From an uncultured Nitrospiraceae bacterium (lineage in GTDB: Bacteria; Nitrospirota; Thermodesulfovibrionia; Thermodesulfovibrionales; UBA6898): a stretch of DNA of 64,000 nucleotides. Below the pieces are notes generated by a model, which ran no database searches, was not told the origin of the DNA, and saw only the letters and a program-made list of their open reading frames with translations. Below, one piece after another: positions 1-64,000 of this stretch (position 1 is its first letter; each line of letters begins with the position of its first letter). Position numbers and translations under genes: made by a program. The stretch spans positions 1-64,000 of the forward strand of contig CAWEQH010000004.1 in assembly GCA_963811165.1 (NCBI GenBank), written 5' to 3'.

Positions 1-249
1 AGGCTCATGACTATCTTCAGTGAGGCGCCCCGTCCGGTACTCATTCACTGCAAGAGCGGTTCGGACAGGTCGGGACTTGCGGCTGCTTTGTGGAAGGTGG
101 TTGTTGACGGTGAGCCGAAATCGGTTGCCGAAAAACAGCTCTCGATCCGTTACGGGCATTTCCCTGTGGGACAGACCTCAATATTGGATGATTTTTTTGA
201 GAGTTGGGACCCGGCTACCGCACCGCGCCTTCCGGTAAATAGCCGTTAA
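1..249 (+). CDS. Dual-specificity/tyrosine protein phosphatase family protein (5'-truncated by window edge)
   Basis: HCKSGSDRSG = HCX5R(S/T) PTP active-site loop; frame open to the window start. Confidence 0.8.
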   Translation, partial: RLMTIFSEAPRPVLIHCKSGSDRSGLAAALWKVVVDGEPKSVAEKQLSIRYGHFPVGQTSILDDFFESWDPATAPRLPVNSR

Positions 250-1379
250 TGCGCAACCAAGTCGTAGAATACCTTCTCCGTCTCACTCACCGTTCGTTTA
301 ATATCAAATAGCCGCGCGACCTTCTCTTTGCCATTCATGACAAAGCGGTCCCTCATCCCGGCGTCTTCCCGCAGGGTGCGAATTTTTTCAGCCAGGGCAT
401 TGCTGTCTCCGGGGGCAAAGAGAAAACCGTTTACTCCGTCGTCGATGATCTCCCGTATCCCTCCGCTGTCGGCGCCGATGCAGGGGACGCCGGCGGCCAT
501 AGCCTCGATGAGCGTGAGTCCCAGGCCCTCGTTCCTTGAGGGCAATACATTGAGGTCCATAATTTTATAAAACGGCGCTATGTCTTTCTGGAAGTCACAG
601 AAAGTGAGCGCTGCCGGTGACAGCCCGTTATAGTCTGCTACCGCTTTGAGGTTTTCGATGTCCTTGCCGCCCCAGACACCGAGCACGAGTAAGTGAAAAT
701 CTCCGGGGAGCGCTGCGAGCGCCCTGAAGAGGAACTCATGTCCCTTCATCGTGGGGTTGTCGGGCCTGAATACTTTACCGCCGGTATATCGTGCAACGAT
801 CCCTATATTGAGCGCCCCGTTTCGGTAATATTTGTCTCTTATCTCCCTAACCTTTTCGTCAGGAGGGGCGCTGAATTTCTCTATATCTATCCCTCCGTGG
901 ACCGTAGCGGCCCTGGCCGGTATTACGCCTCCCCTTAAAAGGCTTTTTTTCACTGCGCTGCTCACCGCAATATTCATATCGATCGCATTGAAATATACAG
1001 CCCCGACAAAGGGCATTCCCGACAGGATGCAATGCCGCGTAAATACGATCTTCGATCCGAGCCCCCGAAGGCGTGCCATGAGAAGCAGGTGTCTGTCGCT
1101 TGACTGATGGGAATTGACGATGTCCACTTTTTCATCCCGGCAAAAAGTCAGGAGTGCCGACAGTCCCTTCATCTCTGCTTTTCCCGAAGGCCGCTGGTCA
1201 TATATCTCAAGCCCTGCCTGGGAGGCCTCTTCTCTCAATTCGCAATAAACCGGCGAGGCCCATATGACCCTATGGCCGGAACGTTTCAGCCCTATTGAGA
1301 TGTCGAGTGCGAGCCTGTCGGACCCTCCCCTCCCGTTTCCGGATATGACGTTCATGATCGTAAGCGGTCTATTTCCCAT
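246..1379 (-). CDS. Glycosyltransferase family 4 (GT-B)
   Basis: N-terminal GGSD; C-terminal LPSRNEGLGLTLIEAMAAGVPCI (EX7E motif). Confidence 0.9.
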   Translation of the reverse strand: MGNRPLTIMNVISGNGRGGSDRLALDISIGLKRSGHRVIWASPVYCELREEASQAGLEIYDQRPSGKAEMKGLSALLTFCRDEKVDIVNSHQSSDRHLLLMARLRGLGSKIVFTRHCILSGMPFVGAVYFNAIDMNIAVSSAVKKSLLRGGVIPARAATVHGGIDIEKFSAPPDEKVREIRDKYYRNGALNIGIVARYTGGKVFRPDNPTMKGHEFLFRALAALPGDFHLLVLGVWGGKDIENLKAVADYNGLSPAALTFCDFQKDIAPFYKIMDLNVLPSRNEGLGLTLIEAMAAGVPCIGADSGGIREIIDDGVNGFLFAPGDSNALAEKIRTLREDAGMRDRFVMNGKEKVARLFDIKRTVSETEKVFYDLVAH

Positions 1380-2091
1380 ACACCTCTTCCCATATCCTGT
1401 AGTATTCTTTCATCGAAAACCTCATGAAGCCTTCAGCGAAAGTACCTGCCCCCGACGTCACCCCTCTGTAACGGTTGAGAGAGATTGCCGCTTCGATCCA
1501 GTCATTCGACGTAAGCTGGCTTGTGTATCTCAAAAGCGCCTCTTTCTTGTCGGGGATTGTGTCCGTGATGTCGATAACGAGGTTCGGGACCAAAGCCGTC
1601 CAGACCTCATAGGCGTAGACAGTAAAGTCGAAGGAAGATTTTTTATGAAACGCGGCCAGTAGATGATTCACCGCAAGGTGGTCATTGTGGCGGTCGAAGA
1701 GCGACGGCAGATAGAGGAGGTCCGGCTCAAAATCCTTTATAATGGACGAAAGCCGCGCCGGAAGATCACCCTGTTCAAGCAGTCTCTTCGATTCGTATCC
1801 GAGGAAGTCGAGATCGCGAAAACCCATGATCGCAGCCGCTTCTTTGGCTTCTCTCACCCGTTCCTCCGTGCAGTCGGCGAAATAGACGACCTTTACAAAA
1901 TCTCCTGAGAGTACGTGCTTTCTGAGACTTCCCCCCGCTCCTATTACGTCATCATCGATGTGGGGCGACAGCACGAGTACACGTCCGTTTTCTGGGGTGT
2001 CCATTTTGATCGGGGAGGCCTTGAGGTGGGGCGCCAACGTCTCGTAAAGACGCCCCACATGTTTCCATCGTATCCTTGCAGGCAACCTCAT
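1369..2091 (-). CDS. PIG-L/LmbE family N-acetyl deacetylase
   Basis: SPHIDDD and DRHNDH motifs; start reassigned to ATG 2091 (GGAGG RBS, ATGA overlap with upstream stop). Confidence 0.85.
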   Translation of the reverse strand: MRLPARIRWKHVGRLYETLAPHLKASPIKMDTPENGRVLVLSPHIDDDVIGAGGSLRKHVLSGDFVKVVYFADCTEERVREAKEAAAIMGFRDLDFLGYESKRLLEQGDLPARLSSIIKDFEPDLLYLPSLFDRHNDHLAVNHLLAAFHKKSSFDFTVYAYEVWTALVPNLVIDITDTIPDKKEALLRYTSQLTSNDWIEAAISLNRYRGVTSGAGTFAEGFMRFSMKEYYRIWEEVYGK

Positions 2092-3179
2092 CGTACCTCC
2101 AATGTCTTGAAGAGCCCTTCGAAGCGGTCGCCGAGTGTTTTGTCGGAGAACTCCGATTCCACGGTCTGTCTGCCGGCGGAAGCGACCTGTGCAGAGAAGT
2201 CCCGGGCAGTCAGATATTTCTGTATCGCCACCGCGAGTGCCTTCTCGTTTCCCGGCGGAACAAGTATCCCGTTTTTTCCGTCCGTAATGAGTTCCGGTAT
2301 CCCACCCACCATGGTCCCGATGACCGGCTTCCCCATAGCCATCGCCTCGATGATCACCATGCCGAAGGCCTCGCTGCATGTGGAGGGAAGAACGAAGATA
2401 TCCATGGCCGCATACATCCGCTCGACGTCCTTCCTCACCCCGGCGAAAATGACCCTGTCGCCGATGCCCAGTCTCTGCGCTTCTTTTCCGAGCCCCTCCC
2501 TCTCCTCTCCGTCGCCGACAAAGACCACTTTGACGGACCTGTTTGCTTGCGCGATCATTCCGATCGCACGGAGGAGTTCATACACGCCTTTCCCGCGGTT
2601 CAGTTTCCCGATTGTCCCTATGAGGAATTCGCTAGCGGCAATCCCGAGCTCTTTGCGTATCTCTTCGCGGTCGATATGGGAAGGGTCGAATTTCTCAAGC
2701 TGTATGCCGTTATGTATCAACGTTATCTTGTCGGCTCTTATTCCGCTGGCGCTGAGGGCCTGCCTTACTGCGCCGCTTACCGCGACGACCGCGGTGACAT
2801 GGTTGTGGACAAGCCACCGTGTGGTTTTCCTGATCCTGTCCGTCTGGTGCCTGACGAAGACTATCTTTTTCCCGAGGAATATGGCCGCGAGCGCGGCAGG
2901 CCAGTATTCACGGCCGCCGTTGGCTATTATGACGTCGATATCTTCACCGCGGCAGATGCTGAGTATGCGCATCACTGCCCGGATGTCTCCGGCGTTTCTG
3001 ACGGTTATCTTTCTGGCGGGAAGAACTGTCCCGGTCCCGACTGTTACGGAACCTTCGACCCCGCAGCCGAGGACGACCTTATGTCCCCTCCCGGCCAGTG
3101 TTGCGGCGAGCATATCCGAGTGAGATTCTATGCCTCCCCAGCCGATCCCGATATTTACGTTGATCAGGAGGATATTCAT
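2088..3179 (-). CDS. Glycosyltransferase family 4
   Basis: WGGIE N-terminal motif; SEAFGMVIIEAMAMGKPVIGT. Confidence 0.9.
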   Translation of the reverse strand: MNILLINVNIGIGWGGIESHSDMLAATLAGRGHKVVLGCGVEGSVTVGTGTVLPARKITVRNAGDIRAVMRILSICRGEDIDVIIANGGREYWPAALAAIFLGKKIVFVRHQTDRIRKTTRWLVHNHVTAVVAVSGAVRQALSASGIRADKITLIHNGIQLEKFDPSHIDREEIRKELGIAASEFLIGTIGKLNRGKGVYELLRAIGMIAQANRSVKVVFVGDGEEREGLGKEAQRLGIGDRVIFAGVRKDVERMYAAMDIFVLPSTCSEAFGMVIIEAMAMGKPVIGTMVGGIPELITDGKNGILVPPGNEKALAVAIQKYLTARDFSAQVASAGRQTVESEFSDKTLGDRFEGLFKTLEVR

Positions 3180-3910
3180 CTCCTGCCGCCTTTTCTGTCT
3201 TCGTACTTCGAATGGACCTTGTACATGAACATAAAAGGATGGGTCCCACGGCGTATAAAAGACCTGCGGAGTTCAAGAGGGTTGTCGTTTCTTCGCACAA
3301 GCCCCCTCCGGGTCGTAACCGCGGCGGTGTATCCGGTCTTTCCGACCGCCGCCAAGACACGGTCATCATAGTCGCCGTAGGGATAGCAAAAAGACTCCAC
3401 AGGTGTCTGCAGTCTTTCTTCAATATGGGACTTGGAATTGGCAACTTCGTCTTCTATCCGGGGGACGGAAAGCTTAGACAGAAAAGGATGGCTTCTCGTA
3501 TGGGAGCCAAAGGCGACACCGTTATCATTCAGGCGCAGTATCTCTTCCCAGTGCATTAGAGGCTCCCTTGCCTTACCGTCTGCGGAGTCCCACAGGTTCT
3601 CTTTTCCGACAAAGTCAGAAACGAGAAATACGGTCGAGGGATAATTATACTCTTTCAATACAGGAAAGGCATTTTCGTAAAAATCGCGGTATCCGTCGTC
3701 GAAGGTGAGCGCAACGAGCCTGTCGCCGGTTCCGCCGCTTTGCGCAAACTTTATTATTTCGGCGAGGGGAACAACCTTAAATCCCGCGGCTTTTAAATAC
3801 CCCATCTGGAACCTGAACATACGGGGCGTGACATACAGACTGGGGAGCACCGCGTTTTCCCTCGGCGTGCCCACATTATGGTACATCAGTATTACCGCGC
3901 GCCCGATCAC
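3176..3910 (-). CDS. Polysaccharide deacetylase (CE4/NodB)
   Basis: ILMYH, LTFDDGY, GSHTRSH, FCYPYG motifs; GTG start at 3910 overlaps the upstream stop (GTGA). Confidence 0.88.
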   Translation of the reverse strand: MIGRAVILMYHNVGTPRENAVLPSLYVTPRMFRFQMGYLKAAGFKVVPLAEIIKFAQSGGTGDRLVALTFDDGYRDFYENAFPVLKEYNYPSTVFLVSDFVGKENLWDSADGKAREPLMHWEEILRLNDNGVAFGSHTRSHPFLSKLSVPRIEDEVANSKSHIEERLQTPVESFCYPYGDYDDRVLAAVGKTGYTAAVTTRRGLVRRNDNPLELRRSFIRRGTHPFMFMYKVHSKYEDRKGGRR

Positions 3911-5173
3911 GACCGCCTTTCCCCCTGGAGCCGGCTCGCTGCCCGGATAAGTCCGGAGACCGCGCCTTCGACGGTATAAGGGGATTGCCCGCGGGAGCTC
4001 TCCAGCCGATTTTCTTTCCACCTGGTAATATATGCTTCGAGCGCTTCCCGTATGCCGGCTGAATCATCCGCCTGGACAACGCGATGCCCCAGGGCTTCAA
4101 GCATCGCCTGAAGTTCAGGGTTTCGGTAGACAAGGGCGAGTATAGGCCTCCCTGTATGAAGGTACTCGTACCCCTTCGATGGGATCGTCTCGAAGGAGAC
4201 GTCATCCGTATTTTGTATCAGAAGCAGCACGTCGGCCTTCTGCATGGATTCAACCGCGGCCGGACGCGCAACTTTTCCGTAGATCTGCAAGGTATTACGG
4301 TACGGGAACCTCTCTATTTCCCTTGCTGACTGCATTGCTATTGTTGCCGTAAAGGTCAAGCCTGAACTCGCCGGGGAGGGAGGGATGATCGCGGAACAGG
4401 ACCTCAAGGGCGCTCAGAAAGTGTCCCAGGTTCCTGCTTCCGCCCAAGGAGCCGAAATGCGCGATCCTGAATTGTTCCCTTCTTTTGTAAGGCAAGACCT
4501 TTTCCAAAGGGACGGCCCCCGCACGAATGGCGAAAGCCTTCCCGCTTTGGTACCTGGCTTCCGCGTTTTCCGCGGCCTTTTCGGTAAGGAAGACGACCGC
4601 ATGAGCGGTTGAGAAGATCAGTCGTTCGACATGCTTTATAATGTGGCGCTCGAATTTGCCGGGTGCGGCATACTGGTGGACAAGAGGGTCCTGGAACTCC
4701 GCAATATAGGGTATTCCGGTGACTGCGGAGGCGACTGTCGCGGCTATATGTGCGCTTACCGGCCCCCCTGTGCTGTAGATCACCGCCGGTTTTTTTTTCA
4801 GGGACAAGACCACCGCTGCAGCAGAGGCCGTGATGAACCACGACCACGTACTGTCCAGACGGAACAGCAGTTTTTCGAGGAAATAAAAGGGAAGGACCGG
4901 AAGCAGAAGCAATGTTTCCCAGAACTTAAACCAGAATTTCCTTCCCGTCTTTCTCCGTAGGAGATAGCGCACTTCGTACCGTATGCCCGACGGGGCGGGA
5001 GAGGGGACCCTCGTATGGGAAAGGTCCCTGTTCCGCAGACCGCATGGCGATGAGAGGAGATGGACGATGATACCTTTTTTTTTGAAAAAGGGGAGCCTGT
5101 CATCGATGTGATGAGAGGGCGCCATTGCATCAATGTTTGCAAAGTAGGATATGATGAGCCAGCTGTCTTTCAT
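3907..5173 (-). pseudogene. GT-B glycosyltransferase split by a 1-bp frameshift near 4325 (real lesion or sequencing error)
   Basis: ORF 4295..5173 has the N-domain (STGGP, AEFQDP); ORF 3907..4407 continues with ADVLLL...IPSKGYEYL; removing one base at GTCAGCAAGGGAA joins them. Confidence 0.75.
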
Positions 5174-5913
5174 CGCTTTCCCTTCTTCGCTGCCGTCACA
5201 AGCAGGTATCCGCCGAAGACCTTGACGAGAAGCCTTTGCGGGAAAGGAAGCAGCAGCAATTTCACGATACTCCTTAAATGTTTTGAGACATAGGAGAGGT
5301 ACGAAAGGTTTTCTCTAAAACAGATCGGATACTCCTTCATCACCGTGAGTCCCGCAGCCGCACACTGCCCCTGCAGGCTCTCTACGGGAAATTCGGGACC
5401 ATAAGGCCATTTCCCTTTTCTTTCTGCGGCCCTCTTCCCGATGGTATAGAAGACCGCTCTTGCCGAGGGATTAAACGTGATGAAGAGTCCCCCGGGCTTG
5501 ACGATGTCGGCGATGCCGCGCGTCGCCCTCAAACGAAGAGCGCCCTCGAAGTGTTCCATAACCCCTGCGTTCCAGACAATATCGAATGTCGAGTCTCCAA
5601 ACGGAGGATCGAGGATGTCGCCTTCGGTAAAAGAGGCGGCGATATTTTTTGAGGCAAAATGCCTTCGGGCTATCTGAAGTGCCTCCGGTGAAATATCCAG
5701 CAGATGGACGTCGGCCCCGAGTTCCGCCAGCTTGGCCGAGATCATACCCCGGCCGCACCCGGCTTCAAGGACCTTCTTTCCCCTGACGTCGCCGCAGTTT
5801 CGCAAAAGTTCAGAGAAGATCTCACCCGACATCTCATCGAAGCATAATTCACCTTCTCTGTTTTTGACCCAGTACCCCTGCCATACCTCCTTTACCTCTT
5901 CTTTACTCATCAT
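5170..5913 (-). CDS. Class I SAM-dependent methyltransferase
   Basis: VLEAGCGRG motif I; FDIVWNAGVMEH; VKPGG. Confidence 0.9.
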   Translation of the reverse strand: MMSKEEVKEVWQGYWVKNREGELCFDEMSGEIFSELLRNCGDVRGKKVLEAGCGRGMISAKLAELGADVHLLDISPEALQIARRHFASKNIAASFTEGDILDPPFGDSTFDIVWNAGVMEHFEGALRLRATRGIADIVKPGGLFITFNPSARAVFYTIGKRAAERKGKWPYGPEFPVESLQGQCAAAGLTVMKEYPICFRENLSYLSYVSKHLRSIVKLLLLPFPQRLLVKVFGGYLLVTAAKKGKR

Positions 5914-7046
5914 CCACGCGACGAACGGGCCAATATTTTTTTAAAGACATCCCTTATCCGCGCCGATGCCGTGCCGTCACCGTAAGGGTTCCTGCATTTG
6001 GCCATCTTTTCGTAAGCGCGCCTGTCATGGAGGAGCTCCCGGGTGGATTCGACGATCTTTTTTGGGTCTGTCCCGACAAGGAGCGCGGTCCCGGCCTTGA
6101 TACCCTCCGTGCGTTCCGTAACGTCCCTCATCACCAGCACAGGTTTGCCCAGACTCGGGGCCTCTTCCTGGATGCCTCCTGAATCGGTCAGGACGAGATG
6201 ACTTCTGCTCATAAGCCAGATGAGTGAGGGGTAATCGACCGGTTCAGTAAGGTGGATGTTTCCGACCCTCCCCAGTATAGGGTAGACCGATCCGGTGACG
6301 TGCGGGTTGAGGTGGACGGGATAGATAATCTCGACGTCTTCTTTGGCGATCTCCTTGAGTGCACGGCATATCCGGCCGAAGGGTCTGCCGAAGCTTTCCC
6401 TCCGGTGGCCGGTGACGAGGATCAGTTTCTTCGATGGATCAAGAAATCCGAAGCGGCGCGCGTATTTTGCATTGTTTCCCTTAATAATTTCCATCCCCTG
6501 TAACAGGGCATCGATTACCGTATTGCCGACAACAAAAATGTCTTTTTTGTCGATGTTTTCGGCCAGGAGGTTCTTCCTCGCTTTTTCTGTCGGTACGAAG
6601 TGGTAATCGGCCAGGCGGCCGACCAGCGAGCGGTTTATCTCTTCGGGAAACGGCGAATACTTGTTGAAGCTTCTCAGTCCCGCTTCGATGTGGGCGACCT
6701 TTACCTGTTTGTAAAATCCTGCAAGGGCGCCGGCAAGCGCGGTGGTTGTGTCACCCTGGACAATGATCACGTCGGGACGGGCGTCTTCGATGACCTTTTC
6801 CATGAGGAGCAGGGACGTTGCGGTGACCGCAAAAAGGCCCTGGTTTTTTTTCATGATGTTGAGGTCGTAATCGGGCCTGATGGAGAAGAAGTCCAGTACC
6901 TGGTCGAGCATCTCTCTGTGCTGACCGGTGACACATATGCGTACCTCTCCGATTTCTTTCAGCGTTCCGGCAAGCGGCGCCAGTTTGATCGCCTCCGGTC
7001 TTGTGCCGAAGATGAGAAGGAACCTTGTCTTTTTCTCTTTAGTCAT
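5910..7046 (-). CDS. wecB: UDP-N-acetylglucosamine 2-epimerase (non-hydrolysing)
   Basis: FGTRPEAIK, VQGDTTT, HIEAGLRS, TDSGGIQEEAP, NPYGDG; start reassigned to MTKEKK. Confidence 0.95.
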   Translation of the reverse strand: MTKEKKTRFLLIFGTRPEAIKLAPLAGTLKEIGEVRICVTGQHREMLDQVLDFFSIRPDYDLNIMKKNQGLFAVTATSLLLMEKVIEDARPDVIIVQGDTTTALAGALAGFYKQVKVAHIEAGLRSFNKYSPFPEEINRSLVGRLADYHFVPTEKARKNLLAENIDKKDIFVVGNTVIDALLQGMEIIKGNNAKYARRFGFLDPSKKLILVTGHRRESFGRPFGRICRALKEIAKEDVEIIYPVHLNPHVTGSVYPILGRVGNIHLTEPVDYPSLIWLMSRSHLVLTDSGGIQEEAPSLGKPVLVMRDVTERTEGIKAGTALLVGTDPKKIVESTRELLHDRRAYEKMAKCRNPYGDGTASARIRDVFKKILARSSRG

Positions 7047-7797
7047 TCTTTTCACGCTGTAATTCCAGCAGCTTTGCATATTTGAAAAATGATCCGCCTG
7101 CCTTTGTCAATGCAGTCACCAGGCCGTCCAGACCGTCCAGAAAACCTCTCTCGATGAAGAAGATCTTAATGAACATTCCTGCGCCATGGAGGACCGGTGA
7201 CAGGGGATTCGCACGCCTTCCCGACTGATAGAGTTCCCTGGCTATTACGGTTGAATATTCATTGAGCGTCTTGAGCATATCGGAATACTCTGTGAACGCG
7301 TAGTGCTCTATGCAGGCATCCAGGTCAATGATAGGCCCGTCAGTCACCCATCTCTCATGGATCTTGCCGTGGAAAGAACCGCGGGACTTGTTGATCAACC
7401 GGATCTGCAGGTCCGGCCAGTATCCCGAGTGTTTCATCCATCTGCCGTGCAGGTAATTCTTCCTCTTAAAGGTATATGCGTCGGCCGAAGGCGCCTTCAG
7501 GATATCCGCGATGAGTTCCCCGGTCCCCGCCGACAGCCTCTCGTCGGCGTCGAGTAAAAGGACCCAATCGTTGCGGCACTTTTCGACCGCACTGTTTTTC
7601 TGAGGACCGTAGCCTTTCCAGTCTTCCTGATAAACCCTGCATCCGAATTTTTGGGCGATCTCAACGGTCCTGTCGGTGCTCCCTGAATCGACGACTATGA
7701 CATCGTCCGAAAAGGAGACGCTGTCAAGGCAAGACGGCAGTTTGTTCTCTTCGTTCTTAGTTATTATTGCTACGGATAAGGGCATGTTTTTATTCAT
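7039..7797 (-). CDS. Glycosyltransferase family 2 (LPS core beta-1,4-glucosyltransferase, WaaE/KdtX-like)
   Basis: IITKNEE, VDSGSTD, LDADE, GFLDG motifs. Confidence 0.88.
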   Translation of the reverse strand: MNKNMPLSVAIITKNEENKLPSCLDSVSFSDDVIVVDSGSTDRTVEIAQKFGCRVYQEDWKGYGPQKNSAVEKCRNDWVLLLDADERLSAGTGELIADILKAPSADAYTFKRKNYLHGRWMKHSGYWPDLQIRLINKSRGSFHGKIHERWVTDGPIIDLDACIEHYAFTEYSDMLKTLNEYSTVIARELYQSGRRANPLSPVLHGAGMFIKIFFIERGFLDGLDGLVTALTKAGGSFFKYAKLLELQREKND

Positions 7798-9002
7798 TGG
7801 GGCACGACCCTATCTGCAGGTCCGTCTATCGCCGCAGAGATCCCCGCAAAAAGCGGCAGGGCCACCGCCGTCGCAAAAACAATAATCTCCGTGTCGGTGA
7901 GACTCCCGATGATGAAGACTGCGGTAAACGCAAAAGAGGCGAACCCCAGGGCCGACTCACGGTTTTCCCATCCGTTTTTTACCATAATTAACAGGAGCCA
8001 ACAGAAGGAAACAAGCCCGGAGATGCCATAACTTACCAGCATATACAGGAAACTGCTATGCGGATGGAACACTGAAGGAGGAAGTGAGGGATCGTCTTTC
8101 TTATATACTTCCCATGACCTCTTAAACCCCGCGGTACCCACACCAAGAAATGGATGCCTCTTTATCTCCGATACTGCGATCTGCCACATGTAAAAACGTA
8201 AACCGAGAGATGTGTTCACATTGCCTTGTTGGTACTGGCTGATGTCCTCTTTGGCCTTCCCAAATCGAGACCGTACCACAGAAGAAGTAAATAAGAGAGA
8301 TACCGCTAAGATGCTGATGGCGAGTATCTTCACTATGTGCCTTTGTCCCACGAGATTATACGCGATAACCGGAGACAAGACTATCAATGCTATAGATCCG
8401 CTCCTTCCGCCAATAAACCCCAACGTGAAAAAATATTGAAGCATGATGAGCGCATACATGAGCCTCATCTTGTTGGATGTTGCCTTTAAGAAATAAAAGG
8501 ATGCAATGAGCAGCCCTGTCGTAAGGAGCAAGGAGAACGATATCCACGCCGAACTTCCGCCCAACAGCCCTGTGGCGGCGCCGTTTTTGAGCGGCAGGAT
8601 ACCGCTGAACTGCAATATCGCGATCCCGCTGTTTAGCGAAAGCCCCACGAGAAACATCCTGAGCAGAAAATCCGCGTTTCTTCGCACGGTGAGAAGGCCG
8701 CTTAAGGCAAACGCATAGAGCCAGTAATGGGTCTTTAAGGCGATGGGGAATCCGTCATCGGGAACGGAGGTGTAGATAAGGCCTACCCACGGAAGGGCGA
8801 TGAGCAGGCCCACAGGTATCATCAGGCCGGAATGCGTCCAACTGGATATGTCTTTCAGAAACCTTCCGGAAAGGAGCCAGACAATCAGCACAAAGGCCCC
8901 GCAGATTACCGCCGGGGATGTGGCAAGAGGCACACTGAAGAAAAGTCCCGCATAGCCGTACCAAAGCAGAGTTTCTGGATTAACTCTTCTTCGTGAGCCC
9001 AT
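7794..9002 (-). CDS. O-antigen ligase family membrane protein (WaaL-like)
   Basis: Many TM segments; GGRSG, SLGLRFYMW, HPFLGVG, HPHSSFL; start uncertain. Confidence 0.85.
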   Translation of the reverse strand: MGSRRRVNPETLLWYGYAGLFFSVPLATSPAVICGAFVLIVWLLSGRFLKDISSWTHSGLMIPVGLLIALPWVGLIYTSVPDDGFPIALKTHYWLYAFALSGLLTVRRNADFLLRMFLVGLSLNSGIAILQFSGILPLKNGAATGLLGGSSAWISFSLLLTTGLLIASFYFLKATSNKMRLMYALIMLQYFFTLGFIGGRSGSIALIVLSPVIAYNLVGQRHIVKILAISILAVSLLFTSSVVRSRFGKAKEDISQYQQGNVNTSLGLRFYMWQIAVSEIKRHPFLGVGTAGFKRSWEVYKKDDPSLPPSVFHPHSSFLYMLVSYGISGLVSFCWLLLIMVKNGWENRESALGFASFAFTAVFIIGSLTDTEIIVFATAVALPLFAGISAAIDGPADRVVPQ

Positions 9003-9801
9003 TTTCACAAAAATATTTATCCGATGCAATGGCGGATTTCAAAAGAAGATTGTTACAGTGCGTTGCGATCTTGTTCGTCGGATGCCACAGGTGGAAGCAC
9101 ACGGCCATGAAAGGATGCACTTTCTTGAAAAGGCCGTACCTGAAGAACCTGCAGGCGAGTTCCGAATCTTCGTTCCCCCAGCCTTCGAAATCTTCATTAA
9201 ACCCGTTTACGGCGATAATGTCTTTTTTGAAGAAGCTCATGTTGCACGATTTGATGCCCTTCAATTTCCTGTTCTTAAAGCCGGGATACTGCGCAAGGCG
9301 CAAGAGGTGATGGGCGTTTGTTATCTTGCCCGACAATGCCATCCGGAGCAACGCGAGCTGCGAATCCGCAACCGCATGATCGAAGGCGGCCACTGCTTCT
9401 TTGTTGACCAGGATCCTCTTGCCCTGGATAAAACATCCTTCCTCCGAAAGCGACTCATGGTCGGCAATAAAGTGCCGGTTCATCACGCAGTCGCCGTCAA
9501 GGAGTATGATATAGTCTCCCGTGGCCCTCGATATCGCCTTGTTGCGTATCATCGCCGCCCTGAACCCCATATCTTCCTGCCATACGTGAATAACGGGTAC
9601 TGGAGAGGACCCGGCAAAATTCCTTACCAGGGCGGAGGTGTTCTCACCGGAACCGTCGTCGGCGATGAGGACTTCGTCGGGGGGCCGCGTTTGGTGAAAT
9701 GCGCTCTCCGCCGCTTTCTTCAGGCCCAAAGGATTACTGTATGTCGTTATTACAAGAGATATCTTCACGTCACTTGCCGGCCGGCCTTCAGGCCGCCCCA
9801 T
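8980..9801 (-). CDS. Glycosyltransferase family 2
   Basis: ITTY, IADDGS, LDGDC, NGFNEDFEGWGNED; true start may be GTG 9768. Confidence 0.9.
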   Translation of the reverse strand: MGRPEGRPASDVKISLVITTYSNPLGLKKAAESAFHQTRPPDEVLIADDGSGENTSALVRNFAGSSPVPVIHVWQEDMGFRAAMIRNKAISRATGDYIILLDGDCVMNRHFIADHESLSEEGCFIQGKRILVNKEAVAAFDHAVADSQLALLRMALSGKITNAHHLLRLAQYPGFKNRKLKGIKSCNMSFFKKDIIAVNGFNEDFEGWGNEDSELACRFFRYGLFKKVHPFMAVCFHLWHPTNKIATHCNNLLLKSAIASDKYFCENGLTKKS

Positions 9802-9880
9802 CTGATAACGGCTGCGACATGAAAACCGACCTTATATTCTAGCGGGAAAACATATGGAAAAATCCAGTGAGGCCGGCCCT

Positions 9881-11617
9881 TCAAGAGCTCACCTCTGCGT
9901 CCTGGGAGCCAAACTGAACTTCATAAAGTTCTTTATACAGGCCGCCTTTTTCGTAAAGTTCACGGTGGGTCCCCGACTCCAGTATCCTGCCCTTATCGAG
10001 CACGATGATCCTGTCGGCCCTCTTGATAGTGGAAAGCCTGTGGGCGATCACAAACGTCGTCCTGTTTCTCATGAGGTTCTCAAGCGCCCTTTGCACCATC
10101 ATCTCGGATGCGGTGTCGAGGGAAGACGTGGCTTCATCAAGTATGAGTATGGGGGGGTTTTTCAGCACGGCCCTGGCTATCGAAAGCCTCTGCCTTTGTC
10201 CGCCGGACAGCCTCGCTCCCCGTTCCCCGACTACCGTGTCATAGCCCTGGGGAAGTTCTATGATGAAATCGTGGGCATAGGCCGCTTGTGCAGCACCGAT
10301 GACTTCTTCTTTTTGCGCCCCGGGTTTCCCGTATGCGATATTTGAGGTGACGGTGTCGTTAAAGAGGATCACGTCCTGGCTCACTATCCCGAATTGTCTC
10401 CTCAACGACTCGAAGGTCACCCGTGAAATATCGATGCCGTCAATTAAGACGATACCTTCCGTCGGGACATAGAACCTCGGGATGAGATTCGCAAGGGTGG
10501 TCTTCCCGCCCCCGCTCTTCCCCACGATTGCGACTACCTCGCCTCTTTTGACTGTCAGGTTCACCTCGTCGAGGGCCTTGTGTCTTGCGGACGGATAGCT
10601 AAACGATACGCCCTTGAACTCTATATTTTTGCTGATGGGCTTAAGTTCTTCGGGCCCGTCCGTCTCCTGAGGTTCGGAGAGGAGTTTATGTATCCTGTCG
10701 AGGGGCGGACGGGCCTGCTGTATTCCGATATTAATCTTCGCGAGCCTCTTGGCAGGCGTATAGACGAGAAAGATGGCGGTCAGAAAAGAGGTGAAATCCC
10801 CGACCGTCATCGCATTGCTGAAGATGAGTTTTGCACCGTACCAGATCACGAACGCAATACCTAATCCGCCGACGGCCTCCATCACGAGCGTCGAGGACTC
10901 AGATACTCTCGTGGCCCGCATGTTCTCACGATAGTATTCCCTCGTGATCTCTTTAAACTGCTCCGTCTCATCCTGTTGCCGGCAAAACGCCTTTATGATC
11001 TTTATCCCGGCAAAACTCTCGTTCAGAAATTCGGTGATCAGGGATATCTTTTCCTGGGCCCTCCGGCTTATCTGCCGTATCCTTTTTCCTAGTTTTCCCA
11101 CTCCGTAGAGGGCCAGCGGCAGGATGGTGATAGAGACAATGGTGAGGTCCCATCTGCGCCACAGGGCAACGAACACCAGCGCCAGGGCGGTCGTACCTTC
11201 GCTGAAGAGGTCCTTAATGGTTAAAGAGACGAGGTCCTGGAGTACCGAGGTATCGTTTATCACCTTCGAGATGAGTTCGCCGCTCGAATTCTTTCCGAAA
11301 TATCCCATCGGCAGTCCTACGATGTGACGGTAAAGTCTGTTCCTGAGCTGCATCACCATCTTTTGGCTGGCGGACCTCATCAGATATTCCTGGACGTATG
11401 TGAAGATGCCCTTACCAAGGAAAACAAAGAAGATGGCCAATGGGAGCAGGAAAAGCATGGTCGCATCTTTTTTGATGAGCACATCGTCCATCGCAGGTTT
11501 TGCAAGCCAGGCGATGGCCGCGTTCATCCCGGAGACGAGAAGGCCGGCAAGTACGGCGAGGGCCACCCTCCGCCAATAGGGCATAACGAGCTGAAATATC
11601 CGCCTGTAATCTTCCAA
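9881..11617 (-). CDS. msbA: Lipid A/core ABC exporter MsbA
   Basis: TM domain plus Walker A GKSGGGKT, LSGGQRQR, ILDEATS; heads an LPS gene cluster. Confidence 0.85.
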   Translation of the reverse strand: MEDYRRIFQLVMPYWRRVALAVLAGLLVSGMNAAIAWLAKPAMDDVLIKKDATMLFLLPLAIFFVFLGKGIFTYVQEYLMRSASQKMVMQLRNRLYRHIVGLPMGYFGKNSSGELISKVINDTSVLQDLVSLTIKDLFSEGTTALALVFVALWRRWDLTIVSITILPLALYGVGKLGKRIRQISRRAQEKISLITEFLNESFAGIKIIKAFCRQQDETEQFKEITREYYRENMRATRVSESSTLVMEAVGGLGIAFVIWYGAKLIFSNAMTVGDFTSFLTAIFLVYTPAKRLAKINIGIQQARPPLDRIHKLLSEPQETDGPEELKPISKNIEFKGVSFSYPSARHKALDEVNLTVKRGEVVAIVGKSGGGKTTLANLIPRFYVPTEGIVLIDGIDISRVTFESLRRQFGIVSQDVILFNDTVTSNIAYGKPGAQKEEVIGAAQAAYAHDFIIELPQGYDTVVGERGARLSGGQRQRLSIARAVLKNPPILILDEATSSLDTASEMMVQRALENLMRNRTTFVIAHRLSTIKRADRIIVLDKGRILESGTHRELYEKGGLYKELYEVQFGSQDAEVSS

Positions 11618-11750
11618 ATGGACTATCTCCTGAGAGAGAGGGAATTCATGCGCCTCACGGCGTCACGCGACAAAAACATTATAATGCAACGGCGTGCGTA
11701 ATAGGAAGCCGCCCCACTTAGTGTTTCTCACCCAATTATGCCTTATGTTT

Positions 11751-11833
11751 GTCACTCCGGTCCGGAATCTATCTTCAGAAGGATTCCCGACCTGCCTGCC
11801 GGCAGGCAGGCGAACTTTGCTTGCGGGAATGAC
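11751..11833. repeat. REP-like palindromic element (GTCATTCCCGCAAG...GGGAATCC...GATTCCGG...GAC, minus strand) with an embedded 20-bp perfect palindrome at 11791-11810
   Basis: Same ends as 41571-41695 and the half copy at 19959-19983; CCTGCCTGCCGGCAGGCAGG lies in its first loop. Confidence 0.7.
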
Positions 11834-11875
11834 AGCAAAGAATTTCTGAATCACTGCACTGGAGAAGACCGGTTG

Positions 11876-12412
11876 CTAATGTCTTCCGCGGCCTCCGGAA
11901 TAATACTCCGCCACCTGAAGGGCATCCCATGGCCTGCAATCCTCCTTCGAAAACCCCAGTGCCGCGGCGCTTTCGTAAACCGTCCCGATGTCGCGGCCCT
12001 CTATTTCGAGGAATTCCGGTATGAATCCGAATTCCTCCGTGTACCTGTCGAGTTCGAAATGGACGCCCGGAAGCGCGTAGGTGGTCCTGTGCTTTTTCAT
12101 CTCCAGCCATGGAGAAAACCCGATAGAATTGAGGATCGACCTCATCGCATCGAAGTCCGAAACCGTAACCTCGGTCTCCTCCCTCACCTTTGCCGCACGG
12201 GCATCGACGTGGGCCTTGAAGGTGAGCACCGATATTGTTCCCTCACGTCTCAACCTGAAGGTGCCCCTGCGCGCCCGCACCGAACGGTCTGGTGTATCGT
12301 AATAAAGCGCATGGATCTCACCGTCGAAGATCTTCTCTGCACCCAAAGAGAGCAGCTTTTCTTCGAGCTTTTTTCTGTCTATTCCGAGGATTTTAATTTC
12401 GGTTTCGTACAA
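11876..12412 (-). CDS. CYTH domain protein / class IV adenylate cyclase-like
   Basis: ETEIK (EXEXK), FRLR, LTFK, REETE, KHR, FLEIE. Confidence 0.85.
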   Translation of the reverse strand: MYETEIKILGIDRKKLEEKLLSLGAEKIFDGEIHALYYDTPDRSVRARRGTFRLRREGTISVLTFKAHVDARAAKVREETEVTVSDFDAMRSILNSIGFSPWLEMKKHRTTYALPGVHFELDRYTEEFGFIPEFLEIEGRDIGTVYESAAALGFSKEDCRPWDALQVAEYYSGGRGRH

Positions 12413-12573
12413 AACCCCTCCTTACGAATGGACCGCGCTACGGAGTACATTATAGCCTATTGCTCCGCCCGGAAGAAATTGCCGGAGACCGGGCCTTATA
12501 TCCGGAATTTCAGACAAAGATATAAATCGCACTTTTAGGTCTGTTCTTGTCCTTTTTTGCCCTGTTTTTGGGC

Positions 12574-12602
12574 TTGACAAAATAATAAGTTCTTGATAGT
12601 GT
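12574..12602 (+). promoter_or_regulatory. Putative sigma70 promoter of hup
   Basis: TTGACA-17 bp-TAGTGT upstream of the HU gene. Confidence 0.5.
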
Positions 12603-12652
12603 TATCACAGAACTTTTTCCAATAATATTATAGAACGAAAGGGGGGAAGACC

Positions 12653-12928
12653 ATGACGAAGACGGAACTTATCGACAAAATAGCATCGGGCGCTGGCCTC
12701 AGCAAAGCCGATGCGACAAGAGCCTTTGATGCCACTTTGGACGCAGTCAAGGCGGCGTTAAAGAAAGGGCAGAAGGTTACCATCGTCGGTTTCGGGACCT
12801 TCGGAGTTACGAAGAGGAAGGCCAGAAAAGGGCGTAATCCAAGGACCGGTCAGGTTATCAATATACCTGCTGCCAAGACTCCGAAGTTCACCGCAGGCAA
12901 GGCTTTAAAAGAAGCGGTTAAGAAATAG
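12653..12928 (+). CDS. hup: DNA-binding protein HU
   Basis: MTKTELID...GFGTF...RKGRNPRTG...[10 protein letters not shown]. Confidence 0.97.
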
Positions 12929-12950
12929 GCATTATTTTCCATCTCAATCG

Positions 12951-12986
12951 AAGGGACAGGCAGTGTGCTTGTCCCTTTTATTTTTT
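12951..12986 (+). terminator. Rho-independent terminator after hup
   Basis: AAGGGACAGGCA-GTG-TGCTTGTCCCTT followed by T tract. Confidence 0.75.
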
Positions 12987-13169
12987 GTCCTGATTTGATA
13001 TGCTTTCTCATATCCTTTGTCCCTCTGACCGCACGCAAGGAGAGGGAGGTAAAGACTGGTATCACATTCAATTTCGTCCCCATCGGCAAAGAAGACCGCA
13101 AGGGGAGACCGGGCAGACTTGATCAAAATACGAACTCCATAAAAAAGATGAGGGTAAGGCACTAAAAAA

Positions 13170-14042
13170 ATGACCGGACAGTCCCGACTGCTTGCAGGGA
13201 TAGACCTGGGCCCGGAGACGGTGCAGGTCGTCTCCTATGCAGCATTGTTTGCCACCGCGATGCATGCGGCCGTCAGGCTTCTCTACGTGATCGATTACCT
13301 CCTTACCCCCCCCTCCTACCTTGCGGAATATATAGAAGAGGAAAAAAAGAGGGAAGAGGCCGAGGCGGCAGGCTGGGGGGCCCGTCTTCAGGAGGCGGGG
13401 GTGAGTGCCGAGTACAGGATTGTTCTGGGACGCCTCCATGAGTCTTTTCTGAAGGTCATCGAAGGGACCGCCCCCTCACTTTTGGTTATAGGCTTCAAGT
13501 CCCATCTTTTCAGGCCGAGCAGTTCGGAGCGTCTTATTAAATCCCTGAAGGTGCCGATGCTTGTAGTAAAGGGGAAGGCCGCTGAAGGGGCGGCCATCGG
13601 TTCAGCCAGGGTAAAGAGGATACTTTGTCCGGTTGATTTTTCAGAGAACTCGAAAAAAGCGGCGGTCGCCGCAAGACAATATGCTTCTCTCTTTTCCGCC
13701 GTCCTGCAGTTTGTCCACGTCATTCCCACACAGCGTATCAAAGAAAAGGGCCGTCTGTGGCAGCGACTTCGAAAAGAGGACATGCTCACATTCGATACCG
13801 CGATGCGTTCGGAGGCGGAGTCAACCCTGGCCTCCTTCCGTAAGGAGATGAAAATCGAGGGGGAAGGAAGTATCTACGAGGGGCTTCCCGGTGAGGTAAT
13901 ATCTTCTCTTGCCGAAGAGGGCAGCTACGACCTGATCGTTTTGGGCGCAAGAGGGCTTTCCTATGTAGAGAGCGTCGTTGTCGGGAGTACGACCGAGGCC
14001 GTCCTTAAATCATCCCCTTGTCCTGTCCTTATTATCCACTGA
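13170..14042 (+). CDS. Universal stress protein, tandem USP domains
   Basis: Two UspA domains; ILCPVDFS, DLIVLGARG...VGSTTEAVL. Confidence 0.9.
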   Translation: MTGQSRLLAGIDLGPETVQVVSYAALFATAMHAAVRLLYVIDYLLTPPSYLAEYIEEEKKREEAEAAGWGARLQEAGVSAEYRIVLGRLHESFLKVIEGTAPSLLVIGFKSHLFRPSSSERLIKSLKVPMLVVKGKAAEGAAIGSARVKRILCPVDFSENSKKAAVAARQYASLFSAVLQFVHVIPTQRIKEKGRLWQRLRKEDMLTFDTAMRSEAESTLASFRKEMKIEGEGSIYEGLPGEVISSLAEEGSYDLIVLGARGLSYVESVVVGSTTEAVLKSSPCPVLIIH

Positions 14043-15061
14043 TGCTGATCAGGATATCACTGCTCCTCCTCGGTCTCCTCCTGATACTCGCCGCGGCGGA
14101 ATTTTTTACGAACGGGATAGAGGCCTTGGGCAGGCGGTTTTCTTTTTCTCAGGCGGTTGTGGGCAGCCTCTTTGCTGCTGTCGGCACCGCCCTGCCGGAG
14201 ACGATTCTCCCGGGCGTCGCAATCTTTATGTACGGGGGACGATCGGCAACGCAGATCGGGGTCGGCGCGATACTGGGGGCGCCTTTCATGCTTTCGACGC
14301 TCGCTTTTTTCCTTGTGGGACTTACCGCGACCGTTGCCGCGATCGGAAGGAGGAGGAAGTTCGAACTCCGCGTCGAGGTGCATTCGGTCAAACGGGACAT
14401 CTCTTTCTTTCTGGTAATGTATTCCTTTGCGGTGCTGCTGCCGATTATTGCGGGCAGGGCTGTCGTAATTCCATTGTCGATAGCATTGATCGCCGGATAC
14501 GTGCTGTATGCGTGGATGACCTTCCGGGGTGAAAGCGCAGGGCTTGAGCATGCCGGTGAGATGTATTTATTGAAACCGGCAAAATGGGTCAGGGGGTCTG
14601 CCGCTATCGCTTCGCCGCCTCTTGTCCTGATTCTTTTACAGGTATTGGCGGCGCTTGCTGTCATGGTGAAGGGGGCGCATATTTTTGTCCTGGGCCTCGA
14701 GGAGGTGTCGCTTCGGTTCGGGATGGACCCTCTCCTTTTTGCACTGCTTCTTGCCCCTGTGGCGACTGAACTGCCGGAGAAATTCAACAGCATAACATGG
14801 ACATGGAAGGGCAGGGACACGCTGGCGGTAGGAAACATCACAGGTGCAATGGTATTTCAGTCGGTATTTCCCGTTTCGGTCGGCCTTCTCTTTACCGACT
14901 GGAAAATAACAGGGATGGCGCTTCTGTCGGCCTTGATCGCCATCCTTTCGTCCCTGGTACTGCTGGGGATAATACTGATAAAGAAGCGGATTACGCCCTT
15001 TACCATGCTCTTTTCAGGCTGCCTCTATCTGGTTTATGCGCTGGTGTTGGTATTGAGATAA
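14042..15061 (+). CDS. Sodium/calcium exchanger (CaCA) family membrane protein
   Basis: Alpha repeats GTALPE and ATELPE, GNITG; start ATG 14042 overlaps the USP stop. Confidence 0.85.
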   Translation: MLIRISLLLLGLLLILAAAEFFTNGIEALGRRFSFSQAVVGSLFAAVGTALPETILPGVAIFMYGGRSATQIGVGAILGAPFMLSTLAFFLVGLTATVAAIGRRRKFELRVEVHSVKRDISFFLVMYSFAVLLPIIAGRAVVIPLSIALIAGYVLYAWMTFRGESAGLEHAGEMYLLKPAKWVRGSAAIASPPLVLILLQVLAALAVMVKGAHIFVLGLEEVSLRFGMDPLLFALLLAPVATELPEKFNSITWTWKGRDTLAVGNITGAMVFQSVFPVSVGLLFTDWKITGMALLSALIAILSSLVLLGIILIKKRITPFTMLFSGCLYLVYALVLVLR

Positions 15062-15093
15062 AAGCAGTTAAAAGATACGCCATACTTTCAGCA

Positions 15094-15170
15094 AACCCCT
15101 CCCCCCTCCCTTCTCAGGGGAGAGAAAAAAGAATGCTTCTCCCCCTTGAAAAGGGGGGACGAGGGGGGTT
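15094..15170. repeat. Double-hairpin REP-like repeat (CCCCTT-n-AAGGGG family)
   Basis: Shares AACCCC...GGGG(A)TT architecture with 41604-41675 and 50111-50186. Confidence 0.6.
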
Positions 15171-15196
15171 GGTCTCTTTTTCGCCTTTCGATGAAC

Positions 15197-15481
15197 TTAT
15201 TTTTTGAAGAGGTCGTCCAGTTTTTTCAGCGCATCTTCCTTCGACATAGCAGAAGAAGGCGCCCCGCCATCCCTGAAGACAAAGTAATCGCAGAAGTTCG
15301 CCTTCTCCCTGGACCTCTGGAATTCGGCCTTAGGCTCAACGCATTTGTTGTGGGAAGACTCTGAAAAGAACCTGCAGTTCATACAGATATGCAGGTCCCC
15401 GCCGCATTTGGGGCATACCGATTTACGAGAAAAATATTTGTCTACCTCGATCTTCTTTCCGCAGAGTGAACAGATTTTCAT
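15197..15481 (-). CDS. Small Cys-rich (zinc-binding) conserved hypothetical protein
   Basis: CSLC, CPKC, HICMNC, C, NFCDYF; GGAGG RBS before ATG 15481. Confidence 0.75.
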   Translation of the reverse strand: MKICSLCGKKIEVDKYFSRKSVCPKCGGDLHICMNCRFFSESSHNKCVEPKAEFQRSREKANFCDYFVFRDGGAPSSAMSKEDALKKLDDLFKK

Positions 15482-15608
15482 TTTTTCCTCCTGCATCAGG
15501 ACATCTTTAAGCAATGTCTGATCGATGCTAACGCCGGCCCGGCGATTTTCCAATCACTGAAATTATGATACCAAAGTGGGCAACAGATTTGTTGAGCTCT
15601 CAATCTTA

Positions 15609-15637
15609 TTGACAGGCTTTATCCGCCGTGTTATCTT
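15609..15637 (+). promoter_or_regulatory. Sigma70 promoter for the microprotein gene
   Basis: TTGACA-17 bp-TATCTT with extended -10 TGn. Confidence 0.7.
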
Positions 15638-15668
15638 GAAATAAGATTTCTCAAAAAGGAGGATCGCT

Positions 15669-15746
15669 ATGGCGTGTAAATCAAAGGGACCGTGCGGCAC
15701 GGCAAAGAAGGCTGCGCCGAAGACCGCGAAGAAGACCAAGAAGTAA
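15669..15746 (+). CDS. 25-aa Lys/Ala-rich microprotein MACKSKGPCGTAKKAAPKTAKKTKK
   Basis: AAGGAGG RBS, promoter and terminator bracket the ORF; below the ORF-track cutoff. Confidence 0.75.
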   Translation: MACKSKGPCGTAKKAAPKTAKKTKK

Positions 15747-15769
15747 CATCGTCCGAAGTCCTTTCAGTG

Positions 15770-15799
15770 AAAAGGGTGGCTCCGGCCATCCTTTTTTTT
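15770..15799 (+). terminator. Rho-independent terminator after microprotein
   Basis: AAAAGGGTGGC-TCCG-GCCATCCTTTT then T run. Confidence 0.8.
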
Positions 15800-15832
15800 C
15801 GTTTTTTCACTCCTTTTCCGCTATCCTAATAG

Positions 15833-16969
15833 GTGACTATGTTCGAAAAAGAATTGCGCAGATTGGAAAAGGAAGGCCTGCTTCGTCAGGTGATGGCGAG
15901 GGAATCGCCCCAGGGGCCGGTCATTACCATAGGGGGCAAGAGATTCCTTAACTTCTCTTCAAACGACTACCTGGGCCTTGCCGGTCACCCTGAAGTGGTA
16001 AAGGCCGCGGTCGAGGCAGGGAAGAGATTCGGTTTCGGCTCGGGTTCATCGAGACTTCTGGCAGGGGGCAGTTCCCTCCACAAAAGACTCGAAAAGAAGA
16101 TCGCTGCCTTCAAGGAAACGGAAGCGGCATTGATCTTCAATTCCGGTTATGCGGGCAATACCGGAATAATTCCGTCTCTGGCACCGGCGTCGGGCGTGAT
16201 CTTCAGCGACGAACTGAACCATGCGAGCATTATAGACGGCTGCAGACTGAGCGGTGCAAGGGTCGTTGTCTACCCTCACAGACAAATGGGACATCTCGAT
16301 GGACTGCTTAAAAGGGAGAGGGCCGGGAAAAAGATCGTTGTTACGGACTCGGTTTTCAGCATGGACGGGGATATCGCGCCGCTTAAGGACATCTATTCCC
16401 TCTGCCGTAGGTACGGTGCGGTCCTGTATCTCGACGACGCCCATGGAACAGGAGTGCTCGGCGACGGAAGAGGGGCCCTCTCACATTTCGGTCTTGCTCC
16501 TGAGCCATGGATACTCCAGATGGGAACATTCTCTAAGGCGCTCGGCTCTTTCGGGGCCTATGTTGCCGGGGACCGGAACGTTGTCGACTGGATAATGAAT
16601 ACCGCCCACAGTTTCATGTTTTCTACCGCCCTTCCTGCTCCGGTCGTAGCGGCGTCGATTAAGGCGCTCGGGCTTGTACAAAAGGGGCGTGGACTTGTGC
16701 GGAAACTCTGGTCGAACAGACGGGAACTTGCAGAGGGGCTCAGAGATATCGGGTACGACGAGCGCCCGAGCGAGACGCCGATCATTACGATCAAGCCGGG
16801 CAATCTCAGGGAGACAGTCGCACTTTCTGCATTTCTATGGGGGAAGGGGATTTACGCCCCTGCGATACGACCACCGACGGTAAGAGAGCCGAGAGTCAGA
16901 ATTACGGTGACCGCGGCACATACGGAAAGGCATATCCGTGCACTCATCGACACGCTGAAAAGATTTTAA
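15833..16969 (+). CDS. bioF: 8-amino-7-oxononanoate synthase
   Basis: FSSNDYLGL, GSGSSRL, NHASIIDG, SMDGD, DDAHG, TFSKALG (PLP lysine). Confidence 0.9.
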   Translation: MTMFEKELRRLEKEGLLRQVMARESPQGPVITIGGKRFLNFSSNDYLGLAGHPEVVKAAVEAGKRFGFGSGSSRLLAGGSSLHKRLEKKIAAFKETEAALIFNSGYAGNTGIIPSLAPASGVIFSDELNHASIIDGCRLSGARVVVYPHRQMGHLDGLLKRERAGKKIVVTDSVFSMDGDIAPLKDIYSLCRRYGAVLYLDDAHGTGVLGDGRGALSHFGLAPEPWILQMGTFSKALGSFGAYVAGDRNVVDWIMNTAHSFMFSTALPAPVVAASIKALGLVQKGRGLVRKLWSNRRELAEGLRDIGYDERPSETPIITIKPGNLRETVALSAFLWGKGIYAPAIRPPTVREPRVRITVTAAHTERHIRALIDTLKRF

Positions 16970-16997
16970 AGGTGAGGGTCGGAAAAAAATGCTGCGG

Positions 16998-17630
16998 CTA
17001 GCCTCTGGGTATTACGTAGAGACAGGACTGCGCGCCTTCGGAGAGGGCCTGCTGCCGCGTAATGTCTTTGTTGATCAGGTCCCTGTATAACTGTAGCTCG
17101 TACTTGCAGGCGTCCTTGAACTCGGCGGATATCTTGTGGATGGGACAGTGAAATTGCTTCAGATGATAGTTGCCGTTATTCCTGCTGATCTCCACCAGAT
17201 GGCCGTTTGCCTCCAGGATTCCCTTGAACGCGTGCAGGGTATCTTCCAGATTTTCTTTGCCCGAGAGCGCCTCTTTATTCATCTTGAATAGTCTTTCCCT
17301 GCGCCAGCCGAAGATCTTGTCGATCTTTTCACTGCCTTCATGTTTTTTGATGTCCCTGAGGAGGCCGACGGCGAAGCTGTCATAGGCTTCAGGGAAAAGA
17401 TCGTTGGCAGCGTCCGTAAGCATATAGATAAAGCCGGGACGGCCGATACCCCTTCTCCTGGCGACATAGGTGACAATGCCTTTTTTCTCGAGCGCAAGAA
17501 GGTGTTGTCTTATCCCCATAGGTGTGATGTCGATGACCTTGCTCAAGTCTTCTATCGACATCCCCCCGTTTTTTTTCAACAGGAGCATGATATTTTTCCT
17601 CGTAGAATTCTCTTCAATAAAAATATCCAT
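16998..17630 (-). CDS. Winged-HTH transcriptional regulator, SufR-like (putative Fe-S sensor)
   Basis: ITPMGIRQHL HTH, GIGRP wing, C-terminal HCPI-x-C-x-C cysteines. Confidence 0.75.
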   Translation of the reverse strand: MDIFIEENSTRKNIMLLLKKNGGMSIEDLSKVIDITPMGIRQHLLALEKKGIVTYVARRRGIGRPGFIYMLTDAANDLFPEAYDSFAVGLLRDIKKHEGSEKIDKIFGWRRERLFKMNKEALSGKENLEDTLHAFKGILEANGHLVEISRNNGNYHLKQFHCPIHKISAEFKDACKYELQLYRDLINKDITRQQALSEGAQSCLYVIPRG

Positions 17631-17912
17631 ACCTGTCAAAAATAGCATAAAAAGAAGTTTTTGTAAATAAAAAAGTAAAAAAACTTTATTCCCTACAAAA
17701 ATGTAGGGCCCAACAGTGAAAGATGTCCGACACTATTTCATGAATAATCATAATCTTGCTCCTGTAAAGGGCAGGCAAGAGGGATGCCATACATCGCGAA
17801 AAATCTCTTTTCTGATAAAAAAGCGTGATATTTCGTCCCCGACGTATTATGATACTATTAATCTCGAATATGAGAGCGTTTTATCCCCGCAAAGTATAAA
17901 AAGGAGATTGCG

Positions 17913-18407
17913 ATGGTAACAGGGAAGGAAGATCTGCTGATGTCACTTATCGAGGCATTCCTGATGGAAAAGGGGACGCACGAGTTTTATGAAAAGGCGG
18001 CGACGAAGGCCATCAGTCACGAGGCGAGAAATACCTTTAAGGACCTTTCCTCTTGGGAGGAAAAGCATATGGAGTTCATCGAGTTCCTGTACCTGTCTTT
18101 GCAGGATGACAGGGACCTGGAGCGCTTCGAGGCGTTCAAGAAAAAGGCGGTGGCGCCTGTTACCGAAGGCGGCATCCCTGTAAAGGACCTTGAATCGAAG
18201 GTGGAGGAGTCTGTTTTCCTCGACGACATGGGGGCGATGATTATGGCGCTCGAGATAGAGGGGAAGGCTTACAACCTTTACCGGAACCTCTCGGAGAAGG
18301 CGGCAGACGGAAACGCCAGGGTCGTGTTTAAGGAAATGATGGACATGGAACTCGACCATATCTCCTACCTCAAGGCATTGAGGACGAAACTTGCTGAAAC
18401 TTCGTGA
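17913..18407 (+). CDS. Ferritin-like / rubrerythrin family protein
   Basis: Two E...FY...EXXH diiron motifs (EEKH, ELDH). Confidence 0.85.
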   Translation: MVTGKEDLLMSLIEAFLMEKGTHEFYEKAATKAISHEARNTFKDLSSWEEKHMEFIEFLYLSLQDDRDLERFEAFKKKAVAPVTEGGIPVKDLESKVEESVFLDDMGAMIMALEIEGKAYNLYRNLSEKAADGNARVVFKEMMDMELDHISYLKALRTKLAETS

Positions 18408-19236
18408 CGGCATTGTAGAGCTTTATAAAAAGGTCGCTACCTCTTTGCCGCCCGACATAGAGGACGCGTTGCGCACGGCTCTTGCCCGGGAGGACGAAGG
18501 CTCTGCAGCGGCCGCGTCTTTGTCCATAATGGTCGAAAATGTCCGTCTGGCCAGAGATACCGCCAGGCCGATATGTCAGGACACCGGGGTGCCGGTTTTT
18601 TTCGTCAGGGTCCCCATAGGGCTGAGCCATCTGGAATTGAGGGAGACAATCCTCGAAGCCACGAGGATCGCGACCGCGAAAGTCCCCTTAAGACCGAACG
18701 CGGTCGATGTGATCACGGAAAAGAATTCCGGCGATAATACGGGGATAGGGTTTCCCGTCATCTACATCGAAGAAACAAGCGCGGGTACGCTCACGATAGA
18801 CCTCATGATGAAAGGCGGCGGCAGCGAAAACGCCGGACAGCTTTACAAACTTCCCATGGACGACCTCAAGGCGCAGCGCGACCTCGACGGAGTGAGAAAA
18901 TGCGTGCTCGATGCGGTACAAAAGGCCCAGGGCAGAGGATGTCCGCCGTATATTGTCGGCGTCGGCGTCGGCGCTGCAAAGGACCAGGTGACGAGGCTCG
19001 CCAAGGACCAGTTGATGCGAAGGCTGACCGACTCCAATAAGGTCGAAGAGCTCGCAGGTCTTGAAGGCGTGCTCATCAGGGAGATTAACGCTTTGGGTAT
19101 CGGCCCGCAGGGGCTCGGCGGCAAGACGACCGCGCTTGGGGTCAAGATAGGCGTGAATCACCGTCATCCCGCTTCCTATTTCGTGGATGTATCGGTGAGC
19201 TGCTGGGCCACCAGGAGGGGAAGGCTGATATGGTAA
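18391..19236 (+). CDS. Class I (Fe-S) fumarate hydratase / tartrate dehydratase alpha subunit
   Basis: PICQDTG, KGGGSEN, GCPP, IGPQGLGG, RHPAS. Confidence 0.92.
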   Translation: MLKLRDGIVELYKKVATSLPPDIEDALRTALAREDEGSAAAASLSIMVENVRLARDTARPICQDTGVPVFFVRVPIGLSHLELRETILEATRIATAKVPLRPNAVDVITEKNSGDNTGIGFPVIYIEETSAGTLTIDLMMKGGGSENAGQLYKLPMDDLKAQRDLDGVRKCVLDAVQKAQGRGCPPYIVGVGVGAAKDQVTRLAKDQLMRRLTDSNKVEELAGLEGVLIREINALGIGPQGLGGKTTALGVKIGVNHRHPASYFVDVSVSCWATRRGRLIW

Positions 19237-19823
19237 GGCCGGTTGAACTTACCCTTCCGCTTTCTGTTTCCGACGTGCGCGGACTAAAGGCCGGAGATGT
19301 CGTCAGCCTAAGCGGCAGGATAGTCACGGGAAGGGACAGGGTCCATAGATATCTGGCTGAGGAAAGACCTCCGAAAGGGGAGGTCCCCTTTGAGCTCTCA
19401 GGCGCGGTCCTCTACCACTGCGGCCCTGTAATGGAAAGGTCCGAAGAGGGGTACAGGGCGGTATCGGCGGGCCCGACTACCAGCATGCGCGTCGAGATGT
19501 ACGAGGCCCAGATAATAAGGGAATATCAGCTCAGGGGGATAATGGGCAAGGGGGGTATGGGAGAGGCGACGCGTCGCGCGCTCAAGGAAAACGACTGCGT
19601 GTATCTCCATACGATAGGCGGTGCCGCCGTCTACCTCGCCGACAGGATTAGAAGCGTCCCGGGCGTATGGAAATTGGAGGAGTTCGGCCAGACAGAGGCG
19701 ATGTGGCTTTTCGAGGTTGAGGGGTTCCCGGCGATCGTAACGATGGATTGTCTGGGGAACGATATCCACCGGGAAATAGAAGAGACGTCTTTCAGGGAAT
19801 TCTCAGCGCTGATCGGGAAGTGA
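19230..19823 (+). CDS. Class I fumarate hydratase / tartrate dehydratase beta subunit
   Basis: TGRD, YHCGP, GPTTSMR, GKGGM. Confidence 0.92.
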   Translation: MVRPVELTLPLSVSDVRGLKAGDVVSLSGRIVTGRDRVHRYLAEERPPKGEVPFELSGAVLYHCGPVMERSEEGYRAVSAGPTTSMRVEMYEAQIIREYQLRGIMGKGGMGEATRRALKENDCVYLHTIGGAAVYLADRIRSVPGVWKLEEFGQTEAMWLFEVEGFPAIVTMDCLGNDIHREIEETSFREFSALIGK

Positions 19824-20012
19824 AAGGTCCTTTTATTTTGCAACTGGGCAAGGACGTTGATAAATCTCCAATGCCGACACGATATGTTTGATTCACATGA
19901 ATGCATACACGGCCTATGGAATTCCGGAAAATGGCTTGCCGCGCTTCAGTAGGAGTTAGGATTCGCAGACAAGCGGGAATGACAGGCGGCTAAGATATCG
20001 TAAAATGAGGGG

Positions 20013-20912
20013 ATGCAGCAAATGAGTATCTTTATCGCCGGGGCCAGCGGGTTCGTGGGAGGTCATCTCGTAGACGACCTTCTTTCTCGCGGACAAAGAG
20101 TGAGGTGTCTGGCCCGTTCCGAAAAAAAACAGGACCTTTTGTCCGCCAGAGGGGCCGATGTCGTATGCGGCGATATAACCTCTCCTGAAACGCTGCGCGG
20201 CGTACTTGGGCCGGACGATTTTGTGGTCCACCTCGTGGGGATCATCGAAGAGAAGGGAAGTGCTACGTTCAGGGCTGTCCATGTAGAGGGGACGTCCAAC
20301 CTGGTTGAAGAGGCAAGACGCGCAGGGGTGAAACACTTCTTCTATCAGTCCGCCCTCGGCGCGGACAAGGATTCCTGGTCCGGGTATCTCCGGACAAAGG
20401 CAGAGGCAGAGGAGATCGTCACGCAAAGCGGGCTGGACCATACTATATTCAGACCTTCTCTCATCATAGGCCCCTGGGACGGTTTTACGAAAAAATTGCT
20501 GGATATGATCAAGCTCTCTCCCGTCATTCCGGTCCCCGGCCAGGGGAGCGCGAAGTTCCAGCCTGTCTATATCAAGGACTGGCTCAGGTGCATCAATAAG
20601 GTCATCGACGATCCCCCTTCGTATATCTCGACGTTCGACATCGGCGGGCCGGAGCACCTTACCTATAAGGAAATAGTCGAAACCCTCGCGGAGTCCGCAG
20701 GCAGAAAGAAGCCGGCCTTCAATATCCCGATGGGACTGATGAAGCTATCGGCCCTTTTTCTCGGCGCCGTGCTGTCATCGCCGCCGGTCACGCTGGACCA
20801 GTTGCGTCTCCTTGAGTCGGACAACATCTGCGACGTCCGCGCGATCGAGAAGAATTTCGGGTTCAGGCCGACGAAGTTGCGGGAAGCGCTTAAGGAGTTT
20901 ATAAAGGAGTAG
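20013..20912 (+). CDS. NAD-dependent epimerase/dehydratase, NDUFA9-like atypical SDR
   Basis: GASGFVG Rossmann motif, YLRTK, FRPS, FQPV. Confidence 0.85.
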   Translation: MQQMSIFIAGASGFVGGHLVDDLLSRGQRVRCLARSEKKQDLLSARGADVVCGDITSPETLRGVLGPDDFVVHLVGIIEEKGSATFRAVHVEGTSNLVEEARRAGVKHFFYQSALGADKDSWSGYLRTKAEAEEIVTQSGLDHTIFRPSLIIGPWDGFTKKLLDMIKLSPVIPVPGQGSAKFQPVYIKDWLRCINKVIDDPPSYISTFDIGGPEHLTYKEIVETLAESAGRKKPAFNIPMGLMKLSALFLGAVLSSPPVTLDQLRLLESDNICDVRAIEKNFGFRPTKLREALKEFIKE

Positions 20913-20936
20913 GGGCGAACGGCCGTTCGCCCTTAC
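20909..20936. repeat. GTAG-type REP palindrome
   Basis: GTAGGGGCGAACGGCCGTTCGCCCTTAC between convergent genes. Confidence 0.65.
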
Positions 20937-21355
20937 TATCTTTTTACCACGAGCACGTCGCAGTCTGCGTGATCCACGATCTTCGAGGACACGCTTCCAA
21001 GGAGGAACCTCTGCGCGCCGTGTCTGCCGTGGGAACCGGTGATGATGACGTCGGCCCTCATCTTTTCCGCGGCATTGAGGATCTCATCGGCCGGATCGCC
21101 CTGCTTAATAACGGTCTTCAGGGATTTTGGATGTTTCGACTTTGCCTTTATCTTCTCCATCATCTCCCTGGTCTCCTTGGTCATGGTGTCAAGGATCCGC
21201 GCCCTGTCTATCTCCATAAGTTCAGTGAGGTAGAGTTCCGGAATGACCGACAATACCGTAAGGGATGAACCAAAGGTCTCGGCGATCTGAAAGGCCTTCT
21301 TCAGCGCCTTTTCCGAAGACTTTGACCCGTCGTGAGCAATAAGAATTCTTTTCAT
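20936..21355 (-). CDS. Universal stress protein (UspA family)
   Basis: ILIAHDGS, GSHGRHG, LLGSVS. Confidence 0.92.
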   Translation of the reverse strand: MKRILIAHDGSKSSEKALKKAFQIAETFGSSLTVLSVIPELYLTELMEIDRARILDTMTKETREMMEKIKAKSKHPKSLKTVIKQGDPADEILNAAEKMRADVIITGSHGRHGAQRFLLGSVSSKIVDHADCDVLVVKR

Positions 21356-21466
21356 TTTTTCTCCTCCTTTCATAAATTCTATCAGATAAGGGGCCCTGTG
21401 TCCTTTTTTTTTGGAAAGAAAGGATTAGAATAACAGATTCGGTTTAGGTTGAAAGGAGAAGACCCT

Positions 21467-22618
21467 ATGGCAAAAAAGGACTATTATTTCACTTCGGAAT
21501 CGGTCACCGAAGGGCATCCCGATAAGATCGCGGACCAGATCTCCGATTCCATCCTCGATGCGATATTGGCGCAGGACCCGATTGCCAGAGTAGCGTGTGA
21601 GACGCTCGTGACTACAGGACTTGCCTTTGTGGCAGGTGAGATATCGACGACATGTTATGTCCATATCCCCGACATAGTGCGGGAGACGATAAAGAATATA
21701 GGATATACCCGGGCCAAGTACGGCTTTGATTACGAGACCTGTTCGGTCATCACATCGATAGACCAGCAGTCTTCGGATATTGCCATGGGCGTGGATACCG
21801 GAGGGGCCGGAGACCAGGGCCTGATGTTCGGGTTTGCCTGCAACGAGACCGAGGAGTTGATGCCGCTGCCTATCATGCTTGCACACAAGATCGCCATGCG
21901 GCTTTCGGAGGTGAGGAAAAACGATGTCCTTGCCTACCTGAGGCCTGACGGGAAGTCGCAGGTAACTGTCGAATACCGCGACGGCAAGCCCTTCAGAATA
22001 GACACCGTTGTGGTGTCGTCGCAGCACAGCCCTGATGTGCACCTCAAGGACCTGAAGGACGACATCATCGAGAAGGTCGTGAGGCCGGTCCTCCCGAAGG
22101 CCCTGCTTGATGAAGAGAATATAAAGTACTACATTAATCCTACCGGCCGGTTCGTCGTGGGCGGTCCGATGGGCGATACCGGCCTGACGGGCCGGAAGAT
22201 CATAGTCGACAGCTATGGCGGAGTGGGCAGTCACGGGGGAGGCTGTTTTTCAGGAAAGGACCCCACAAAGGTCGACCGCTCAGGCGCTTATATCTCCCGC
22301 TATATCGCCAAGAACATTGTTGCCGCCGGCCTGGCAGACAGGGTCGAGGTCCAGCTCGCTTATGCAATCGGGGTCCCGGAACCTGTCTCGATTCTCGTCG
22401 ATACCTTTGGGACCGGAAAGATACCTGAGGGAAAAATCGTTTCCCTGATCAGGAAAAATTTTGATCTTACACCTAAGGGCATCATAGAGAAACTGAATCT
22501 GAGAAGGCCCATATACAGGAAGACCGCTGCGTACGGGCACTTCGGGAAAAACGACCCCGACTTCACCTGGGAGACCGCAGACAAGGCCGGGGCCCTTAAG
22601 AGAGAGGCGGGACTGTAA
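21467..22618 (+). CDS. metK: S-adenosylmethionine synthetase
   Basis: [28 protein letters not shown]. Confidence 0.98.
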
Positions 22619-22624
22619 TAAATT

Positions 22625-22688
22625 GTAGGGGCGCAGTTGCTGCGCCCTTGCTTTGTCAAAATAGAGGGCGGGGGAACCCCTCCCCTAC
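22625..22688. repeat. GTAG-type REP doublet (inverted pair)
   Basis: GTAGGGGCGCAG...CTGCGCCC-spacer-GGGCGGGG...CCCCTCCCCTAC between metK and ahcY. Confidence 0.6.
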
Positions 22689-22703
22689 AATTAAGGAGGA
22701 TAG

Positions 22704-23963
<1,260 letters not shown>

Positions 23964-23991
23964 GGAAAAGTTTCATCCGTTATCGGATATG

Positions 23992-24019
23992 GGGCGGGTC
24001 TCTGACCCGCCTTTTTTTT
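23992..24019 (+). terminator. Rho-independent terminator after ahcY
   Basis: GGGCGGGTC-TCT-GACCCGCC followed by T8. Confidence 0.85.
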
Positions 24020-24171
24020 GCCCTTTTGAGACATTCAATGCCGATTGACAAAGTAAAATAACTTTATTAATGTATGATCATCAAGTGGGGAAGCGGGAAG
24101 GGGATTAATGAGTTCCACGGAGAATCCGAAGTAGTCGAGAGACGCATCATTACGCGCCCGGGAGGGGGGCC

Positions 24172-24360
24172 ATGCCGTACCACGGAGAAGGGGACAGGAT
24201 ACTTCAAGGCACCGCCATCGAGCGCAAGCGTTACGTGATCGGGGAGAAGCGCCCGATTACCACCGACATCAGAGGATGGATATCCTTCCCGGACAATATC
24301 ATACCTCTCCACTCCCCGGCGGAAAAGATGTTGCCGTTCTATGCGAAACCCGACCCGTAA
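24172..24360 (+). CDS. Small hypothetical protein
   Basis: GGAGG RBS; TTGACA-17 bp-TAATGT promoter at 24045-24073; no recognisable motif. Confidence 0.4.
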   Translation: MPYHGEGDRILQGTAIERKRYVIGEKRPITTDIRGWISFPDNIIPLHSPAEKMLPFYAKPDP

Positions 24361-24491
24361 AAAAATGGGGGGAAGTTTTCTCAACGAGTACCCAGGGAAG
24401 GTGAGGGGGAGATAGAGGAAATTCCGTTCAAGTTTTCTTCGTGAGGCATAGCAAGGGGGTACATAACAGTAGATCAAGGAGGGATACCACA

Positions 24492-25133
24492 ATGACAGAA
24501 GTGAACCCGAACCTGCTTCAATTTTTTACGCAGCATTACAGACCTGGGGCCATCGGATTGGTCGGTACCTGCGACACCGTCGGGACAGCTATCAGAGAGG
24601 CGCAACGGAAGGTGAGCGCGGATCATAGTGCCTCGCTCTGGTCGCACTGCTTTATCCTGGGAGACATGAGGCTCGACAGGAGGGCGCCTGATGGCAGTCT
24701 GACCAGAAGTCCTTATCTCTTCGAAAGCGACCTGGAGGTAAACGCCTTCAAGCCGCAGTTGAGGAATGGTGCACAGGAAAACTGGATAGGAAAGTGGTGC
24801 AGGGAGGACGTCGAAAACGCCGCGGTGATCGACCTCGGGCTATCTGATGACGAGAGAGACAAGGTCCTCGGTACCGCCCTGCAGCTTGTCGATGAGCAGG
24901 TGCTCTATCCGATACAGGAACTTCTCGGCACCTGGTGGGCGATCATCACGCACCAAGAGTGGAAAGAGAACCCTCTCGATGACCCCCATGCGATGTATTG
25001 CAGTTCCTTTGTAAGGTACTGCTACAAAGAGGCCGGGAGAGACTTCCTGGACGGTTCTGCGAGTGTCTCAAACACAACACCTGAGGATATCGCAAAAGCG
25101 GGAAAAGAAACGATGGTTTTTTATAAGCCATAA
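24492..25133 (+). CDS. Permuted papain-like amidase (YiiX/YebB-like NlpC/P60 superfamily)
   Basis: WSHC histidine precedes YCSSFV cysteine, TPEDI tail; AGGAGG RBS before ATG 24492. Confidence 0.65.
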   Translation: MTEVNPNLLQFFTQHYRPGAIGLVGTCDTVGTAIREAQRKVSADHSASLWSHCFILGDMRLDRRAPDGSLTRSPYLFESDLEVNAFKPQLRNGAQENWIGKWCREDVENAAVIDLGLSDDERDKVLGTALQLVDEQVLYPIQELLGTWWAIITHQEWKENPLDDPHAMYCSSFVRYCYKEAGRDFLDGSASVSNTTPEDIAKAGKETMVFYKP

Positions 25134-25134
25134 A

Positions 25135-25472
25135 ATGGGGAGGGGGATGCTATCAGATTCGCTATTGCATTATTGCTTGCTTTTTCGCTGATGTGCTGTG
25201 TAAGTCCAGACTCGCGAACTTTGACAGAGCTTAAGACGGACCTGAAATGCATTGAGCTTCAGAACGGCCTGCCGTGGACAGATATTTCGAGGGAATTCGG
25301 GACAGCTGATATTCTGCATTTGCCTGAAGCGGGCACGAATTTGGGGAAAAATGCGCGGGGCTACCGGGATGAAATTGTCATCTTTTACACGGAACTGAAA
25401 GAAGTTAAAGAAGGGGAAAAAACACGATTTAATGAGGTTGTATACAAGACCGAGATATGCAGGAAGAAATAG
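25135..25472 (+). CDS. Putative lipoprotein (start appears frameshifted in a G run)
   Basis: Hydrophobic signal AIRFAIALLLAFSLMCC lies in the 25173 frame; the only nearby ATGs are out of frame unless one G is added at 25142-25146. Confidence 0.5.
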
Positions 25473-25484
25473 GGGGAAAAGGTC

Positions 25485-26411
25485 ATGCTGAGTGTTGACG
25501 CTTTTTTGGAAAAAACAAAGGGCAGCGCAAAGGTTTTCAATAGCTACAGGATACAGACTGATAAGAACATCACCGAGAAGCTGACGATCTGTATCCCGGA
25601 CATGCATTTGCTCGAAAGAGGCCCGAATGACGATTTTCTCGACGGCAAGCCGGGCAATGAAGAGAGATTCATGAGTCTTCTCGATTTTCTCCTGACACTC
25701 CGGGCATCTGAAAAAGAGGGGCTGGAAATCGTTCAGCTCGGGGACATGTTTGACCTGTGGCAGGCCAAGGGCCATACGAGTCTCATCGTTGAAGCCTATC
25801 CAGGCATTATCGGCCTGGTCGACAAGATTGGATCGGTCTACGTCGTAGGGAACCACGATATAGATATCTACAACTGGTACAAGGACAAAGAAGAACATTT
25901 CGGAAGAAAGTGGAGGCATCTCTCAAAGGCTGACGGCAAAGTAAGGGCGCTTTATGAACACGGGTTCCAGGCGGACTTTGCGAACAACCAGGACAGCTGG
26001 ACGGGAGTAATCGGGAGGGAAATATCCAGGATCGTCGGCATGATGGAGTATATCGACCCGGACATTGATGTGGTGCTGGGATCAACATGGGATTCGATCG
26101 TAAGGACCTTCAGCAAATATAACGTTTTCACTCCGGTGAGAAACCCCGAAGGATTCAATTTTCACGAATACTTTAACTTTTACTCAGACCTCATGAAGAA
26201 ATACAACGCAGGAGAAACGCTTGACTATTATGCGCCGGGGGACATTGATTTGTGTCTATCCGTAATCGGACATACCCACACAGCCAGACTGGTCCAGATG
26301 CCGAAAGACAACCAAACCTTTTACCTGATGGACTGCGGGTCGTGGGTAAACGGAGGCCATGAGATCGGCGTCATTGCAGGGAAAGAGATGGCTGTATGCC
26401 AGTGGGGATGA
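25485..26411 (+). CDS. Calcineurin-like metallophosphoesterase
   Basis: DMH, GDMFD, GNHD, HG and GHTH motifs in canonical order. Confidence 0.85.
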   Translation: MLSVDAFLEKTKGSAKVFNSYRIQTDKNITEKLTICIPDMHLLERGPNDDFLDGKPGNEERFMSLLDFLLTLRASEKEGLEIVQLGDMFDLWQAKGHTSLIVEAYPGIIGLVDKIGSVYVVGNHDIDIYNWYKDKEEHFGRKWRHLSKADGKVRALYEHGFQADFANNQDSWTGVIGREISRIVGMMEYIDPDIDVVLGSTWDSIVRTFSKYNVFTPVRNPEGFNFHEYFNFYSDLMKKYNAGETLDYYAPGDIDLCLSVIGHTHTARLVQMPKDNQTFYLMDCGSWVNGGHEIGVIAGKEMAVCQWG

Positions 26412-26443
26412 AAATTGTGAAACATTAAAAGGAGGTTTAATCT

Positions 26444-26683
26444 ATGCCATTAGCCAAATGCCATCGCTGTAATGGGACCGGACATTATCTTGACGCTAAC
26501 CCCAAGACAGGCGCCTTGGAATGGTGTGCCGGTTGTAATGGAGACGGGATGGTGGACGTTAAAGACGAAAGCGCCCTCTGCGCCAGGTGCAACGGAAGAG
26601 GAAACTACATCGATGAAAACCCGACGAGGCCTGGCGTCCTCGATTGGTGCCTTGCATGCAAGGGGAGCGGGTACGCGGGCTAG
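26444..26683 (+). CDS. Stand-alone DnaJ-type zinc finger protein (four CxxCxGxG)
   Basis: CHRCNGTG, CAGCNGDG, CARCNGRG, CLACKGSG; AGGAGG RBS. Confidence 0.85.
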   Translation: MPLAKCHRCNGTGHYLDANPKTGALEWCAGCNGDGMVDVKDESALCARCNGRGNYIDENPTRPGVLDWCLACKGSGYAG

Positions 26684-26814
26684 CTAAAAGACTTCGATAC
26701 TTTTTTGCGCAGAACTTCTTCTCTTATTGAAATTGTTTTAGCTCGCAGAAATGGCCCGGCGGTTTCTCATTCGGCCGCCGAATTTAATAACGGTAGCAAT
26801 AGGAGGGAGGAAAC

Positions 26815-27576
26815 ATGGGCATCAAAAAGTTGACGAGGAAATTTGGGTGGATACCGGACAGGCCGGACCATCGGGATTATCGGTTTGCAGCGTTAGGAGC
26901 GGTGCTTGCAAAACTGCCGACAAAAGTCGATTGGACGTCCAAGTGTCCGCCGGTCTACGATCAGGAACAACTGGGAAGCTGCACGGCAAATGCGATCGCC
27001 GGCGCGATAGAATTCGATCGCATGAAGCAAAAACTGAATGATTTTACTCCGTCACGTCTTTTCATCTACTACAACGAAAGGGCAATGGAGGGCACGGTGC
27101 AGAGCGATTCAGGCGCCGCCATCCGAGACGGTATCAAGAGTGTTGCCAAGCAGGGCGACTGCCCCGAAACGGAGTGGCCGTACAACGAGAAGAAGTTCGC
27201 GGTGAAGCCGCCCCAGTCCTGTTTCAAGGACGCCCTCAAATATAAGGCCGTGGAATATCAACGCATAGACCACAACCTGACCCAGATGAAGGGCTGCCTT
27301 GCGGGCGGATATCCCTTTGTCTTCGGCATCTCCGTGTATGCGAATTTTCCGATGAACACTAAAACAGGGGCGATCCCGATGCCGGGGAATGCGGCGGGCA
27401 CAAATGAAGGCCACGCAATGCTCGCAGTCGGATACGACGATGCGAAGCGCGTCTTCATCATCCGCAACTCCTGGAATACCACATGGGGCAAAAAGGGCTA
27501 CGGCACGATACCCTATGAGTATCTGCTGAACTCCGACCTCGCAGACGACTTCTGGACGATCAAGGTCGTAAAATGA
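26815..27576 (+). CDS. Papain-family (C1) cysteine peptidase
   Basis: DQEQLGSCTANA (Q,C), GHAMLAVGY (H), RNSW (N). Confidence 0.93.
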   Translation: MGIKKLTRKFGWIPDRPDHRDYRFAALGAVLAKLPTKVDWTSKCPPVYDQEQLGSCTANAIAGAIEFDRMKQKLNDFTPSRLFIYYNERAMEGTVQSDSGAAIRDGIKSVAKQGDCPETEWPYNEKKFAVKPPQSCFKDALKYKAVEYQRIDHNLTQMKGCLAGGYPFVFGISVYANFPMNTKTGAIPMPGNAAGTNEGHAMLAVGYDDAKRVFIIRNSWNTTWGKKGYGTIPYEYLLNSDLADDFWTIKVVK

Positions 27577-27587
27577 GCTGACGTAAG

Positions 27588-27630
27588 ATGCGTCCTCCCT
27601 CACGAGCGGGGGAGGACGCATTTCTCTTTT
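27588..27630 (+). terminator. Terminator after C1 peptidase
   Basis: ATGCGTCCTCCC...GGGAGGACGCAT followed by T-rich tail. Confidence 0.75.
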
Positions 27631-27745
27631 CCCATCGCTGAGTTATTGTAATAAAAAAAGAGTGCAAATTGGTAAGGGAAACTGCACAGCTTTAATTCGG
27701 ATGTCACTATATTTAACTATTTGGAGCCCCCCGCAAAAGAGGCAA

Positions 27746-27827
27746 AGTCCTGATGTGCAACTGAAAGACCTCAAGGACGACATAATCGAGAAGGTCGTGA
27801 GGCCGGTGCTCCCGAAGGCCCTGCTTG
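27746..27827 (+). repeat. 82-bp diverged copy of an internal metK segment (22028-22109)
   Basis: Alignment by eye: 75/82 identical; encodes [27 protein letters not shown]. Confidence 0.9.
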
Positions 27828-28032
27828 CCGGTCTCCCTTCAGGGCATGGAAACGGTGCTCGGCGGAACTCTCAGATCGTCAACAGAAGCGGCAAGATCGA
27901 TATACTCCAGACGCCTGACGGCCCTTTTCAGAATGTCATTGTCATGTGACAATTGTCAACGGGCGCCTTATTCCAAAATCCCGATTCATCTCAACTCCTT
28001 GTCCGGCTTATTTTTTTATGGTAATGTAAATC

Positions 28033-28476
28033 ATGTCCGGCAAGGTCGTATCCGTCAATATCAGCGGAAAAAAAGGCACAAGGAAGAAGCCTGTCGAAGA
28101 GGTCGTACTAAAGACAGAGTACGGCATTGAAGGCGATGCGCATGCCTCTTCGCAATGGCACAGGCAGGTGAGCCTCCTTGCGCTGGAGAGCATACAAAAG
28201 ATGCGGGAAAAGGGACTCGATGTATCGTCCGGCGATTTTGGCGAGAATATCACCACAGAAGGAATAGACCTTGTCTCTCTCCCTGTCGGAACAATAATGC
28301 GGATCGGCGACGATGTGACCGGAGAGGTGAGCCAGATAGGGAAGGAATGTCATACACGGTGCGCGATCTACTATCAGGCCGGCGACTGTGTGATGCCGAA
28401 GGAAGGGATATTTATCAGGGTCCTAAACGGCGGAAAAATAAGAAAAGGCGACCACATTGCAGTCGTGACGGGGTGA
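28033..28476 (+). CDS. MOSC domain protein
   Basis: GIEGDAHA, RQVSLL, FGENITT, KECHTRC, CVMPKEG. Confidence 0.9.
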   Translation: MSGKVVSVNISGKKGTRKKPVEEVVLKTEYGIEGDAHASSQWHRQVSLLALESIQKMREKGLDVSSGDFGENITTEGIDLVSLPVGTIMRIGDDVTGEVSQIGKECHTRCAIYYQAGDCVMPKEGIFIRVLNGGKIRKGDHIAVVTG

Positions 28477-28561
28477 GAGAAAGAATGATAAAAGAGGGCA
28501 TAATATTTTCGGTCATTCTCAAATATGATACCCTCTTTCATGCGTTCCCCTATAGGGAAGT

Positions 28562-29059
28562 ATGATCACGGTTGCTGTCCTTACATTGAGCGACAAGGGT
28601 TCACGCGGGGAGCGGGAGGACCTGAGCGGTCCGGAAATTAAAGAGATGATAAAAGGAATAGGCATTGTCCAGTACTACGAAGTGATACCGGACGAAAAGG
28701 AATTGATAAAAGAAAAGCTGATCGATTACAGTATGAAAGTGGATTTGATTATAACGACCGGAGGGACCGGTCTTTCTCCAAGAGACGTGACACCCGAAGC
28801 GACGCGAGAGGTCATCGACCGAGAGGTCCCGGGCATAGCAGAGGCGATGAGGATGGAAGGGCTGAAAAAGACCAACAGGGCCATGCTTTCGAGGGCGGTT
28901 GCCGGGGTCAGGGGAAAGACATTGATCATAAACCTGCCGGGAAGTCCGAAGGCCATCAGGGAAGGTCTCGCGGTGGTTGTGGGCGTCATACCGCATGCGG
29001 TTGAAAAGATAAAAGGCAGCATGGAAGACTGTGCGCCTGCGGGCCCGGGCGCAGGATGA
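28562..29059 (+). CDS. mog: Molybdopterin adenylyltransferase (MogA/MoaB)
   Basis: LTLSD, TTGGTG, RDVTPEA, LSR, NLPGSP. Confidence 0.9.
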   Translation: MITVAVLTLSDKGSRGEREDLSGPEIKEMIKGIGIVQYYEVIPDEKELIKEKLIDYSMKVDLIITTGGTGLSPRDVTPEATREVIDREVPGIAEAMRMEGLKKTNRAMLSRAVAGVRGKTLIINLPGSPKAIREGLAVVVGVIPHAVEKIKGSMEDCAPAGPGAG

Positions 29060-29778
29060 AAGACGTTTCATTTCCTCTGGCCTTTTTGGCGGGCGTGCTC
29101 TCTTTCCTGTCTCCCTGTGTCCTTCCCCTTGTCCCTTCATATGTCTCCTTTATTACCGGCGTTTCCTTTGAAGACCTGAAGGAAGGGACTGACAGAAAAA
29201 AAATACGGTTTCTCACGATCACCAATTCCCTTGCCTTTATCTGCGGATTCTCCCTTATCTTCATTGCGCTCGGTGCGTCATCTTCCGCAGTGGGCAAATT
29301 CTTCTTCGATTACCAGGACTGGATAAGGATTGTCGGAGGCGTGCTCGTGATTTTTTTCGGGCTGTTTATCTCGGGCATCGTGAAAATAGATTTCCTGACG
29401 AGGGAGAGGAAATTTCATATGAGCGGGAAACCGGCGGGGTATATCGGTTCGTTCCTTGTGGGGATGACGTTTGCGGCCGCCTGGACGCCGTGCATCGGCC
29501 CGATCTTGGGGACCATCCTGCTCTACGCCAGCTCCCATGGCTCGGCAGCCTACGGGTTTAAGCTCCTTTCGGTATATTCCCTCGGCCTGGCCGTTCCGTT
29601 TTTCCTGTCTTCCCTGATGTTTAACTCCTTTCTGAGCTATTCCGCCAAGATAAGGAAATACATGAGGGTGGTCATGTTGGCAAGCGGCGCGCTTCTGATA
29701 GTCTTTGGCGTTCTCCTTCTTACTAATAATGTACGTCTGCTCTCTGGCTTGTTCCCGGACATCGGGATAAATTTCTAG
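29056..29778 (+). CDS. ccdA: Cytochrome c biogenesis protein CcdA
   Basis: SFLSPCVLP and WTPCIGP motifs, about 6 TM. Confidence 0.92.
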   Translation: MKDVSFPLAFLAGVLSFLSPCVLPLVPSYVSFITGVSFEDLKEGTDRKKIRFLTITNSLAFICGFSLIFIALGASSSAVGKFFFDYQDWIRIVGGVLVIFFGLFISGIVKIDFLTRERKFHMSGKPAGYIGSFLVGMTFAAAWTPCIGPILGTILLYASSHGSAAYGFKLLSVYSLGLAVPFFLSSLMFNSFLSYSAKIRKYMRVVMLASGALLIVFGVLLLTNNVRLLSGLFPDIGINF

Positions 29779-29791
29779 GTTCGCCTGCATT

Positions 29792-30154
29792 ATGCTCGAA
29801 CATCACCGTCAACCGTTGCGCAGCCGAAGGGCATTCTTAGGAAGGCAATTGCGTTACACAGGTTTCTCCCTGCTGATCCTTTCGTTTTCGATCGGGATCG
29901 GCGTGCTGGGGTATCATCTCTATGGAAACCTCCCATGGGTCGATTCTTTCCTGAACGCCTCGATGATTCTTACCGGAATGGGGCCCGTGGACAAGATGGA
30001 GACCGAGGCCGGGAAACTTTTCTCCTCGTTCTATGCATTGTTCAGCGGTATTTCCTTCCTCACGTTTGTCGGTGTCCTCTTTGCGCCTGTCTACCACCGG
30101 TTTCTGCATAAGTTCCATCTCGATATCCAGGGCAGGGGCCGGAAGCAGGACTGA
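29792..30154 (+). CDS. Small 2-TM membrane protein with ion-channel-like pore segment
   Basis: TM-WVDSFLNASMILTGMGP-GKLF-TM layout resembles a KcsA pore helix and filter. Confidence 0.65.
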   Translation: MLEHHRQPLRSRRAFLGRQLRYTGFSLLILSFSIGIGVLGYHLYGNLPWVDSFLNASMILTGMGPVDKMETEAGKLFSSFYALFSGISFLTFVGVLFAPVYHRFLHKFHLDIQGRGRKQD

Positions 30155-30179
30155 TTCAGATTATTCGGAGATGCAGCAC

Positions 30180-30321
30180 GGGGCTATTTTTTTGCTCATT
30201 CTCGTCCCGCAAGCTTGGTAGTGTTCTTAGGACCTGCCAAAATTGCGGGACTCCGAGGCAATTTCTCGACTCGCCGAAGGCGAGTCAATACGAGAAATTG
30301 AAGCCGCTCAGAAACAGCCCC
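30180..30321. repeat. Multi-hairpin intergenic element (MITE-like or structured RNA)
   Basis: Terminal GGGGCT(A/G)TTT inverted repeat enclosing two long hairpins. Confidence 0.5.
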
Positions 30322-30404
30322 ATACTGAATGTCTTCGTATCCATCCTGAAGATCGATTCGGGGGCCCGTCTGTTTTTTTTCCCCTTACGTGTTAAGATTT
30401 AACG

Positions 30405-31769
30405 ATGTCGAAAACTAAAACTTTCTTTCAGTGCCAGTCATGCGGCTACACGAGTCCGAAGTGGCTGGGGAAGTGCCCGGACTGCGGCGGCTGGAACACC
30501 CTCGTGGAGGAGAAAGCCGTACCGTCACATCGACGCACCGCGGGTAGTGATTCTTTCGGCAAGACGGAGCCCGTTGCGTTAGATGCCATCGAAGTCTCCT
30601 CCGAAAACAGGACGCTTACGGGGATGACGGAATTCGACAGGGTTCTTGGCGGCGGCATCGTTGCAGGATCGGTGGTCTTAGTAGGCGGAGACCCCGGCAT
30701 AGGAAAATCAACTCTTCTTCTTCAGACTTTTTCGGGTCTTTCGCGGACGTCAGGGAAACTCCTTTACGTATCGGGCGAAGAGTCGCCCCGGCAGATAAAG
30801 ATGAGGGCGGACAGACTCTCCGTGAACCCTGAAAATATCATCCTGCTTCCCGAGACGTCTCTTGAAGGGATACTGGAGGCTGCGGTAAAACTCTCCCCCG
30901 AGGCGATGGTCGTGGACTCCATCCAGACGGTTTTTACGCAGGAGATGCTTTCGGCGCCAGGCTCCGTGGGACAGGTGAGGGAATGCGCCGCGAAACTCAT
31001 GCTCTTCGCAAAGCGCTCCGGCATCCCGGTATTCATAGTGGGACATGTCACGAAGGAGGGCACGATCGCAGGCCCTCGTGTGCTCGAACATATCGTCGAC
31101 ACGGTGCTCTATTTTGAAGGCGACAGGGGCCACTCATACAGGATACTGCGCACGATTAAAAACAGGTTCGGGTCCACCAATGAGATCGGTGTTTTCGAGA
31201 TGTCCGACTCAGGACTCAGGGAGGTGGACAACCCCTCTGAACTTTTTCTCTCCGAGCGACCGCGGAACGTCTCGGGTTCGACGGTTGTGGCGAGCCTCGA
31301 AGGGACGAGGCCGCTCATGGTCGAGATGCAGGCGCTTGTCTCACAAACGAACTTCGGGATGCCGAGGAGGACTTCGATAGGCGTTGATTTTAACCGGGTG
31401 AACCTCCTCGTTGCGGTGCTCGAAAAAAGGGCCGGACTTCACTTAGGCGGGATGGACGTCTTCGTCAATGTAGTCGGGGGGCTGAAGATTACGGAACCCG
31501 CGGTAGACTTGGGCATTATCGCCACGATAGCCTCGTCCGCCAGGGAAAAATCCATAGACCCCAAGACCTTTGTCTTTGGCGAGGTAGGGCTTTCCGGGGA
31601 GATTCGGGCGGTTGCGCAGGCAGAGGCCAGGCTGCGGGAGGCCGCAAAGATCGGGTTTAAGAAGGCGATAATCCCCGCGGGCAACGCCGAGAAGATAAAA
31701 GAAGACCAGGGGCTGGAAATAATAGGAGTAAGAGATGTCGAGGCGTGCATTAAATCTTTTTTTGATTAG
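30405..31769 (+). CDS. radA: DNA repair protein RadA/Sms
   Basis: C4 zinc finger, GDPGIGKST, KNRFG, Lon-like C-terminus. Confidence 0.97.
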   Translation: MSKTKTFFQCQSCGYTSPKWLGKCPDCGGWNTLVEEKAVPSHRRTAGSDSFGKTEPVALDAIEVSSENRTLTGMTEFDRVLGGGIVAGSVVLVGGDPGIGKSTLLLQTFSGLSRTSGKLLYVSGEESPRQIKMRADRLSVNPENIILLPETSLEGILEAAVKLSPEAMVVDSIQTVFTQEMLSAPGSVGQVRECAAKLMLFAKRSGIPVFIVGHVTKEGTIAGPRVLEHIVDTVLYFEGDRGHSYRILRTIKNRFGSTNEIGVFEMSDSGLREVDNPSELFLSERPRNVSGSTVVASLEGTRPLMVEMQALVSQTNFGMPRRTSIGVDFNRVNLLVAVLEKRAGLHLGGMDVFVNVVGGLKITEPAVDLGIIATIASSAREKSIDPKTFVFGEVGLSGEIRAVAQAEARLREAAKIGFKKAIIPAGNAEKIKEDQGLEIIGVRDVEACIKSFFD

Positions 31770-32367
31770 CATTGTCCTCCTTTCCACCTCATGCGCGGCA
31801 AGGAAAATCGAGAAGATAGAGTTGCCGTCCTATGAGGGAAGGGCCATCAGAGAAGTCCTCTCCGAAAGAAACCGCATTCGCGATATCGAGACGAAATTTG
31901 CGGTGCTCTTCGAAAAAAAGGACTCGGAGATCAGAGGTGATGCCGCCCTTGATATCTCACAGACGGGAGACATGAGCCTTCGGGTGTATTCCCTGGGATT
32001 TCTCGCGATGGAACTCACGGCGAGGGACGGCGTGATAAAGAGTTCCCCCTCCCTCGACAAGGGCAAGAAGATCATCCTTACGCGTGGGCTCAGGGACTGC
32101 CTGTTTTGGTGGGACGTGAAGGACTTCAGTCTAATCGAGAAAAACGGCTACTATGTGCTGGAGGGTCCGGACCGGGATCTATGGGTCGATAAAAAGACCT
32201 TTCTGCCTGCGAGACAGAACATATATTTTGAGGACGGTAAAGTACTCAATGTATATTATGACGGCCCGACAAAGGAAAACGATATCTGGTACCAGTCGAA
32301 GATCAGGATCGAGTTCTTACAGTACTCCGTAACCTTTACGGTAAGGCATATGTTGTATAAGTCGTAG
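31735..32367 (+). CDS. Lipoprotein, LolB-like fold (tentative)
   Basis: Lipobox LSTSC; beta-rich body of about 200 aa. Confidence 0.55.
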   Translation: MSRRALNLFLISIVLLSTSCAARKIEKIELPSYEGRAIREVLSERNRIRDIETKFAVLFEKKDSEIRGDAALDISQTGDMSLRVYSLGFLAMELTARDGVIKSSPSLDKGKKIILTRGLRDCLFWWDVKDFSLIEKNGYYVLEGPDRDLWVDKKTFLPARQNIYFEDGKVLNVYYDGPTKENDIWYQSKIRIEFLQYSVTFTVRHMLYKS

Positions 32368-32601
32368 CGTCGTTGTCCGCCGCTTTTTTGGAAAACTGCA
32401 AAACCTACTCATTGTTTTCGAGTTCCGCTATCTCTTCGCCCGTTTTTTTGTTAAAAGTAAACTCGATGATGCCTAGCCAAAGTTTCCAACTTGACATTTT
32501 TATTATTTATGATTCAATGAAACAAAGAAACAATCACGAACAAACGCAAATCCTCAGTGAGAGGGAGAAACGATCTCGCATTTATTTTAAGGAGGTAGAT
32601 C

Positions 32602-33078
32602 ATGAAACGGAAAACGGCAATAATTGTGGCCGGTATGTTGATGATGTTCCTTACATTTTCCGGTCTTGTCGCGGCTGAGGAAAAGGAGAGGATGTGGCCG
32701 GTCGCTGTTGATGAACTGGTGGCGAAGACCATGCAGTCTGTGAAAACAGTGGATATGACCGCGTTCAAGAAAGTGGTGGACAGTAAAGAGTATGACTTGA
32801 TCATTGATGTCAGAGAAGCGGACGAGATTAGCCAGACAGGATATGTCCCTGGGGCGATCAGTATACCCAGAGGGTTTATTGAATTTAAGATATGGAAAAA
32901 AATCGGGTTTCCCGATAAAACGGACACCAAAAAGAAAATATATCTCTACTGCAAGCTCGGCGGCAGGGCTGCGCTATCTGCGAAATCTCTGCAGGACCTC
33001 GGATTCACCAATGTAATTGCTGTTAATATGACCGTTGCACACTGGATGGAAGCGGGTTATCCTCTTGTGAAGCAATGA
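32602..33078 (+). CDS. Exported rhodanese-domain sulfurtransferase
   Basis: Signal peptide; IDVRE, GYVPGA, YCKLGGR active-site loop. Confidence 0.88.
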   Translation: MKRKTAIIVAGMLMMFLTFSGLVAAEEKERMWPVAVDELVAKTMQSVKTVDMTAFKKVVDSKEYDLIIDVREADEISQTGYVPGAISIPRGFIEFKIWKKIGFPDKTDTKKKIYLYCKLGGRAALSAKSLQDLGFTNVIAVNMTVAHWMEAGYPLVKQ

Positions 33079-33236
33079 AGTGAAGGGGTCAGCATTTTCG
33101 GTAAGGAACAGTCAATTGGGGAGGTTCTGGAAGTGCGCAAGACCCAAGTAATGGCAGTGGTATTCGAGAGAGCGCTCATTATGTAATTATTTCTCGGGCA
33201 GAAGCGGCACAAAAGCGGGGAAGGGGCACGCCTGAA

Positions 33237-34052
33237 TTACGATTCCAGTCCTAAATCTACCGCAACGGCCTTGACGATCGAATCGTCTATTGCCGTGTTT
33301 TTGAATAGGAACCCCTCTAAAAGGGCGTTGTCGCAGATGGTATTGATCAGCCTCGGACTTCCGTGTGAGTAATGATAGATCAGTTTTATGGCCGATTCGG
33401 TGAACACGTCGCTACTGCCGGAGGCCACCCCCATGCGGTGTCTGATATAGTCTTTCGTGTCTTCCTCCGAGAAAGACTGCAGTTTTATCCTGACCGCCAC
33501 CCTCTGCTTAAGCGGCTCGTCAAGGGAAAGCACCTGGTCGAGCTCCGGCAGGCCGAAGAAAATGAAATTGACCATCTTGCCGGCGGTGCCTTCCATATTC
33601 AACAGTCCCCTGAACTCCTCCATTATCTCTCTTGAGTTGAGCATCTGGACTTCATCCATCAGCACGACCGCCTTTTTCCCCTCTTCATTGATATCATTAA
33701 GCCTTCTGTAGATCTGCCCGAGGAGTTCTATCTTATCGTCCGACAGGTCCGCTACGCCAAGCTGGAGCGCAAATTTCTTAAAAAGCCATTCGGAACTGAC
33801 TGAGGAATGCAGAATGACAAGCAGGGCGGCCTCATAATTTTCTTCGTCAAGTTCCTCAAGGAGCTTCCTCGCGAGGGTCGTCTTGCCCGCGCCGATATTT
33901 CCGATCACCACCGCAAGCCCCTTTTTTGTGTCGATCGCGTATTTCAGCTTCAGGATGGCCCCGGCCTGCTGGGGACTGTTGTAGTAAAACCTGCTGTCCA
34001 CCACATTCGAAAACGGGTGCTCGCTGAGTCTGTAGTATTCCAGGTAATCCAC
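33237..34052 (-). CDS. ExeA/GspA-like AAA ATPase
   Basis: Y.L..HPF N-terminus, GNIGAGKT, MDEVQ, FGLPEL, GSPRLIN. Confidence 0.88.
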   Translation of the reverse strand: MDYLEYYRLSEHPFSNVVDSRFYYNSPQQAGAILKLKYAIDTKKGLAVVIGNIGAGKTTLARKLLEELDEENYEAALLVILHSSVSSEWLFKKFALQLGVADLSDDKIELLGQIYRRLNDINEEGKKAVVLMDEVQMLNSREIMEEFRGLLNMEGTAGKMVNFIFFGLPELDQVLSLDEPLKQRVAVRIKLQSFSEEDTKDYIRHRMGVASGSSDVFTESAIKLIYHYSHGSPRLINTICDNALLEGFLFKNTAIDDSIVKAVAVDLGLES

Positions 34053-34140
34053 TTTATTCCTTTGCTAGCGAAGGATCATTCTTACACGTGTATTTTCTAA
34101 GATAATATCTTAACAGATTTTCGGAAATAACGCAGCCGGG

Positions 34141-36720
34141 TTAAAGGTAGGATACCCTGTCCTTCCTGGCCTTCGGTTTTTCCCCTTCACTGTCCTTCAT
34201 AACGCGGGCCTTGAGCTGGCTCATCTTCTCCGAGACGCTCCTGAATCTGGCGTTCCAACCAAAGACCTCGGTATACAGCTCCAGAGCTTCCTTGAGGTTA
34301 TCGTTCTTTTCATAGGCGCCTGCAAGGTCGTATTTGATCGCCCAGTAGGACTCGTCCTTGTCGCCGACTTCCTTCATGACTTTTGTCAGGACATCGATGG
34401 CAAGAGAAAAAAGGCCTTTTTCCATGTAGCAGACGCCGAGCATCGTTGAGGACTGCATAAACCTCTTCGGGTCGTTTTTCGAAGTCTGAAATTCCTTAAT
34501 CGCGTCGTCGGTCAGCCCCATCTCCTTATATGCGATACCGAGGTTGTAATGGGTCTCGGAGTCCTCGTCGCCAAGTTCCCCCGCCAGTCCTTTTTTGAAC
34601 TCCTGGAATATCTCGAGCACATCGCTGTCAAGCTCGGGTTCGGGCATTTCCTGGGCATCGACAAGGTCTTCGTCCGTGAAACTGAAATCTTCGTATTCAG
34701 TTTCCTTAGCAGGCCGCAAGACCTTTTCTCTTTCCTCGATACTCCCGGTTTCTCCTCCAGGGGGACCCTGGGATATGGGGCCCTGGGCGATGACCCCATC
34801 GGTGGAGGGTCGCTCAAATACGGGCCCGGATGACGGCGCCTCCGCGCTGACGGGCCCTTCACCAGCCGGCTCCCCGGCATCAGGCAGTTCAGCGGCGGGA
34901 AGTTCCCCTGCCGCGCTGTCTCCGAACGGTTGTTCTCCGAGGTCCTCAAAAGAAGGCGTCTGAACATCTTCTGTTTCCGCAAACTGTCCAAGTTCACCCA
35001 GCCGCGCGGCGATATCTTCGTTTTGGGGAAAAAGCCGGTGTAGTCGTTCGAGTATCTTTGCGGCATCCTGGGTCAGACCTTGACGCATATAGAAATCGGC
35101 CTCCGCAATCTCCTCTTCATAATCTTCTATTTCTCCGGCTTCTCCTTCATCGTATTCCTTGACGTCTTCGTGGGCGTAAGACGTAGGCTCTATATGGAGC
35201 TGTGATGCTCCTCTTTCCGCGAGTCTCGGGTCTTCAGGGTTAATTTCGAAAGCATCCGCGAGCATCTTTTCAGAGTTGGTCGTGTCGCCCTGCCGTTTAT
35301 AAAGTTCGTGCAAAATAATGTATTCTGTAACCAAAGACTCCTTGTCCCCTGCCTCGGCATAAAGGGTCTTGAGTTTCAAATGAAGTTCGAAGTTCTGCGG
35401 CATCCTCGGTTTCAACCCCTCGAGGATCTTGATCGCCTCGCTCAAAAGGCCGTACCTTGAGAAGACGTCAGCCTCCATAAAAAGTTCTTCGGCTGTTTTT
35501 TCTTCCCCTCTTACGCGCTCGGCAACGGCCCCTTCCCCGTCCTCCGGCCCCGCCTTCTCCTCCGGCTGCCCGCTTAATTCTTCAACCAACTCCCTCAAAT
35601 GCAAATCATTGGGGCTGATATCGAGGGCCTCCCTGTAGGAGGCAACCGCTTCTTCGATCATGCCCTTTTCTTTCAACGAGTCGCCAAGTGACGTAAGCTC
35701 CGAGACGATCTTGTCGTCTTCCCTTAGTTGCCTGTAAAGTAATACCAGTCTCTTACCTGTCTGAATGGGATCGGTTGTTTTGAAGGACTCAAGAAGACTG
35801 ACAGAGTCTTCGGGTTTCTCCTCCGCGATTATCTCATCGATTACCGGCAGGTATTCTCCCCATGCCTTTTCCACTGCTCCTTGTTTTAAATATATCTTGC
35901 CCAGAAGTTTCCGTGCACCTATATGCTTTGGCTCTATCCCTGCAACTTTGAGCAGGTAGTCTTTTGCGGCAGTGTGGTCGTTTACCGTACAGAAGAGTTC
36001 TGCACATCTGAACAGTACTCCTGCGTCTTCCGGGAAAAGGGACGCAGCCTCCTTCATACACGCTATGGCGTCTTCCATCCTGCCCGATTTTTCGTATAGG
36101 GAGCCCAGTGCCGCCGCCGCTTCTTTATGCAGCGGCTGTATCCCAAGTACTTTCTGGTAATATTCCGCGGCCTTCGCCAGGTCACCCTTTTCATCGTAGA
36201 GGGTGGCGACATAAAAATATTCTTTCGCCGCATCCGCATTCAAACCTTCTTTAATAAAGGTCTCCGCCACTTTGTTCCGTAATGGAATATTCGACGGGGA
36301 GAGAGAGAGTATCTTTTGGTAGATGTCGAGGATCCTGTCTTTCTTGCCCTCCTTCGACAGAGTGTCGGCGGTCGCAAGATAGTACTTTATGGCGTCGGTA
36401 GCGAGGCCCTTCTCCTCACTTAACTCCCCGAGAGCGTAAAGCGCGTCAGCATCGACGGCGTTTACATTCAAGACCTTCTTATAAAGGGCAAGGGCCTTGA
36501 GAGAAAACCCCTCTCGCCGGAAATAATTGGCGGCCTGATGGAAAGATTCTGCGGCTTTTTTCTTGTCACCTTTTTTGAGATAAAGATCACCGATCATATT
36601 ATGGGTGTTTCCGTCGGGAGATTCATGTAGAAGCTTTTCCCATTCGGATATGGCCTTATCGATCTGCCCCTTGGCGAGGTACTTCTGTGCTTCCTTTATT
36701 ATTGCGGTTTTATCTGCCAT
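34141..36720 (-). CDS. Large tetratricopeptide repeat protein with acidic linker
   Basis: Many TPRs; THYNLGIAYKEMG C-terminal module; ends RVSYL. Confidence 0.85.
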   Translation of the reverse strand: MADKTAIIKEAQKYLAKGQIDKAISEWEKLLHESPDGNTHNMIGDLYLKKGDKKKAAESFHQAANYFRREGFSLKALALYKKVLNVNAVDADALYALGELSEEKGLATDAIKYYLATADTLSKEGKKDRILDIYQKILSLSPSNIPLRNKVAETFIKEGLNADAAKEYFYVATLYDEKGDLAKAAEYYQKVLGIQPLHKEAAAALGSLYEKSGRMEDAIACMKEAASLFPEDAGVLFRCAELFCTVNDHTAAKDYLLKVAGIEPKHIGARKLLGKIYLKQGAVEKAWGEYLPVIDEIIAEEKPEDSVSLLESFKTTDPIQTGKRLVLLYRQLREDDKIVSELTSLGDSLKEKGMIEEAVASYREALDISPNDLHLRELVEELSGQPEEKAGPEDGEGAVAERVRGEEKTAEELFMEADVFSRYGLLSEAIKILEGLKPRMPQNFELHLKLKTLYAEAGDKESLVTEYIILHELYKRQGDTTNSEKMLADAFEINPEDPRLAERGASQLHIEPTSYAHEDVKEYDEGEAGEIEDYEEEIAEADFYMRQGLTQDAAKILERLHRLFPQNEDIAARLGELGQFAETEDVQTPSFEDLGEQPFGDSAAGELPAAELPDAGEPAGEGPVSAEAPSSGPVFERPSTDGVIAQGPISQGPPGGETGSIEEREKVLRPAKETEYEDFSFTDEDLVDAQEMPEPELDSDVLEIFQEFKKGLAGELGDEDSETHYNLGIAYKEMGLTDDAIKEFQTSKNDPKRFMQSSTMLGVCYMEKGLFSLAIDVLTKVMKEVGDKDESYWAIKYDLAGAYEKNDNLKEALELYTEVFGWNARFRSVSEKMSQLKARVMKDSEGEKPKARKDRVSYL

Positions 36721-36920
36721 TCTTCTATATCCTAATAATATCTGAGCAATTTAAAAAGTGTCAATAATACGATAACTTAGAACAGTATCCGCAAGTGAAA
36801 CACCCCCTCTTCTTCCATCTGCGGCGAACCCGTCGAATATTGTCGACGCATCCTATATTTCATAATTATAACCTCAAAGGCCTCTATTTGACACCCTTTT
36901 GGGTTTTATGGTTAAATATT

Positions 36921-36957
36921 TTGCCTTTAAAATAGCCCCGTGAGGTTAAAAAGGCAA
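36921..36957 (+). promoter_or_regulatory. PyrR-binding RNA element in the pyr operon leader
   Basis: TTGCCTTTAA-AATAGCCCCGTGAGGTT-AAAAAGGCAA resembles CCUUUAA...ARUCCNGNGAGGYU...AAGG; follows TTGACA at 36888. Confidence 0.75.
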
Positions 36958-37056
36958 AGGAGTCAGTCATCGTGCGCTTCAACCAAGACAAATCCGTACC
37001 AATGCTTTCCCAATCGTCTGAAGGCATTTCCCCCGGTATCACTATCTATTCAGTAA

Positions 37057-38539
<1,483 letters not shown>

Positions 38540-38543
<4 letters not shown>

Positions 38544-39841
38544 AGATCGCGATAAGCAACGGGCGGGTAATAGACCCGTCGCAGGGGATCGACGAAATCT
38601 GCGACGTCTTGATAGAGGACGGAAAGATAAAGGAAGTGCGAAAGTCCAAAGGCGCAGAAGTCAAGGCGAAGAAAACAAACTCGCCGGCTCAAAAGATCAT
38701 CGATGCAAGCGGGATGCTTGTTGTCCCGGGGCTGGTCGATATGCATGTCCATCTCAGGGAGCCGGGATTCGAGTACAAAGAGACGATAAAGACAGGGACA
38801 GAGGCGGCGGTAAGAGGCGGGGTCACTTCCTTATGCTGCATGCCGAACACTAACCCTGTAAACGATAACTCGAGTGTGACCGAGTTCATAATGAGAAAGG
38901 CGGCCCACGAAGGCGCGTGCCGCGTCTATCCCATAGGTGCCATCACGAAGGGGCAAAGGGGAGAAGAACTGGCCGAAATGGGCATGATGCATGAGGCCGG
39001 GTGTGTCGCTTTTTCGGATGATGGAAGGCCGGTTATGGACAGCCTGGTGATGCGAAGGGCGCTTGAGTATTCGAAGGTCCTGAATGTTCCCGTCATATCC
39101 CATTCCGAAGACCTTACCCTGTCTTCGGGAGGTGTGATGAACGAGGGTCTTTTGGCAGTAACGCTCGGGCTGAAGGGCATTCCGGCACAGGCCGAAGAGA
39201 TCATGGTCGCAAGGGACATCGCGCTTGCAGAGCTCACGGGCGGGCGGATGCATATCGCGCATATATCCACGGAAGGATCGGTCGAGCTTATCAGGGCCGC
39301 CAAAAAGCGGGGGCTTGCCGATATCACCGCCGAAACGTGTCCTCATTATTTCAGCATCACAGAGGAAGCTGTCGGAAACTATAATACCTGTGCGAAAGTC
39401 AATCCGCCGCTGAGGAGGAAAAGAGATGTAGAGGCGGTCAAAAGAGGGCTTCAGGACGGCACCATTGATGTGATCGCCACGGACCATGCCCCTCATCACA
39501 TGGACGAGAAACTCGGGGAGTTCGACTCAGCGCCCTCGGGTATATCCGGATTGGAGACGTCGATAGGGTTGAGCATGAGACTTGTGGATGAAGGGGCCCT
39601 TACGCTTTCGGGACTCATCGGGAAAATGGCGCTCAATCCCTCAATGATAATGGGGATCAAGGGGGGCACGCTCAAACCCGGCGCCGACGCGGACCTGGTG
39701 GTGATTGAAACCGGGAACGAATATAAGGTAGACACGGCACATTTCAGATCGAAAGGGAAGAACACGCCATTTGAGGGGCTGACGCTCAGGGCTAAACCGG
39801 TTGTCACAATCACTCTTGGAAGGACATACGAATGGGAATGA
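38540..39841 (+). CDS. pyrC: Dihydroorotase
   Basis: [21 protein letters not shown]. Confidence 0.97.
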
Positions 39842-40953
39842 AGGCGTTATTGGTGCTCACCGACGGGACGGTCTTTGAAGGCAGGGGGTTCGGCGCCGAA
39901 GGCGAGACGATGGGAGAAGTTGTCTTCAATACCTCCATGACCGGATATCAGGAGATCCTTACCGATGCGTCTTATAAAGGGCAGATCGTGACGATGACCT
40001 ATCCGCAGATAGGCAATTACGGGATAAACGAGGAGGACATCGAATCCGAAGGAGGTATAAAGGCGGAAGGGTTTATTGTTAAGGAGGCATGTGATTTCCC
40101 GAGTAACTGGCGCTCTTTGGGGAGCCTCATCGACTATATGAAAAGGTCCAATGTCGTGGGCATCCAGGGGATCGACACGCGGGCGCTGACGAGACACCTG
40201 AGAAACCACGGGGCCCAGATGGGGATCATATCCACGCTGGAGCCGGACCCTGCGGCGCTTCTTCAAAAGGTCAGGTCCCGTCCCGGCATTTCTGCCTTTG
40301 ACCTGGTAAAGGACGTCACCACGAAGGACATATATCGCTGGGAAGAGGGCTGCTGGAAGTGGTGTGTCGTGGAAAAGAAAATGGCGCACGCCGGGGTCGT
40401 TGTGTATGACTTCGGGATCAAATATAACATCCTGAGGAATCTTGTTGAGGCAGGGTTCGGAGTGACTGTCGTGCCGGCGCGTACGCCCGCTGAGGCGGTG
40501 ATCGAGATGGACCCCGACGGCATAATCTTAAGTAACGGTCCGGGTGACCCCGAGACCGTAACTTACGGGATAGAGAACGCAAAGAAGCTTATGGGGAAGA
40601 AGCCGATATTCGGCATCTGCCTCGGACATCAGATACTGGGGCTTGCTATGGGAGGGAATACCTATAAACTCAAATTCGGGCATCACGGCGGCAACCATCC
40701 GGTGAAGGACCTCTCTACCGGCCGGGTGGAAATCACCTCGCAAAACCATAATTATTGTGTGGATATAAAGAGCCTTCACGGGCAGGCGAAGCTCACTCAT
40801 ACGAACCTCTATGACGGGACCGAAGAGGGCATGCGGCATGTGGAACTACCGATCTTTTCAGTCCAGCATCATCCTGAGGCAGGGCCCGGGCCGAACGATT
40901 CGGTCCATCTCTTTAGGAGGTTCAGAGACCTGGTCGAGGGTTCCGCAGCATAA
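39838..40953 (+). CDS. carA: Carbamoyl-phosphate synthase small subunit
   Basis: GEVVFNT, SNGPGDP, GICLGHQ, HHPEA. Confidence 0.98.
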   Translation: MKALLVLTDGTVFEGRGFGAEGETMGEVVFNTSMTGYQEILTDASYKGQIVTMTYPQIGNYGINEEDIESEGGIKAEGFIVKEACDFPSNWRSLGSLIDYMKRSNVVGIQGIDTRALTRHLRNHGAQMGIISTLEPDPAALLQKVRSRPGISAFDLVKDVTTKDIYRWEEGCWKWCVVEKKMAHAGVVVYDFGIKYNILRNLVEAGFGVTVVPARTPAEAVIEMDPDGIILSNGPGDPETVTYGIENAKKLMGKKPIFGICLGHQILGLAMGGNTYKLKFGHHGGNHPVKDLSTGRVEITSQNHNYCVDIKSLHGQAKLTHTNLYDGTEEGMRHVELPIFSVQHHPEAGPGPNDSVHLFRRFRDLVEGSAA

Positions 40954-41561
40954 TGGCGGTCCGGGAAAAAAGATATAAGACAGAGAGGACGGACTCTCTG
41001 CTTTTGTTCAGGACGGAAAATTTCTCGGCGGAGAGGGATAGTGTTTTGCACAAGGGAATTTATAATAAAGAGTTTGCATCCGTGCTCTCTGCCCTTGCCT
41101 TAGCCGGCCTTATATACGCGGCGCTGGCGATGCAGCAAAAAAGGACGATACTGCCGCATATTGCATTTGCCGTCATCTTTATCGGAGGCTATCCGCTCTT
41201 CAGGACGTTTGTCTTTAAGGACAGATACCTGGAGGCCCTCTTCGATCTCTCTAAAGGACTGGCGGAGATATCCGTTTCCGGTCTGCTGGGGAAGAAGACA
41301 GAGAGTCTCCCGCTTTCTTCGGTGAAGAACGTACTGATAGAAAGCAAAAAGCTAGGGGTCGAAAACCCTGACGCTGTCGAGTTCGTGGAAAAGATTTCAG
41401 CGCAGCACGGGACGGTCATCCCAGGGTTCGGCGTCGAGAAGACCTTCTTTATGCTGAAGGTGATACTCGCTGACGGCAGCGACAGGATGATTTATGCGGA
41501 CACGGAGATGCAGGATGTGATGGCTGCGCATGAGGAGATAAAGGGGTTTCTGAAATTATGA
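40953..41561 (+). CDS. Hypothetical 2-TM membrane protein within the pyr operon
   Basis: Translationally coupled to carA (TAATG); two hydrophobic segments. Confidence 0.7.
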   Translation: MAVREKRYKTERTDSLLLFRTENFSAERDSVLHKGIYNKEFASVLSALALAGLIYAALAMQQKRTILPHIAFAVIFIGGYPLFRTFVFKDRYLEALFDLSKGLAEISVSGLLGKKTESLPLSSVKNVLIESKKLGVENPDAVEFVEKISAQHGTVIPGFGVEKTFFMLKVILADGSDRMIYADTEMQDVMAAHEEIKGFLKL

Positions 41562-41570
41562 GTCCGATTT

Positions 41571-41695
41571 GTCATTCCCGCAAGCGACGTACGTCGGGAA
41601 TCCAACCCCCCTCTACCCCCCTTATCAAGGGGGAAGGGGCGGATCCTCCCTGATAAGGGGAGGCAGGGAGGGGTTATCGGACAAGCCGGAATGAC
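41571..41695. repeat. Composite REP-like element: GTCATTCCCGCAAG family carrying a nested CCCCTT-n-AAGGGG element (41604-41675)
   Basis: Ends match 11751-11833; interior matches 15094-15170 and 50111-50186. Confidence 0.7.
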
Positions 41696-41743
41696 GGAAG
41701 GCTTTAGACAGCATTGTTAATAAAATACTGATACGAGGTTAAC

Positions 41744-44700
41744 TTGCCCAAGAGAGAAGATATTAAGAGCATACTGATTATAGGTTCCGGCCCTATCGTG
41801 ATAGGCCAGGCCTGCGAATTCGATTATTCCGGCACTCAGGCCTGCAAGGCCCTCAGGGATGAGGGCTACAGGGTCGTCCTCGTCAACTCAAACCCGGCCA
41901 CCATAATGACCGACCCAGAGACCGCCGACGTCACGTACATCGAGCCGCTTACCGCTGAAATCCTCGAACTCATAATCGAGAAGGAACGGCCCGATGCGAT
42001 TCTTCCTACGATGGGGGGACAGACCGCCTTAAACCTGGCGGTCGAACTCGCAGAGAAAGGGATCATAGAAAAATACGGGGTCGAACTGATAGGGGCAAAG
42101 CTCCATGCGATAAAGAAGGCCGAGGACAGGGAACTTTTTAAAGAGGCGATGGCGAAGATCGGGCTTGAGGTGCCCAAGAGCGCCGCGGTCATAAGCGTTC
42201 GGGAGGGCATGGACGTTATCGGGACCATAGGTTTCCCGGCGATACTCCGACCGGCCTTTACCCTGGGCGGCACGGGAGGCGGCATCGCATACAATCAAGA
42301 GGAGTTTGTAGAACTCCTCGATAAGGGCCTGAAGCTCAGTCCCGTGAGCCAGGTGCTTATCGAGGAATCGGCCCTTGGCTGGAAAGAGTACGAGCTTGAA
42401 GTCATGAGGGACAAAAAAGACAATGTGGTGATCGTCTGCTCGATAGAGAATTTCGATCCGATGGGCATACACACCGGAGATTCGATCACCGTCGCACCTG
42501 CCCAGACCCTCACTGATAAGGAATACCAGAGGATGAGGGACGCGTCGATCGCGATAATCAGAGAGATCGGCGTGGACACCGGCGGGTCAAACATTCAGTT
42601 TGCCTTGGACCCAACGAACGGCCGGATGGTGGTCATCGAGATGAACCCGAGGGTGTCGAGAAGTTCGGCCCTTGCCTCGAAGGCCACGGGGTTCCCGATA
42701 GCAAAGATAGCGGCGAAGCTGGCGGTAGGACTTACACTCGATGAGATCAGAAACGACATTACCAGGGAGACCCCGGCGTCCTTTGAGCCTACCATCGACT
42801 ATGTAGTGACCAAGTTTCCCAGGTTTGCCTTTGAAAAATTCCCTGAGGCGGACCCGCTCCTTACGACCCAGATGAAATCCGTAGGCGAAGTGATGTCTAT
42901 CGGCAGGACATTCAGGGAGTCGTTGCAGAAGTCCTTGAGGAGCCTAGAGTCCGGAAGCTATGGGTTGGAGGAGGTCGGCGGGGACCTTGAGAAGATCAAG
43001 ATGAAATTAAAGATACCGGGAGTCGAGCGGTTCTGGTATGTGGCACAGGCGGTGCGCGCCGGCATGAGCATCGAAGAGATTTATGAGCGTACGGCGATAG
43101 ACCCATGGTTTCTGAACCATATGAAGCAGTTGGTGGAGATGGAAGAAAAAATCAAAACGGAGGGTAGGGGCGGGGTTATTACCCCGCCTTTACTCCGCGA
43201 GGCCAAGGAAAACGGTTTCTCCGACAGGCGGCTCGCCCAGCTTCTGGGCAGGGACGAGGCGGATATCAGGAACCGAAGGAAGGCAGATAACATAAGGCCG
43301 GTATACAAGATGGTCGACACCTGTGCAGCCGAGTTCGAGGCGTATACGCCGTATCTCTATTCGACGTATGAACGGCCGTTTTATAAGCTCGGAGGCGTGC
43401 AAGCCGGTAAGCCTGCAAGCTGCTTTGAGTCCGAGGCGAACCCGACGGACAGAAAAAAGATCGTGATCCTCGGGTCAGGGCCAAACAGGATCGGTCAGGG
43501 AATAGAGTTCGATTATTGCTGTGTCCACGCTGTCTTTGCCCTGCGTGAGCTGGGGTATGAAACCATCATGGTCAACTGCAACCCAGAGACGGTCAGTACC
43601 GACTATGATACATCCGACAGGCTTTATTTCGAGCCCCTCACCATAGAGGATGTCCTCAATATCCTCGATGCCGAGAAGCCTGAGGGCGTGATCGTACAAT
43701 TCGGGGGGCAGACGCCCCTGAAGCTTGCGGTGCCCCTTGAAAGGGAGGGCATAAGGATACTGGGGACTTCACCCGATTCGATAGACCGCGCCGAGGACAG
43801 AAAGAGGTTCAAAGAACTTCTTCACAAACTGAATCTCCGTCAGCCCGAAAGCGAGACCGCCATGACAGTCGAAGATGCGGTCGCTGCGGCCGGCAAGATC
43901 GGCTATCCTGTCATGGTCAGACCCTCGTATGTCCTTGGGGGCAGGGCGATGGAAATCGTATACGACGAAGATTCCATCCGTAATTATATGGAAAGGGCCG
44001 TGAAGGCGTCTCCCGACCACCCCATTCTTGTCGATAAATATCTAAGTGATGCAGTGGAGGTGGATGTCGACGCAGTCTCAGACGGCGAGGCGGTGATCGT
44101 CGGAGGCGTGATGGAGCATATCGAGGAGGCCGGCATCCATTCCGGGGACTCCGCCTGTTCCCTCCCTCCCTACTCCCTGAGCGCGGAGATCGTCGAGGAG
44201 ATAAAGGGGCAGACGAAGGCGCTTGCAAAAGAGCTTGAGGTCATAGGTCTGATGAACGTGCAGTTTGCCGTGAAGAAGAACGAGATATTCATCCTTGAGG
44301 TAAATCCAAGGGCGTCGAGGACCATCCCTTTCGTGAGTAAGACCACGGGCGTTCCCCTTGCCAAGATTGCGGCGAAGGTTATGGCGGGAAAGACACTGAA
44401 GGAACTGGGGCTTACGACAGAAAAGTCAGTAAAGCATGTCGCCGTCAAGGAGGCGGTATTCCCCTTCGATAAGTTCCCCGGGGTAGATACGATACTCGGC
44501 CCCGAGATGAAATCCACGGGTGAGGTGATGGGCATAGACGAGGACTTCGGGAGGGCCTTCGCAAAGTCCCAGATTGCAGTGAACAACAGGATTCCGCTTT
44601 CCGGCAAGATCGTCATCAGTATCAGGGACGAAGACAAACCAGGCATATGCGATATAGTCAAAAGGCTTTATGAGGCCGGCTTTTCGGTCATCGCCACGAA

Positions 44701-45001
44701 GGGTACCGCGGCATTTCTGGACAACAAGGGGATTCCGGTGGAGGTGATCAACAAGGTCGCAGAAGGAAGGCCGCATATCGTCGACCTCATAAAGAACAAG
44801 GAGATCGTCTTTGTCATAAACACCGTCAGCGGGGCCCAGGCGCAGAAGGATTCTTTTTCTATCAGGCGCAGCGCCCTTCAGTACGGTGTGCCTTATACGA
44901 CCACGGTCGCCGGCGCCAGGGCGGTCATCTATGCGATCGAGAGTTTGAAGAAAAAGAAGATAAGCATCAAGTCGATACAGGAGTATCACGGGGCAGGGTA
45001 A
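41744..45001 (+). CDS. carB: Carbamoyl-phosphate synthase large subunit
   Basis: [17 protein letters not shown], duplicated ATP-grasp halves, C-terminal MGS domain. Confidence 0.98.
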
Positions 45002-45097
45002 GGTGTATTTTGTTTGACCGGCGTATCATGACAGACTCATAAAGTTTATTAAATTTTCTCCATGAAAGAGCTGCTGCTGATATGCTAAATTTGACGC

Positions 45098-46417
45098 ATG
45101 CGCCGAATCTTTGACCTGTCACCCTTATCCAATAGGCTTTGTCTTATGGTTCTTTTTATCGTCATCTTATCTCTCCTTGGTTGTGCTACAACGAAAAGCA
45201 TTCATGAGGGATACCAGCCCATTCCAAGACATCTGGAAGAAAATATCGAACGAAATGAGTTTTCAGTTGCAAAGGGAGATGATGTCATTGGCCGGTTGGC
45301 ATTCATCAGTCTTGAAAAGGGGGATACGCTGCCGGATATTGCGAGGCACTTCAGCCTTGGGATCAATGGAGTCAGTGCAGCTAATCCAGGGGTGGACATA
45401 TGGGGGCCTGAGGCCGGAAAACGTATCATGTTGCCTCTGAGCTTTATCCTGCCGGACGCTCCCAGGAAAGGCATCGTGATCAACTTAGCTACAATGAGGC
45501 TTTTTCAATTTAAAGGAGATAGTGAGTCGCTGGCGGTGTTGACCTACCCGGTCGGTGTCGGTACCGAAGAGCGGCCCTCGCCCACAGGTCACATGTATGT
45601 GGAGCGCAAGGTGGTCCGGCCGACCTGGCATGTGCCTGCCTCAATTGCCAAAGACCATCGACAAAAAGGAGATCCCCTGCCAGCTGCAGTTCTGCCGGGA
45701 CCTCAAAATCCCTTGGGAGAATACGCGCTCTATTTAAGTAAGTCGGGTTATTTGATCCACGGCACTAATAAACCGGCAAGCATTGGTCTTAGGGCAACGA
45801 ATGGCTGCATAAGACTCTATCCGGAAGACGTGAAAAAACTCTATGAGAATACTCCGGCTAAAACACCTGTATATATCGTTAATCAGCCATATCTCCTAGG
45901 TCAACGTAATGGAGTAGTGTACATGGAAGTTCATGCGCCCCCGGAAGACTTGGACACTGTTGAGTTTGATACGTTATATACAAAATTGAGAAATATTGAA
46001 AAGGAATCGGGGCGCACGCTTGACTGGAGCAAAGTTAAGAAAGTATTGGCCGAGGCCCTGGGGATTCCTGTCCCCATATTCGAGATCAGGCAAGGAAGTG
46101 GAAAAGGGGTTGTGGAAACCATAGAAGTCAAGCACCCAGGCGAATTATATGGCAGACCAGAAATACCAGAACTGAAAACAGATGCGTGGTCTGTTTTGGC
46201 CGCTGACGTGCGCGACGAGATTGATGCGGTGAGGCTTGCCGCCATTATCAACCACCAGGGTCCACAAATCCCGGCAAGGGTATTATCAAAGAATGTGAGC
46301 TACCGTGTTATCGCCGGCCCCTTCAATGATATCAGCGAGGCCAAGAATGCAATCAAACGCTTGAAAATTGATTTAGAAATAGATGGTATGTTGATTGAAC
46401 CTGTCAAGAAGAGGTAG
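45098..46417 (+). CDS. L,D-transpeptidase (ErfK/YbiS/YcfS type) lipoprotein with LysM-like and C-terminal SPOR-like domains
   Basis: Lipobox LLGC; GDTLPDIAR...ANP; IHGTN...TNGCIRL; YRVIAGPF tail. Confidence 0.9.
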   Translation: MRRIFDLSPLSNRLCLMVLFIVILSLLGCATTKSIHEGYQPIPRHLEENIERNEFSVAKGDDVIGRLAFISLEKGDTLPDIARHFSLGINGVSAANPGVDIWGPEAGKRIMLPLSFILPDAPRKGIVINLATMRLFQFKGDSESLAVLTYPVGVGTEERPSPTGHMYVERKVVRPTWHVPASIAKDHRQKGDPLPAAVLPGPQNPLGEYALYLSKSGYLIHGTNKPASIGLRATNGCIRLYPEDVKKLYENTPAKTPVYIVNQPYLLGQRNGVVYMEVHAPPEDLDTVEFDTLYTKLRNIEKESGRTLDWSKVKKVLAEALGIPVPIFEIRQGSGKGVVETIEVKHPGELYGRPEIPELKTDAWSVLAADVRDEIDAVRLAAIINHQGPQIPARVLSKNVSYRVIAGPFNDISEAKNAIKRLKIDLEIDGMLIEPVKKR

Positions 46418-46596
46418 TCGATCCCGCCTTTCCTGCATGTTCAGGCCGCATAACTTGTTGAAGCACCGCGTTAAAATTATGGTAACCCACGATCTCGCAC
46501 CATGAAAATAATTTAATGATTTCTTCGCCTTCTTGCGTGGTATTATTTTGGGCATGGGCTTCCGGCCTGAACAATACCATGAAGGAGGATTAGACG

Positions 46597-46917
46597 ATGA
46601 AGAAGAGTCTTTTGGTGATCTCAATGATGTTTGTTCTTGCTGTTACCGTGGGTTGTGCAACAAAAGGTGACCTCGAGAAAGTTCAGTCGCAGCAAATGAT
46701 GACCGGTGCGAAAGCCGATCAGGCAGCGCAGGATGCGCAGTCTGCCAAGGCGTCAGCGGATGCGGCCACGTTAAAGGCAGAGGCTGCAGCGACCCGCGCC
46801 GAAAATGCTCTCAAGATGGCAGAGGAAAGGGAGAAGATCGCAGATGAAAAGGCAAAGATCGCAGACGAAAAGGCGCAGAGGGCTGACAACATTTTCCAGA
46901 AATCAATGAAGAAGTAA
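46597..46917 (+). CDS. Lpp/OprI-like alanine-zipper outer-membrane lipoprotein
   Basis: Lipobox TVGC, Ala-rich heptads, C-terminal KSMKK; GGAGG RBS and strong terminator. Confidence 0.85.
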   Translation: MKKSLLVISMMFVLAVTVGCATKGDLEKVQSQQMMTGAKADQAAQDAQSAKASADAATLKAEAAATRAENALKMAEEREKIADEKAKIADEKAQRADNIFQKSMKK

Positions 46918-46965
46918 GTAAATTCTATGGGGAGCTGTTAACTTTGCCTCTAGTGCTCCGAAAAG

Positions 46966-47000
46966 GAAGTGGCAGGGTCTCAAAACCCTGCCACTTCTTC
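46966..47000 (+). terminator. Terminator after Lpp-like gene
   Basis: GAAGTGGCAGGGT-CTCAAA-ACCCTGCCACTTC stem. Confidence 0.7.
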
Positions 47001-47104
47001 ATGCTTCCACCGTTCAGGTCTGCCTGGACCATTCATGCATTTAATCTGTCAAACCAGGGCCGCTGCGATCATCAAACATATTATGAACGAACACGAAGGC
47101 CTAT

Positions 47105-48071
47105 ATGGGGTAAAAAGGAAAGTAGGATAGGTGAGCATCTAAACTTTTTCTTTGTCTGCATCATAATAACATCAATGCTAATATGCGGATGCAGTCACTT
47201 TAATGAGGGATTTCAGGCCAAGTCAACCTTCGAAGAAGCGAATGATCTTTTCAGCCGGGGAAGCTACAAGGCCTCTCTGAGCAAATATGAGCAGATTATT
47301 GAAAAATATCCCACGGCCAGGGACAGGGTTCTTTTCGAGACGGGTATCATTTATGCCTATCCCGGGAATGCGCAAAAAGATTATCAGAAATCTCTGGAAT
47401 GTTTTCAGAAACTCATAAAAGATTACCCGGGGAGTGAGTACAGGAAGGATAGTGAGATGATGATATTTAATATCAATAATGTCACTATTAAGGATAAGAC
47501 GATTGCTACGCAGCAAACACTGATTGAGACTCTCCGACAAGAGGGTGAAAGCAAAGGGAATGAGATTATTACACTGCAAAAAAAGATTGAGGCGCTTGAA
47601 CGCGAGGTTAAGAGCAAAGAGAATGAGATTTTTGCAATCCAGAAGGTCCCGGCAGATAAGATTCTGATAGAAAAGAAAGAACGGCTATTGATGTTGATCT
47701 CAAAGGACAAGGTGCTCAGGACTTATAAAATAGCCTTGGGGGGAAACCCGAATGGTCCAAAAGAAAGGCAAGGCGATAACAAAACCCCGGAGGGAAGCTA
47801 CGTTATCGATTCAAGAAACAAGGACAGCCGTTATCACCTATCTCTTCATATTTCCTATCCAAACGAGAAAGACAAAAAGCGGGCAAAAAAACTTGGTGTT
47901 TCTCCGGGCGGAGACATCATGATCCACGGCATTAAGAATGGTTTCTCGTGGGTTGGTGATTTTCACACAGAGGGTGACTGGACGAAAGGGTGTATTGCCG
48001 TTACAGACGAAGAAATAGAGGAAATTGACAAGTTAGCGCCAAATGGTACGATTGTTGAGATAAGGCCATAG
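47105..48071 (+). CDS. YkuD-family protein of YafK/DpaA type with N-terminal lipoprotein signal, TPR and coiled coil (start appears frameshifted)
   Basis: GPKERQGDNKTPEG, SYPN, IMIHG, WTKGCIAV; ICGC lipobox; ATG at 47105 is in frame only if one G of GGGG is removed. Confidence 0.8.
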
Positions 48072-48077
48072 AGGGCC

Positions 48078-48135
48078 GTATAACTTATCGCTTCCCCCGA
48101 ATCGCGTAACGCTCCTGGTGAACTAAACGATCGAG
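48078..48135 (+). other. Degenerate integron attC-like site
   Basis: GTATAAC-5 bp-GCTTCCCC...GGTGAAC-5 bp-GATCGAG just after the stop codon; right core decayed. Confidence 0.4.
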
Positions 48136-48151
48136 GAGGATCCTTCCGGTA

Positions 48152-48532
48152 CTACTTGCCTGAGAGAAGGTTCAGTCGTTGTCCGTCCTTTAAAAGTAAT
48201 TCTGCTTTTGTCATACGCCAATTCCTCTTTTCCGTTTTTAATTCTAAAAAGGCTTCACCATCACTATTCGGTCCCTGAACAACCAAAGTAAACTTTGCTC
48301 TCCCTTCAGTGCCGGGATTATTATGCACCTCAAAACTATCAAATGCTGCCAACGCTATTTTTTGAGGTTTACCCAGATTATCGGTTACCGTGCTGTTATT
48401 CATTAAAAATTGTATTGAAAATAGATATGGGTCTGATCGTAAAACCATGAAGCGGCTGTAAACTTGAATCACGGTAAACGCAATAAGGACTATGAGAAGA
48501 ACAAGACTTCCTTTGCGAGATAATATTTTCAT
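48152..48532 (-). CDS. Hypothetical membrane-anchored protein, Coa1-like
   Basis: N-terminal TM then SDPY...V...LG.P...G.A...V.GP...G...W pattern; AT-rich. Confidence 0.55.
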   Translation of the reverse strand: MKILSRKGSLVLLIVLIAFTVIQVYSRFMVLRSDPYLFSIQFLMNNSTVTDNLGKPQKIALAAFDSFEVHNNPGTEGRAKFTLVVQGPNSDGEAFLELKTEKRNWRMTKAELLLKDGQRLNLLSGK

Positions 48533-48766
48533 ATTCCGTGATGTGTCAAGTGTGATCCTCATGAAATTATGCAGGGATTGGAACTCTTTTTTCAATAGGC
48601 AGGAAAATAAAAGCTGTTTTCACCTTTCCTTCAGGCAGCGTGAGGAAGTAACTCAATACGTGAGGCTTTTCCGCTTCAGTGACTCAAGCCCCTGTTGCAA
48701 TTGCCTCTGAACTCCATTACTATTTATTAATAAATGAAAAGTAATAGTGAGACCTAGAGGTGTGAC

Positions 48767-50074
48767 ATGAGGAAGATCGATGAGCGCCTCCCTTTGGTTC
48801 AGAACGCCCCGATAGATGGTAAGGTCGTCCTCGTCAGGTTCGACCATAACGTCGTCAAAAACGGCCAGATAAGGGACCCCTACAGGATAGACCGGACTCT
48901 GGGCACGCTCTACAATATTGTCGAAAGGGGCGGCAGACCGATCCTGATGACCCATATCGGGAGGCCGAAGGACAAGAAGACCGGCGAGATCAACTGCAGG
49001 GAAGAAGATTCCGTAAAGCCGATCGTCGAGTATCTTGAGCGCAAACTCCATATCAAATTCCATATACCCGAATTCAACATGGTCCCCGGACAGGGTATCA
49101 CGGGGATCGACACATCGATTAACCATGCCATAAGGGCACTGAAGGAAAGGAGGATAGGCGGAATCTATCTCCCGAATACCCGCTGGTTTCAGGCGGAGGA
49201 GTCAAAGGAAGAGGGCCGGGACAAACTGGCGCACCAGCTTGCCGGTCTGGCGGACATATTCGTCAATGATGCCTTCGGTTCCTGGCAGCCCCATGTCTCC
49301 ACATACGATATCGCCAAATATCTGCCTTCCTTTGCGGGCTTTCTGATGCAGGAGGAGATCGTGAATCTCGATTACGTCCTAAACCCCGGCAGGCCTTTCA
49401 CGGCAGTGGTCGCCGGGTCCAAGTATGACACGAAGATCGGGCCGCTTTATGCGATATACGGAAAGGCCGACAGGCTTATCCTTGGCGGCGTGATCTACAA
49501 TACATTTTTGTGCGCAAAATACGGTGTACGGATCGCGGGTGTCTCCGATAAGGATGTAGAGGCGGCAAAGGAGCTTGTTGCCATGGATGAAAAAGGCGGG
49601 AAGATTGTGGAACTTCCGTACGTCGTTGAGTCCGACATCCTCGAGGGCAAAGTGGAGGGCAAGCACAGGACCCTTTCGCTCGGCGACTTCAGGAAGGGCA
49701 ACAGCTATGGGTATGTCCTCGACATAGACAAGAAATCTTTTTCGGACAAGAAGGTCCTTGACGCAATCCTTCATTCAAGCACCCTCTTCGTAAACGCGGT
49801 AATGGGGCTCACCCCGCACTTCTACGACGGCTCTCAGGCCCTGGACGAGACGATCGACAGGAACACCCATGCCAAGAAACTTTACGGCGGCGGTGATACG
49901 CTCCAGGAGTTCAAGGACCTCTGTCCGGGGCTTTACCTTTCGGTACTGGATAATGCACAATATTATTTTTTCACGGGCGGAGGCACTGTCCTGACCGCTA
50001 TCGAGCAGGGGACGCCTTACGGACTTAAGCCTGTCCAGGCCCTGATCGAAAACGGCGGTAGGGCGACTTTGTAA
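48767..50074 (+). CDS. pgk: Phosphoglycerate kinase (divergent form)
   Basis: VRFDHNV, THIGRP, NTR, VNDAFG, GGGDT, TGGG. Confidence 0.9.
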   Translation: MRKIDERLPLVQNAPIDGKVVLVRFDHNVVKNGQIRDPYRIDRTLGTLYNIVERGGRPILMTHIGRPKDKKTGEINCREEDSVKPIVEYLERKLHIKFHIPEFNMVPGQGITGIDTSINHAIRALKERRIGGIYLPNTRWFQAEESKEEGRDKLAHQLAGLADIFVNDAFGSWQPHVSTYDIAKYLPSFAGFLMQEEIVNLDYVLNPGRPFTAVVAGSKYDTKIGPLYAIYGKADRLILGGVIYNTFLCAKYGVRIAGVSDKDVEAAKELVAMDEKGGKIVELPYVVESDILEGKVEGKHRTLSLGDFRKGNSYGYVLDIDKKSFSDKKVLDAILHSSTLFVNAVMGLTPHFYDGSQALDETIDRNTHAKKLYGGGDTLQEFKDLCPGLYLSVLDNAQYYFFTGGGTVLTAIEQGTPYGLKPVQALIENGGRATL

Positions 50075-50110
50075 TATACTAAGGAGTTCACACGGATGAG
50101 AGTATTATAA

Positions 50111-50186
50111 AACCCCTCCTCCCCTCCCTTCGCTAAAGGGAGGCATCCGTATACCCCTCTTTGGCAAAGAGGGGCGAGGAGAGATT
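50111..50186. repeat. Double-hairpin REP-like repeat (CCCCTT-n-AAGGGG family)
   Basis: CCTCCCTT-CGCT-AAAGGGAGG and CCCCTCTTT-GGC-AAAGAGGGG hairpins. Confidence 0.6.
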
Positions 50187-50326
50187 TTATATTCAATGTT
50201 CTTTTTCCTAATCTACTTATCAGTAACTGTTCTTCACCTCGCCTCCACACTAGGGGAGGAAGGAGGTACAAGAAGGCCACCGTTATTTGTTGGAGTGGAC
50301 ATAAATAACCTTTTAGGGAGGATCGT

Positions 50327-51541
50327 ATGGCATCCATCAGGAGAATCGGGGTAATCACAAGCGGAGGTGATTGCGGGGGCCTTAACGCCGTGATCAAGGG
50401 AATGGCAAGGGAGGCCTACGCGCATGGGATCGAGGCGGTCGTCATCCCAAACGGATATGCCGGTCTCTATAATCTCGTCGACCTGGAAGAGGTAGTCGTG
50501 CTGAGTGCCGAGAGGGTGAGCAAGATCGAGGCGTCCCTCGCCGGGTCCGAGGCGGGCCACTCAAGGGTCAAGATAAGCAAGATCGCAGACCCCCAAAAGT
50601 ATGAGCGGATAAAGAACGGACTGAAGAAGTTCGGGATAGACGCCCTTATCATAAGCGGCGGTGACGATACCGGGAGTGTTGTTGTGGACCTCTCCTCCCA
50701 GGGCATCCCCTGCATCCATGTCCCCAAGACCATGGACCTTGATCTGCAGCCCTACAGCGTGGGCGGGGATTCGGCGATCAACAGGATCGCTACCTTCACG
50801 AGGGACCTCAAGACCACGGGCATGAGCCATAACCGGATCCTTGTGATCGAGGTGTTCGGCAGATATGTCGGGCACACCGCGTTTCGGGGCGGGGTCGGCG
50901 CCGAGGCCGACTGCATCCTGATCCCCGAGATCCCCGTCGATTTCGATGTCGTCTACGAGCACATGAAGAGCACGTACTTTGCCAGGATATTGCGCAGCGA
51001 TGTGAAGGCAGGCACGTATATCATAGTCGTCGCAGAAGGCCTCACGACTGCAGGCGGCGAACTCCTCTATGACGAATCTGCCGGAGTCGACGCCTTCGGC
51101 CACAAAAAGCTCGCAGGTGCGGGAAAATATGTAAGACAGCAGCTCGAAAAGAGACTGAAGGCCGATCCGGAGGTGCTTGAGTTCATGAAAAAGACCGGGA
51201 TGTTCGTGCCGGGGATATACGCGATTCCTGAGGTGCGGGAAGTCACCCCTGGGCATCTTGTCCGTTCGGGCGGCTCCTCCGCCTACGACGTCAATTTCGG
51301 ATACAGGGCGGGCGCGGCCGCAGTATTTCTTCTCCTTTCGGGAAAGACCGGCAATACCGTCGTCAGCGTCAACGGCAATCGGATCGACTACATCGGGACA
51401 CCCGCGGCGATAAAAAGGAGAGAAGTGGATATTACGGAAATAGCCCTTTTCGAAAGCCTCGGTATCTGCTTCGGAAGAAGGCCGCAGAAGTTCGAATATG
51501 AATTTTCGGAAGTGCAGGGGACGATCGACAGGCATCTGTAA
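50327..51541 (+). CDS. 6-phosphofructokinase, probably PPi-dependent
   Basis: TSGGDCGGLN, GGDDT, PKTMDLD, EVFGR. Confidence 0.88.
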   Translation: MASIRRIGVITSGGDCGGLNAVIKGMAREAYAHGIEAVVIPNGYAGLYNLVDLEEVVVLSAERVSKIEASLAGSEAGHSRVKISKIADPQKYERIKNGLKKFGIDALIISGGDDTGSVVVDLSSQGIPCIHVPKTMDLDLQPYSVGGDSAINRIATFTRDLKTTGMSHNRILVIEVFGRYVGHTAFRGGVGAEADCILIPEIPVDFDVVYEHMKSTYFARILRSDVKAGTYIIVVAEGLTTAGGELLYDESAGVDAFGHKKLAGAGKYVRQQLEKRLKADPEVLEFMKKTGMFVPGIYAIPEVREVTPGHLVRSGGSSAYDVNFGYRAGAAAVFLLLSGKTGNTVVSVNGNRIDYIGTPAAIKRREVDITEIALFESLGICFGRRPQKFEYEFSEVQGTIDRHL

Positions 51542-51547
51542 GTGCGT

Positions 51548-51597
51548 AAAGTGTCAGTGATCAGTGCCGGTTGACTGACACTGATCACTGACACTTT
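51548..51597. terminator. Hairpin of 7-nt units between convergent genes (probable bidirectional terminator)
   Basis: AAAGTGTCAGTGATCAGTG / CACTGATCACTGACACTTT 19-bp inverted repeat. Confidence 0.6.
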
Positions 51598-51606
51598 TGA
51601 AAAAAT

Positions 51607-52374
51607 CTATTTTTTGTCGATCAAGACCTTCAGCGCATTTGCGTCCCGGAAACCCGAGATAACCCTGCCGTCCGGCATCACCAGGGTGGGAGTGCCTGTT
51701 ATGCCAAGCTTCTTCCCCAGGGCTATGTTTTCATCCACGGCCGACGTCTTGCATTTTGGTTTGGCCACCGGTTTTTTCTCGAAGGCGGCATCAAGCAGCG
51801 CAAGAGATTTCTCGCAGACGATCGCCTTTGCTTTTTCAGCCGCTTCCTTATGGATCGGCAGGGGGAACATCTTTATGAAGAAAACGACGTCTTTTCTTTC
51901 TGCAATTACCTTCTTGAGTTCAGGATGGAGTTTTGCGCAGAATGGACAGTCCGGGTCTGTGAAGACTATGACCCGTTTTTTTGCTTTTTTGTCGCCCATG
52001 ACGATGGCGTCTCCGAGCGGGACCTTCGAAACATCGATCCTGTTGAGTTCCTCTGCCGCTTCCTGGGTGAGGTTTCTCTTGCCCTTGATATCGATGAGCT
52101 GGCCCGATATCAGATATTTCTTTGTGATATCGAGGTAGAGCGCTCCTTTCTTACTGCCTGATTCAATGTCTATCTCCCACATGGATTTCATAGGTGTGAG
52201 TTTGATACTGAGTATCTTGACGTTCGGTACGATGTCCTTCAGTAATGCTTCCGCCTCTTCCTTTTTTAAGGTGTGACACTTCGCGCAGTTTTCTCCCTTA
52301 TTGCTGAATCCGTAGGAATTTGAGGCATACTGCAGAATGGCCAAGGCCGCTACGAGAAACAAAATCTTGCGCAT
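51607..52374 (-). CDS. dsbC: DsbC-family thiol:disulfide isomerase with N-terminal CxxCH
   Basis: Signal peptide, CAKCH, FTDPDCPFC, GITGTP. Confidence 0.85.
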   Translation of the reverse strand: MRKILFLVAALAILQYASNSYGFSNKGENCAKCHTLKKEEAEALLKDIVPNVKILSIKLTPMKSMWEIDIESGSKKGALYLDITKKYLISGQLIDIKGKRNLTQEAAEELNRIDVSKVPLGDAIVMGDKKAKKRVIVFTDPDCPFCAKLHPELKKVIAERKDVVFFIKMFPLPIHKEAAEKAKAIVCEKSLALLDAAFEKKPVAKPKCKTSAVDENIALGKKLGITGTPTLVMPDGRVISGFRDANALKVLIDKK

Positions 52375-52429
52375 TGATAACCTCCGGTAAATTGTTTTCT
52401 CACCATGACGCCGCCAGGACGCAAGTCTG

Positions 52430-53137
52430 CTACCTGACGCGTAAATAAGGCATTACATCTTTCTGGAAATCTATGGAGGAAAAATAATTTCCTATCGCGG
52501 TCCTGTAATCCCCGATGGATTTCATCGCCTCTGCCGCGAGGATAAACCTTTGCTGGAGCCCGATCATGCCGTTGTTCGCTTTCAGCGCCGAGATAAAGTC
52601 CTTGTACTGGGCAGAAGCGGTGAGCGCCGCCACACTATGCCAGTTCTTTGCAGATGCCATTGTCATGGCAGGCCCGCCGATATCGATGTTTACCCTCGCC
52701 GTCTCCGACGTCGTACCCTCTTTTGCAATTACCGACGAAAAAGGATAGAGGTTGCCTACGAAGACATCGAAGTAAACGCCCGGGGTACCTCCCATCTTTG
52801 CCAGCGTCTTATACAGGTATTCCTCGTGGGCGGGATTGCCTCTTTCGGCAAGAAGGCCGGCGTGGATCTTCGGGTGGAGTGTTTTGACAAGGCCGCCCTC
52901 CATCTCGGGCGCTCCCGTGAAGTCCTCGACCGAGGTGTAATTCCTGGGCGCATCGGTCCCGAGGATCTCCATGATCTTCTTCCCTGTGCCGCCGGTCGAA
53001 TAGAACCTCGCATCGCGGTTCACATCGAGGATGCCCCTGACCAGGTCGTCCAGCCCGGATTTGTCGAATACACTCACCAGTATATGAGACGGTTTTATCA
53101 GCTCGACTACCTGATAGATATTCTCTCTGATGCTCAT
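52430..53137 (-). CDS. Stand-alone IMP cyclohydrolase (PurH N-terminal/MGS-like domain)
   Basis: SVFDKSG, STGGT, VKTLHPKIH, NLYPF, IDIGGP, ASAKN; no AICAR transformylase domain. Confidence 0.88.
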   Translation of the reverse strand: MSIRENIYQVVELIKPSHILVSVFDKSGLDDLVRGILDVNRDARFYSTGGTGKKIMEILGTDAPRNYTSVEDFTGAPEMEGGLVKTLHPKIHAGLLAERGNPAHEEYLYKTLAKMGGTPGVYFDVFVGNLYPFSSVIAKEGTTSETARVNIDIGGPAMTMASAKNWHSVAALTASAQYKDFISALKANNGMIGLQQRFILAAEAMKSIGDYRTAIGNYFSSIDFQKDVMPYLRVR

Positions 53138-53195
53138 AGGTCCCCCTGTGTCCAGTGGATTTTTATTCGTCTATAATAATACACGGGGATGAGTT

Positions 53196-53811
53196 TTATC
53201 CATTTGTCCGGGGCATATCGATGATCATCTCCGCGACCGTCTTCCGGCGGCGTCCGGTGAGGCCCACAAGCCTTCTCAGTTCTATCTCCAGCGCTGCCAT
53301 CCCGGAATACCATTCCGTCCGGTCGAGCACAGGTTCGGCCGGGCCGGCCGGGATTACTTCTTCAGCAAACCTGTGGCATCCAGCGCCTGTCTGTTCGGAC
53401 CCGTCCGGTTTCCTTACCCGGTGGGGGATCCCGTGCAGCCGGCAGATCATCGGCCTGTATTCATAAAGCCGGCAGAGGCCCGCAAAGTTGAGCGGGCAGA
53501 GCACCCGTTCAGGGCTGCCCTGCAAATCATGAAGACGATAAAGCCCCACCGCATCTTCCGCCCTGGACAGGACCTCAGCGGCCGTGTCGGCATCGAGCGA
53601 ACCCATCCCTTCGATCAGATAAAGGTGTTCGGCAAGCGTATAGTGGGAGAACCTTTCCTCGCAGCAGCTTCTCCGAACAGCCGCCGCACCTGAAACCATG
53701 ATATTCCGCTGCCCTGAGGTAAGCCGCGTCCATTGAGGAATAGAGGCCTTTGATCTTAAGTACGTAAGGCGCGAGAGTCCCTTTGAGGAACTCAGAGAGG
53801 GGAAAATCCAT
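53196..53811 (-). pseudogene. YkgJ/CxxCxxCC-family Fe-S/zinc cluster protein split by a 1-bp frameshift near 53670
   Basis: ORF 53575..53811 reads GFRCGGCSE then drifts; ORF 53196..53699 continues CCEERF...CPLN...CRLYEYRPMICRLHG. Confidence 0.75.
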
Positions 53812-53813
53812 TC

Positions 53814-54008
53814 TTACGCTCTGTCACAAGAGCGGCCCGATATCTTTTCCCAGGTCTTTTCGTCGATTTCATTGATATATTGGGAGAGGGTGAATTTCCT
53901 GCCGCAATCCATGCAGCGCAGTGCCACGCCGCGTCAGCCGAAGGTAAGCTGCAATGTTCCTTTACACCCCCGGCATTTTAATCCGAGGTCTTTCGAAGGT
54001 CCTAACAC
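53814..54008 (-). CDS. Dual-CXXC small selenoprotein, 64 aa, UGA at 53934-53936 read as Sec
   Basis: (V/M)LGPSKDLGLKCRGCKGTLQLTFG-U-RGVALRCMDCGRKF...SCDRA; two CXXC flank an in-frame TGA; SECIS-like hairpin follows; stop lies 2 nt before the next ATG. Confidence 0.75.
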
Positions 54009-54251
54009 AGAATTATTTTACCGCATCCAGAGTCGTTTTGTGAATAGGCGAATTCCGCTGATCGGACAAGCGAATCAAGTCAGCCCGAATATTTCGTCGA
54101 TGTCGGACCCTGGCAGTGCCCCCTCGTTCACCCCGCTGCGTTTCAATGCCTTCGCCTCCTGATAAAACCTGAAAATTCCTTTTGAAAAATAATGAGGAAT
54201 GCGCCGACAAACTCTCAGTACAGGGATTTCATTGAGAACGTTGATTTCCGA

Positions 54252-54312
54252 AAATAACACGCGGGTCACGCGCCGCGCTTTCGGCGCGACGCTGTGGACC
54301 GGCTCGTTGGAA
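54252..54312 (-). other. Integron attC recombination site
   Basis: Minus strand TTCCAAC-5 bp-GGT(C)CAC(A)GCG...CGCGTGACC-5 bp-GTTATTT, 61 bp, two extrahelical bases. Confidence 0.65.
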
Positions 54313-54381
54313 TCATCATAGCGATCGTCATCTTACAGTTAATTGGTAACATCAAAACCTATGACCCTGATCGGTTGATTC

Positions 54382-54418
54382 AAAAAAAGATGGCAGAGCT
54401 ATTTCTGACCCTGCCATC
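54382..54418 (-). terminator. Terminator of the 54505-54990 gene
   Basis: GATGGCAGGGT...GCTCTGCCATC followed by T7 on the minus strand. Confidence 0.75.
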
Positions 54419-54504
54419 CCTATCCGATGGAACAAGCATTTTACTTGGGGCCACTTGCCGGTTTCATAAGCTCATCCATCTCTGGTCTTCCCCCCGTATC
54501 AGGA

Positions 54505-54990
54505 TCACTGACAGGCCGTACCTGGTTTACAGCCTGAGTAATAGTTACTGATCCGACCGCTGATGGAATCAAGGTGCTGTTTCCAGGGGGATGGCTCAAT
54601 GCCCATACGCCAGAGAATGTAACCAAGTGGATCTTCCATGCTCAGAGCATTTATCCGTATGCCTTCAAGGGCAAAGAAGACTCCCATCAGGTCGACGTCC
54701 TGATCATTGTAAGGAGGCAGTTCGGCCAAAACGTCTGCGACTTGGGCATCGAGGACTGACAATTCGGCTTTTATGCCCGCCAAAGCAATCCCTGTACCTC
54801 TTGGCAACGACGAAGCCGTCATCAAAAAGTCCAGACTCTTTTGGATCAGGTCCATGTTGAGATTCGCGGAATGGAGCGTGCCGATTTGTGGCTGCCAGGG
54901 CGAGGGTTCAACGCCTGCAAAGGCTGGGCTTGACAAGAACGACAAAAAAAGGAGCCCTATCATCACCGTTATTAGAACTCTTCCATTCAT
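54505..54990 (-). CDS. Exported hypothetical protein with repeated G(V/I)EPSPW motif
   Basis: Signal peptide ending AFA; motif occurs twice; purine-rich RBS. Confidence 0.7.
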   Translation of the reverse strand: MNGRVLITVMIGLLFLSFLSSPAFAGVEPSPWQPQIGTLHSANLNMDLIQKSLDFLMTASSLPRGTGIALAGIKAELSVLDAQVADVLAELPPYNDQDVDLMGVFFALEGIRINALSMEDPLGYILWRMGIEPSPWKQHLDSISGRISNYYSGCKPGTACQ

Positions 54991-55255
54991 GATGCTATCT
55001 CCTTCCCTTTTACTAAGGTTAGTAAATGAAAAGGCCAAACTCACCTTTCCCCCTTCTCTCAAAGGGTTTGGCTTTGTCGGAAACCTGCCCCCTCTTAATT
55101 ACTTTTTATCACTAGAAAATGCTGTTGTCAATTTGTAACTTTAGGTCTCTAACTTCAATATCAAAAGGCGACTTGCCCTATTGGTTACCGTTTGAGCCTT
55201 CCCCGAATTGATGGACACACCTAAAGATTTGTAAGATGGAAAAGGAGGTGTGTGT

Positions 55256-55558
55256 ATGGGGAAAGAGGATAGGCGTCGTCATTTCACGAGGGAGTTCAAG
55301 AGGAATGCTGTTCACCTTGTGACGGAGAAGGGTATGCCGGTAGGGAAGGTAGCTCGGGACCTTGATATTCATCCCAACTTACTTCATTTATGGAGAAGGA
55401 GGTTGCTGAAAGACGGGGAGAAGGCATTTGTGGGGAAAGGCCATTCAAGTCCGGAGGGAGCGGAGATAAAGCAGCTTCGGAAGGAATTGGAAAGGGTGAG
55501 GGAAGAGAGGGACATTTTAAAAAAAGCCTTGGCCGTATTCTCCAAACGCAGCAGATGA
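55256..55558 (+). CDS. IS3 transposase OrfA
   Basis: FTREFK...VARDLDI...W HTH, ERDILKKA; A7G slippery site at 55519-55526. Confidence 0.92.
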   Translation: MGKEDRRRHFTREFKRNAVHLVTEKGMPVGKVARDLDIHPNLLHLWRRRLLKDGEKAFVGKGHSSPEGAEIKQLRKELERVREERDILKKALAVFSKRSR

Positions 55559-56412
55559 AGTACGGGTTGATGGAAGAGCATCGGGAGAAGTACAGGGTGG
55601 GAAGCATGTGCAAGGTGTTAAAGGTATCCAGGAGTGGGTATTATGCGTGGCGCAGCCGTCCGCTTAGCAGGAGGCAAAAGGACAACCAGGAGTTGCTGGG
55701 ACACATACAGGAGATCCACAGAAGAAGCAGGAAGCTGTACGGGAGCCTAAGGATCACGGCTGAACTCAATGATGAGGGTGTCAAATGCGGGAAGAACCGG
55801 GTAGCCAGGATCATGAAGGATCATGCCATATGCGGGGAAGTGAAGAGGAGGAGGGTTAGGCGGACTACCGATTCACGGCATGATTATGCTCTGGCGGCAA
55901 ACCTGCTGATTGGCAAGAGACAGACCGATGGGGTATGGGCATCAGATATTACGTTTGTTCCTACTTCCGAGGGGTGGTTGTATGTGGCAGCTGTGATAAA
56001 TGTGAAAAGCAGAAGAGTTATAGGGTTGTCCATGAGCGATAAACTTTCTCAGGAACTCGCCTCTGATGCGCTAAAAGCGGCAGCCAGCAGGCAGAGCCCT
56101 CCTGAGGGGTTGATCCACCACTCCGATCGAGGCAGGCAGTACGCGAGTTATGCATATCAGGAGCTTCTCAGAGAATACGGCATTACTCCGAGTATGAGCA
56201 GAAGTGGTAATTGCTATGACAATGCCTATGCGGAGTCATTTTTCGGAACGCTCAAGACGGAATTGGTCCACGGTGAGAAGTACCGTTCACGGCTTGAGGC
56301 AAGGCTTAGTATCTTTGAGTACGTAGAAGTGTTTTATAATCGTCAGAGGAGACACTCGGCATTAGGCTACAAGAGCCCAGAGCAATTTGAACGGCTCCTT
56401 GATGAAACTTAA
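55555..56412 (+). CDS. IS3 transposase OrfB (DDE; fused to OrfA by -1 frameshift)
   Basis: VSRSGYY, WASDIT, HHSDRGRQY, CYDNAYAESFF, YNRQRRHS. Confidence 0.93.
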   Translation: MKYGLMEEHREKYRVGSMCKVLKVSRSGYYAWRSRPLSRRQKDNQELLGHIQEIHRRSRKLYGSLRITAELNDEGVKCGKNRVARIMKDHAICGEVKRRRVRRTTDSRHDYALAANLLIGKRQTDGVWASDITFVPTSEGWLYVAAVINVKSRRVIGLSMSDKLSQELASDALKAAASRQSPPEGLIHHSDRGRQYASYAYQELLREYGITPSMSRSGNCYDNAYAESFFGTLKTELVHGEKYRSRLEARLSIFEYVEVFYNRQRRHSALGYKSPEQFERLLDET

Positions 56413-56698
56413 CCAAGTGTCCACATTATCGGGGAAAGCTCAGTTTGAAAGGTTCAGTTATGAGAACTGTATCAGAAGCGTTGAGTACAGGAAGGAACTG
56501 AAAAATATTATCCGACTCTGTCGGCTGCTTATATACGTCTTTTCCACGATCAGTACCAACACGAAACCGCTAGGCGTCTGATTACCATCGGGCGTCGAAA
56601 CCTCCCACTTGTTCTTATCATTCCAGTGATCTCTGTTATAATGATGTTGTTTTCAAGTTAAATAAAAAAAATGATATATTAAATCCAAGGGGCTTAAT

Positions 56699-58228
56699 AT
56701 GATTGACTCTGAAACAAGTACTTATTTGCTCGGCCATTTCAATCTTGGTGCTTCCACTGCGGAAAACGATCCACTTTTAGCATCCGCAAAGATTGAAACT
56801 CAAGAATGGAATGATTTATATTCTTATGATCGTATTGATTTAATAAGAGGAATCAAGGGATCTGGTAAAACAGCACTGTATCGTCTCTTCTCCTTGCTCC
56901 AAAAATTTATGCTAGAACAGAAAAATACATATTGTGTTTTTGGAGTCGAGCCCAGCGGTGATCCAATTTTTCGCTTATATCAAAAAGAATTCGCCAACTT
57001 TAACCAATTTGAATTTGAAAACTTCTGGGGAGTTTATTTCATAGCCTTAGTTTACAATTTAATTTATATCACTCCAGAATTAAAGGCTGCGCTCGACGAC
57101 GAACTCGAAAACTTAGATGCAATGCTGCAAAAAATAGGGCTGAAGTTTAACAAAAATGGATTCACCCGCAATGATTCTATTAAATCATATCTTGCAATTA
57201 TTGCACGGTCTAAGCTGGGATTTGGTATAAAAACAGGGCTCGATCCACAAACAGGGATGATAACATCCGTTACACCCACAGTTGAAATAGATTCTAAAAA
57301 TGCCGAAGAGATATCTCTTAGGCCAATCTATCTCGCTGAATTTCGAGATGGACTCGCTCAGATATTGAGCAATAAGAATTTAAGAATATGGGTTATGCTT
57401 GATCGTCTTGATGAAGTCTTTCCCCACCGAAGCGAAGTTGAAAAGATAGGGTTACGTAGTCTTTTAAAAGCATCCTATAACTTTTCACATCCTAACCTGC
57501 GAACAAAAATTTTCCTGCGTGATGATATTATTGGGTATTTGGCGGCAGATGGATTTACAGCATTAACTCACGTTACTGACAGAAGTTCATCAACTATGTC
57601 ATGGTCAAAAGATGAGTTGTTGCATCTGATTGTTAAGCGCGTGTCTGCCTCTGATGCTATTGCTATCCACTATGAAATCGATACTAAAAGAATTGATAAC
57701 GATAAGGATTATAGAGAGACGGTGTTCTATAAAATATTCCCCTCCAAAATTGGAAAAACTTATACTATGGATTGGCTTTATTCTAATTGTGCTGATGCCA
57801 ATAATATTGTTACTCCACGCGACATGATAGATTTTTTTAAATTTGCAAAGTCTGAACAATTTAAGCAGAACAAATTGAACCCGCAAAATTACGAATTCCT
57901 AATTACTGAAGATGCTTTTAAAAAGGCATTAGATGATTTGTCGATGAATAAAAAGGATACTTTTTTATTTGCTGAATTTCCACACCTTAAGGAAGTGTTA
58001 CTAAAATTTGAAGGTGCATATTCCGAGTACAACAAAGAAAGTTTTGAAAAACTCGTCGGGCCTGAATATATAAAGATATTGGATGATCTGCGCGGAATTG
58101 GTTTCATCAAACATATTCCCAAAAGCGGCACTTACAAGATTCCTGTTATTTGGAGAAAAGGGTTAAATATTCGTAGAGGCAAGGCACACGTAAAGAGGGC
58201 TCTTCGAAAAAGAGCTACTGACGAATAA
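56699..58228 (+). CDS. P-loop ATPase, Sll1717/FunZ-like (tentative family), AT-rich
   Basis: LG...AEND, Walker A GIKGSGKT, Walker B VMLDRLDE, IFLRDDI, TPRD; TGnTATAAT promoter at 56634-56642. Confidence 0.7.
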   Translation: MIDSETSTYLLGHFNLGASTAENDPLLASAKIETQEWNDLYSYDRIDLIRGIKGSGKTALYRLFSLLQKFMLEQKNTYCVFGVEPSGDPIFRLYQKEFANFNQFEFENFWGVYFIALVYNLIYITPELKAALDDELENLDAMLQKIGLKFNKNGFTRNDSIKSYLAIIARSKLGFGIKTGLDPQTGMITSVTPTVEIDSKNAEEISLRPIYLAEFRDGLAQILSNKNLRIWVMLDRLDEVFPHRSEVEKIGLRSLLKASYNFSHPNLRTKIFLRDDIIGYLAADGFTALTHVTDRSSSTMSWSKDELLHLIVKRVSASDAIAIHYEIDTKRIDNDKDYRETVFYKIFPSKIGKTYTMDWLYSNCADANNIVTPRDMIDFFKFAKSEQFKQNKLNPQNYEFLITEDAFKKALDDLSMNKKDTFLFAEFPHLKEVLLKFEGAYSEYNKESFEKLVGPEYIKILDDLRGIGFIKHIPKSGTYKIPVIWRKGLNIRRGKAHVKRALRKRATDE

Positions 58229-58263
58229 TAAAAAGTGGACACTTTCTAAATTATATGATGAGC

Positions 58264-59587
58264 CACTAGTGTCCGGTTAAGAAGTGAATAAATTCAACTG
58301 GTTTTGATTTTCGAGCATAACTGAACGTTCTTCGATAGTCTGAAATGCTTGTTGCAAAGGCATTTTCTCGAAAAGGGTAATCGAGAGAATCTGTAACAAT
58401 GTATAAAGGGATGCATCGAGATTGAGCTTTTTCTTGATGATGGCGATGAGTACATACATGGAAACGGCGATCCAGATTTGGGTCTTCACAGCGTTTTCCG
58501 ATGTACCATAAAACCGTTTGATGCGAAGATGCTGTTTGATCCATTTGAAGAACAGTTCGATCTGCCAACGGCTTTTGTAGAGTGCAGCGATTGTGAGTGC
58601 TGATAGAGTCGTGTTGTTGGTAAGAAAGATCAGAGTTTTGTCTCTCTCGATATCTTTGAAGCGAATACGACGCAAATGTTCGGGGTAATGACAATGACTG
58701 TAGTAGCCGTTCAACATAATGCTCTGGTCGCAGATAATGCCAGAGGATCGGTCGACGGGCGCAGAGTATACGCGCCTTGCATTGAGGTTCGACTTTGTGC
58801 GGGTCACAAAGAAACTGCCTGCCCGGTGCAACGCATAAAGACGAGCGAAGTCCATATATGCCCGATCCATGATGTAGAACGCCCCAGGTTCCGCAATAAG
58901 CAGGTCGAGAATATTGATGTCGTGCCACTTGCCGTCGGTGATGTGAATGAAACTGGGGATTGCACCCTTGAGATCCAAAAGTGTATGGACTTTGACTGCG
59001 GCTTTTGTATCGCGGAACGGAGCCCATGGGAACACCGAAAGACAAAGATCGATGGTTGTGGAGTCCAGCGCATAAACCGTGTTGGAAAGATCGAGTCCCA
59101 AATCCTCGTCTGCGTAGAGCCTTCTTGCTTGAGCGATCAGTCTCTGCGCAAAATCGGCGTAGATGCGCCAGTCTCGGGATTCGTTTGCGTCGGCCAGAGT
59201 CGACCGAGAAATCGCTCCGTTGAGACCCATATGGTAAAGCTTCGAAGCCTGAGCCGAAAGGCACGCTTCTATATCGCGCAGACTCTCCCGATAGGTCAAT
59301 TGGGCGAATGCCAAGATGCGAAACTGCTCCGTGCAGCGAAAGGTACGAATACGATGATCGCCTCCATAGCGAGCGACTATACGATGAAATGTGCTCCAAG
59401 GGAGAAAATCCATGATTTGCGCAAATAGGGTCTTGCCAGTATACATTGGCACCTCCGGGAATTTCAGTTCCAGAAGGATTGCCCATTCGGCGATATCTAT
59501 TCAAGTCGACACCACCAAAAATATTGCAAATATTCTTATCTGTCATATAGTTTTAAGTATCAGCCGTTTCTTAACCGGACAGCACTG
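58264..59587 (-). mobile_element. IS4-family insertion sequence, 1324 bp
   Basis: TIRs CACTAGTGTCCGGTTAAGAA / TTCTTAACCGGACAGCACTG; 9-bp duplication ATGATGAGC at 58255-58263 and 59588-59596. Confidence 0.95.
58277..59452 (-). CDS. IS4-family DDE transposase
   Basis: LDSTTI, MDRAY, YKSRWQIELFFKWIKQ (YREK). Confidence 0.95.
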   Translation of the reverse strand: MPMYTGKTLFAQIMDFLPWSTFHRIVARYGGDHRIRTFRCTEQFRILAFAQLTYRESLRDIEACLSAQASKLYHMGLNGAISRSTLADANESRDWRIYADFAQRLIAQARRLYADEDLGLDLSNTVYALDSTTIDLCLSVFPWAPFRDTKAAVKVHTLLDLKGAIPSFIHITDGKWHDINILDLLIAEPGAFYIMDRAYMDFARLYALHRAGSFFVTRTKSNLNARRVYSAPVDRSSGIICDQSIMLNGYYSHCHYPEHLRRIRFKDIERDKTLIFLTNNTTLSALTIAALYKSRWQIELFFKWIKQHLRIKRFYGTSENAVKTQIWIAVSMYVLIAIIKKKLNLDASLYTLLQILSITLFEKMPLQQAFQTIEERSVMLENQNQLNLFTS

Positions 59588-59754
59588 ATGATGAGCAATC
59601 AATAACTGAGAGATATATTCTCATGACAACACAATCCTGCCGCTTCATCAGTCTCAAGAGAAAACAATTCAATTTCGGTCGAACTCCAAACAATAAGAAC
59701 GGCAAAGAAATATGCGGTGTACAGGAAGGAATCGTGCGTCTTGGCCTTTGGTGC

Positions 59755-60287
59755 CTACGCCCTTGTTAAAAACATTCCGGCAAACTCCTTAAGCTCTTCG
59801 GAGCCGACTTCGCCCGAGGCTGCAAGCTTTCCGTATGCGCCGGATGGGTCGTTATGGACAGCAAAGGCGACTCTTTTAACAGCATTTGCAAAGCGGCCTA
59901 TCCTCTCGTCCACTTTTTTGGCAAAAAGAAAAGGCATTAACCTCGTGAATAATCCAACGAAGGGCTGCTGATCTTGATATAGCCGGTGGTCGTTGAGTCT
60001 ACTGAGGCTCCCGCCTCATTGAGGCGCTCGGAATACGATGTCATCAGCACCATATGACCGTTGAACCTGATCTTTAGAATGTCGAAATGGCCCGAAATAA
60101 AATAGACCCTCCTGCTGCGGACAGAATTGACGAGTTCCACGTTCCCCGCCAAGCCCGCAGGATCGTCGACATGGATTAAGCCGTCAGGCCTGACCTCTAT
60201 TTTGTATAATTCCAAAGACGGGTCGTAGAAGTGCGCGAGAACCATGGAAAGGCGCGGGTGGTCTATCAGGAACTCATACTGCCTCAA
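59755..60287 (-). pseudogene. Hypothetical gene, apparently frameshifted near 59960 and possibly 5'-truncated
   Basis: Adding one base at AGCCCTTCG joins the two ORFs as ...KISSPFVGLFTRLMPFLF...; no RBS before the TTG. Confidence 0.5.
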
Positions 60288-60354
60288 ACTGACCGATTAT
60301 GCACTTACGGCGGTCCTTGGCGTATAATGAGATAGTTCAGTCCAGGAGGTTTTC

Positions 60355-60996
60355 ATGACTGTCGATAAGATCGTTGTCGGCCAGCTCGGTGTGAACTGTT
60401 ATGTCGTATATGATGAGGGAGCGTCGGAGGCGGCCGTAATCGACCCGGGAGACGAATTCGAAAGGATAGCAGATCTTCTCGATGGGCAGGGAATCACGCC
60501 TAAATATATATTCTTTACCCATGCCCATTACGACCACGTCTGCGCGGCAGGAGAACTGAAAGATAAATACGGTGCGGCCATCATTATGCATGAAGACGAA
60601 AAAGAGACTTACCGTAAGACCAAGGCCTTATGCCTTTCATGGGGTTTTGTGGAAGAGGATTTTCCGGATCCGGACATATTGGTTACGGAGGGAAGTAAGA
60701 TCGTCCTTGGAGGCAATACCTTTGAAGTACTGCATACTCCCGGCCATACTCCAGGTGGCATATGTCTGTATCTGGAGGGGACATTGTTTACCGGTGACAC
60801 GCTTTTTAGAAGGTCTGTAGGAAGGACCGACCTTCCCGGCGGGGATACGGCGAAGCTTGAGGGCTCTCTCAAAAGACTCGCATCTCTGCCGCCCGATACA
60901 AGGGTTTATTGCGGGCATGGTGATGACACGACTATCGGGGAAGAAGTGATGAGGAACCCTTTTTTGTCAGGCAGCAGACTGAGATTTGCGAAGTGA
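60355..60996 (+). CDS. MBL-fold metallo-hydrolase (glyoxalase II-like)
   Basis: THAHYDH, TPGHTPG, TGDTLF, GHG. Confidence 0.92.
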   Translation: MTVDKIVVGQLGVNCYVVYDEGASEAAVIDPGDEFERIADLLDGQGITPKYIFFTHAHYDHVCAAGELKDKYGAAIIMHEDEKETYRKTKALCLSWGFVEEDFPDPDILVTEGSKIVLGGNTFEVLHTPGHTPGGICLYLEGTLFTGDTLFRRSVGRTDLPGGDTAKLEGSLKRLASLPPDTRVYCGHGDDTTIGEEVMRNPFLSGSRLRFAK

Positions 60997-61613
60997 CCCA
61001 TACTCTGCGAACTGCGGCGAACGACAGCCCCGGCATTAAGGCCGGGTCAGGAACAGTTTCGGAGAGATGGGCCCGCATCGATTCGCTGAATTTTGTCTGG
61101 GAAGAGGTGAAGGAGCTATGCTCGAAATACGAAGATCATTTGGAGGAAGTGAGGGGCCGTGCCGCGGGGGTTTCCTCTGCGGTCGAAACAGCGGGCCTCT
61201 TTATCGAACGACATACCTCCGTTGTCTGCCCCGCCTGCCTTAAGGTCTGCTGTATAAACAGGCATTCTTACCACGATCCTGCGGACATTATCTGCATCTG
61301 TGCGCTTGGCGAAAAGCCGGCGCTTTATAAGAGGGGTGCCGGAGATAAAGAGCCCTGCCAGTTTTGGGGGGAAAGGGGCTGCAGCATCAAACGCCCTCTT
61401 CGGCCCCACCGGTGCAACTGGTATTTCTGCGTGCCGCTTTTGGAACATATTGAAACCGTTCCTGCTCGTGAGTACCGCAGGTTCATAGCCGATCTCCGTG
61501 ACATCAACGAAAAAAGGGAGGGCCTTGTCAATGCCTTCACCAATGTATTGAAAGGGGCGGGATACGACTTCGGGCATCTTATGCATGCATCGGATGAAAT
61601 TTTTTTCACATAG
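60993..61613 (+). CDS. Cys-rich hypothetical protein (CxxCxxxCC-like)
   Basis: CPACLKVCC, CQFW...GC...RPHRCNWYFC; GTGA overlap with upstream gene. Confidence 0.7.
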   Translation: MTHTLRTAANDSPGIKAGSGTVSERWARIDSLNFVWEEVKELCSKYEDHLEEVRGRAAGVSSAVETAGLFIERHTSVVCPACLKVCCINRHSYHDPADIICICALGEKPALYKRGAGDKEPCQFWGERGCSIKRPLRPHRCNWYFCVPLLEHIETVPAREYRRFIADLRDINEKREGLVNAFTNVLKGAGYDFGHLMHASDEIFFT

Positions 61614-61686
61614 TTTTTCGCGGGAATTTGATATACTCTGATCACAATATTAAGACTCGCATTATTAATCTCACAGGAGGTGTGAA

Positions 61687-62550
61687 ATGAAGAGAATTAT
61701 TATCACTATGGTGGTCTTTAGCGTTTTTTTTGCATTGGTATCATCGCCGGCAATGGCCGATAATGCGGGCCTCGTCAAGATCGACGATTCGATCGAGGTC
61801 CTTGATCAGACTTTGTCTATACCGGAAAGCGGGATCCCGCCTGTATTGCTGCAAAACGCAAGCGGAATTGCGATCATCCCGGGTGTGATAAAGGCCGGTT
61901 TTATCCTCGGAGGGCGATACGGTAAGGGCATCCTCGTCGTGCGTGAAAAAGACGGGAGTTGGTCCAACCCTGTGTTCATCACGATCGCAGGCGGCAGCAT
62001 AGGTTGGCAGATCGGCGTCGAGTCAATCGATATTATCCTCGTTTTTAAGAGCAGCAGAAGCATAGAAGGGATCATGAGAGGCAAGTTTACTCTCGGCGCG
62101 GACGCGAGCGTTGCGGCGGGCCCGGTGGGCAGGCAGGCATCCGCCTCGACAGACGTTCTCCTGAAGTCGGAGATCTACTCTTATTCAAGGAGCAGGGGCC
62201 TCTTTGCCGGACTGGCCCTCGACGGTGCGGGTATCTCGATCAACCATGATGCGAACGAGGCGTTTTACGGCACCGCGCATGCCCTGCCTGCCGACATCAT
62301 CGACAACAGGAATCTCAAAGTACCTCCAGTGGTCGACAGGTTGAAAAAGATACTGAACGAGCACGCCTCCGGCCCCGGAAACCCCCGCGCAGCGGAAAAA
62401 AGCGAGGCCCCTTCGGAGAAGATGGACAAGAAGGAAAATTCGACTGAGTCGGACAAAGGAGAAAGACCGATAATGATGGAGCAGGTAGACTCTGTGGACA
62501 AGCCTGAAAAGGCGGACAATCCGGAAAAGCAGGAAAAAGAGCGTTATTAA
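61687..62550 (+). CDS. Lipid-binding SYLF (Ysc84) domain exported protein
   Basis: Signal peptide; KAGFILGGRYGKG, GGSIGWQIG, DASVAAGPVGR, YSRSRGLFAG. Confidence 0.92.
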   Translation: MKRIIITMVVFSVFFALVSSPAMADNAGLVKIDDSIEVLDQTLSIPESGIPPVLLQNASGIAIIPGVIKAGFILGGRYGKGILVVREKDGSWSNPVFITIAGGSIGWQIGVESIDIILVFKSSRSIEGIMRGKFTLGADASVAAGPVGRQASASTDVLLKSEIYSYSRSRGLFAGLALDGAGISINHDANEAFYGTAHALPADIIDNRNLKVPPVVDRLKKILNEHASGPGNPRAAEKSEAPSEKMDKKENSTESDKGERPIMMEQVDSVDKPEKADNPEKQEKERY

Positions 62551-62556
62551 GAATGT

Positions 62557-63564
62557 TTAAGGGTGGGTCAGCTCCGACGTCTCCGGCACAAGACGCTTAT
62601 ATTCTTCGTAAGTCAGCTGGGAACGCCATTTCCCGGCTGTGATTCCGGCGCCTATGATAAGCGATAACATCAGGACGAGGACAGCGGGATAGAGATACGG
62701 GCCAAATGCCTTTCGTTGTCTCCCTGTCTTAATCGATATTTCGAGCGCCCCCTCGGCAGGACACCTGCTTACGCAGGTCATACAGCCGAAACATTCCGCG
62801 GACTTTACCGCCTCTTGTCTTTCCACGTCTATGAGGGCCGGGCAATGACTCGTACAGGCATGACAATGAACGCAGTTCTTTTCACTCCTTTTTATCTTAA
62901 CCGGACCGAGTTTGCTCAGCAGCCCCAGCAGCGCTCCGTAAGGGCAGAGGTAGCGGCACCAGAAATTCTTGTAAAGCAGCGAAAGACCGCCGGTACCGGC
63001 GAGGAACCATGCGGTGGCAGTCGACATATCGGCAAAAAAATTCATTGTCTTGATATCCGCGATTTTATAGTAGTCCGATAGAAAGAACGCTTTCAGTGTT
63101 GCCGCCGACATCCTGTCCCAGACAATAAACAAAAAAAAGGTCATCACGATATACTTCACAGACCGTAAGAGTAAATCGGCGCCCCTCCACATCCTGAAGT
63201 TCCTCCCGAAGAGCCTCCCGCCGGTCATCCAGAACCACTGGGACAGGGTGCCTACCGGGCATATCCAACCGCAAAACCCCTTTTTCAACAGAAGCGAGAC
63301 GCAGACAATTGCGGTGAACATAATGAGGGCTGATGGATGGACCGGTTCAATGACGCCTGTCGACAGGAAATACTTGAATGACATCAGCCCCGCTATCGGC
63401 AGAAAGGCGTCCACGGAGGAGGGTCTTTCTATAAAGGGGTGCGACGGATTTTCGAAATGCAGGACGAAGTGATAAAACGTGTAGCCTATATGGAGGGTAA
63501 GAAGAAAAAAAACGGCTTGTACGGCATATCGAAGAAATCTGATATTTTTCTTATTTTCCGTCAT
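62557..63564 (-). CDS. Membrane 4Fe-4S binding protein (NapH/MauN-like polyferredoxin)
   Basis: FCGWICP, WCRYLCP and two CxxCxxCxxxCP motifs. Confidence 0.9.
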   Translation of the reverse strand: MTENKKNIRFLRYAVQAVFFLLTLHIGYTFYHFVLHFENPSHPFIERPSSVDAFLPIAGLMSFKYFLSTGVIEPVHPSALIMFTAIVCVSLLLKKGFCGWICPVGTLSQWFWMTGGRLFGRNFRMWRGADLLLRSVKYIVMTFFLFIVWDRMSAATLKAFFLSDYYKIADIKTMNFFADMSTATAWFLAGTGGLSLLYKNFWCRYLCPYGALLGLLSKLGPVKIKRSEKNCVHCHACTSHCPALIDVERQEAVKSAECFGCMTCVSRCPAEGALEISIKTGRQRKAFGPYLYPAVLVLMLSLIIGAGITAGKWRSQLTYEEYKRLVPETSELTHP

Positions 63565-63695
63565 GTGGTTATTATAATAGATGCGCGGTGGTCAAGCGGT
63601 ATGACCGGCATCATGTTATCCAGGCTTTCATTCCCAGGGAAGGCCTCTTCCCTTGATATTTCATCGCCCATTTGTTACTTTCAAGCGAGGACACA

Positions 63696-64000
63696 ATGAA
63701 AGTCATTACCGGTAAATGGACGCAGGAGGAACTGGACCGGATTATCCGAGAGTCTTCGAAAATCGGAGACACCGGAGGCAGGATAGATGTTTTGTCGAAG
63801 GAGTTTCTTGGGACCGATTACCGGGAATATACCCTTATAGGGGACCAAAAGACGCCTGAGGTCTTTGTGGTGGACCTGGAAGGGGTCGATTGCTTCACCT
63901 TCATCGATTATGTGGAGGCGATGAGGATATCCGGCTCCTTTTCCGAATTTATAGCGGGCCTGCAAAAAATCAGATATAGAGAAGGGCGTATTACCTTTGA
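63696..64000 (+). CDS. DUF1460 / N-acetylmuramoyl-L-alanine amidase-like protein (3'-truncated by window edge)
   Basis: Manual translation MKVITGKW...FLGTDY...TLIG...PEVFVVDLEGVDCFTFIDYVEAM; GAGG RBS. Confidence 0.8.
   Translation, partial: MKVITGKWTQEELDRIIRESSKIGDTGGRIDVLSKEFLGTDYREYTLIGDQKTPEVFVVDLEGVDCFTFIDYVEAMRISGSFSEFIAGLQKIRYREGRITF

Follow-up and report, generated by a model that had tools for sequence, protein, structure and literature searches.

A 64-residue dual-CXXC protein, which is almost certainly a true selenoprotein of the NCBIfam family NF041197, is encoded at positions 53814..54008 on the minus strand of the window, the stretch of 64,000 nt from an uncultured Nitrospiraceae bacterium that was analysed here. 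The gene is a further member of an already catalogued family, and the selenoprotein call of the earlier note on this DNA is correct but ordinary. What is added here is modest: a natural control for the replacement of Sec by Cys, selection on the SECIS hairpin at the codon level, a start predicted to be leaderless and a loose link with sulfite reducers.

A hidden member of the NF041197 family

The frame comprises 64 codons from a GTG start at 54008 to a TAA stop at 53814-53816 when the TGA at 53934-53936, codon 25, at which relatives have TGA or a Cys codon, is taken as Sec. Coordinates, stop and translation hold exactly as the earlier note had given them, as do its statements that the gene is missing from the ORF track, the standard code giving no ORF of at least 50 aa over this frame, and that its stop adjoins the next gene, whose ATG lies 2 nt past the TAA. 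Two close relatives (L018 and L036) have ATG in place of the GTG. Besides the predicted Sec25, the protein contains Cys at positions 12, 15, 32, 35 and 61. The first CxxC (Cys12 and Cys15, 53964..53975) is invariant in alignment A1 and the second (Cys32 and Cys35, 53904..53915) in alignments A1, A3 and A5; given the zinc-ribbon-like model, both are predicted to supply zinc ligands. Cys61 (53826..53828), in the C-terminal R-x-C-D/N-R tail, is a candidate resolving cysteine.

Resemblance to a family of dual-CXXC small (seleno)proteins, which the earlier note had pointed out, was borne out by a match to NF041197 of 58.5 bits (cut-off 40) that aligns residues 12-63 with positions 1-52 of the 53-position profile. 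The protein is small and stand-alone, with two CxxC motifs and a Cys/Sec between them, and shares with the family entry (CxxC_Se_CxxC) a full-length match, the CxxC-x9-U-x6-CxxC spacing, an acidic helix and the C-terminal D/N-R-x. It differs in belonging to a Nitrospirota Sec clade (support 99/92), of which Trp53 and the tail Cys61 are typical, and in reading G-U-R at the site, where the Desulfobacterota forms in this analysis mostly read R-x-C; G-U-R loosely resembles the GxU/RxU variants described in the available text of PMC13188914. Pfam gave only sub-threshold zinc-finger matches. A search with the single protein sequence yielded no homologue, profile searches did find homologues, and the viral contigs searched contained no relative. 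The two nearest named loci belong to a Thermodesulfovibrionales bacterium (91%) and to Ca. Sulfobium mesophilum (77%), which makes the order Thermodesulfovibrionales (Nitrospirota) the likely home of the host.

The family has appeared in catalogues under several names. As far as the available portions of these sources go, OS_HP3 entered the literature in 2007 as a newly predicted family of selenoproteins that possess a SECIS (PMC1976440), 'hypothetical protein DW' was predicted in Desulfosarcina (PMC12013277), and a review equates the two with NF041197 (PMC13188914); the terms searched for in PMC13326102 gave no match. The literature search returned catalogue mentions only, with no functional or labelling experiment among them. 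Members are missed or shortened by gene callers, many database records being stumps of 32-38 residues that start after the UGA, although the gain to annotation is small. An 843-residue cluster member (P0260) was rejected as a fusion, having neither a CxxC domain nor a Pfam match. In one record (P0098) the domain ends a 216-residue protein whose N-terminal part is unrelated; this lone case may be an artefact of read-through.

Probable selenocysteine at codon 25 and its hairpin

The TGA at codon 25 is very likely decoded as Sec by means of a SECIS inside the coding sequence. The machinery for this, whose presence was a test set beforehand in the earlier note, is found in the genome: selA, selB and selD score over their cut-offs and a tRNA-Sec gene is present; the selD gene carries an in-frame TGA of its own. 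The expectation that homologues would have Cys at the TGA site was likewise borne out, in 154 of the 160 distinct short protein records fitting the motif. The remaining records have Trp (4), Asn (1) or Arg (1), and the four with Trp are likely cases of TGA read with another code.

Within the order, 92 of 101 genomes carry a match to the family, 93 matches in all, and 91 of the 93 contain exactly one TGA, with coding sequence conserved on both sides of it. One of the two others starts past the site at a contig end. The second, in a genome that is 99% complete by markers (G015), has TGC at the site, and neither selA, selB, selD nor tRNA-Sec was found in that genome, whereas selA is present in all four congeners tested. 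This indicates that the residue was kept as Cys when the use of selenium was lost, and makes G015 a clean natural control for Sec-to-Cys replacement. The gene in question (G015:C115:494-649, L038), the only member with a Cys codon in the order sample, belongs to a genome of 1.7 Mb that contains dsrB. The hairpin sequence is retained in this gene, and two Arg-to-Cys changes lie near the site.

A wider sample of the phylum comprised 201 genomes, 95 of which had a match; after two weak partial matches in long ORFs were dropped, 93 carriers remained. selA was found in 89 of these, and three of the other four have a TGA-bearing selD, so that their selAB genes are probably unassembled. The gene is absent from all 79 genomes that lack both selA and dsrA. 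Although related genomes are not independent observations, the TGA and Cys patterns across relatives all agree in direction. Positions at which Sec and Cys interchange are nearly always redox-active or catalytic.

The putative SECIS, GCUGCA-UGGAU-UGCGGC (53901..53917, minus strand), has a 6-bp stem and a UGGAU loop and spans codons 31-36 (Arg-Cys-Met-Asp-Cys-Gly). According to the available parts of PMC13188914, bacterial SECIS elements have a loop of 3-9 nt, a stem of 4-16 bp and a G in the first two loop positions (Fig. 2A legend), a spacing of 16-37 nt and an energy limit of -7.5 kcal/mol. The hairpin described in the earlier note agrees with each of these rules, with a 5-nt loop, G at loop positions 2-3, 22 nt from the UGA to the loop and an energy of -7.9 kcal/mol. 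That part of the claim stands, but the hairpin departs from the consensus in not being the dominant fold of naked RNA in this genome, where a rival that overlaps it has the greater stability. A free 60-nt RNA does not adopt it as its minimum-energy fold, its z score against shuffles is -0.98, and of the 126162 TGA triplets found genome-wide, 3573 (2.8%) get through an identical hairpin filter; taken alone, the hairpin is therefore weak evidence. It is raised above chance by its conservation across relatives. The six stem pairs form in 98.6% of 288 cells (48 distinct TGA-form sequences), the inner five being predicted by RNAalifold as well. For comparison, a different clade with 80 Cys-form loci has the pairs in 352 of 480 cells (73%), and all six together in just 10 of the 80. 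No Rfam model matched at its gathering score in 52000-56000.

Compensatory, double-sided changes in the stem were not seen in the TGA-form sequences, because the stem falls within codons for Cys and Gly, and codon controls were used instead. Each of the two stem Cys codons is TGC in 49 of 51 sequences, as against 38 and 31 of 51 for the Cys codons of the first CxxC. Similarly, the Arg codon at +6 is CGC in 43 of 44 cases, compared with 63 of 254 Arg codons elsewhere in the gene and 13 of 41 in Cys forms. At the level of sequence, these controls show the SECIS hairpin to be under selection.

The rival hairpin (53913..53932, minus strand), which overlaps the 5' arm of the SECIS, is the minimum-energy fold of free RNA in this genome, with a pairing probability of 0.98. 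It is not conserved across orthologues, in which 58% of cells are paired, and it is lost when nt 1-14 are kept unpaired, a 14-nt mask that represents the assumed cover of the ribosome on the UGA. With those 14 nt unpaired, the pair probability of the SECIS core rises from 0.02 to 0.99. Among the loci fitting the pattern (43 of 49 TGA and 67 of 81 Cys loci), the masked core pair exceeds 0.5 in 37 of 43 TGA loci versus 11 of 67 Cys loci. The assumed cover follows work on E. coli, and the SECIS here is predicted to fold once the ribosome lies over the bases that directly follow the UGA.

That no selenoprotein is made, the TGA being a true stop, a sequencing error or a codon read as Cys or Trp, is very improbable: the assembly does carry indel errors, the SECIS is hidden in free RNA and the genome contains a second tRNA-Sec-like gene, but the TGA is kept in 91 of 93 matches of the order and flanked by conserved coding sequence, that second tRNA has the anticodon GCA and not UCA, tRNA-Trp has CCA and several orthologues use TGA as gene end, and the switch to TGC accompanies the loss of Sec genes.

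The second tRNA-Sec-like gene (G000:C4:471037-471126; L159:6037-6126) matches Rfam RF01852 with 57.3 bits (cut-off 47), has a long variable arm and lies between a LysR-like gene and genes for CMD-family, rhodanese and TusA-domain proteins. It fits the selC* class of tRNA-Cys described for Nitrospirae in the accessible part of PMC5389517. A shorter paralogue of the selenoprotein gene, with CxxC-x9-TGA-x6-CxxC and no D/N-R tail, was found in one genome (G176:C1:1672635-1672763; L039, L076), directly behind an Mrp/NBP35 ATPase gene.

Predicted structure, possible function and a loose tie to sulfite reduction

AlphaFold2 models the protein as a beta-hairpin with residue 25 at its turn, a third strand and two helices (strands 18-23, 28-32 and 38-40; acidic helix 50-57). 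Confidence is moderate (pLDDT 74 and pTM 0.55; 70 and 0.48 for a second model), and the models gave no distances, that between Sec25 and Cys61 included. The four knuckle Cys are predicted to be ligands of one metal ion. Fold searches returned weak, generic zinc ribbons only (best Z 4.0, rmsd 4.2, 64 residues aligned; TM at most 0.59 outside the family), and Foldseek gave no match at E <= 0.001. Ribbons of RPB9/RPC10/TFIIS, the C-terminal ribbons of topoisomerase I, HypA, LysW and ZifS (PDB 8yoz; a literature search on ZifS found no paper) have two CxxC knuckles joined by a beta-hairpin, as is predicted for this protein. None is a significant match over the whole domain, and the NF041197 family is set apart from generic ribbons by a fifth invariant Cys/Sec at the predicted hairpin tip and by its D/N-R-x end. 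LysW ends in EDWGE, which is absent from the protein studied here. A homodimer prediction for Cys-form homologues with Zn scored 0.03 (mark 0.42) and carries no weight either way.

All 72 Cys-form proteins have the fifth Cys, Arg stands two residues before it in 149 of 160 records, and the model places residue 25 at the hairpin turn, away from both CxxC motifs. A Cys/Sec that is invariant, flanked by Arg and predicted to be exposed is in line with a catalytic nucleophile. An acidic tail (mean charge -2.6 to -5.5), which usually ends in D/N-R-x, accompanies the basic ribbon (+3 to +5.6). Cys occurs at -4 in 43 of 49 TGA forms versus 35 of 84 Cys forms ending D/N-R/K-x, a comparison in which the Cys forms include near-duplicates, the tree is poorly resolved and the enrichment of Cys61 in Sec forms is largely that of one clade; among forms ending Y-D/E, 15 of 92 have Cys at -5. 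A universal resolving Cys was thus rejected, Cys61 not being in all members.

The reading that we place first, tentatively and a little short of calling it probable, is a zinc ribbon that presents Sec25 for a relay of thiol-disulfide or persulfide exchange. Sec25, at the predicted hairpin tip, would act as the nucleophile against a disulfide or persulfide bond of a partner protein docked on the basic ribbon or the acidic tail; Cys61, where present, could then resolve the Se-S bond. The partner would probably be a sulfur-handling protein of sulfite-reducing anaerobes. This reading is weakened by the lack of a conserved functional neighbour, by a Cys61 that is not universal, by models of moderate confidence and by generic folds. 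It is nonetheless placed ahead of a metal chaperone, a redox regulator, an iron electron carrier and the absence of any selenoprotein.

An unlikely alternative is a chaperone resembling HypA, in which the zinc ribbon would be structural while Sec25, the acidic tail and Cys61 bind a second soft metal (Ni, Cu or Hg) or an Fe-S fragment for hand-over. The acidic tail would suit such a task, the family profile matches the zinc-ribbon stretch of HypA (E 1.8e-4), the shorter paralogue in G176 follows an Mrp/NBP35 ATPase gene, and YkgJ-like cysteine-cluster genes adjoin the gene in Nitrospirota loci, directly downstream in 8 of 50 and divergently upstream in 20 of 50. HypA, however, has an N-terminal nickel site that is without counterpart here; the match spans the ribbon half only, the HypA model NF003008 scored 14.1 bits against a cut-off of 125, and cluster-protein genes are not among the recurring neighbour clusters of 80 Cys-form loci.

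Slightly less likely again is a redox-sensing regulator whose basic ribbon would bind RNA polymerase, the ribosome or nucleic acid in the manner of TFIIS/RPB9 ribbons, with oxidation of Sec25 switching the binding. RPB9/RPC10, TFIIS and topoisomerase ribbons being among the nearest folds, the charge of the ribbon and the location of a mostly single-copy gene amid housekeeping genes are in keeping with it, but all these fold matches are weak and generic (Z <= 4) and the acidic tail speaks against simple nucleic-acid binding. Lower still we rate an iron-loaded, rubredoxin- or Dph3-like carrier of single electrons that would feed an Fe-S enzyme through Sec25 at its surface. Four Cys in two CxxC motifs could hold Fe as well as Zn, and the named hosts are anaerobes; such carriers, though, are not known to need a fifth invariant Cys/Sec, and no rubredoxin or Dph3 entry occurs among the PDB sequence and fold matches listed, an absence that excludes nothing.

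Returning to the exchange relay, the named hosts of the family belong to Desulfobacterota and Nitrospirota, with the anaerobes Desulfobulbaceae, Desulfovibrio, Bilophila and Ca. Electrothrix among them. In the phylum sample, 91 of the 93 carriers have a full dsrA match, while in the genome studied here dsrA is in pieces. G015, with its Cys codon, keeps both dsrB and the gene, and two genomes (G063 and G192) lack dsr and the gene alike; a third (G113) is also without the gene, but so are its dsrA-positive congeners. Exceptions in both directions led to the rejection of a strict coupling to dsrA: the gene is absent from 14 of 101 genomes with selA and dsrA and from 8 dsrA-positive genomes of family f18, and one genome (G161) has the gene without any match to dsrA or dsrB. 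Weak matches in genomes lacking the gene were dismissed as Trm112-like or other ribbons at the 9 loci inspected of 18, one being the short paralogue of G176. The family thus follows dsrA loosely, and the link is confounded by kinship.

A far-reaching extension, which we consider improbable, would make the family an overlooked, near-universal redox partner of dissimilatory sulfite reduction in Thermodesulfovibrionia and Desulfobacterota: a zinc ribbon tipped with Sec or Cys for the reduction or loading of DsrC or another sulfur carrier, expressed here from a leaderless mRNA whose SECIS folds under the ribosome only. The gene would matter more only if it were part of sulfite reduction. Nearly always single-copy and carried by 92 of 101 genomes of the order, it makes a fair knockout target in a tractable sulfate reducer with the Cys form.

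Start of the gene and its surroundings

A candidate sigma-70-like promoter, TTCACA-18-TAAAAT (54015..54044, minus strand; 10 of 12 matches), is the best of five such sites in 4.2 kb, where 3.2 are expected and hence no enrichment is seen. Its -10 box stops 6 nt short of the GTG, and no Shine-Dalgarno sequence is present, so that the transcript is predicted to be leaderless. With up to four candidate starts allowed per locus, 23 of 30 order-level loci (L006-L035) have a -10-like box that lies 5-11 nt upstream of one of them. In family f20, where aspS precedes the gene, none of the 12 loci shows this arrangement, which is common in the order Thermodesulfovibrionales. Together these patterns suggest that the transcript may be leaderless or have a very short leader, from a putative promoter of the gene's own. 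None of the papers listed in a literature search contained 'leaderless'. In the genome at large, a -10-like box stands 5-11 nt ahead of 61 of 743 likely ATG starts (8.2%) and of 1.7% of all ATGs, a hint that a minority of genes in this organism have no leader or a short one.

Downstream of the selenoprotein gene lie a YkgJ-like cysteine-cluster gene, a gene for a stand-alone PurH N-terminal domain and dsbC. The YkgJ-like gene (53196..53811, minus strand), on which a literature search found nothing of use, is split into two ORFs by one extra base near 53669 and is intact in relatives. This base is absent from the contigs of all three covering related runs (two studies), and dsrA of this assembly (C8:231910-233082) is likewise in frameshifted pieces, so that the frameshift is likely an assembly error and broken genes of this genome are to be distrusted. 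The related-run contigs end 12-14 nt past the TGA and do not by themselves confirm that codon.

The reading of function from an operon was rejected because no neighbour holds across lineages, one lineage having purH-like and YkgJ-like genes and another aspS. Among 50 Nitrospirota loci, about 20 have the stand-alone PurH-N gene behind the selenoprotein gene and 7 or 8 a YacP-like nuclease gene downstream, a metallo-beta-lactamase-fold gene is the divergent neighbour in 14 and aspS lies upstream in 11. Of 80 Cys-form loci from metagenomes, 69 have pyrE ahead of the gene. By a reliable signature, selD is near the gene in only 2 of the 12 f20 loci; two other 'SelD' neighbours look like chance motif matches. 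The PurH-like protein of this window (52430-53137, minus strand; 235 residues) matches PurH in its N-terminal part alone, the IMP cyclohydrolase.

On the other side of the selenoprotein gene, an insert of ~6 kb (about 54209-60300) separates it from the metallo-beta-lactamase-fold gene. An unannotated gene in which GIEPSPW-like motifs recur has at its 5' end (55017-55081, minus strand) a weak match to the c-di-GMP-I-GGC riboswitch (18.9 bits, gathering score 59, E 0.46), which is probably due to chance. The insert contains an IS3-type element (55250-56412), a Sll1717-family ATPase gene (56699-58228) with a weak match to the PADLOC candidate PDC-M28C (E 1.5e-8) and a DDE transposase gene (58277-59452), and related strains carry other DNA behind 54208.
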